DNA of 32,164 nt from a virus. Location of the stretch: the IMG/VR virus record IMGVR_UViG_3300045988_105262; one strand, 5' to 3'. A model generated the notes under the pieces. That model saw only the letters and a list, made by a program, of their open reading frames with translations. It ran no database searches and was not told the DNA's origin. Below, one piece after another: positions 1-32,164 of this stretch (positions within the stretch are counted from its first letter, which is position 1; each line of letters begins with the position of its first letter). The position numbers were made by a program, and so were the translations under genes.

Positions 1-119
1 TTCCAGTTGACCATATAATCACGGCTTTTAGAATTGTATATGATCCATCATTTTTGTCCGTCGCCCACACTGATATTTGCAAATTATCGGGTACGCAAAT
101 ATGTATAGGGTAAGCCAAA
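1..119. repeat. Left copy of an exact 119-bp terminal direct repeat (identical to 32046..32164)
   Basis: Base-by-base comparison: ttccagttgaccatataatc...atgtatagggtaagccaaa occurs at both window ends. Confidence 0.95.
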
Positions 120-835
120 TTAAACATTGAAATATCAACAAAAGTTGAACGGACTATATAGGGGCTATCACTATAAGAAAAATTACCATCACTATAAGAA
201 AAATTACCTTGCTCCCAACCAGATTCGATAGGAACAAGATATGTCCCTTTTTGGTTTGTGTCTGTTATATCTTCCTTTAGCTGATCAACCTCTTTCTGCG
301 TCGGCGCAATTTTATCCGCAATTTTACTATCAATTTCAGCGGCTGCCGCAGTAGCCTTACTTGCCGCAGTTTCTGCCGCTGATGCTGCTTCTTCACACCG
401 TGCAACTGCCGCCAAGACTTCATCAATGTTAGGCATGCGATTCCCAACATCCACGATATCGCTTCCATTGGGATCGATGGCCATAACAGCCATTCGCGCC
501 ACTGTAACGCTTGCGCCATTTTGTGTAACTCGCAACGTGCACCCCACCGGACCCGCTACATTGGCAGCATCCTGCGGCAAAACTGCCGTCACAGTCCCAT
601 CCGTCGTCGTCGCTGCACTGCTCCACGTCGTCCCGCTGCTTTCGTCATCCAGCATAGCGCGAGCACAATATAGAGACGCCGTCGCACCCGTAAAATCAAC
701 GGGCACTCCGCCTTTCGTCACCGTCACGATCCACTGTAACGCATTCGCATCACCTTTGATTATCGGCTGGTCACGCACTAAAATCGGATTGTCTCTCAGC
801 AAATCGACCGATTGCCTTTGAATAAAACTATCCAC
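1..835 (-). CDS. Tail fibre / receptor-binding protein, N-terminal part (BppU-N-like Ig domain, then Ala-rich coiled coil). Same gene as 30601..32164 across the circular junction, about 759 aa in total
   Basis: Manual translation of the minus frame (codon starts at positions congruent to 1 mod 3) is open from 904 down to nt 1. It is in phase with the ORF ending at 32163. GTG start at 835..833 lies 8 nt after AAGGAGG (850..844). The N-terminus reads VDSFIQRQSVDLLRDNPILVRDQPIIKGDANALQWIVTVTKGGVPVDFTGATASLYC..., matching the baseplate-upper/DUF2479 pattern. The ORF is absent from the supplied track because it has no stop inside the left edge. Confidence 0.75.
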   Translation of the reverse strand, partial: MDSFIQRQSVDLLRDNPILVRDQPIIKGDANALQWIVTVTKGGVPVDFTGATASLYCARAMLDDESSGTTWSSAATTTDGTVTAVLPQDAANVAGPVGCTLRVTQNGASVTVARMAVMAIDPNGSDIVDVGNRMPNIDEVLAAVARCEEAASAAETAASKATAAAAEIDSKIADKIAPTQKEVDQLKEDITDTNQKGTYLVPIESGWEQGNFSYSDGNFSYSDSPYIVRSTFVDISMFNLAYPIHICVPDNLQISVWATDKNDGSYTILKAVIIWSTG

Positions 836-855
836 TGCAATATCCTCCTTATCAC

Positions 856-2946
856 TCAATAGTCTCCAGCGCCCCGAGATTGAATGAACACCTGAAAAAA
901 CAAGTTAGCCGTGATGCGTGTCAGCTCATCCGGCACAAACGCAACTTTATGCCAGGTGCTGCGTGTGACACGCCCATCATCATTTGCTGCCATATACTTG
1001 GCGATGTCGATCTCTTTTTCATCGCCAATATCTTCTGCAGGAATCTCTTTCCCATCTACCTTAACCGTTATAGATTTTGCACGATTTCCGGTATAAATGC
1101 CATACTCTATATCATGTGTATGCTCTGGGATTTTGACGCTATGATGATGCGGCTCCAGCTCAAACTGCATGCTAGGAATTACATGCTCATGCTGAATATC
1201 ATGTACATGCGGCATGTTATGCGTATGGTCAAAGCTGTGAGCGTGCTCACCATTTTCGCCCGTTGCCTGTTTTCCACTGCCGTTCTGCGAATCGTATGCT
1301 CCACCCGTCCAAAGCGTGCCGCTCCCGTCCACCGAGCCGGTCGGCGTGACTTGGATGCTTTTGTTGCCCGTGTAGATGCCGCCGGTCGCCGATGCGCCTT
1401 TCGAAATGCTGTGATTGTGCGCGATCGAGTATGTCTTCGCCGAGCCGGAAAAGCCATGATCATGCGACGCAATCGCATGGACATGCGTAAAATTGTGACT
1501 GTGATTTCCGGCCTTGCTCGTCGTCGTCTTGACAGCGCCGAGGTAGTCCTTCGACCCGCCGGTCAGCAATACCGTGCTCCCATCCGTGTCCATCGGCTCG
1601 CTGGAGTACTTCACGCCGACGGAGATCGTCTGCGCCGGTATCGTCACCGTGCCGCCTCCGCCTTCCTCGCTCGTGCGCGTGCTTCCGCCTCCTGCTGCCG
1701 CCAGCTTGGCATAGCTGCGAAAAGGCTCGACCTGCCATTTGAGCAAGCAGCGGTTGATGCGCAGGACATTGCCGGGCACGTAAAAAGACATCTCCAGCGG
1801 ATGATCCGCGTCGCAGCTGTCCGCGATCTGCATGCTGTAAAGATTGGTCGCGCCCTGGCTGTATAGCTCCTGCACGCCGATCTTGTCCAAAATTTTGTTA
1901 AGCTCTTCGGCGGTGTCGCGCACGCTGCTGTCCAGCGTCAGCTTGACGCTGCCGGGGTCCCCCTCCATGTCAGTCTTTTCGCGACCGGTCACGCGGGTTT
2001 TAACGGTTTCGCCAAGCGCCTCGTCGAGAATCAGCACACGGTCGCCGACCCGCACATCGTCCCAGTCGTCGCCGGTCAGTGCATGCAGATCAATGCAGGT
2101 TGCCTCGTAGGAAACCTGTGGTCGCTTTCCACTTTCCAAAATTACACGCATCCGCGCCAGTAGCGTCTCCGGGTCAGTCTGCCTCAGATCGGCATGCAGA
2201 CCAACTCGCACACCATAGCGCGCCATTGTTTCAGCGTCAGCGTCGATGTAATCTCTACCGTCATTGATGGCGGCGACTGTCAGCTGGTTGTCACCCTCGC
2301 CGTAGCCACGACCGACCAGCCGCGTGACGATTCGCCCGTCGATTGTGCGCCGGATAGCACTGACGTTGCGCCCATAGACCAGCGCCCGCGTCGCCTCCTG
2401 GTCGAGCTTTTGCAGCCGGATCGTCCAAGGCTTTTCCCGCGCGTCGAAGGCGAAAGCGTACTCATCCACGAGCACCTCGCCCAGCGACATGATGGCTTCG
2501 AGGAGCGTTACATCCTCAAAGTTGTACTGGTACTGGTCGGTAAAATCGCACACGCCCAGCTCCCAGCGTGCCGTCGATTGGCGCGCGAGGATGTAGTCAA
2601 GCACCCAGCGCGTATCAAGCTCCGTCCCGCCCAGCTCATGATGACCGATCAGCATGTCATCTAGCAGCGTACACTCCGCGCTCTCCATCTCGTAGGTCAC
2701 GGTCGCGCCGCTCGCCTGCTCGGCGTGGACGGCCGATTTGACGCGGAAAAGCCCGATATAATCCTCCCCGTCCGTCAGGCGTATCCAGCTTGTCGGCACG
2801 TCGATCAGATCTGTGATCGGGTCGCTTGCGGCCATCTCCAGCGTCGCCGTGTCCAGCTCGTTGAGGGTCTGCTTGTAGCCGCAGCGGATGGCCGTGTCGA
2901 TCGGCGCTTTAAGCGTCATGCCGTCGTTCTCCATCAGCTCGATCAC
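856..2946 (-). CDS. Tail-associated (Tal-like) tail-tip/baseplate protein: prophage-tail family N-terminal region, Gly-rich linker, C-terminal HxH-repeat fibre domain
   Basis: Positioned after the Dit-like gene. Likely GTG start at 2946 (GTGA overlap with the upstream stop, GGGAGGTGG RBS) rather than the track start at 3045. The C-terminus carries HSH, HVH, HDH, HNH, HAH, HTH, HVH, HEH, HHH and HTH motifs. Confidence 0.7.
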   Translation of the reverse strand: MIELMENDGMTLKAPIDTAIRCGYKQTLNELDTATLEMAASDPITDLIDVPTSWIRLTDGEDYIGLFRVKSAVHAEQASGATVTYEMESAECTLLDDMLIGHHELGGTELDTRWVLDYILARQSTARWELGVCDFTDQYQYNFEDVTLLEAIMSLGEVLVDEYAFAFDAREKPWTIRLQKLDQEATRALVYGRNVSAIRRTIDGRIVTRLVGRGYGEGDNQLTVAAINDGRDYIDADAETMARYGVRVGLHADLRQTDPETLLARMRVILESGKRPQVSYEATCIDLHALTGDDWDDVRVGDRVLILDEALGETVKTRVTGREKTDMEGDPGSVKLTLDSSVRDTAEELNKILDKIGVQELYSQGATNLYSMQIADSCDADHPLEMSFYVPGNVLRINRCLLKWQVEPFRSYAKLAAAGGGSTRTSEEGGGGTVTIPAQTISVGVKYSSEPMDTDGSTVLLTGGSKDYLGAVKTTTSKAGNHSHNFTHVHAIASHDHGFSGSAKTYSIAHNHSISKGASATGGIYTGNKSIQVTPTGSVDGSGTLWTGGAYDSQNGSGKQATGENGEHAHSFDHTHNMPHVHDIQHEHVIPSMQFELEPHHHSVKIPEHTHDIEYGIYTGNRAKSITVKVDGKEIPAEDIGDEKEIDIAKYMAANDDGRVTRSTWHKVAFVPDELTRITANLFFQVFIQSRGAGDY

Positions 2947-3710
2947 GCGATCCACCTCCCGCGCAGGTAGGCCGTCACGACGGCTTCGCCGCCGGTCAGC
3001 ATGACGCCGATGCTCTGCCCGCGCGTCACCTTCAGGCGCTTCCACGCCTTGACCGTGCCAAAGCGCTGCACGCCGTCCACGCTCAGGATCGGCGGCAGGT
3101 CTGCCCGCGCGTCGCCCGCCTCGTATCGGATCGTCTGCCCCTCCGCAGCGTCAAGGCCGGACAGTGCCAGCGACTTGCCGCCGACCACAATCGTCGCCGC
3201 CGTCACCTTGCCGCTCGTGACCTTGATATCCACGCGCAGCGGCGCGGCGACGTCCGTGTCAAAGCCCGCGCGGAGGGTCGCTTTCCCGCCGCCGGTCGTG
3301 GCGGTCGCCGTCTGCGCGTGCGTCGCAAAGACAAGCCCCTGCATCGTCGCCATCAGCTGGATGCAGCCGTCCGGCCAGCTCTTGCCGTCCAGCTCTGCGG
3401 CCTTGTCAAAGCTGCATATGCGGTAAACCTCCGGGTCGCGCTCGAGGATCAGCCTGCCGCGCCTGGCGCACAGCCATCCCACGATCCGGCGACAAAATGC
3501 TTCGTCCGCTTCCCGCCCGTCCATCGGCGTCAGCGTCACCTTGCGCGTCACGCTCTTGTAGCTCGCCTCGCCGATCTCCGCCTCGATGCCGCCGGGCAGG
3601 TCGTATAAATTGCGGCTGATTGTTGTACCGATGGTCGTCGTTTCCCCGAAAAAAGCATGTGCTCCAAAATCCCGACAGCTTTTTCCGGCAAAGCTGAAAT
3701 CGTCGTACAC
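2943..3710 (-). CDS. Distal tail protein (Dit-like siphovirus tail component)
   Basis: Lies immediately downstream of the tape measure gene. GTG at 3710 is preceded by AAGGGGTGG. Size of about 255 aa is typical for Dit. The upstream extension to 3770 overlaps the TMP gene and lacks an RBS. Confidence 0.6.
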   Translation of the reverse strand: MYDDFSFAGKSCRDFGAHAFFGETTTIGTTISRNLYDLPGGIEAEIGEASYKSVTRKVTLTPMDGREADEAFCRRIVGWLCARRGRLILERDPEVYRICSFDKAAELDGKSWPDGCIQLMATMQGLVFATHAQTATATTGGGKATLRAGFDTDVAAPLRVDIKVTSGKVTAATIVVGGKSLALSGLDAAEGQTIRYEAGDARADLPPILSVDGVQRFGTVKAWKRLKVTRGQSIGVMLTGGEAVVTAYLRGRWIA

Positions 3711-3711
3711 T

Positions 3712-6414
3712 TTACCACCCCTTTCGACTAGCGCTCTGACCGCTGACGGTTCCAGCTGACCGGTTGGCAATCTGTTGGCTCACGCCCTCGGCGACGATGC
3801 GCCCAGTGCGCTGACCATCAAAATACAGTCCAACGCCATTTAGCGCCCCTCTGACAGCCTCGGCGATGTCATTAGCAGAAATACCCGTTCCTCCGATTTG
3901 CGCATCACCTATAGGTGAATAGGTTGCTCTCCGTGTATTGTAGCCGCCGCTGAACGCCTCAGCTAGCGCGCCGCCTGCCTCTCGGACACGATCATCTGCA
4001 TCATCAAAAGCGTTCAGCAGACCCTCAATCGTATATTCGCCAGCTTCAGCCATCACACGACTCGGACTCCTGATTTTCATCGTCGTTGTATACCCACGCC
4101 GAAATGCGCCAGCGATACGTCTACCTGCATCGTACGCATCCTCTTCACGCTCATTGATCGCGCCAAGCAGACCCGTCACGCTGTCACTGCCAACCTGCGA
4201 AAGATCACCCATACCGAAATCCGCGCCATCCACCACCGCCGTGCCAAGCGTCTCGCCAGCATCTTGCATGTCTGGTTCCATGTCCATGACAGCATCCACG
4301 CCCGTCTGTGTCAGCTCTTCAGCAGCCGTCTGCATGTCAATGTCTTTTTCAGTCAGTGCATCAGCCGCGGACTGTCCTGCATCTGAGGCTGCATCTGCCA
4401 TTTGCGTAGCAAGTTCGCCGATCTGCGCGATGATTTCATCATGCTTAGCCATCAGCTCCGCAGACTTGGCAAATTCTCCAGCAATATCAGATTCCATAAT
4501 CTGCGCATTGATGTCGTCGAGCTGTTTTTCCAATTCTGCTCTTTGCGCAGCAAGCTCTTCAACGCTGGTCTTGATTGCCGTTTTTGCCTGCTCAGCTTGC
4601 TCGACCATGGCAATGTAGGCTTCACGCCCTTCGTCAAATCGCTGAGCAGCACCGGTTGCCGCTTCATCAACAGCATCCGCCGCCGTTTTAGCAAGTCCAC
4701 TCCATACGCTGCCTGTTTCGTCAATGTTTGCATTTACCTTCGATGTTGTATCTTCAAGCGAGTCAAGCATTGAATTTAACGCCGGTGCAAAAGCATTATC
4801 TGTTTCTTCTGATAAATTCTCGCGCATCTGGGAATAAGCATCAGTAATGCCATCATTTACCGTCTTACCCAACCCACTGAAAAAACTTCCTGTTTCATCA
4901 ATATTCTGGTTGAGCGTCTGTAGGGCTTCTTTTCCTGCATCCAATACAGGAGTTATTGCTTCACCTGCTTCCTGAGAAATGCGCTCCATGGTGCCGCTCC
5001 ACACATCTTTAAGCGTGTCGGTTTTTGCAATCATTGCATCTTCTGTTGCGCCGGCCACATCACCGATTTGCCGATAGCCTGCGAGGATTGTATCGACGAT
5101 CTGACCATTGGTTTCAATCCAGATTTTATCGCCAAAGAGCGTTTTTCCCAAATCATTCCGCTTAGCTTCATCCTGAACCGCTTGCAGATTGGTCAGCACC
5201 ATTTGTACAGCATTTGCCGCTGTTTCGCCGCCTTCTTGCAGTTTCTTCGGCAAGTCAGTCGCTTCGATGCCCAAACTCTTGAGCGCTTGTTTACTTTCCT
5301 TGCTTCCACTAGTCAGGGTCTTAACGAAGGTTTCAACGCCTTTATTCAAGTTACTATCCTTGCCAAGAGCTTGATCATTGCTTGCGCTTTTTAGAGCGCT
5401 ATACATGTTATCTACATCATATCCAAGCTGCTGATAAGTCTGGCTATAATCTTCAAAAGCATTGAGCATCTGCGCGCCGCCATCGGAAAGATCCTGTTGA
5501 CCTTTAGTCATCAAATCAATGGCATGGTCATAAGTCGTACCAAAAGTATTAACCATGCTCGTTGCGCGATCCATCGTATCCTGTACACCCTGACCAAATA
5601 CTTGATCAAGCGTAATAGCCATATTAGTAATGCGTGTAACGTATGCTTCATCATCAATACCAGCATTACCCAACACTGTATCCACTGCTGCCACATCACT
5701 GACCGTCTGGTCTCCGCTGCGTTGTCCAGCCCATGTACGATCCACAGCATCTTTAATGCTTCTTCGCCTTTCAGCAAGCTCGTCAGTTCCTGCCAATGCT
5801 CGAGCCTGCGCATCCTCCTGTTGCCCTTGTATAGCTTCACCAAGCGCCCACTTCACGCCCTCAGCCAGCCCTTCAAGTGCCTTTTTGCCAACCTCAAACT
5901 CAATCAGCTTTTGCCCGACCACGTCGCCGATGCTGGATGCCAGATCCTGCACGTCGCCCTGCGCCTGCTGTGCGCTGTCGCCGATACCCTCCAGGCTCTT
6001 TGCCGCGCCGTCAAGGCCCTCGCTGGTCTGGCCGCTTGCGTCTGTGATTGCGTCCAGCCCATCCGTAAAGCCGCGCATCTGTGTCTCCGTTTTAGCCATT
6101 TCCGTGCGCGCATTATTGATCTTCGTGCGCAATTCGGCCGCCTGACGACTGTTTTTGCCGTATGCGTCCTCAACCTTGCCCAGCTGATCCTCCATCAAGG
6201 CGAGACGCTGACGCTGCTGGTCGATGCTTTGGCTGAGTGCCTCCGTCTGCTGCGTAGTCGTGCGCGTCGCGCTATCCGCGTTGGCATACTCCGCCGCGGC
6301 GGCTGAAAGCGCGGACTTGGTCTCTCTTAACTGGCGGTTGATGTCCGCCATCGCCGCCTTATACTGCTTCTCGCCCTCGATGACGATCTTAGTGCGGATC
6401 GTCGTGTCGCTCAT
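3712..6414 (-). CDS. Tape measure protein
   Basis: 900 aa, Ala/Gln/Glu-rich and coiled-coil-like, with internal repeats (NIDETGSFFSGLGKT / NIDETGSVWSGLAKT). Lies between the chaperone pair and Dit. RBS GGAGGTGA precedes ATG 6414. Confidence 0.9.
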   Translation of the reverse strand: MSDTTIRTKIVIEGEKQYKAAMADINRQLRETKSALSAAAAEYANADSATRTTTQQTEALSQSIDQQRQRLALMEDQLGKVEDAYGKNSRQAAELRTKINNARTEMAKTETQMRGFTDGLDAITDASGQTSEGLDGAAKSLEGIGDSAQQAQGDVQDLASSIGDVVGQKLIEFEVGKKALEGLAEGVKWALGEAIQGQQEDAQARALAGTDELAERRRSIKDAVDRTWAGQRSGDQTVSDVAAVDTVLGNAGIDDEAYVTRITNMAITLDQVFGQGVQDTMDRATSMVNTFGTTYDHAIDLMTKGQQDLSDGGAQMLNAFEDYSQTYQQLGYDVDNMYSALKSASNDQALGKDSNLNKGVETFVKTLTSGSKESKQALKSLGIEATDLPKKLQEGGETAANAVQMVLTNLQAVQDEAKRNDLGKTLFGDKIWIETNGQIVDTILAGYRQIGDVAGATEDAMIAKTDTLKDVWSGTMERISQEAGEAITPVLDAGKEALQTLNQNIDETGSFFSGLGKTVNDGITDAYSQMRENLSEETDNAFAPALNSMLDSLEDTTSKVNANIDETGSVWSGLAKTAADAVDEAATGAAQRFDEGREAYIAMVEQAEQAKTAIKTSVEELAAQRAELEKQLDDINAQIMESDIAGEFAKSAELMAKHDEIIAQIGELATQMADAASDAGQSAADALTEKDIDMQTAAEELTQTGVDAVMDMEPDMQDAGETLGTAVVDGADFGMGDLSQVGSDSVTGLLGAINEREEDAYDAGRRIAGAFRRGYTTTMKIRSPSRVMAEAGEYTIEGLLNAFDDADDRVREAGGALAEAFSGGYNTRRATYSPIGDAQIGGTGISANDIAEAVRGALNGVGLYFDGQRTGRIVAEGVSQQIANRSAGTVSGQSASRKGW

Positions 6415-6429
6415 CGTCTGTCACCTCCG

Positions 6430-6974
6430 TCAAGGGCAGTCCGCAAGACCGCCCATCCGCTTGGGCGCGCTGCCGCCCGTCTGCTTGCGCGTCAATCTCA
6501 GCACAGCCGCCGGTGAGAGCCGCCAGAAGTCCTCTATGCCGATCCCCGCCTCAAGCGCGGATCGCATCATGCGCCCCCACGGCATATCATCCGACGGCTT
6601 CACCCGTTTTTTGCCTGCCCGCCTTTGCCCGTCTCAAGCGCGACCATCGCCGCGCTCACAATGTCGTCGGCCTGATCCAGCAGCTCGCGATAGGTTACAT
6701 GCGCGTCAAAATCTGCGAAAGTCGTCCGCTGCCGTGCAGGCACATGGTCTCGGATTTCCGCCGATGCGATTGCGCCCCAGCACAGCGCGCAAAGCGCGCC
6801 GAAGATTTTTTGGTGTGCCTGGGTCAGGATGCCCAGATAACCCATCCGCACGCCCATCGCCGCCGAATAGCAAAGTTCCGTCCTCCTGATTTGCTCGTTG
6901 TCAAAGCGCAGCTCGTAAGCCCTGCCGCCCAGCTCCGCCGTGATGACCGGCGCGTCGATATCCATTGCCTGCAT
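6430..6974 (-). CDS. Tail assembly chaperone -1 frameshift fusion (gpGT-like)
   Basis: After the A_AAA_AAC heptamer, the -1 frame is open for 58 codons (KKRVKPSDDMPWGRMMRSALEAGIGIEDFWRLSPAAVLRLTRKQ...). It stops at TGA 6432..6430, just before the TMP RBS. Confidence 0.6.
6600..6974 (-). CDS. Tail assembly chaperone (gpG-like, zero-frame product)
   Basis: Lies between the major tail and tape measure genes. ATG 6974 lies 5 nt after AGGAGG. Ends ...GCA AAA AAC GGG TGA. Confidence 0.7.
   Translation of the reverse strand: MQAMDIDAPVITAELGGRAYELRFDNEQIRRTELCYSAAMGVRMGYLGILTQAHQKIFGALCALCWGAIASAEIRDHVPARQRTTFADFDAHVTYRELLDQADDIVSAAMVALETGKGGQAKNG
6606..6612 (-). promoter_or_regulatory. Programmed -1 ribosomal frameshift slippery heptamer A_AAA_AAC
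   Basis: Canonical X_XXY_YYZ pattern in the correct phase, two codons before the zero-frame stop. Confidence 0.6.
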
Positions 6975-7064
6975 TTTATCCTCCTGTCCGCTTGCGGGGT
7001 CATGCCCCCGTTTTGCGTATAGAATCTGCGGCATACTGATCTCTTTTTGTATGCCGCAGGTAGT

Positions 7065-7754
7065 TTAACCGCCAGTCGTCAACCCTTCAGCCAGCTTTGC
7101 AAGGTCGGGGACTGCCGCAAAAAATTTTTCCGGCGTCACTGCCTGGTTTGCCTCGAGTGCCGTATCGCAGATGATTTCAACCGGACGCATAAATGCACCG
7201 TTTCCGATACCCATGCGATACGCAACGCGCACACCGGCATGATCAAGCGTTGGGATTGTATAGCTCAGGGTATCATCCTCTTCGGTGGTAGCTGTTACCT
7301 CACCCTCTGAAAACTCACCCTGCAAAATCCAGCGCATGACCATTGTGCCATCATCACGCGTTTCGCATACCCCGACTGCACACTTGGGCTGAGCCTTGTC
7401 ACCCAAAATTTCATTGCCGTTGGCCATCACGTGCCCGAGAATCTTTGCTCGCTTCTCGGCAACCATGCGCGGATAGCTGATCTTGGTGGTCATGCCAGTC
7501 AGCATTTTGCGCTTGCGAATAGTACGATTGCTGGCTGCCTGCTGTCCCTCCGCATATGTGGGCGTCAGACCGATTTCTGTGCTTTCGCATGCCAGAAAGG
7601 GTGTGTCATACGTCGGCGGGGTCGTGCTGGTACCCTCGCTCGTCATCAGCGCGATATAAGCGTCTGATACGCCGGTATACAAGCCAAGCGCTTGCAAAGC
7701 AGTCAAATCTGCGCCGAATGTCGTCGATTCGCTCTGCAACGCAATATCATTCAT
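7065..7754 (-). CDS. Major tail protein (phi13-like family pattern)
   Basis: 229 aa, located directly upstream of the chaperone and TMP genes. N-terminal pattern GVSDAYIALMTSEGTSTTPPTYDTPFLACESTEIGLTPTYAEG resembles major tail proteins of Firmicutes siphophages. Confidence 0.65.
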   Translation of the reverse strand: MNDIALQSESTTFGADLTALQALGLYTGVSDAYIALMTSEGTSTTPPTYDTPFLACESTEIGLTPTYAEGQQAASNRTIRKRKMLTGMTTKISYPRMVAEKRAKILGHVMANGNEILGDKAQPKCAVGVCETRDDGTMVMRWILQGEFSEGEVTATTEEDDTLSYTIPTLDHAGVRVAYRMGIGNGAFMRPVEIICDTALEANQAVTPEKFFAAVPDLAKLAEGLTTGG

Positions 7755-8079
7755 TCACATTTTCCTCCTCTTTTATGTTCCGCGGATCATAACGCAGCTG
7801 GAGCACTAGTCTCACATGCTGGGCATAGATAGCCTCTTGTGCGCTATCCTCCGCGTCGGTCAGCTGGCGGCAGAAAAGCAGTGCCGCCGAGGCGTAAAGC
7901 TTGGGCGCGCAGGTCGCCATCGCATCGTATACGCCAGCGGCGCGAAGGCTCTCAACAGCTGCCTCCATGTTGTCCATAGCCTCCTGGTCAAGCTCGCTGC
8001 CCGCGTCCACACCGCGGAGATAGCGGCGCACGCGCTCCTGACCGCCTAGATAGGTGTCAATCAACGTCCGCGCGTCCAT
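7747..8079 (-). CDS. Head-tail connector protein (gp6-like), by position and size
   Basis: 110 aa, immediately after the major capsid gene. RBS GGGGAGG precedes ATG 8079. Confidence 0.45.
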   Translation of the reverse strand: MDARTLIDTYLGGQERVRRYLRGVDAGSELDQEAMDNMEAAVESLRAAGVYDAMATCAPKLYASAALLFCRQLTDAEDSAQEAIYAQHVRLVLQLRYDPRNIKEEENVNE

Positions 8080-8096
8080 GCCTCACGCCTCCCCGG

Positions 8097-9314
8097 TCAG
8101 CCCGCCTGAACGTCCACGATGCGCAGCAGATCCGGCTGCTCGATCTGGATGTCGTAGTAAGTGGACAGCACAATATCGGTCGTGCGCGCCTTGGCGTGAC
8201 GCTCCGTCTCATAGGCGATCGGGCTGTCGTAGTTGAGATGAATTGTTTTGAGATTGCCGACAACCGGCTTGTCCACATAGCTGCTGATGACCGGCGTGAA
8301 ACCGATAATCTGGCGCGTCGGATCACTGAAGAGCGCTACCGCACCGTTGGCCAACGTTTTAATCATGCCCATCCAGTCACTCATTTTGAGCGCAACCTTG
8401 TAAACGCCCTGCGGACGAGTCGGCAGATCGGCAAGCGCGGTCATAATGCCGTCCAGCAAATCGGTCTTGCTGGTCGTAGTCTTCACACCCACGCTGCTGT
8501 CGTAGACACTCATATGAGTGTAGTTTCCAGCCGCCACAGTAGCGAAGATACGCTTACACAGGCGTGTACGCATCATCTCAGCATGACGGGTATTAATATA
8601 GCTTTCAATGGCGGTGTTAGTATCCGTCAGAAGCGAATTGGGCACGGTTACAGCTTTAGCATACGGCAGACGGCCAAAAGTCAGCATGCTAGCAGTCAGA
8701 GTCGCATCCGGCGCATCGGTGCCGTCGGCCACGTCGTCGCCGTCCACGTCGGCCGTCGTCACCTTGGGCATCTCCAGCCCGGTGATGCTGGTCGTGGTGA
8801 TCTCCGCAAGGATGCTATCATCCTCGACGATATCGCGGATGATTTGGTCGCTAACGTTTTTAGGCAGCAGGTAGCCGCCGTTTCCGGCCGCGCCCCCGGT
8901 CGTCACCGTCGGCAGGCTCAGGGCATTGATCGTCTCCTGCGGGATGGCCGCGCCGGTGAGCAGCGCGCGGTACAGGCCGCCAAGCGCCTCGGCGTTGTGC
9001 TGCGCGACGGTCTCCAGCTTGCGGTTAAAACCGGCCGCCACGCGGCTGGCCTGCGCCTGCATCTCGGTCTGCGCGGCCTCCATCGTCTGATCGTAGAGTG
9101 CCTTTTTCTCGGCGATCTGGTCATAAATGGCCTTGCCGTCCTCGGCTTTCGCGCCGTTCGCGCCGACCTTATCGGCCAGCTGGGCGCGCAGCGCCTTGAT
9201 TTCGCCTGCCAGCGTCTGCGCCTGTGCCAGCAGGGCGTTGGCGTCCACCTTGGCCCACACGCGGCCAGTCGTCTGACCCGCCAGATAGCGCATACGCATG
9301 TTCATGTTTTTCAT
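8097..9314 (-). CDS. Major capsid protein, HK97 family, with N-terminal coiled-coil delta domain
   Basis: 405 aa, follows the ClpP-type protease gene. The N-terminal roughly 100 aa are coiled-coil. RBS GAGGAGG lies 7 nt before the ATG. Confidence 0.85.
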   Translation of the reverse strand: MKNMNMRMRYLAGQTTGRVWAKVDANALLAQAQTLAGEIKALRAQLADKVGANGAKAEDGKAIYDQIAEKKALYDQTMEAAQTEMQAQASRVAAGFNRKLETVAQHNAEALGGLYRALLTGAAIPQETINALSLPTVTTGGAAGNGGYLLPKNVSDQIIRDIVEDDSILAEITTTSITGLEMPKVTTADVDGDDVADGTDAPDATLTASMLTFGRLPYAKAVTVPNSLLTDTNTAIESYINTRHAEMMRTRLCKRIFATVAAGNYTHMSVYDSSVGVKTTTSKTDLLDGIMTALADLPTRPQGVYKVALKMSDWMGMIKTLANGAVALFSDPTRQIIGFTPVISSYVDKPVVGNLKTIHLNYDSPIAYETERHAKARTTDIVLSTYYDIQIEQPDLLRIVDVQAG

Positions 9315-9326
9315 TTTTTGTCCTCC

Positions 9327-10094
9327 TCACATGTCGGCGATCAGCGCGTCGGCCATCGCCAGATAATCATTGTCGTCCTCCTCGACCACTGGGGGCGGCT
9401 CAGAAGGTTTCGCTGCCGCTTTGCGCGGGGCAATATGCAGCGCTGAGCGCACGCGGCGCACATCCTCGACAGACATGGCGACGTAGCGATCGCGCAGCGC
9501 AGCCATCGCCTGCGTCTCCTCATCGTCATCCTCCTCCGCCGGGTCGATGACCTCATCGCACAGACCGACGTTCAGCGCCTCAGTCGGGGACAGGTAGCGT
9601 TCGGCGTCCAGCATGGCGCGCAGCTCCTCCTCGGTGCACGTCGCCCGCTGCATGTAGATATCCACCATAACGCTCCCAATCGCATCGAGCACCTCGGCCT
9701 GCTTGCGCATTTCCTCAGCATTGCCATAGGCATAGCTCCAAGGATTATGGATCATCATCATGCTGGCGCGGCACATCTGAAGCTTGCCCGGGTCAGCGGC
9801 CATAGCGATGTAACTCGCCGCGCTGGCCGCGAGGCCCATTACGCGCACGGTCGTCCCGCCCTCCCGGGCGGCGAGCATATTGTAAATCTCAAAGCCCGCA
9901 AAAACGTCGCCGCCGGGGCTGTTGATCGAGATGATGATGTCCTGCCCCTCATGCTCATCAAGCGCCGCGCGGAAGGCCTCGGGCGTGACCGAGTCGCTGT
10001 ACCAGTCAGCCCCGGTGTCGATCACGCCATCGATGGCCAGCGTCGGCGTATCGCCGTCGTCGATCCACGCGTAAAAAGGTTGATTTTTCGGCAT
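9327..10094 (-). CDS. ClpP-family (S14) prohead maturation protease
   Basis: Motif ISINSPGGDVFAGFEIYNML and the ClpP-like core. Lies between the portal and capsid genes. Confidence 0.9.
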   Translation of the reverse strand: MPKNQPFYAWIDDGDTPTLAIDGVIDTGADWYSDSVTPEAFRAALDEHEGQDIIISINSPGGDVFAGFEIYNMLAAREGGTTVRVMGLAASAASYIAMAADPGKLQMCRASMMMIHNPWSYAYGNAEEMRKQAEVLDAIGSVMVDIYMQRATCTEEELRAMLDAERYLSPTEALNVGLCDEVIDPAEEDDDEETQAMAALRDRYVAMSVEDVRRVRSALHIAPRKAAAKPSEPPPVVEEDDNDYLAMADALIADM

Positions 10095-10097
10095 TTT

Positions 10098-11339
10098 TTA
10101 ATCCTTTCCAGCGGCACTGTTGTGCTCGCCGTTGATAGTATTGAGGTCAATTGTCGCGCCCTTGGCGACCAGATTGACCGGCGCGAGATCTTTGCTGACC
10201 AGTAGCGTGTCGCCGCCATCCATAGGCGCAAGGCCCAGCTTGGCGCGCGCCTCGTTGGGCGTGATCTGGCCGTTGCGGATGCGCGTCTGCATTAGATTGG
10301 CTCGCGCCTGTGCGTTGGCCTTGAGGTAAGCATCCGCCTCAACGACAAAATGCCAGCCGTCCGCGCGCTCCTGCGGAGTTAGCAGCCACCAATCAAGCTC
10401 CTGCCTCCACTCCTCCACGCGCGGCAGCATTGTCGTCGTCAAAAACTCAAGGTTTTGCTCCTCGGCGGAGGCTTTGCTCTGCGCGCCGCTGTCACCCAGC
10501 AGCGCCGCAGGCATACCGTAGACCATCGCCACGCGCGACCGCGTGATCTGATCGACTGTCTTTGTGCCCGCGTCAAAGGGAGACGTGGTAACGTTAGAAA
10601 GCTTCACTCCAGACTCCAGCGCCAAAACCTTGCCGCCGCTCTGCTTGTACAGGGTGAGGGTCTCCTCCACGCTTTTCTGCCGCCGCTCACCGGCCAGCGT
10701 TGTGGGGTACTCCAAGACGATGGCCTTGTTGATGCTTTTGAGGTTCTCCAAGCTAAACGCCTTGACTGCCTCGTTATATTGGATCGAGCCACGCAGCAGC
10801 GCGACGGGATCGATGCTTGTGATGCCGTCCGTGCTGGAAAACAATAGCGACATAACAAAAAAGTGAGGTAAATACTCAACCTCTCCATCGTCTCGTTGGA
10901 TAGCGTACCAGACCTCGCGGGTCACGTCATCGATCAGCGTCGTCACGCGCGACGCGTCCACCGGCTCGATCGACGCAAGCCGAAAAGCATCATCATATCG
11001 CTTGACCGCGTAGGCGCGGCCCAGCGTGTTGCGGCCGATTTCCATCGCCAGCTTAAAGGCGTAGGCGCTCTGACGTGCGTTGGCTCGCACGCCGACCAGC
11101 TGCGCCCGTGGGTCGTCCGTCACGTGCTCCCAGCCGTGCATCAGCGCAATGGGCATCAGCGCAAAAGCCTTGCTGATGCGGTTGATCGCGCCCGTAATCA
11201 CGTCGCTGGTCGCCATCTCCATCTGCGCGCGCGAATAGGTCTGCGACCACATCAGCCGCGCGCTGTCTCGCGGTGCGTCTCGTGCCCTTTTGCTTTGCGC
11301 ACGCGCCCTCTTTGCGGGTGTGCGTGTCGTCTTGCTCAT
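10098..11339 (-). CDS. Portal protein (HK97-family pattern)
   Basis: 413 aa, upstream of the protease. ATGA overlap with the previous gene. Confidence 0.8.
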   Translation of the reverse strand: MSKTTRTPAKRARAQSKRARDAPRDSARLMWSQTYSRAQMEMATSDVITGAINRISKAFALMPIALMHGWEHVTDDPRAQLVGVRANARQSAYAFKLAMEIGRNTLGRAYAVKRYDDAFRLASIEPVDASRVTTLIDDVTREVWYAIQRDDGEVEYLPHFFVMSLLFSSTDGITSIDPVALLRGSIQYNEAVKAFSLENLKSINKAIVLEYPTTLAGERRQKSVEETLTLYKQSGGKVLALESGVKLSNVTTSPFDAGTKTVDQITRSRVAMVYGMPAALLGDSGAQSKASAEEQNLEFLTTTMLPRVEEWRQELDWWLLTPQERADGWHFVVEADAYLKANAQARANLMQTRIRNGQITPNEARAKLGLAPMDGGDTLLVSKDLAPVNLVAKGATIDLNTINGEHNSAAGKD

Positions 11340-11734
11340 CCTTTGTCGTCCTCCTTTGCCATCAAGTCATAGGGCTGACCGTCTGCATCCACGCCAAAAC
11401 CACGAGTAGCAGATAGTGGCCAGTAGTGACGCTTCTGCTCGGCTACATAGGTTTCCGGACCGAGCGCGTTAAGCGTCCAGCCCGCTTTGCGCAATGCCTC
11501 ATAAAGCACAAAGCGCGCTTTCTCCGCCGCGCCCAGCGCGTCGCGCGTACGGATTACAACAAGGTCATAGGTCACGCGCACGCGAACAGGCCGGTTTCCG
11601 GCACTCTGTACAAAGTCGTCTGCGCGCGGCCGATATCCGATTGCCACGCCATCCAGTCTCGCTGTATAAGGCCAGTGGCCATACGGCACGCCAACGCCTT
11701 TCAGCGCACGGCTGATGCTCTCCTCAGGGGTCAT
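11336..11734 (-). CDS. Small virion-assembly protein (possible tail completion / head-tail connector component)
   Basis: 132 aa, translationally coupled (AAGGAGG RBS; start overlaps the upstream stop). No recognisable catalytic motifs. Confidence 0.3.
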   Translation of the reverse strand: MTPEESISRALKGVGVPYGHWPYTARLDGVAIGYRPRADDFVQSAGNRPVRVRVTYDLVVIRTRDALGAAEKARFVLYEALRKAGWTLNALGPETYVAEQKRHYWPLSATRGFGVDADGQPYDLMAKEDDKG

Positions 11735-12147
11735 GTCATTCCTCCTTGCAGTTCCATGATGATAGAGTTGACTTTTTTTGTTGCTTTGCGGGTACCGGTC
11801 TTAAACCACCGTCGCGCACCCATATTCGTACGACCATACTCCAATACAAAGCCAACTGTTTCGGCTCGCCGTGGCTTGCCACGCGTACCCGTATATGTAC
11901 CCTGCGGCCAAACCTCGATCATCGCCGCGTCGCCTGTGAAAAACGTCGGACCAGGTTTAACCATATTTTCAAGTGGCTGACCAGGCTTTTTTCCCTTAAA
12001 TCTCTTTGCGCCCTCATCCCTGACACTTTCCGCCGTCACCTCTGCAGCCATCTCCATGACCGTACGAATGCGGCTTTCCAGTGTTGTATCCACTTTAGTC
12101 ATCTGAATAAAAAGACCATTCAGACCATCTACCGTGATTTTTGCCAT
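11731..12147 (-). CDS. HK97 gp10-like head-tail component
   Basis: Probable start is MAKITVDGLNGL... at 12147 (GGTGG RBS), not 12201. Size and N-terminal pattern resemble the gp10 family. Confidence 0.45.
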   Translation of the reverse strand: MAKITVDGLNGLFIQMTKVDTTLESRIRTVMEMAAEVTAESVRDEGAKRFKGKKPGQPLENMVKPGPTFFTGDAAMIEVWPQGTYTGTRGKPRRAETVGFVLEYGRTNMGARRWFKTGTRKATKKVNSIIMELQGGMT

Positions 12148-12476
12148 GATCCCACCACCGTATGCCGACTTTCTGACAGCGTTGCACGGGCCTTGACCCA
12201 ACGACCGTCATTGTAAATCGCGTCAATGCTACGGATTTCGTACTCACCGCCATGCCATACGATCACATCATCCGGCCTTAACTCCCGTGCACGCATCGTA
12301 AACGTTTTACTATGCAATACGCCTGCGGCCTCAGCTGTATCAAACTCCTTATCGCTTTCGTCCCGCACACATGCGCTGGTGACAGCAACAACTTCGTACC
12401 CGCATTCATTAGGCCATATGCGCCGCAGAATGCGCACTGTATGCCGCAACATATTCCTGCGCTGATCTCCTGCCAT
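12129..12476 (-). CDS. Head-tail joining / head closure protein (Phage_H_T_join-like pattern)
   Basis: 115 aa. LRHTVRILRR...GYEVV...FTMRARELRPDDVIVWHGGEYEIRSIDAIYNDGRWVKARA matches the typical family layout. AAGGAG RBS. Confidence 0.55.
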   Translation of the reverse strand: MAGDQRRNMLRHTVRILRRIWPNECGYEVVAVTSACVRDESDKEFDTAEAAGVLHSKTFTMRARELRPDDVIVWHGGEYEIRSIDAIYNDGRWVKARATLSESRHTVVGSWQKSR

Positions 12477-12486
12477 AAGCTTCTCC

Positions 12487-14220
12487 TTACAAATCGAAGA
12501 TGATTGGTCGGCTGTCTCGATAGCTGTCCCCAGGAACGATCCGATCTTCCATCCGCAGGATGTAACCGTTCATACCTGCCATGAAGCCGTCGATTTTTTT
12601 TTGTGCGTTTTGATGTGTGCCCGCGCGCTTGGTTGGGTACCAATTTTCTTTTTCCTGCATAAAAAAATCTGCCTTTAAACGGACATTACGCAGATACCAT
12701 GTATACATCTCATCATGAAACCAAAATACGTTACCATCCAGCAGCTCCTCTTTGTAGGCTTTCATCGGCGCGTTGAAGGTCATCGGCCCCTGTCGTACTT
12801 CGCGGCAAATAAAACCATCCGACGTCAGCGCCTTGACCAGCTCCGGCGCATTATAAGGGTCGTATCCGATAGCGCGGAGGTCGTACAGTGCACGCTGTTC
12901 CTTGAACCACTCGCGCAGCAACTCATATTTGACATAGTGACCGGGCACGATGGTCAGCCAGCCGCGATCCACGAAATGCTGCCAGTCTTTTGTCTCGCGC
13001 CCGTTCCCGCGTTTGATCTTATCTTCCGGCATCCAGCTATGCTGCTTGATAGCCGTGCGATGATCCGGCAGGTCAAGCACGACGGCCGAGCTGGTGACGT
13101 CCTCACTTTTAGACAGGTCAAAGCCGCCCCACGCGGGACACAGTAGCGGCACATCCGTTTCGCTGAGATCGTTGCGCCGGATCGTATCCAGTGAGACGAA
13201 TACAGATTCAGGTGGCTGTGTGAAGACGTTAAGCTGCTTGGTGATAAAATCGGCAAGCTCGGTCGGCGAGCGTTTTGCGCGCTCATAGTCAAGCACCATA
13301 TCTTCAAGGTCAAGCAGCACGCCTATCGCAGGGTTGGCCATGATCCATGTCTCAGGATCGTGATAGTCAAGACCCGCATCGATCTCATAGATGATTGGCA
13401 GATAGCTGTCGATGGCTCTTTCATCCAGCTCTGGGTCTCGGTCGAGCACCTTTTTCGCGTACAGGTAGTGATACATTGCCGGGCCGTCAAGTACCGTGCC
13501 CGCAGTCATTGTGTACCAGAGCAGCGGCTGACGACGTTTTTTCATCGGGCGGAGGATCTGATTGATCTGGTCAAAATTGACTTCTGCCTCCATCTCGTCC
13601 TTGACCACAAAATAAGGTCGTAGACCGTCAAGGCTTGCTGGGTCGTTGGTCAGGTAAGTGACGCGCGTGAAGTCCGGCTCATAGATGCTTTCACTGCGCC
13701 GTAGTTTAATCTGTCGGCGAAGGATCGGACTCATCAGCATCTGACCATAAAAATCCATGTAGCCGCGCTTAGCCTGTTTTCCGTTATTTGCGCAAAAATA
13801 ATTTTCCGCGCCCGTCTCGCCGCCTTTGGTGGACATATAGCCCATTTTACCCGACATGCGCGCCGTCTTGCCGTTGCCGCGTCCAACCATCTCCAGCACT
13901 TCACGATAGCGTCGCGCGTCCTTTTTTGCGTCAATCCAGCCAAAAGCCTGACAATCGATAAATTCCTGCCACGGCATAAAGCGAAATTTTTCATAGTTTC
14001 CAGCCGTCGGTCGAAGAAACTCTTCACAAAATCGCACTGGTCGCCGCGCTAAATCCAGGTCATAGCGGTAGCGCCATCCCCCTTTCTCCGCGCGGCGCAG
14101 ATCGTCGATAAAATGCTGCGCCTGCTTGTGTATCGTCACCGGCGCGCAGATGCGATCCTCGAGCACATCCACAGCGTATTTTCCGGCTGGGCTACGCATG
14201 GCCTGCGTCATCACGCTCAC
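12487..14220 (-). CDS. terL: Terminase large subunit (Terminase_1-like)
   Basis: 577 aa. Walker A VGRGNGKT. GTG start overlaps the TerS stop (GTGA). Confidence 0.9.
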   Translation of the reverse strand: MSVMTQAMRSPAGKYAVDVLEDRICAPVTIHKQAQHFIDDLRRAEKGGWRYRYDLDLARRPVRFCEEFLRPTAGNYEKFRFMPWQEFIDCQAFGWIDAKKDARRYREVLEMVGRGNGKTARMSGKMGYMSTKGGETGAENYFCANNGKQAKRGYMDFYGQMLMSPILRRQIKLRRSESIYEPDFTRVTYLTNDPASLDGLRPYFVVKDEMEAEVNFDQINQILRPMKKRRQPLLWYTMTAGTVLDGPAMYHYLYAKKVLDRDPELDERAIDSYLPIIYEIDAGLDYHDPETWIMANPAIGVLLDLEDMVLDYERAKRSPTELADFITKQLNVFTQPPESVFVSLDTIRRNDLSETDVPLLCPAWGGFDLSKSEDVTSSAVVLDLPDHRTAIKQHSWMPEDKIKRGNGRETKDWQHFVDRGWLTIVPGHYVKYELLREWFKEQRALYDLRAIGYDPYNAPELVKALTSDGFICREVRQGPMTFNAPMKAYKEELLDGNVFWFHDEMYTWYLRNVRLKADFFMQEKENWYPTKRAGTHQNAQKKIDGFMAGMNGYILRMEDRIVPGDSYRDSRPIIFDL

Positions 14221-14633
14221 AGGTCTTCGCCTCCATCATCCAGCGGAGACTCGCCACCGTCAAAACCGTCCCAGGCTTTGTCCAGCTCGTCCGTCTCCTC
14301 CTCATCCTCATCTTTTGCCGGTCGTCCGCGCGGGCGCTGCGGCAAAAGCAGCAGGTCATCAAGGTTTTTGCGCATTTCGTTTTCGCACATTGCACGGTTT
14401 TTTATCAAGCCGCGCAATCTATTCGGTGTTTTTTCCTCCGAATCTCCCTTCACAACTTCCGCGATCATCCGCGCGATATCCGCAGCCTCCTGCATCCACT
14501 GTACCGCGCTTTTGAGCACTGCCGCCGTCGCGGCGTTCCACTGCTTCCGCTCTTCAAGCATCGCTTTTCCTTCGGCATAGAGCTTCTGCGCGCTCTTGTC
14601 GCCGATGCCGTATAAATCAGGGTCTTTTTTCAC
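14217..14633 (-). CDS. terS: Terminase small subunit (by position; P27-like C-terminal ...LLLLPQRPRGRP)
   Basis: 138 aa, directly upstream of and coupled to terL. GTG start lies 7 nt after GGGAGGTGA. Confidence 0.55.
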   Translation of the reverse strand: MKKDPDLYGIGDKSAQKLYAEGKAMLEERKQWNAATAAVLKSAVQWMQEAADIARMIAEVVKGDSEEKTPNRLRGLIKNRAMCENEMRKNLDDLLLLPQRPRGRPAKDEDEEETDELDKAWDGFDGGESPLDDGGEDL

Positions 14634-14649
14634 CGCTTATCACCTCCCG

Positions 14650-15422
14650 TTAAAAGAGTTTGGTCTGCTCGCTTTTATGCATCGACATGCCAATCACGTC
14701 CTCCATACGTACTTGGCTTTGTGCTTTTTCAATCTCCCGACATGCAACAGCGTACATCTGCGGATCGAGCTCGATTCCGACAAAGTTGCGTCCTTCAGCA
14801 TGCGCTGCCACGCCAGTCGAACCACTACCCATTGTAAAATCCAATACAGTTTCACCAACATTGCTGTATGCGCAAATCAGATACCTCAACAGATCAACCG
14901 GATTTTGTGTTGGATGGACCCTTTCCGACGTTTTAACGGACGGAAAATCAAGCAAATCGTTAGGATAATACTCACTTCCTTCCGCAACAGATGCGCCCGC
15001 TGCGCCATAAACTCCGAGTCGCTTTTCTTTGCTTTTCCTTATTGCATATTGTCCTTGTACCATCTGCGGATTATAGGTGCTCTGCCTTCCAGCAAAAATT
15101 ACAATATTCTCGCATACTCTCATCGGTTGCTTCTTGGCGTTTAAAAAATTGCGTGCAGAATGCTTATACCATGTCAATTGATATTTAAAATCTCTCAGAT
15201 TACTATGCACTAATTCAGCAGAAAATGGCATTTGACAAAACAGAGCGATTACCCCCCAGGCTTGATAACACGTCGAAGGGCACGCCACATTTCATCCAAA
15301 GGGATCACGCTATCCCACTTACAAGCAGTTACACCATACGGCGGATCGGTCAGAACAAGATCGACACTGTGTTCCGGAAGCTTTTGCATCTTCTCAATAG
15401 CGTCTCCGCAAATCAGCTGCAT
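14650..15422 (-). pseudogene. N6-adenine/N4-cytosine DNA methyltransferase (DPPY ... HPTQNP ... FTMGSGST) split by a frameshift at a G6 run
   Basis: A 57-codon N-terminal ORF (15422..15249) reads MQLICGDAIEKMQKLPEHSVDLVLTDPPYGVTACKWDSVIPLDEMWRALRRVIKPGG* and is not in the track. The C-terminal frame (14650..15288) continues ...WGVIALFCQMPFSAEL.... One extra G in the run at 15252..15257 would give IKPGGVIALF. Confidence 0.8.
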
Positions 15423-15435
15423 TCAATTGACCTCC

Positions 15436-15921
15436 TTATTCCGCCGTGATTTTAATCACTCGCACACCCGCCAGCTCGGCTAACGTGGCCGCATTGTCCT
15501 TCGCACCACCATGCCGTTCCGGGTGCATCCGCTCGTGGCAGGCGTCGCACAGGCTTATCAAATTATCAAGCTCAAGCGCCTTTTCCGGCGCGACTTTCAG
15601 CGGCATGATATGATGCACCATCGTCGCTCGTACCGGGAGAAGGCGTCCGACATAGTCCATTTCATACCGTCCCTCTTTGGCGCAAAGCTGACACTCACCC
15701 ATATCTCGATCCAGCGCCTGCTTTCGCGCCGCGCGCCACGCCGCCGTGCTGTAAAAGGGGTCTGTCTCTTTTTTTTTTGCCTTTCCTCCCGCTTTTTCAT
15801 CCACATCCAGCGTGTCCTCCCCTAAAGAAAAACCGCAGACCCGGCATTTTTCGCCGTTCTTGCGGTTCGCTTTTCTTTTTTTGTTGAGTGTATCATATCG
15901 TATAGGCAAGGGTGGGTACAA
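15436..15921 (-). CDS. HNH endonuclease (terminase-associated type)
   Basis: CQLC ... VHHIMP ... NLISLCDACH..H motifs. Located upstream of terS/terL. The start is uncertain (TTG at 15921 or 15909, no clear SD). Confidence 0.8.
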   Translation of the reverse strand: MYPPLPIRYDTLNKKRKANRKNGEKCRVCGFSLGEDTLDVDEKAGGKAKKKETDPFYSTAAWRAARKQALDRDMGECQLCAKEGRYEMDYVGRLLPVRATMVHHIMPLKVAPEKALELDNLISLCDACHERMHPERHGGAKDNAATLAELAGVRVIKITAE

Positions 15922-16007
15922 GGGGTAAAAGGGGGTATTTAGGGGTATGGATGGGTGTCAAGGGGTATTTTAGGGTATTTATGGGTACACAGGGGTATCA
16001 GTGGGTA
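15910..16007. repeat. Helically phased array of GGGTA cores (TACCC on the minus strand), about 10 copies
   Basis: GGGT(A/G) cores start at 15923, 15933, 15943, 15953, 15963, 15973, 15983, 15993 and 16003, exactly 10 bp apart, with one more at 15914. The array fills the 76-bp gap between the late-regulator and HNH genes. Confidence 0.9.
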
Positions 16008-16468
16008 TCGCGTCTCCCGCTTTCCATCACCAGACGCATGTATGCTTCATTTCTTTCCAGCCCGCTAGTTATCTCGGTCAGCAGCTCGCGCCCGCGCCTG
16101 TAAAGCGCTTTCGCGGTGGCCGTGCTGGTCAGGTGCAGCTCGCCCATCATCTGCCGCATCGTCTGTCCCTCTACCAGCCGCCCGTACATCATCCGCGCGA
16201 CCAGCGGATCGCTGAGCCGCCCGCAAAGCATCGCCGCCTCGATCACCTCGAAGCTGTGCGCCGTCTCTTTCGCTTTCGCGCGCCGTTCCAGCTCGTCGAT
16301 CTGCGTGACTATCTCGCCCATCTTGTCGCCGCTTCCGCCGTGTCCCTGAGCGTCCGTGCTGCGGGTGCAGCGGGTCAGCGCATCGCGCGCAAAGTATATC
16401 CGCGCATTAAGCTGCTCCATCTCCTGCGCGTATGTCTGGCAGCGCCGTAGCACGTCAAGCCCAGTCAT
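15998..16468 (-). CDS. Putative late-gene transcription regulator (sigma-70 region-4-like HTH in the C-terminal half)
   Basis: LSDPLVARMMYGRLVEGQTMRQMMGELHLTSTATAKALYRRGRELL resembles sigma region 4 / ArpU-like activators. Its position just upstream of the packaging genes fits. AAAGGGGAGGA RBS. Confidence 0.4.
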   Translation of the reverse strand: MTGLDVLRRCQTYAQEMEQLNARIYFARDALTRCTRSTDAQGHGGSGDKMGEIVTQIDELERRAKAKETAHSFEVIEAAMLCGRLSDPLVARMMYGRLVEGQTMRQMMGELHLTSTATAKALYRRGRELLTEITSGLERNEAYMRLVMESGRRDTH

Positions 16469-16471
16469 CGG

Positions 16472-16912
16472 TCAATCCTCCCCTTTATCTGTCCACGGAT
16501 TCATCGCCATTTCTTCGGTTGTCGGTTCGTCGCTCCACAAGCGCCACTCGACTCCATAGCTGTCCATCGCTTTCGCCTGATACATACCAATCATGCGGTT
16601 GGATGTGAGGGAGACGCTGGGCATCAGGTGCGGCTTAATCTTCAGCTCCTGCCACAGTGGTACATACAGCGGCAAGAGGCCGACAGCCACGCTCACCTCA
16701 TCCAGCGTCAGCGGCCGACCGAGCCGCTTCGGGACACCTTTAGCCGCTCGTTCCGCGCTCGCCTTTGCATCTTCTGCTGTGTCGGCTTTCTCCCCATATG
16801 GCGCGCACACGCCGCATTTGCAGACATACTGTCCCCAGTGCCGGTCTTTCTCATCATACGCCCAGTAGCTCATCTCACGCCCGCACCAGCGGCAAAGAAT
16901 TTTCCCTTCCAC
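16472..16912 (-). CDS. Zn-ribbon protein (CxxC ... CxCxxC; Lar-like N-terminus), function unknown
   Basis: GTG 16912 lies 6 nt after GGAGGG. The upstream extension to 17005 overlaps the preceding gene. Sequence VEGKILCRWCGREMSYWAYDEKDRHWGQYVCKCGVCAPYGE. Confidence 0.5.
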   Translation of the reverse strand: MEGKILCRWCGREMSYWAYDEKDRHWGQYVCKCGVCAPYGEKADTAEDAKASAERAAKGVPKRLGRPLTLDEVSVAVGLLPLYVPLWQELKIKPHLMPSVSLTSNRMIGMYQAKAMDSYGVEWRLWSDEPTTEEMAMNPWTDKGED

Positions 16913-16923
16913 GTTTATCCCTC

Positions 16924-17526
16924 CTAAATCGTCGTCGTCTCCGTCATATCCCCCACGCCGTTCATCGCGATGTCCCGATACACGCAGCCGCTCGTTGTCT
17001 CCCAAGTCTTGGGTGCTGCTTCGACGCTCAGCGCTTTAAACAGCTTACAACACTTGCACTCACCGCCACGCTTAAAACACATCTTGCATTCGCCTTCCAT
17101 CGCCGCCTCCATGATGGTGATAAAGTTGGTCGTATCGACGATCATGCGATCGCCGCCGCAGTCGCTCGCCTTGGGCAGGTTGATGTCCACTCGCCCATAC
17201 TTGGCCAACGCGTCCACGCGCGCCAGCTGGTCACCGGGCATCGTGACAAAGATCGCGTCCATCGCGCGCGCCATAAATCCGACCGCGCTGCGCCACTTGT
17301 TCCACGCGCCGGGAATCAGCTTCAGGCGCTTCTCCAGCACCTTTCCGCTGCGGTTTCGCGCCGTCATGTACATCAGGTAGACCAGGATGATGATGCTCAG
17401 CTCATCGCCGGTCGCCTTGACCGGTTCGCCATCGTAGTTATACTGAGGTACGCCATCCAGCCCGTGATACTCCAACTCTTTCCGCGCTGTCTGGCCGCCG
17501 CGCGGTCCATATCCGCGATTCTTCAT
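16924..17526 (-). CDS. Hypothetical early protein with C-terminal Cys cluster (CKMCFKRGGECKCCK)
   Basis: ATG 17526 overlaps the upstream stop (ATGA). 200 aa. Confidence 0.5.
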   Translation of the reverse strand: MKNRGYGPRGGQTARKELEYHGLDGVPQYNYDGEPVKATGDELSIIILVYLMYMTARNRSGKVLEKRLKLIPGAWNKWRSAVGFMARAMDAIFVTMPGDQLARVDALAKYGRVDINLPKASDCGGDRMIVDTTNFITIMEAAMEGECKMCFKRGGECKCCKLFKALSVEAAPKTWETTSGCVYRDIAMNGVGDMTETTTI

Positions 17527-17975
17527 ACATTTCTCGCTCCTCTCTCCTGCCGTATGCGCCGCAGCGCGCCGCGCTGCATCCATCCCTCGATCATGTCCAT
17601 TACCCGGTCAAAAGCCGCAGCTTCCACGTCGCCCACCGCCCTGCAGCCGGTCGCCTCGCGGACGCTCTTACGGATTTCCACGGCGATGACCTTTTCCGCG
17701 CCGATCAAACCGTTCTGCGCGGCCAAATCAGCGGCGCGCGCACGGATTGCGGCGTTGATGGCGCTCTCCTGCCCGCGGCTGACGCGCATGGAGGACAGCG
17801 CGCGGTTGAGCCGCTCGATCTCCTGGCTCTGCATCAGGATCGCCGCGCGGATTTCCGCCAGCATAACATTTTGTTGGCGGATCATCTCGCTCATCTCCAT
17901 CATGGCCGCGTCACGCTTGTCAAGCGTCTGCCCCTGCTCCGGGGACAACTTGATGATCTCTGCGCCCATCACCAT
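17523..17975 (-). CDS. Hypothetical early protein, ORF6C-like C-terminal pattern
   Basis: 150 aa. RVSRGQESAINAAIRARAADL...VIAVEIRKSVREATGCRAVGDVEAAAFDRVMDMIEGW resembles the ORF6C domain layout. Confidence 0.4.
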   Translation of the reverse strand: MVMGAEIIKLSPEQGQTLDKRDAAMMEMSEMIRQQNVMLAEIRAAILMQSQEIERLNRALSSMRVSRGQESAINAAIRARAADLAAQNGLIGAEKVIAVEIRKSVREATGCRAVGDVEAAAFDRVMDMIEGWMQRGALRRIRQERGARNV

Positions 17976-18946
17976 CAGCCCCCAATCGCGTCGATAATCG
18001 TCTGTGCCATTGTCCGCAGCGTCACCGCATGACCCATCAGCATCTGGCGCGTCCCGTCATCCATCTGCACAGCGCCCAACGCCGCAACGCTTCCGCCCGC
18101 CGAGGCAATCATCGTGCCGATGGCTGCATTGATCGTGCTGATAGGGTCAACCGCCTGTCCGCCGCCGCGCATCGTGTTGACGTTGGCACGCATGTCCGCC
18201 GCGTCCAGCTCATCCTCAAGCTGCTCGATGCGCTGCTCGTAGGCCGACCGCTCGCTATCGGCCAGCGTCGTGTTGTTTTCGGCGGCTCGCAGCTGGTCTT
18301 TCAGCTTTTCGACCTCCGCAGTAAGCGCTTTCACTCTGGCGTCGTCGCCCGCTTGGGACTTTTCCTGACCTTTCAGCTCTTCGATCTCGGCCACCTTTTG
18401 CCCGATGACCTTCTGCGCCCAGTCCCTGTATTTTTCGTGATCTTTTTCCAGCTTTTCCCATGCCTTGTCCTTGGCTCGGGCTTCGCCGCGCAGCCGCTCA
18501 ACCTCCTTGCCCTTTTCCGCAGCCTTGTCGATCAACTCGTTGCGCTCTTTTTTGACCTCGGCAAGCTCGCGGCGATACTGCGCGACAGCCTCCGTCACCT
18601 CGCGACTCGTCGCGTTCTCCGCATCGATGCGCGCAGCGAAGGCTTCGCGCTCCTCCGCAGGAATGCGGATCAGCGCGTTGATCTTGCTGTCGTCCAGCCC
18701 CAGCAGCGGACTGTCCTGCGCCAGCTCTCGTGCCTGCCGCATCGCCAGCTGCACACCGCGTTCGTTCAGTCCGCTGTGCGCGGTCGCCCACGCCGTCCAC
18801 TCGCCATGAGGGACGACGCCCTCATCCTTGGCCTGGTTGAGCAGGTTGCCGATCTGCCACATAGACAGAGCGATGTTTTTTTTGCATTGCTCAAGATTCG
18901 TCTCGATGTACGCCCTGCGGACGTTCACACTGATCTCTGTGCTCAT
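17975..18946 (-). CDS. DUF3102-like N-terminal domain protein with long coiled coil
   Basis: N-terminus ...IGNLLNQAKDEGVVPHGEWTAWATAHSGLNERGVQLAMRQA fits the DUF3102 pattern. The central region is rich in E/K/A heptads. Confidence 0.4.
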   Translation of the reverse strand: MSTEISVNVRRAYIETNLEQCKKNIALSMWQIGNLLNQAKDEGVVPHGEWTAWATAHSGLNERGVQLAMRQARELAQDSPLLGLDDSKINALIRIPAEEREAFAARIDAENATSREVTEAVAQYRRELAEVKKERNELIDKAAEKGKEVERLRGEARAKDKAWEKLEKDHEKYRDWAQKVIGQKVAEIEELKGQEKSQAGDDARVKALTAEVEKLKDQLRAAENNTTLADSERSAYEQRIEQLEDELDAADMRANVNTMRGGGQAVDPISTINAAIGTMIASAGGSVAALGAVQMDDGTRQMLMGHAVTLRTMAQTIIDAIGG

Positions 18947-18962
18947 GTTTTTTTATCCTTTC

Positions 18963-19412
18963 TCAATCATGCATTTCCGCCAGCGTCTGAAGCTCATATA
19001 TACGCCGCCCTATGATGGCGATTGCATTAGACATACCATGAGTTTTTCCAGATCGCGAAAAAATTTCACCTTGGTAATGTTGCGCCCACATTTGCGATTC
19101 TACATTTTTAGGCGCTGGCGGAGTACCTACCTGCATCATAGATATTTGATTTCTGCTGGCGATCGCGAAGTCCATGAACTCCTCTTCTTTGCGCCTTTCC
19201 GACTCAATTTGACTTTGCACATGCATTAAGGCCGGTACCATAATCTTCGCCAGCATTCTTGCGCGTGGAAAATCACAGATAATATTTTTATCATCTGGTT
19301 TTATGCCAATTTGACGACAATATTGCATAGCCTCTTCAAACGTTAAAAAAGGCATCTCAACGCTTACACCATCCGTTACGACGTACCCGACACACTCGAC
19401 GGATTTTTCCAT
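18963..19412 (-). CDS. Hypothetical protein (low-GC orphan within the replication module)
   Basis: 149 aa. ACAGGAGGT RBS. Two hand-counted 60-nt lines give about 35% GC, against about 67% in the adjacent primase gene. Confidence 0.6.
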   Translation of the reverse strand: MEKSVECVGYVVTDGVSVEMPFLTFEEAMQYCRQIGIKPDDKNIICDFPRARMLAKIMVPALMHVQSQIESERRKEEEFMDFAIASRNQISMMQVGTPPAPKNVESQMWAQHYQGEIFSRSGKTHGMSNAIAIIGRRIYELQTLAEMHD

Positions 19413-19437
19413 TTTTTTGTACCTCCTGTCCTAATCG

Positions 19438-22413
19438 TCACGCAAACGGCAGCGGCTCATCCGCCACCGGGATAAACCCTTCGGCGGGCGCGCTGTCCTC
19501 CTGCGTCGTGCCCGTACCATCGATGCGCGCGCGGTCGATCCAGAGGAGCTTGAGCGTCCTGTCCTTAATCCGCTTATTGCGTAAAGGCGTAGGTCGTCCG
19601 CGATCCATGCCCGGCATGCACAGACCCATCTCCATCATCTGGCGGCGCACCGCCGTCGCACTCATCGCAAGGCTGCTTTCGCGGTCTTTGAGATTGCGAC
19701 GCACACACTGGTCAATTGCTTCTGCATCAAAGTAGTAAAAATCCGAATCTCGCCAACCAACCACCGGTCGATTGGCGTAGTCCTTTCGCCCGTCCACCTG
19801 CGGCGCAGGGTTGGTATCGGTCAAATCAACGTAGGCCGCAGCCTGTGTGACGATCAGTGAGCGGATCACGCTGACATAGACGTGTGCCGGAGTCATGTCC
19901 GCGATATCCTCGCCCTGGCGGCCGATGTTTTCGGCGATTCCCGCCAGCGTCTTGGCATACAGAGCGTCGATCTCCGGCGCGCTCATCGCGCCGACCGCAC
20001 CCAGCCAATCCAGCATCATCCGGCAGCCCATCGTCAGAAACGCTGCGCTTTCTTTCAGACGGGCAAAACGTGGGTCAATGTCCATCTTTTCTGCTTCACG
20101 CATCGCGTCTGCCAGACGTTCTTCCATTTCGTCGCCAAGTGTGTCGTATCGCTCCATCAGCCACTTGATATAGCTCCTCATACCCGCCCGATACGCACCA
20201 CCGCGCTGGAGCCTTGCGTACGGCTCCAGCGCGTCTGTCGTCTTGGCGATTTCGCCGCGCTCAACGTGGATAACGTACAGGCGCAGCGTGCGCCCTTCGT
20301 TAATCTCCGGCAGGATTTCTCCTGTCATCGTGATCGTACTGCGCACCGGTCTGCCTTTGATGGTCTGTTTGTCCGCACTCTGGCGGTTCCGCGCCGCGCG
20401 ATCGGACGCCGCGCTGATCAAATTGTTGGCAACACGGTTCAACTCATCGCTTTCGCGTCGCGTCTTGGTCTGAAAAAAATCGTCACAGGTGAAAAGCGTA
20501 TCTTTGCAGTAGTAAGGCGCATCTGCCGTCCAGTTGCTGGTCGAGCGGAAGTTGGCAGGCATCTGCTTGGCGTGAAAATCGCCAAACATGCTTTGTATGT
20601 ACCCTTGCAGCGTGCTCTTAAAGCTGCCGCTCGCGCCGACGAGAAAGACCACATAGCCCGGCGTTCGCCCGCTGGCAACCATCGTGCTGTACAGTGGTCC
20701 GAGAAACGCCTGCGCCAACAGCGGCATCACAATCCGCGCGTCAAAGCCTCTTGCCAGCGCCGCGACAGCTTGCGCGCCGACCTGTTCGATCTCATCCTCC
20801 GTCTTGCCCTTGATCTCCGGCAGGCGCAGATGGTAGTGCGTGCTGGCATTGACCAGCTCCACGCTCACGTCGTCCGCGCCGATCGCGCCGTCGTGATACA
20901 TGTAGATCAGCCGATCACCGATGCGCTTAAAGCCAGTATAGCCGTAGATCGTTCGATCTTTCGCACCTTTCTGTCCGCCGCGCAGCAGCGCGTCCTTGAC
21001 ATATCCGGCAGTCAACCCGCCCGGGTAAATGTTGCCATAGGCTTTCCATACCTTCGCAGGCCACTTCATCGCCAAAAACTCGTCGTTTTTGACATCCGCG
21101 TCCGGCAGGCTGCGCCCGCTCGGCGTTCTCGCCGCGACAATCCACTCCGTGTCCTGCGTCACGCCGTCGTCGCGGGTGATCGTCTCCTTGAGTTCCGGCA
21201 CAAAGTCGCAGAGCGGTTTCGCCCAGGCGGCTTTTCCGTGTCCCATGATCCGGCACAAACGCCCGTTTTCGATGGCGTATTCATGCAATCCCATGTAATG
21301 GTCAAAGCGGTCATCATCCCCGCCGTCGTCGCCGCCCTTTGGCAAAACCGAATTCGTATTCGGTTTTCCTTCCGTTTCGGCAGGTTTCGACGCGGCCTTT
21401 CGGGCTTTGGCCTCGTCCATGTCGAGCACCTTGCCCTGCCGCACATACGGCATAGCCTTGCCCACCATCTCAGCAAAAACCTTGACGATGGTTTCGCGCT
21501 TCCACCCGCGTCCGGACTGCATCTCATGTGCCCAATCTGTAAAATCGCCCTTGGCAAAGCGCTCACGTTCATCTGGCGTCAGGTAATCGACCAGGTGCAG
21601 CGTTGCCAGCTCGCCAACTTTACCGATCAGCTGCTCGCAGACGTATGCGCAGAGCTTTTCGCCTGCATCGTCGTTGTCTGGGATGTAGATGACGCGCCTC
21701 GCGCCGCTGAGCGCCTCGGTATAGGCGGGCAGCCACTTGCCATCCAGCCGCCCCTTTCCCGCACCGTATGCGCTGGATACCGCACAGAAACCCAGCGCCG
21801 CGAGGTTGTTCGCGTCCTTCTCGCCCTCGACGATCAGGACGGTTTCGCCCGCTGCTTTTGCCGCCAGCATCTCCGGCAGCCGGTAGAGCAGGTCATGCCA
21901 CAGATCGCCGACGTAGAGCTTGCCATCCTCGCCATAGCTCTGGAAAGCAAAGGTCTTTTTCCGTTCGCCGTTTTCGTCGTACCCCTCATACCGAGCTTTG
22001 AGCTTTTTGACCTTGCCCGTCGCATCTTTGTACTCATAAATGCGCGTCAGCTCGTAGTCAACATCTTTGATCTTCCACCGATGCCCGACTGCAAATGGTC
22101 GCCGCGCCAGCTTGGGCGGATCAGTCTTTTTCTCAGGCTTCTTCCTGGCGTACCGCTCGGGCGGCTCTCCTGTCATTGCATCCACCGCCACATCTTTCAG
22201 CGTATAGCCCAGCGCCTCCGCAACATCCTTGCGGTCCGCGCCGCAGGCGTGGCATTTCATGACAGTCTGCCCATCGTCGCCGATATAGCAGTGCAGACTC
22301 GGGTCATGGTCGGCATGGCAGGGGCAGATCGCCCAAAATCCGCCTGGCTTATCGCTGCGCTTTCGGTCATCGACCGTCAGCATCGAGCGCCATGCATCCA
22401 GCGTCATCCCCAT
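19438..22413 (-). CDS. Bifunctional primase-helicase (CHC2-like Zn finger + TOPRIM + P-loop NTPase/D5-DUF927-like)
   Basis: CPCHADHDPSLHC...KCHACG zinc finger. TOPRIM motifs VLIVEGEKDANNL and IYIPDNDDAGEK. Walker A FLVGASGSFKST and Walker B-like LFTCDDF. Confidence 0.85.
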   Translation of the reverse strand: MGMTLDAWRSMLTVDDRKRSDKPGGFWAICPCHADHDPSLHCYIGDDGQTVMKCHACGADRKDVAEALGYTLKDVAVDAMTGEPPERYARKKPEKKTDPPKLARRPFAVGHRWKIKDVDYELTRIYEYKDATGKVKKLKARYEGYDENGERKKTFAFQSYGEDGKLYVGDLWHDLLYRLPEMLAAKAAGETVLIVEGEKDANNLAALGFCAVSSAYGAGKGRLDGKWLPAYTEALSGARRVIYIPDNDDAGEKLCAYVCEQLIGKVGELATLHLVDYLTPDERERFAKGDFTDWAHEMQSGRGWKRETIVKVFAEMVGKAMPYVRQGKVLDMDEAKARKAASKPAETEGKPNTNSVLPKGGDDGGDDDRFDHYMGLHEYAIENGRLCRIMGHGKAAWAKPLCDFVPELKETITRDDGVTQDTEWIVAARTPSGRSLPDADVKNDEFLAMKWPAKVWKAYGNIYPGGLTAGYVKDALLRGGQKGAKDRTIYGYTGFKRIGDRLIYMYHDGAIGADDVSVELVNASTHYHLRLPEIKGKTEDEIEQVGAQAVAALARGFDARIVMPLLAQAFLGPLYSTMVASGRTPGYVVFLVGASGSFKSTLQGYIQSMFGDFHAKQMPANFRSTSNWTADAPYYCKDTLFTCDDFFQTKTRRESDELNRVANNLISAASDRAARNRQSADKQTIKGRPVRSTITMTGEILPEINEGRTLRLYVIHVERGEIAKTTDALEPYARLQRGGAYRAGMRSYIKWLMERYDTLGDEMEERLADAMREAEKMDIDPRFARLKESAAFLTMGCRMMLDWLGAVGAMSAPEIDALYAKTLAGIAENIGRQGEDIADMTPAHVYVSVIRSLIVTQAAAYVDLTDTNPAPQVDGRKDYANRPVVGWRDSDFYYFDAEAIDQCVRRNLKDRESSLAMSATAVRRQMMEMGLCMPGMDRGRPTPLRNKRIKDRTLKLLWIDRARIDGTGTTQEDSAPAEGFIPVADEPLPFA

Positions 22414-22442
22414 CTGTCACACCGTCCTCTTGTTCTCTTTGG

Positions 22443-22649
22443 TCAAATCTCCACATGCAGGCACTCGCGTGCGGCAGCCTTCACCGCCATGCGTCCCTCT
22501 TCGGTCGTCTGCACTGTCAGCACTGCATCCGCCAGCGCATAGTCCATGACATGATCCGGGATCTCCCGCATCGTTGCACTCAGCAGCTTTCCGCCGCCCT
22601 GTCCATGCTTATCAGCCCGGCTGTACCGCGCCGCCGTCATCACCTGCAT
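22443..22649 (-). CDS. Hypothetical small early protein
   Basis: ATG 22649 lies 7 nt after AAGGAGG. 68 aa. Confidence 0.45.
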   Translation of the reverse strand: MQVMTAARYSRADKHGQGGGKLLSATMREIPDHVMDYALADAVLTVQTTEEGRMAVKAAARECLHVEI

Positions 22650-22872
22650 TTTCCGCACCTCCTTCTTGAGTCGGGATCACTTCGAGATTCAGCCGAAAAT
22701 CGGTGATCTGATCCGCCTGATATACACGCTGTGCGCGGCATGCCATACACATCACGACAGCCTGCCAGCCGAAACATACCGTGCCATCCTCCGTTTTCGT
22801 CCAAATGGGATCATACGCCACAGCTTCCTGACCACCGCATTTTTCACACCGTCCGCACCTGATCTCGATCAT
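22612..22872 (-). CDS. Small Zn-ribbon protein (CGRCEKCGG ... CMAC)
   Basis: 86 aa. ATGA overlap with the upstream gene. Confidence 0.55.
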   Translation of the reverse strand: MIEIRCGRCEKCGGQEAVAYDPIWTKTEDGTVCFGWQAVVMCMACRAQRVYQADQITDFRLNLEVIPTQEGGAENAGDDGGAVQPG

Positions 22873-23174
22873 TGTCTGTCCCCGCTCCTCTCATTTACGG
22901 CGCGCACAAACTCAGTGCGCGACCCTCCAGTCCGCAGATATACCCAACCGCAGTCCGGATTGCTGCACGCCGCCCGCCGGATCACCGCAGGTCCAAAGCG
23001 GCTTGCCATCAGCACTCGCTCTCGCGCTAGAACCGCGCTCCCGCAATGCGGACACGGTTTGAACCGCGCCGCGCGGATGCCGCGCTCCCGCCATTGCTCC
23101 GGATTATACTCAAGTTCGACAGACGGCTGACCACGCCGATGCGTTGCCAATCCATCTCCATCAGTGTACCGCAC
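22869..23174 (-). CDS. Lar-like Zn-ribbon protein (possible restriction alleviation)
   Basis: FKPCPHCGS ... CSNPDCGW ... EFVRAVNER resembles the Lar family layout (KPCPFCG ... C..CG ... A..AWN.R). GTG 23174 after GAGGGGGA is the preferred start. The longer ORF to 23342 overlaps the upstream gene without an RBS. Confidence 0.45.
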   Translation of the reverse strand: MRYTDGDGLATHRRGQPSVELEYNPEQWRERGIRAARFKPCPHCGSAVLARERVLMASRFGPAVIRRAACSNPDCGWVYLRTGGSRTEFVRAVNERSGDRQ

Positions 23175-23415
23175 CGCTTTTGTCCCCCTCAAAGGGCATT
23201 TCATTCTGTGCGTGCCGGGAGATAATCGCCTCGACAAGCGCACGCTCCAGTAAATCGACGATGTCATCCTGACCTTCATAGTCCGTCGCCATCGTCTGAA
23301 TGGCATCCACACATAGGCACGCCAGTTCATCCAGCAATTCATCCGTTGTACCGGTAAAGCTGCCGCTGATGCTGATGCTGTCGTCAGCTTCCCTTACTAC
23401 CTCCGCATTGATCAT
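23161..23415 (-). CDS. Highly acidic small early protein (first gene after the cro-like gene)
   Basis: 84 aa with 19 D/E against 4 K/R by hand count. GGAGGA RBS, ATGA coupling to the cro-like gene. Confidence 0.6.
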   Translation of the reverse strand: MINAEVVREADDSISISGSFTGTTDELLDELACLCVDAIQTMATDYEGQDDIVDLLERALVEAIISRHAQNEMPFEGDKSGAVH

Positions 23416-23687
23416 TCCAAATCCTCCAGATCGTTGTCGGTCGTCGGTGCTTCCGCCTGCTGTGCCGCGTCTTCCTGCTGCACGTCATCCATCTCCGGGA
23501 AAAGTGCATCAATGCTCACGCCGAGGGCGCGCGCCATCTTCGGCAACTTCTCGAGCGTTTTTCCGCGTGTCCCATTTGCAAGTCGAGCAATGGTTACTAA
23601 ACTAATACCAGATTTCTCAGCAAGTTCGTTCATAGTCATGTTTTTTTCGCGCAAAGCAAGTCTCAATCGCTCAGCAAACCCGTTCAT
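23412..23687 (-). CDS. XRE-family HTH regulator, Cro-like by position (heads the early operon)
   Basis: LREKNMTMNELAEKSGISLVTIARLANG HTH. Divergent from the other XRE gene. Downstream of a consensus promoter. Confidence 0.8.
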   Translation of the reverse strand: MNGFAERLRLALREKNMTMNELAEKSGISLVTIARLANGTRGKTLEKLPKMARALGVSIDALFPEMDDVQQEDAAQQAEAPTTDNDLEDLE

Positions 23688-23736
23688 TTTCTCACCTCAC
23701 ATGTGCCGTCTTGTCACATTTCTGCTTTACAGCCCC

Positions 23737-23765
23737 ATTATAAGTACCAATTTGGTAATTGTCAA
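23737..23765 (-). promoter_or_regulatory. Early promoter, perfect sigma-A consensus TTGACA-17-TATAAT
   Basis: The minus strand reads cTTGACAattaccaaattggtactTATAATgggg. -35 at 23765..23760, -10 at 23742..23737. Confidence 0.8.
23745..23757. promoter_or_regulatory. Palindromic operator TACCAAtTTGGTA inside the early-promoter spacer
   Basis: Perfect 6-1-6 dyad. Related sites TACCATTTCGGCA (23786, 23841), TACCATTTTGGAA (23813) and TACCTTCGGTGA (23884). Confidence 0.65.
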
Positions 23766-23875
23766 GCCCTATATAAAAAATTTTGTACCATTTCGGCACA
23801 CCAAAAGGATTTTACCATTTTGGAAAGTAATATATTAAAGTACCATTTCGGCAAATTTTTTAAGGAGGTGTTTTT

Positions 23876-24232
23876 TTGATTGGTACCTTCGGTGACAGAC
23901 TTCGCGCAATTCGTGAGGACCACGACGTTATGCAAAAAGATCTTGCGGAAGAATTTGGGATTACACACAGTGCATTAAGTCGCTACGAGCAGAATAAAAG
24001 AGAACCTCCGATTGATTTCATCATCAATTTCTGTCGGTATTTTAATGTTTCATCTGATTTTCTCTTTGGTCTATCTGATGATTACAGACCTCCGGTGAAT
24101 GTCAGCATCCCCCCTGCCATCATGTCTCGAAACCCTTATGCAGATTTATCACCCGATCACCGCGCAACGCTAGATGCTATGGCAGACATATTTAGGCAAC
24201 AAGAAGCAGCGCAAGGACAAAAAGAGGCGTAA
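23876..24232 (+). CDS. XRE-family HTH repressor, CI-like by position; no S24 peptidase domain
   Basis: LRAIREDHDVMQKDLAEEFGITHSALSRYEQNKR HTH. TTG start after AAGGAGGTG. Only 118 aa. Confidence 0.75.
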   Translation: MIGTFGDRLRAIREDHDVMQKDLAEEFGITHSALSRYEQNKREPPIDFIINFCRYFNVSSDFLFGLSDDYRPPVNVSIPPAIMSRNPYADLSPDHRATLDAMADIFRQQEAAQGQKEA

Positions 24233-24249
24233 TCTTGTTTTTGAGAGCA

Positions 24250-24280
24250 AAAAAAGCGCCGCCCGAGGGCGACGTTTGAT
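24250..24280. terminator. Rho-independent terminator between convergent genes (best on the minus strand: stem then T7)
   Basis: GC-rich stem gcgccgccc/gggcgacgt (24257..24276) with one mismatch. A7 on the plus strand (24250..24256) gives U7 on the minus transcript. Confidence 0.6.
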
Positions 24281-24295
24281 GAAGTTGTGCTTGTC

Positions 24296-24718
24296 TTAGT
24301 TTCGGTTGGTTTCTTTCGCCGCGCGAAGAGCTGCCGCAACGTCGATACCGGTCTGCATCGGTTCCTGCTTGGGCCAGTGCGCCGGATCGTCCTGCGTGAT
24401 CGGCTTGGTCTCAGCTTTCTTCTCAGTGGTCGGCTGCACAGCGACCTTCTCCGGCAGCTTGATCTTGCCGATTGCTTCGCCATTGGCATACAGCAGACTG
24501 ATGATGCTCTCCAGTCCGTCAAAGAGCCAGCGCGCCAGCAGGGCTACACAGGCAAGCATGCCGCCTTGGAAAGCCGCATTGCTCATATGGTTCAGTTCGC
24601 TGTAAATCGTCAGCGCGACGAGCAGCAACACGATAACCGTTGAAAATACCTTGGCGTGTCGTACGCCTGCCGTCATCTTTTTCTCTACGTCTACATTGGT
24701 CAGGTTCGATTTTCTCAT
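24296..24718 (-). CDS. Small membrane protein (two hydrophobic segments), possible lysogen-expressed exclusion factor
   Basis: VFSTVIVLLLVALTIY and GGMLACVALLARWLF segments. GGAGG RBS. Has its own near-consensus promoter. Confidence 0.6.
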   Translation of the reverse strand: MRKSNLTNVDVEKKMTAGVRHAKVFSTVIVLLLVALTIYSELNHMSNAAFQGGMLACVALLARWLFDGLESIISLLYANGEAIGKIKLPEKVAVQPTTEKKAETKPITQDDPAHWPKQEPMQTGIDVAAALRAAKETNRN

Positions 24719-24747
24719 GGTTTTTTCCTCCGTTTTCGTTTTTGTCC

Positions 24748-24776
24748 ATTATAACGCCCATTTTATCCGAATGCAA
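24748..24776 (-). promoter_or_regulatory. Promoter TTGCAT-17-TATAAT for the membrane protein gene
   Basis: The minus strand reads aTTGCATtcggataaaatgggcgtTATAATgg. -35 at 24776..24771, -10 at 24753..24748. Confidence 0.7.
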
Positions 24777-24785
24777 TTAATTTTA

Positions 24786-24957
24786 TGCCGTTTTGGTATG
24801 TCTTTTTAACAAAATGTTATTCCATTTCGGTATATTTCACCGTTTCGGCAAGTGATTTTAACAGTTTGTTTTGCTATTTCGGTCGTTTTATACCATTTCG
24901 GCAAGCTTTTTAACAGTCTGTTATACCGTTTCGGCAAGCACTTTTTAACATTTTGTT
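24786..24957. repeat. About 52-bp unit repeated three times, containing six operator-like 13-mers and four AACA-N3-TGTT dyads
   Basis: 13-mers start at 24786, 24820, 24838, 24872, 24891 and 24924, with alternating 34/18-bp spacing. AACAnnnTGTT dyads start at 24808, 24860, 24912 and 24947. Confidence 0.85.
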
Positions 24958-24982
24958 TACTAAAACGGCAAAAAATCGCCCT

Positions 24983-25347
24983 GTTACGCTTTCATGTTAC
25001 GATTTTAGCCCCAATGTTACGCATTTTCCTCCAAAATCGTAACACGATTTTAGCTAGTCCACGCCTAGGTTTTTCGGGGGTGTGTTACGATGTTACGTAT
25101 TTTTGCGGAATATAGGGGCTATATTCACACGCGACAAAGTACATTGCAAAAAAAAATGCGAAAAAATCCTTGTCGCATTGAAGCCGCGAAAAGGGGGCTT
25201 AGGGGTAAAAATACGTAATTTTCGTAACATTATATATTTTTATAATAAATAATACTTAATTATTCTATATATTATTAGATTCTGTATTGCCCAAAAATGT
25301 TACGATTTTGCCGTAACATGCCCCTTCAAAATCGTAACAATCGTAAC
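24983..25347. repeat. Iteron-like field: 11 exact GTTACG/CGTAAC hexamers (consensus ATGTTACGATTTT) in two clusters flanking an AT-rich core
   Basis: Forward copies at 24983, 24996, 25016, 25084, 25092 and 25299. Reverse copies at 25038, 25223, 25312, 25333 and 25342. The exact 13-mer is at 24994 and 25297. 25229..25290 is almost pure A/T. Confidence 0.85.
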
Positions 25348-25389
25348 ACCCTAATGTTATCCACAGTTTTTCCCCAATTTGTCCACAAG

Positions 25390-25413
25390 AAAACCGAATA
25401 CGAATTCGGTTTT
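25390..25413 (+). promoter_or_regulatory. Perfect 10-bp inverted repeat (aaaaccgaat acga attcggtttt) abutting the integrase RBS
   Basis: Read directly. The right arm ends in TTTT and is immediately followed by GAGGAGG and GTG 25428. Confidence 0.5.
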
Positions 25414-25427
25414 GAGGAGGTGCTATC

Positions 25428-27041
25428 GTGAAAACCGCAGTCACCTATGCCCGCTTCTCATCCGCTCGGCAGCATGAAACCTCCATCGAGGCGCAGCGTG
25501 ATGCGATGGCAAAGTGGTGCGTTCAGCATAACGTGCAAATCGTACAGGAGTATGCTGATCGTGCTGCATCCGGTACGAAGACCGAAGGGCGTAACGACTT
25601 TCTTCAGATGCTGTCTGATCTGAAAGCACGACGTGTTGATTATGTCCTCGTCCACAAATACGATCGGTTTGCAAGAAACGAGAACGATCAGTATTTCTAT
25701 ATGGCGATGATTGAAAAACGCGGCGCAAGGCTGATTGCAGTCGCCCAGGAGTTTGGCGACAGCCCTGAAGCGCGTTTTATGGTCGGTGTCATCACCGCAT
25801 ACAACGCTTTCTACTCAGCAAATCTGTCGAATGAATCTAAAAAAGGCAAGAACGTCATCAAAAAGCAAGGCAAGCATACCGGAGGGCCCTATCCGATCGG
25901 GTACGATCCGGACGGCAAAGGCAACTACATCGTCAACGAGGTTGAAGCGTATTTCGTCCGCGAGCTGTATAACGCTGTCATTACGCACAGACGCCTGGAT
26001 GACGTTGTAGACGAGATGCGCGACGCAGGTCTGCGCGGACGATATGGCGGTACGCTGAAAACAGCCAATCTTTCACGCATCGTCCGAAATCCTGTTTATA
26101 TGGGCGTATACCATCGCATCCTGTCCGACGGCACCGTTATTCACCTGGAGAACCACCATGAAGCTATTGTCGATAAAAGAACATTTGAGGAGGCTAACCG
26201 CATTATGGATTCACGCGCAAACGCTGGTCGAAACGACCGCAAAATCTATCCGCTGAGTGGCATCGCCTATTGTGCATGCTGTGGTGCAAAACTCGTCGCG
26301 CAGACTTCCCGCGCTCATGGGCACGAGTATTCGTCTTACTACTGCGCACAGTGCCATGACTTCCGCCGTATCCGCGCTGAAGAGCTGGATGGCGCTGCCA
26401 TCGACTACCTCAACGCTCTGTTTTCGCCAGAACGGCGCGCAGAGCTGTCAAAAGCCATTGAGGACTACTCCAAGCGCCTGATCTCTTCCGCTACCACGCG
26501 CCAGCCATCTGCTGCACGTGACATCAAAAAGCTCCAGCGCGAAATTGATTCCTTGACCGCCAACCTCGCATCCGGTGTGCTATCCCCAGATATGCTTGTC
26601 ATGATCGACCAACAGATTTCTTCTCGGCGTGAACGCATCAAAATTTTGCAGGAAAGCATCACTGCGCCTTCACCCGTCACGGCAGCCGATGTCGATGCGT
26701 TTTTCTCGGATGCGACCACTCTGGCGCCGGATATGGACGTGCGTCATCTGCGCCAAGTCATGCGCAAGTATATCAAGCGCGTAACGGTACACTCTACGGA
26801 GATCGAATTTGTTTCCACCTTCGACGACTGGCTGAGTGAAAAACTCAGTGCCGACCGAGAAAAAAGCGATGAAGGAGGTGGGGATAAACAAAGTGTAAGA
26901 ATCGAATCAAATAGGTGCGTATTTGAAGTAATTCTTACACTCTCATTCATTCATCGCACTCCCGGACTTGAACGCTATCGACGAACTCACCGCACTTTAT
27001 ACAAATCGCACAAAATCGAAGAACGAGTGAAAAGAAATTAA
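25428..27041 (+). CDS. int: Large serine recombinase (phage integrase)
   Basis: N-terminal resolvase motif VTYARFSSARQ. Recombinase domain. Zn-ribbon CACCGAKL...YYCAQC. C-terminal coiled coil. GTG start after GAGGAGG. Confidence 0.9.
   Translation: MKTAVTYARFSSARQHETSIEAQRDAMAKWCVQHNVQIVQEYADRAASGTKTEGRNDFLQMLSDLKARRVDYVLVHKYDRFARNENDQYFYMAMIEKRGARLIAVAQEFGDSPEARFMVGVITAYNAFYSANLSNESKKGKNVIKKQGKHTGGPYPIGYDPDGKGNYIVNEVEAYFVRELYNAVITHRRLDDVVDEMRDAGLRGRYGGTLKTANLSRIVRNPVYMGVYHRILSDGTVIHLENHHEAIVDKRTFEEANRIMDSRANAGRNDRKIYPLSGIAYCACCGAKLVAQTSRAHGHEYSSYYCAQCHDFRRIRAEELDGAAIDYLNALFSPERRAELSKAIEDYSKRLISSATTRQPSAARDIKKLQREIDSLTANLASGVLSPDMLVMIDQQISSRRERIKILQESITAPSPVTAADVDAFFSDATTLAPDMDVRHLRQVMRKYIKRVTVHSTEIEFVSTFDDWLSEKLSADREKSDEGGGDKQSVRIESNRCVFEVILTLSFIHRTPGLERYRRTHRTLYKSHKIEERVKRN
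26892..26941. other. Candidate attP: 50-bp imperfect dyad inside the 3' end of the integrase ORF
   Basis: The outer 11 bp are perfectly inverted (agtgtaagaat / attcttacact). 19 of 25 half-site positions are symmetric. The local GC drops to about 33%. Confidence 0.4.
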
Positions 27042-27195
27042 AAAATAGCGCATTTCAGATAAAATTTCTTTGCAGTGGGACCGTTCGGTGCCAGAGCAAG
27101 CATGTTTTTTTCAGAATCGGCAGGGGGATACCCTCCCAGGTGTTACTATTATAGTCGTGGGAAACCCAGTCGTTGCCGCTAAGCGGCAAACACGC

Positions 27196-27229
27196 ATAAA
27201 AAACAGCTGTACAAAGTCGTACAGCTGTT
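27196..27229 (-). terminator. Rho-independent terminator ending the minus-strand cargo cassette
   Basis: Perfect 11-bp stem aacagctgtac / gtacagctgtt with a 6-nt loop, followed on the minus strand by TTTTTTAT. Confidence 0.85.
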
Positions 27230-27238
27230 AATGTATCC

Positions 27239-27685
27239 TTATCTCTTGGCGATGGCATGCATGTACCGCGCGACCTTGTGCGCCTTGGCGTCCTTGTCGT
27301 CGACAAATGCTTTTGCCATCTTTCCGTAAAACTCCGGCGCATTAATACCCGCCGCCGAAATGGTCGGTCCATAGTCCGACCAGATCATATTGAGCGCGAC
27401 GAAAAACGCGATCATCTGATCGTCCGTCACGCCGAGCTTGTGCCCCAGCTCCGACGCGTCGGCATATGTCCAGCGCCCGCCGTGCGGCCTGGATGCGTCG
27501 GCGTTGTCCATGTGATCCACCCACGCCTGCGCCTGCTCCATCGTGATCGCTTCGCTGCCCTCACAGTCCTCATCAAGCGCGTCCATCGCGATGGACATCA
27601 GCGCATAATCGCGAACGTTACTCAGCGTCTGCGGGCACTGCTTGATCTGCTCTCTGGCTTCCCTGATGGTCTCAGCCGTCCACAT
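27239..27685 (-). CDS. Hypothetical cargo protein C (soluble, acidic)
   Basis: Open frame 27239..27691. The second ATG (27685) has better spacing from TAGGAGGG. No family recognised. Confidence 0.6.
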   Translation of the reverse strand: MWTAETIREAREQIKQCPQTLSNVRDYALMSIAMDALDEDCEGSEAITMEQAQAWVDHMDNADASRPHGGRWTYADASELGHKLGVTDDQMIAFFVALNMIWSDYGPTISAAGINAPEFYGKMAKAFVDDKDAKAHKVARYMHAIAKR

Positions 27686-27696
27686 GCTCATCCCTC

Positions 27697-28038
27697 CTAT
27701 GCCTTAATCCTGTCAATCTGATCGACCAACTTGTCCACATCCTCCGGCGTGAAGCTCATGCTATCCTGCCCGATCTGGACGGTCATGCGCCCGCCTGCCT
27801 TGGTCATCTGATCCTTGAGCTGCGTCGCCACAGCGCCGACGTCGATACAGCCATCCTCCGACATAATGCCCAGCGCCTGAAGCGTTGGCAGATACTTACC
27901 GACGATCCGCTCCGGGTGAGCCGCCGCCATGCCAACGGCCACGCCGTAGACGATCCCTTTCGCGCCGCTAATAGATGGGCGCACTACCACGTCATAGTAG
28001 TGCGCCACACCCGCGGCGACCTGCTGCAAAGTCGCCAT
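27697..28038 (-). CDS. Hypothetical cargo protein B (113 aa, one hydrophobic stretch GIVYGVAVGMAAA)
   Basis: GGGAGG RBS. Tightly packed between neighbouring genes. No family recognised. Confidence 0.6.
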   Translation of the reverse strand: MATLQQVAAGVAHYYDVVVRPSISGAKGIVYGVAVGMAAAHPERIVGKYLPTLQALGIMSEDGCIDVGAVATQLKDQMTKAGGRMTVQIGQDSMSFTPEDVDKLVDQIDRIKA

Positions 28039-28045
28039 ATGCTTT

Positions 28046-28606
28046 TTAGCCTCCCGTGCTCGCGCTGGCTGCGGCCGTCGTCGGCGCAGTCCACGAGTTA
28101 TAGCGCTGCATCGGCTGCGGGCAAATGTTGCTGTCCGGAATGACCGTCTTGGTCATTCCCTGAAGCGCCGCAACCTGGTTCTGCAAACAGCCGATCAGAC
28201 CGTTGTTGGTCGCGTTATAGACTGCCTGCTGTGCAAGCTGTCCCTCTACACCGCGCAGTCTGCCGTCAAAGTACTCGTACACCTTTAGGATTTTGCTGTC
28301 CGTGTGGATGTTCGCGTCGCGCAGCTTGACCTCGGTTTCCAGTTCCGCGATCCTCGCAGACTGAGAAGCCTCGTAGCGGTTGATCGTGTGATCCTCGCTA
28401 CAAGTGCACCCCGCCGTGCGCGGCGCAGCGTTGGCCATCATCATAGCCGCAGCCATATCCGTGGCCGCATTGCCCGCGCGATTTCCGCCAAGCAGATTGA
28501 GCAACGCACCGCCGCCACTCATAAGACCGAGCGCCGTGCCAGCAATACCAAGACCCAGACCAGCACCAGCCACACCTTTGGAAGCATACTCTTTATATTC
28601 CATCAT
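28046..28606 (-). CDS. Hypothetical cargo protein A: N-terminal glycine-zipper membrane segment, CTC motif, coiled coil
   Basis: ATG 28606 follows AGGAGGG. The segment GVAGAGLGLGIAGTALGLMSGGGALLNLLGG contains GxxxGxxxG. ARIAELETEVKLRD heptads. Confidence 0.65.
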   Translation of the reverse strand: MMEYKEYASKGVAGAGLGLGIAGTALGLMSGGGALLNLLGGNRAGNAATDMAAAMMMANAAPRTAGCTCSEDHTINRYEASQSARIAELETEVKLRDANIHTDSKILKVYEYFDGRLRGVEGQLAQQAVYNATNNGLIGCLQNQVAALQGMTKTVIPDSNICPQPMQRYNSWTAPTTAAASASTGG

Positions 28607-28637
28607 GCTTCCCTCCTTTCTGTTCCAATTTTCCCAC

Positions 28638-28670
28638 AAAAAAAAGACGCGCACCTGTCAGATACGCGTC
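28638..28670 (-). terminator. Rho-independent terminator after the late/lysis operon, only about 30 nt upstream of the next RBS
   Basis: Stem gacgcg(t)a / t(g)cgcgtc followed by T8 on the minus strand. Confidence 0.65.
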
Positions 28671-28704
28671 ATATTTCTATCAGATTTCTATCACACAAGC
28701 CAGT

Positions 28705-28923
28705 TTAACCATCTTTCGTATATGAAGATGCAGACATCCGTCTTTTGATCTCGCGAATACTGCGGCTGACGGTCGCAGGCGACATGCCCAGCGCCATGCT
28801 GATCTGCACAATGCTGTAACCGCGCCAGAGCAGGTCGAAGACCTGCCCCAGCCGGACGTGAACGTCAAAGCCGCAGCGTCGAGCGATCTCCTCTTTAGTG
28901 CGCCTGTCAAAGTCAAGGCGCAC
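28705..28923 (-). CDS. Small HTH DNA-binding protein (sigma-70 region 4 / LuxR-type HTH)
   Basis: GYSIVQISMALGMSPATVSRSIREIKRRM. GTG 28923 lies 8 nt after AAGGGAGG. Confidence 0.65.
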   Translation of the reverse strand: MRLDFDRRTKEEIARRCGFDVHVRLGQVFDLLWRGYSIVQISMALGMSPATVSRSIREIKRRMSASSYTKDG

Positions 28924-28938
28924 AGGAAACCGCCTCCC

Positions 28939-29397
28939 TTACTCGCTCGCGTCCTCTTCTGCTTCTTTGCGCTCACGCAGCTGCTCGAGCGCCTGCTGGA
29001 TAACCGGCGGAAACGGCACACCAGCCAACGCCAAGTTTTCAAGAATGGAAAGTCCCTCGTTGGCAATATAAAAGCAGATCATCGTCGTCCGGCAGACGGC
29101 CATGCCCGTCGGCAGCACGCGATCCACAATTGCCGCCATCAGCACAGCCAGGAGCATCAGCACCTTTTTACCGATGCCCATAAAGCCGATCTTGCTGTCC
29201 GGGCCGCCGCCCTCAGTCTTTCGGCTTTTGCCCATCCATGCGACGATGCAGCCGGTCATATAGTCGATCACCATCACCGCACAAAGCACCTTGATCATCT
29301 GATCCCATCCTCCGTATACCCCAGCCACAGCGCCAACGGCAGCCGCGCCGATCTTTAGCACCTTATCCCACACATCCGCAAAGCTATGCATGTTCAT
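28939..29397 (-). CDS. Holin (phage_holin_4_1-like)
   Basis: Multiple TM segments and the characteristic ANEGLSILENLALAGVPFP motif. Adjacent to the endolysin gene. Confidence 0.8.
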   Translation of the reverse strand: MNMHSFADVWDKVLKIGAAAVGAVAGVYGGWDQMIKVLCAVMVIDYMTGCIVAWMGKSRKTEGGGPDSKIGFMGIGKKVLMLLAVLMAAIVDRVLPTGMAVCRTTMICFYIANEGLSILENLALAGVPFPPVIQQALEQLRERKEAEEDASE

Positions 29398-29405
29398 ACC
29401 TCCTT

Positions 29406-30179
29406 TTAATCTTCAGCAACCGTCCACCTGCCCGCCAGCGTGATGTACACGCCGTCGCTCCTGCGCAGGGAAGTCGTCTCCACGTCCGCCGCCGTATCAT
29501 CCGCCGGAGAATCCGTGCCGCCGGAAGGGATGGATTCGTCCGTCGTCAGATACTCCCCAGACATGTACCCGGCTTCCCCGCTTTCCAGCTTGCCGAATAC
29601 CCAGCCCGTGCCGCCCGCCTCGCGGATCACGTTCACCCGCGTTCCATTCTCGGCTCTGGCAATCACCTTCGCCGCCGTACCCGCACCCTCGCGGATGTTC
29701 AGGTAGCCGCTCGTGACGCTTACCGTTGCGTTTCCAAACATCTTCTCATCTCCTTTCGTTTCGTACTTCACCGCGTTCAGCGGCGCGGCAAAAGCCCATC
29801 CCTTCGCGTCGCTGGCGACGAATCCCGTCTTGACGCCCTGCGCGTTCAGCACCTTGCCGTCCCGCCCCATCAGCCCGATGTGGTAGCAGTCGCCCGGCGA
29901 TTCGCCATACCAGCGGTTGCCCCTGTCCTCCTCCCGCCATGCGCGCATCTTAAAGACCGCATAGCCCGGCTTGGCTTCTCCGACTGGTACGACCTTCCCG
30001 ACCCGCAGGTGATAAATACTGTTGCTCCCGTGTTCGATGCTCCCGCCCATCTGCTTATACGCCCAGACGAACGCCCCGGAGCAGTCCACCAGCCCTTCCC
30101 GCGCCGCGCCCAGCTCATACGCCCAGTGTTCCCGCTCCATCCTCTCAAAGAGGTCGAGCAGCTTATTTACGTCAATCAT
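29406..30179 (-). CDS. Endolysin: NlpC/P60 cysteine peptidase + SH3b-like wall-binding domain
   Basis: Catalytic DCSGAFVW and CYHIG motifs. C-terminal GNATVSVTSGYLNIREGAGTAAKVIARAENGTRVNV...GYMSGEYL is SH3-like. Confidence 0.85.
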   Translation of the reverse strand: MIDVNKLLDLFERMEREHWAYELGAAREGLVDCSGAFVWAYKQMGGSIEHGSNSIYHLRVGKVVPVGEAKPGYAVFKMRAWREEDRGNRWYGESPGDCYHIGLMGRDGKVLNAQGVKTGFVASDAKGWAFAAPLNAVKYETKGDEKMFGNATVSVTSGYLNIREGAGTAAKVIARAENGTRVNVIREAGGTGWVFGKLESGEAGYMSGEYLTTDESIPSGGTDSPADDTAADVETTSLRRSDGVYITLAGRWTVAED

Positions 30180-30258
30180 CCCAAGCCCCTCCCGTGTGAA
30201 TGAACCGCCCGATTCCCATCGTCAGCAGCACGCCGCATACCGCAACAACGACAATCAA
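30172..30258 (-). CDS. 28-aa hydrophobic mini-protein MIVVVAVCGVLLTMGIGRFIHTGGAWDD, coupled to the endolysin start
   Basis: TTG 30258 lies 7 nt after AAGGAGG. Its stop overlaps the lysin ATG region. Below the length cutoff of the ORF track. Confidence 0.45.
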   Translation of the reverse strand: MIVVVAVCGVLLTMGIGRFIHTGGAWDD

Positions 30259-30293
30259 GTTATCGCCTCCTTAGTCAGTAATAGTGCCGTCAG

Positions 30294-30557
30294 TTATTCA
30301 TCGCCGCCGTCGCCAAAGCAGCGATTTACAATCTTGTCATATACGTCAAGATACATCTCATCCTTATCGCCGTTGTAGGTAACTTCAAACATGAGATTAT
30401 CGGGTGTCGGAGCGGCAAGAATCACTTTGTGATTTTGGAGCGTCTTGCATTGCCATACAACAAAAACGTCTGTCCACTCGATGGGCTTTTTGTGATAGTC
30501 AGCAAGATAGTCGGCAACTTTTTTCTTCGCCTCTACCATAAAATCATAGCTGGTCAT
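30294..30557 (-). CDS. Small conserved-looking phage protein between the fibre and lysis genes (function unknown)
   Basis: ATG 30557 (MTSYDFMVEAKKK...) lies 9 nt after AAGGAG. The upstream part of the track ORF (to 30617) overlaps the fibre stop. Confidence 0.6.
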   Translation of the reverse strand: MTSYDFMVEAKKKVADYLADYHKKPIEWTDVFVVWQCKTLQNHKVILAAPTPDNLMFEVTYNGDKDEMYLDVYDKIVNRCFGDGGDE

Positions 30558-30600
30558 ATCTTTCATCTCCTTTTTGCGGTTTAGTCCGCAATAGCCTCCT

Positions 30601-32164
30601 TTAGCGCATTTCGTCATACATATAAATTGGGTATTTCTTTTCTAACAATTCAAGAGGGTTGACGTTAATCAATCCTTTCGATTTTGCATATTGCACCACT
30701 TCTTTAAATCGTGTTGTTAATGCTTCTTCATTTTCGTCTGTCCACATACCAGTATGAGTCATCAAAATCATACTAGCTCCTATGGATGCGCAACTGTCAA
30801 TGTAGCTTTTTAGTTTTTCAGTATTTCCATCATTCACTTTATTAGTCAGTCCGAAACGAGGAATGTTGTATCTGTTATTTAATGTGTTTGGTTCTGCCGT
30901 TATATACTTTTTAGGATCAGCGTTTATCGCATAACGAAATCCGCGTTTTTGAGACATAGACATAATCCAACTTCTCGAAGCATCTGTATCGGGGATACCG
31001 CCGGGAACAACCCATACGGATTGTACATCAAAAAAGCCCCAAGAATTGAGCGTACGCAAACCTTTATTGAAATCTTGTTCTGCATATTTTAAGCATTCTG
31101 CATTTGTTCTGTTGACTGTATCCCAGCAGTTAAGTCCGCTGGGTGTTTGCGCTGCCTGATTATAGCAATGAAGATAGCATCCAAACCCTTCATTTTCATA
31201 GTTTCTAAGCATTGTAACAATGTTATCATCAAGTTCCAAGTGTCGTGCTTCTACGGCATATCCGCCTACCACACCATTAGCAATACATATATCATAGAAT
31301 TTCTTTACGCTTTTTTGTGTATTTGTGTCATCGTCAATAATTGCAAAATACATCGGCTGCGCTTTCACTGATTCCAGATATTTTCCGATATATGCATCAT
31401 TTCCGCTCATGTGCAAATTCAAATATTCTATTGTTTCAGATTTTTTTACCAGTTCATATGTTTCAAAACCAGTTGCTGCATCTCCATATTCGATTTGCAG
31501 TTGATTTTCTCCCGTTTGTGCATTCCAACAAATTCCAATGAATCTATATTTGGCCGGAATAACATGCGTTCCGTTATTATCTTTTGTATTCCATGCGTTC
31601 ATCGACCATTTCTCAATCGAATTTCCATGCAAAAAGGCAGTATAAGCACCACCCTTATCTGGGAAGCCGCTTAATGTTATTGTTTTGTACTGATTAACAT
31701 CGATTACAGCTGCCATCCACGTGTTATTAGCATCTGTGGCATTAAATTTATTATTGAGATAATAGCCATGCACAGCACCATCAACATTTAATAAATTTTT
31801 CTTAGGCAAATTCTTAATTGATAATTGGCGAGTTGTAAGTGATAAGCCTTCATTCGCAACATTCATTGCGCCTTTTGCAGATGCACTTGATTCTTTTGCT
31901 GTATTGTACGCTTTCGTTTCGCGGCTACCGTAAAATTTTATATCTTTTGCATCAGCCGGAACGATTAACCCTTTCCCATCCGGAGCCGTTCGTACTTTGC
32001 ATATCAAATATTTTATATCGTTCGTCAGTCCATTTGCAACAATCGTTCCAGTTGACCATATAATCACGGCTTTTAGAATTGTATATGATCCATCATTTTT
32101 GTCCGTCGCCCACACTGATATTTGCAAATTATCGGGTACGCAAATATGTATAGGGTAAGCCAAA
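30601..32164 (-). CDS. Tail fibre / receptor-binding protein, C-terminal part (low-GC module; possible NodB/CE4-like carbohydrate esterase fold)
   Basis: The ORF runs off the right edge. Its first codon, TTG at 32163, is an internal Leu of the joined gene. Weak motif resemblance: AIIDDD, WVVPGG, ILMTHTG. Hand-counted lines give 35-40% GC. Confidence 0.75.
   Translation of the reverse strand, partial: LAYPIHICVPDNLQISVWATDKNDGSYTILKAVIIWSTGTIVANGLTNDIKYLICKVRTAPDGKGLIVPADAKDIKFYGSRETKAYNTAKESSASAKGAMNVANEGLSLTTRQLSIKNLPKKNLLNVDGAVHGYYLNNKFNATDANNTWMAAVIDVNQYKTITLSGFPDKGGAYTAFLHGNSIEKWSMNAWNTKDNNGTHVIPAKYRFIGICWNAQTGENQLQIEYGDAATGFETYELVKKSETIEYLNLHMSGNDAYIGKYLESVKAQPMYFAIIDDDTNTQKSVKKFYDICIANGVVGGYAVEARHLELDDNIVTMLRNYENEGFGCYLHCYNQAAQTPSGLNCWDTVNRTNAECLKYAEQDFNKGLRTLNSWGFFDVQSVWVVPGGIPDTDASRSWIMSMSQKRGFRYAINADPKKYITAEPNTLNNRYNIPRFGLTNKVNDGNTEKLKSYIDSCASIGASMILMTHTGMWTDENEEALTTRFKEVVQYAKSKGLINVNPLELLEKKYPIYMYDEMR
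32046..32164. repeat. Right copy of the 119-bp terminal direct repeat (assembly overlap of a circular or concatemeric molecule)
   Basis: Identical to 1..119. The minus-strand ORF frame is continuous across the join. Confidence 0.95.

Follow-up and report, generated by a model that had tools for sequence, protein, structure and literature searches.

The cassette of small genes between the lysis genes and the integrase of this phage genome has a conserved core of two genes, A and B, which are a widespread and always-linked pair, whereas the third gene, here encoding a DUF7841 protein, is an exchangeable passenger of the operon. The window, which is the whole stretch of 32,164 nucleotides analyzed (IMG/VR record IMGVR_UViG_3300045988_105262), was the complete genome of a temperate siphophage of gut Clostridia. 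The three close-set genes were all on the minus strand and had strong hairpin and T-run terminators on both sides. Gene A (28046..28606) encoded 186 aa, gene B (27697..28038) encoded 113 aa, and gene C encoded 148 aa if read from M3 (27239..27685) or 150 aa if read from M1 (27239..27691). The spacing between A and B in the ORF analysis was 7 nt, as given in the first-pass annotation. The 5-nt gap that it gave between B and C applies only if C starts at M1. The AGGAGGG Shine-Dalgarno sequence of C touches the first ATG and lies 6 nt ahead of the second, and the homologues of C open with MWT; thus, M3 (27685) is the likelier start, and the gap becomes 11 nt.

The cassette was located downstream of the lysin, the holin and an HTH gene, and it was convergent with a large serine integrase on the plus strand (25428..27041). 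The 197-bp gap between them (27042..27238) is likely the attP region, judging from its position. This confirmed that three tightly packed ORFs lie between the lysis genes and the integrase. The HTH gene (28705..28923, minus strand, 72 aa; GerE, sigma-70 region 4 or Mor-like) was the last gene of the lysis module and sat between the holin and the cassette, outside the latter. It was found upstream of A in many loci and was considered as a fourth member, but this was ruled out because it also follows the lysis genes in phages without A–B.

B was found directly after A in all 83 assessable loci, across which the identity of A ranged from about 41 to 100% (MT837891 and MT840043 being low-identity examples), and the identity of B fell to only 21–25% in the most distant A–B loci. 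At least 312 A–B loci were confirmed in IMG/VR, and the pair was also present in MAGs of Gemmiger, Oscillospiraceae and Clostridia. Among the genomes in INPHARED, A, B and C were found in no cultured phage, and the matches were unannotated human-faecal contigs only. The family of A appears to be very large. From a collection of 5.8 billion proteins, 8000 candidates were scored for A and 7032 passed E ≤ 1e-3; the best 120 of these 7032, which were inspected, were all 124–194 aa long and 55–100% identical. An exhaustive search with B gave 226 representative clusters, nearly all of them stand-alone proteins of ~105–130 aa. When the gene neighborhoods were compared across relatives, a check that had been proposed for the whole trio, only the A–B pair was co-conserved.

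The position of the cassette was that of an accessory element. In 63 of 73 loci, an integrase convergent with the cassette (43 tyrosine-type and 20 serine-type) lay no more than 3 kb from B. In the other 10 (~14%) no integrase was detected nearby, and some of these loci sit beside large polyvalent proteins. In the window, CI-like and Cro-like genes were located at 23.4–24.2 kb, which, together with the convergent integrase, places the cassette at the attR end of the prophage. Fifteen of the phages fetched by their endolysin were assessable, three with A–B and 12 without it; the latter had the HTH gene, the lysin and holin where these were detected, and other cargo before the integrase. The cassette is therefore present or absent between genes common to related phages, as is expected of a moron. 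A passage of PMC5883640 defines morons as prophage-expressed genes, and the same source cites Brussow, Canchaya and Hardt (2004) for the lysogenic-conversion region of Gram-positive temperate phages. The first-pass annotation had placed the cassette in this classical slot, and the placement was confirmed: the cassette follows the lysis genes and adjoins the 3′ end of a convergent integrase, in a slot where relatives carry other cargo. One alternative cargo protein, a Gly-rich membrane, coiled-coil and CCCET protein, was examined as a distant homologue of A, which was not supported (hhalign probability 4%); only the architecture was alike. The GC contents of the cassette genes (58–61%) were the same as those of the adjoining lysis genes (56–64%), so the difference in composition that is a frequent though not obligatory mark of a moron, and a sign of foreign origin, was absent.

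Both terminators reported from the first reading were borne out by scanning, folding, shuffling and conservation. The upstream hairpin (28638..28670, minus strand) had an 11-bp stem, a 3-nt loop and T8 (site 28670..28646 in the hairpin and T-run scan), and its folding energy was −16.6 kcal/mol (z −3.9). The downstream hairpin (27196..27229, minus strand) had a 12-bp stem, a 4-nt loop and a T-rich run (scan site 27229..27202), with a folding energy of −16.9 kcal/mol (z −4.5). None of 200 dinucleotide shuffles was as stable in either case. A loose terminator scan was at chance level overall (7 sites vs. 7.3 expected), and the case thus rests on the strength of these two sites and on their conservation. 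Of 76 unique related loci, 60 had a terminator-like site in the 220 nt upstream of A, compared with 46 of 316 random 220-nt windows from the same loci under the same criteria (~15%). In 47 of 70 related loci, such a site followed the third gene at a distance of no more than 160 nt. The hairpin sequences themselves varied from lineage to lineage. The cassette has its own downstream terminator and is insulated from upstream transcription, both of which are features of morons; the upstream hairpin would stop the late lysin-holin-HTH transcript just ahead of gene A.

Straight after the T-run of this hairpin there was a putative extended −10 element, TGgGAAAAT (28628..28636, minus strand), 8 nt ahead of the CAGAAAGGAGG ribosome-binding region and 30 nt from the start codon of A. 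The pattern TG-n-nAnAAT was found in nine leaders whose A proteins were 59–85% identical: its A, A, A and T were invariant in 9/9, the TG was present in 8/9, the flanking bases varied, and the distance to the Shine-Dalgarno sequence was 7–9 nt. No −35 element was present, and a two-hexamer promoter scan had no match in the leader of A. A search of this leader against Rfam detected neither a riboswitch nor a known leader (best Thr_leader, 22.8 bits vs. a threshold of 55). The motif suggests that the cassette may be transcribed on its own from an extended −10 promoter, though read-through from the late genes could also reach it. Since this putative promoter abuts the upstream terminator, the cassette could be expressed from a repressed prophage. 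Together, the upstream terminator, the extended −10-like element and the convergent integrase would give a moron-type accessory operon beside attR.

Residues 11–41 of protein A formed an uncharged segment rich in Gly, Ala and Leu with the glycine zipper G23xxxG27xxxG31. It was followed by a CTCSEDH motif and a helical heptad (coiled-coil) region, and the protein had four Cys residues. The glycine-zipper segment, CTC motif and coiled coil seen at first reading were thus all recovered, and the hydropathy of the segment was borderline for a transmembrane helix (maximum Kyte-Doolittle 1.55 in a 19-residue window). Across the family, the glycine-zipper region was among the best-conserved parts of A, and conservation extended to the motif C-x-E-D-H-x-V-N-R-Y-E, the Cys residues and the C-terminal TKTVIP..ICPxPM..NSWTAPT; a linker rich in Ala and Met was hypervariable. 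A second subtype of A had CGCxC tails. The single hydrophobic stretch claimed for B was present, and it was moderate (maximum 1.27), below the transmembrane range. B was predicted to be an alpha/beta protein, and it had no signal peptide, transmembrane segment, N-terminal Cys or lipobox. That A and B belong to no recognizable family was upheld: for A, no match rose above noise in Pfam, PHROGs, NCBIfam or PADLOC, and its profile matched PDB sequences only as coiled-coil noise (VP35, Sas10). For B, the same four collections yielded no real match, and a PDB profile search was empty. The AlphaFold2 model of B was poor (pLDDT 58, from a shallow alignment), and its best Foldseek hit (E 0.43) was no match.

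Few elements of the human gut are commoner than the temperate phages of Oscillospiraceae and related Clostridia, and almost nothing is known of the effects of their prophages on the host. The A–B pair looks abundant; it is always linked, belongs to no family and is placed where genes with a role in the lysogen are usually carried. Our best guess at its function is defence or exclusion at the membrane. The cassette sits at the distal end of the late genes, adjoining the likely attachment site and the integrase, and would be a moron-type operon expressed from the prophage. A may insert in the cytoplasmic membrane by its glycine-zipper segment and oligomerize through this segment and the coiled coil, with its Cys-rich bulk probably toward the cytoplasm, a topology suggested by the Cys content alone. 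B, a small soluble protein, may bind and control A in the cytoplasm. The most speculative step is that A–B would protect the lysogen against other phages, either by stopping their genomes from entering at the membrane or by permeabilizing the membrane upon sensing infection. C would be an independent phage accessory protein on the shared transcript. This explanation as a whole, with a prophage-expressed operon, a membrane-inserted A, control by B and protection of the lysogen, is proposed tentatively, as plausible but somewhat short of probable. It is doubtful, but worth considering, that A–B is a new and very widespread membrane-acting prophage exclusion or abortive-infection system of human-gut Clostridia, unrelated to the catalogued defence families, in which a glycine-zipper coiled-coil effector (A) is gated by a small cytoplasmic protein (B). 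A, B and C had no match in PADLOC-DB v2 at E ≤ 1, the models of B and C had no fold match, and nothing specific was found in the literature on glycine-zipper prophage exclusion. None of these results favored the abortive-infection, exclusion or toxin-immunity type of module suggested by the first-pass annotation, which stays a reasonable guess. If A–B is indeed an exclusion or defence module, it would be a new type of system and would help to account for competition between phages and for the stability of prophages in gut anaerobes. Even without a function, A and B provide two clean and testable family definitions.

Several known systems resemble the proposed one in part. Like the lambdoid morons (HK97 gp15, lambda bor and lom), the cassette would be an extra transcription unit inserted between genes that are adjacent in relatives, and it has a terminator of its own together with a candidate promoter. 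Among these morons, HK97 gp15 is a small membrane protein, as A may be. However, the unit described here is an operon of two to three genes in phages of Gram-positive Clostridia, its expression from the prophage is a prediction, and neither a relationship in sequence or fold nor a compositional anomaly was present. The conversion genes between lysin and attR in Gram-positive siphophages, which comprise toxin and virulence cargo in streptococcal and staphylococcal phages, occupy the identical slot after the holin and lysin, are convergent with the integrase and are variable. In contrast, the cassette here does not encode secreted toxins. Protein A is putatively anchored in the membrane and has a coiled coil, signal peptides are absent from B and C, and the phages live in commensal gut anaerobes. 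The proposed logic of a prophage membrane protein with a cytoplasmic partner is like that of lambda RexA/RexB and other two-gene exclusion modules of prophages. RexB, however, is a polytopic channel, RexA is far larger than B, and the gene order, the location in the immunity region and the sequences all differ; no homology of A–B to Rex or other exclusion modules was detected with PADLOC. The superinfection-exclusion proteins Sie2009 of Lactococcus and Ltp of Streptococcus thermophilus are, as A is predicted to be, small membrane-associated prophage proteins, and they act at the cell membrane. They are single genes between the integrase and the repressor, and Ltp is a lipoprotein, whereas A lacks a lipobox, comes with an obligate partner and is at the other end of the prophage.

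Apart from exclusion, we considered it possible, though unlikely, that the cassette is a late-expressed accessory of lysis or egress (an antiholin, a timing regulator or an i-spanin-like membrane disrupter) reached by read-through of a leaky terminator. It has the orientation of the late genes and almost always comes after them, directly behind lysin, holin and HTH in the window and in many relatives, and its GC content equals that of the lysis genes, so a late function fits too. The putative N-terminal membrane segment, coiled coil and conserved Cys of A give it an architecture like that of lambda Rz. However, the strong terminator stands between the cassette and the lysis genes in most loci, and the cassette is missing from most phages with the same lysin-HTH module, which indicates that it is not needed for lysis. 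Insertions of 1–3 kb (ANT/Bro genes) can part it from the lysis genes, and some loci (L007, L068, and L075) had no lysis genes upstream. No structural or lysis family in Pfam or PHROGs matched A, B or C. Clostridia are expected to have no outer membrane and B has no lipobox; thus, the spanin logic does not apply.

With similarly low likelihood, the cassette may serve lysogenic conversion apart from phage defence, changing the envelope of the anaerobic host, or its stress, redox or metal physiology, to the advantage of that host in the gut. Its position and insulation are as in conversion genes, and the apparently very large family of A, with its conserved Cys and His motifs (C-x-E-D-H, and the CGCxC tails of the second subtype), is consistent with such a role. 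In about half of the loci, the third gene was of another kind, weakly rubrerythrin- or ferritin-like with an E...ExxH pattern. However, this similarity was under the curated thresholds, some variants had no ExxH, and a third gene that can be swapped carries little information on A–B. No stress or metal family matched A, B or C.

A toxin-antitoxin or addiction module, with A as a pore-forming glycine-zipper toxin and B as its antitoxin or immunity protein, would stabilize the prophage or kill infected cells; it corresponds to the toxin-immunity type of module named in the first-pass annotation. It agrees with a pair that is strictly co-inherited, translationally close and small, in which the membrane protein comes first and the small soluble partner second, and with the conservation of the glycine-zipper region. 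We consider it improbable, as no similarity to toxin, antitoxin or immunity families was present, and A, with 186 aa, is mostly a soluble coiled coil with no indication of toxicity. This possibility overlaps with the abortive-infection variant of the exclusion explanation and does not exclude that variant.

Of the 84 sources in which a homologue of B was present, the window included, 49 had a DUF7841 gene in the third position. That count, against the invariable adjacency of A and B, and the occurrence of DUF7841 without the pair did not agree with the three-gene co-conserved system originally proposed. It remains very improbable that the cassette is merely three unrelated cargo genes on one transcript, for although C is independent of A–B and different phages fill the slot with a mosaic of other cargo, the adjacency of A and B over such deep divergence is unexpected for unrelated neighbors in a recombination hot spot. 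Elsewhere, the third gene encoded an unrelated helical protein of 92–111 aa, whose similarity to ferritins and rubrerythrins was sub-threshold (PF02915, E 1.7e-4 to 2.5e-3; PDB ferritins, E 0.004). These alternative third genes were also considered as divergent DUF7841 genes, which was rejected (hhalign probability 1%).

C had been described as an acidic protein of about 148 aa with WSDY and HGGRW motifs, which was correct (pI 4.99), and as lacking a known family, which was not. It is a clear member of Pfam DUF7841 (PF25223; E 1.2e-14, 55.0 bits vs. a gathering cut-off of 25.2), and its close homologues were all annotated as PF25223. Nothing was found on DUF7841 in the literature. The model of C was all-alpha with seven helices (pLDDT 67.6); no fold match was found in the PDB (best E 0.86, TM below 0.3), and a PDB profile search was also empty. 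In BFVD, the model matched only DUF7841 proteins, all from uncultured phages. The family is not confined to this operon: DUF7841 was found without A–B in locus L093, where it came after a different cargo set, as well as in the genomes of crAss-like phages and podoviruses, and it is thus a phage cargo gene independent of A–B.

The window corresponds to the complete, circularly permuted genome of a temperate siphophage, in which the large terminase, portal, prohead protease, major capsid protein, tape measure, tail proteins and primase were all encoded on the minus strand. Its terminase shared at most 38% identity with any INPHARED phage terminase. A CI-like repressor gene (23876–24232, plus) faced a Cro-like gene (23412–23687, minus), and a large serine integrase was located at 25428–27041 (plus). 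The late block ended, in order, with a tail gene, a DUF6275 gene, an NlpC/P60-SH3 endolysin (29406–30179, minus), a Phage_holin_4_1 holin (28939–29397, minus) and a 72-aa HTH protein that was GerE- or sigma-70-region-4-like (28705–28923, minus).

Directly after the lysis genes, and on the same strand as the late block, the cassette comprised an upstream hairpin with a T8 run (28670–28638), gene A (28046–28606), gene B (27697–28038), gene C (27239–27691, more likely 27239–27685) and a downstream hairpin with a T-run (27229–27196), all on the minus strand. The second in-frame ATG (27685) is probably the start of C, because its Shine-Dalgarno spacing fits and homologues begin with MWT. When ORFs and motifs were re-checked, the cassette coordinates, gaps, protein lengths and motifs of the first-pass annotation were all reproduced. 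The GC content was the same as in neighboring genes. The integrase gene was convergent with the cassette and ended 197 bp beyond it. As the integrase and repressor shared one strand and the lytic genes all occupied the opposite one, a prophage integrated through this gap would have A-B-C at its attR end, immediately following the lysis genes. The 197-bp gap, which separates the cassette terminator from the integrase stop codon, also contained a 7-bp inverted repeat (TTGCCGC-TAA-GCGGCAA, 27173–27189), a candidate component of attP.

The upstream and downstream hairpins folded at −16.6 kcal/mol (z −3.9) and −16.9 kcal/mol (z −4.5), respectively, and none of 200 shuffles folded as well as either. 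They were the best two of seven sites in a loose terminator scan; this total was no higher than chance, so hairpin strength and conservation count rather than the number of sites. Of 76 unique loci, 60 had a hairpin with a T-run no more than 220 nt upstream of A, and 47 of 70 loci had one no more than 160 nt past the third gene; the background was 46 matches in 316 random windows. The hairpin sequences varied by lineage, which shows that the terminator feature was maintained and not just passed on by descent. In an alignment of nine leaders, covering the ~80 nt that precede A (A 59–85% identical), TG-n-nAnAAT was shared at a fixed distance of 7–9 nt upstream of the CAGAAAGGAGG ribosome-binding region, its A, A, A and T being invariant. 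This element has the form of an extended −10 promoter and is regarded as putative; the window copy, TGgGAAAAT (28636–28628), came immediately after the T-run of the upstream terminator. Between the HTH stop codon and this terminator, GATAGAAAT occurred twice, 11 nt apart (28673–28692, minus), and three relatives (L009–L011) had a single GATATAAAT copy at the equivalent place. The repeat may serve as a binding site for a protein or as an alternative −10 element.

In a collection of 5.8 billion proteins, 7032 of 8000 scored candidates for A passed E ≤ 1e-3; the best 120 of these 7032 were 124–194 aa long (all but one 156–194 aa) and 55–100% identical. For B, a word-based search gave only 27 clusters and an exhaustive profile search gave 226 representative clusters (50% identity), nearly all stand-alone proteins of ~105–130 aa. 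Eighty-eight loci were fetched via A: five contigs from look-ups of one A and one B homologue, three MAGs (Oscillospiraceae, Gemmiger and Clostridia), and 80 contigs from IMG/VR, where the matches listed included more than 300 confirmed ones. HMMs of A, B and C were applied to all six-frame ORFs of these loci. B was immediately downstream of A in all 83 loci with enough sequence after A; the five whose sequence ended right after A were left out of the count. In the most divergent pairs, B was just 21–25% identical to that of the window. The linkage also existed in two unannotated human-faecal GenBank contigs, found independently by A, C and divergent B queries. In one unverified GenBank record, L090 (MT840043.1, 1429–2019), the N-terminal part of the A homologue was out of frame with the remainder, through either a sequencing error or pseudogenization.

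Co-conservation of the trio, which the first-pass annotation had proposed to check, thus held for A-B but not for C. The latter, for which no family had been recognized, is a clear member of Pfam DUF7841; it followed B in 49 of 84 sources with a B homologue (window included) and was also found without A-B, as the last gene behind a quite different cargo set in locus L093. The third position in the remaining sources was occupied by a helical protein of 92–111 aa, several of which showed sub-threshold similarity to rubrerythrin or ferritin. A relationship of these proteins to DUF7841 was rejected (hhalign probability 1%).

A second locus set, fetched via the endolysin rather than A, added 15 new assessable phages with a related endolysin. 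Twelve of them possessed the HTH gene (and the holin where detected), lacked A-B, and carried other genes before a convergent integrase. Together with the distribution of DUF7841, this indicated that the HTH gene is part of the lysis module, A-B a unit that comes and goes, and C an independent passenger. In 63 of 73 loci, a convergent integrase (43 tyrosine-type, 20 serine-type) followed B at a distance of up to 3 kb. The structural and evolutionary reading of the cassette as a moron-type accessory operon, which occupies the classical lysogenic-conversion slot and combines an invariant A-B core with an exchangeable third gene, is well supported. A role of A-B as a late lysis accessory is unlikely, given the terminators and given that relatives with the same lysis genes lack the pair.

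Protein A contained an uncharged Gly/Ala/Leu segment of 31 residues that included a GxxxGxxxG motif. This segment was among the most conserved regions of the family and by hydropathy only a borderline transmembrane helix. After a linker hypervariable in length and sequence came a conserved C-x-E-D-H-x-V-N-R-Y-E motif, ~80 residues of helix with heptad character, conserved Cys residues and, at the C-terminus, a conserved Pro-rich motif; in a second subtype the end was CCGDN...FYPK...CGCxCN instead. Each subtype was seen with either kind of third gene. Because cysteine is generally scarce in exported Firmicutes proteins, we infer a cytoplasmic location for the bulk of A. Protein B had neither a signal peptide nor a transmembrane segment, and its AlphaFold2 model was poor (pLDDT 58). 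Protein C was acidic and all-alpha, with seven helices in the model (pLDDT 67.6); no solved fold resembled it, and Foldseek against viral predicted structures found DUF7841 proteins only, including those of crAss-like phages and a podovirus. None of the three proteins matched PADLOC, PHROGs or NCBIfam, and the only Pfam match was that of C to DUF7841.

As the most likely reading, we tentatively propose that the operon would be expressed from the prophage, that A may assemble in the membrane with B regulating it from the cytoplasm, and that the pair might act in phage-phage conflict via exclusion or abortive infection. The ferritin-like third genes and the Cys/His motifs give a hint of host-physiology conversion, a reading that is unlikely. 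A toxin-antitoxin function, which overlaps the abortive-infection variant of the proposed conflict role, is rather improbable, and the view that A, B and C are unrelated neighbors is very improbable, as it is contradicted by the 83/83 A-B linkage. The prophage moron is already a well-known kind of element; its content here is a very widespread, strictly paired membrane-protein/partner module without family assignment in phages of gut Clostridia, of which no description was found in domain libraries, INPHARED or literature searches.

HTH proteins of 63–100 aa (GerE, sigma-70 region 4 or weakly Mor-like) closed the lysis module in many relatives, with or without A-B, and that at 28705–28923 and its homologues are possible late or cargo regulators. 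In L007 (the Gemmiger MAG), L006 and L068/L069/L074, the HTH-A-B-third-gene block adjoined very large polyvalent proteins, not lysis genes or an integrase: a MuF-like protein of 1799–1855 aa upstream, or a convergent 1375-aa LPD38 protein. Related phages without A-B (among L091–L106) had other cargo in the same slot (e.g., L091:11683–12504, L098:8761–9519 and L093:8355–8984). One such protein (209–284 aa) combined a Gly-rich membrane segment at the N-terminus with a coiled coil, an invariant CCCET motif and a GCxCN tail at the C-terminus. In architecture it was similar to A, but hhalign detected no homology between the two (probability 4%). Its conserved companions were of 148–174 aa ('YYPPMQDQLAQLR...IIWVQGE'), 75–93 aa (Q-rich) and 134–140 aa, and none of these proteins was in Pfam.

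Elsewhere in the window, the last tail gene (30601–32163, minus; 520 aa, the ORF reaching the window edge) had 36–40% GC against ~58% in its neighbors and no Pfam or PHROG match, and it appears to be a receptor-binding or depolymerase module that was acquired recently. A 140-aa ORF was separated from the integrase start by an AT-rich stretch of ~700 bp (24719–25427, 36–42% GC), which contained no convincing ORF and may have a regulatory role or be a remnant. Just upstream of the terminase genes, the minus strand encoded an N6/N4 DNA methylase and an HNH endonuclease (14650–15288 and 15436–15921).
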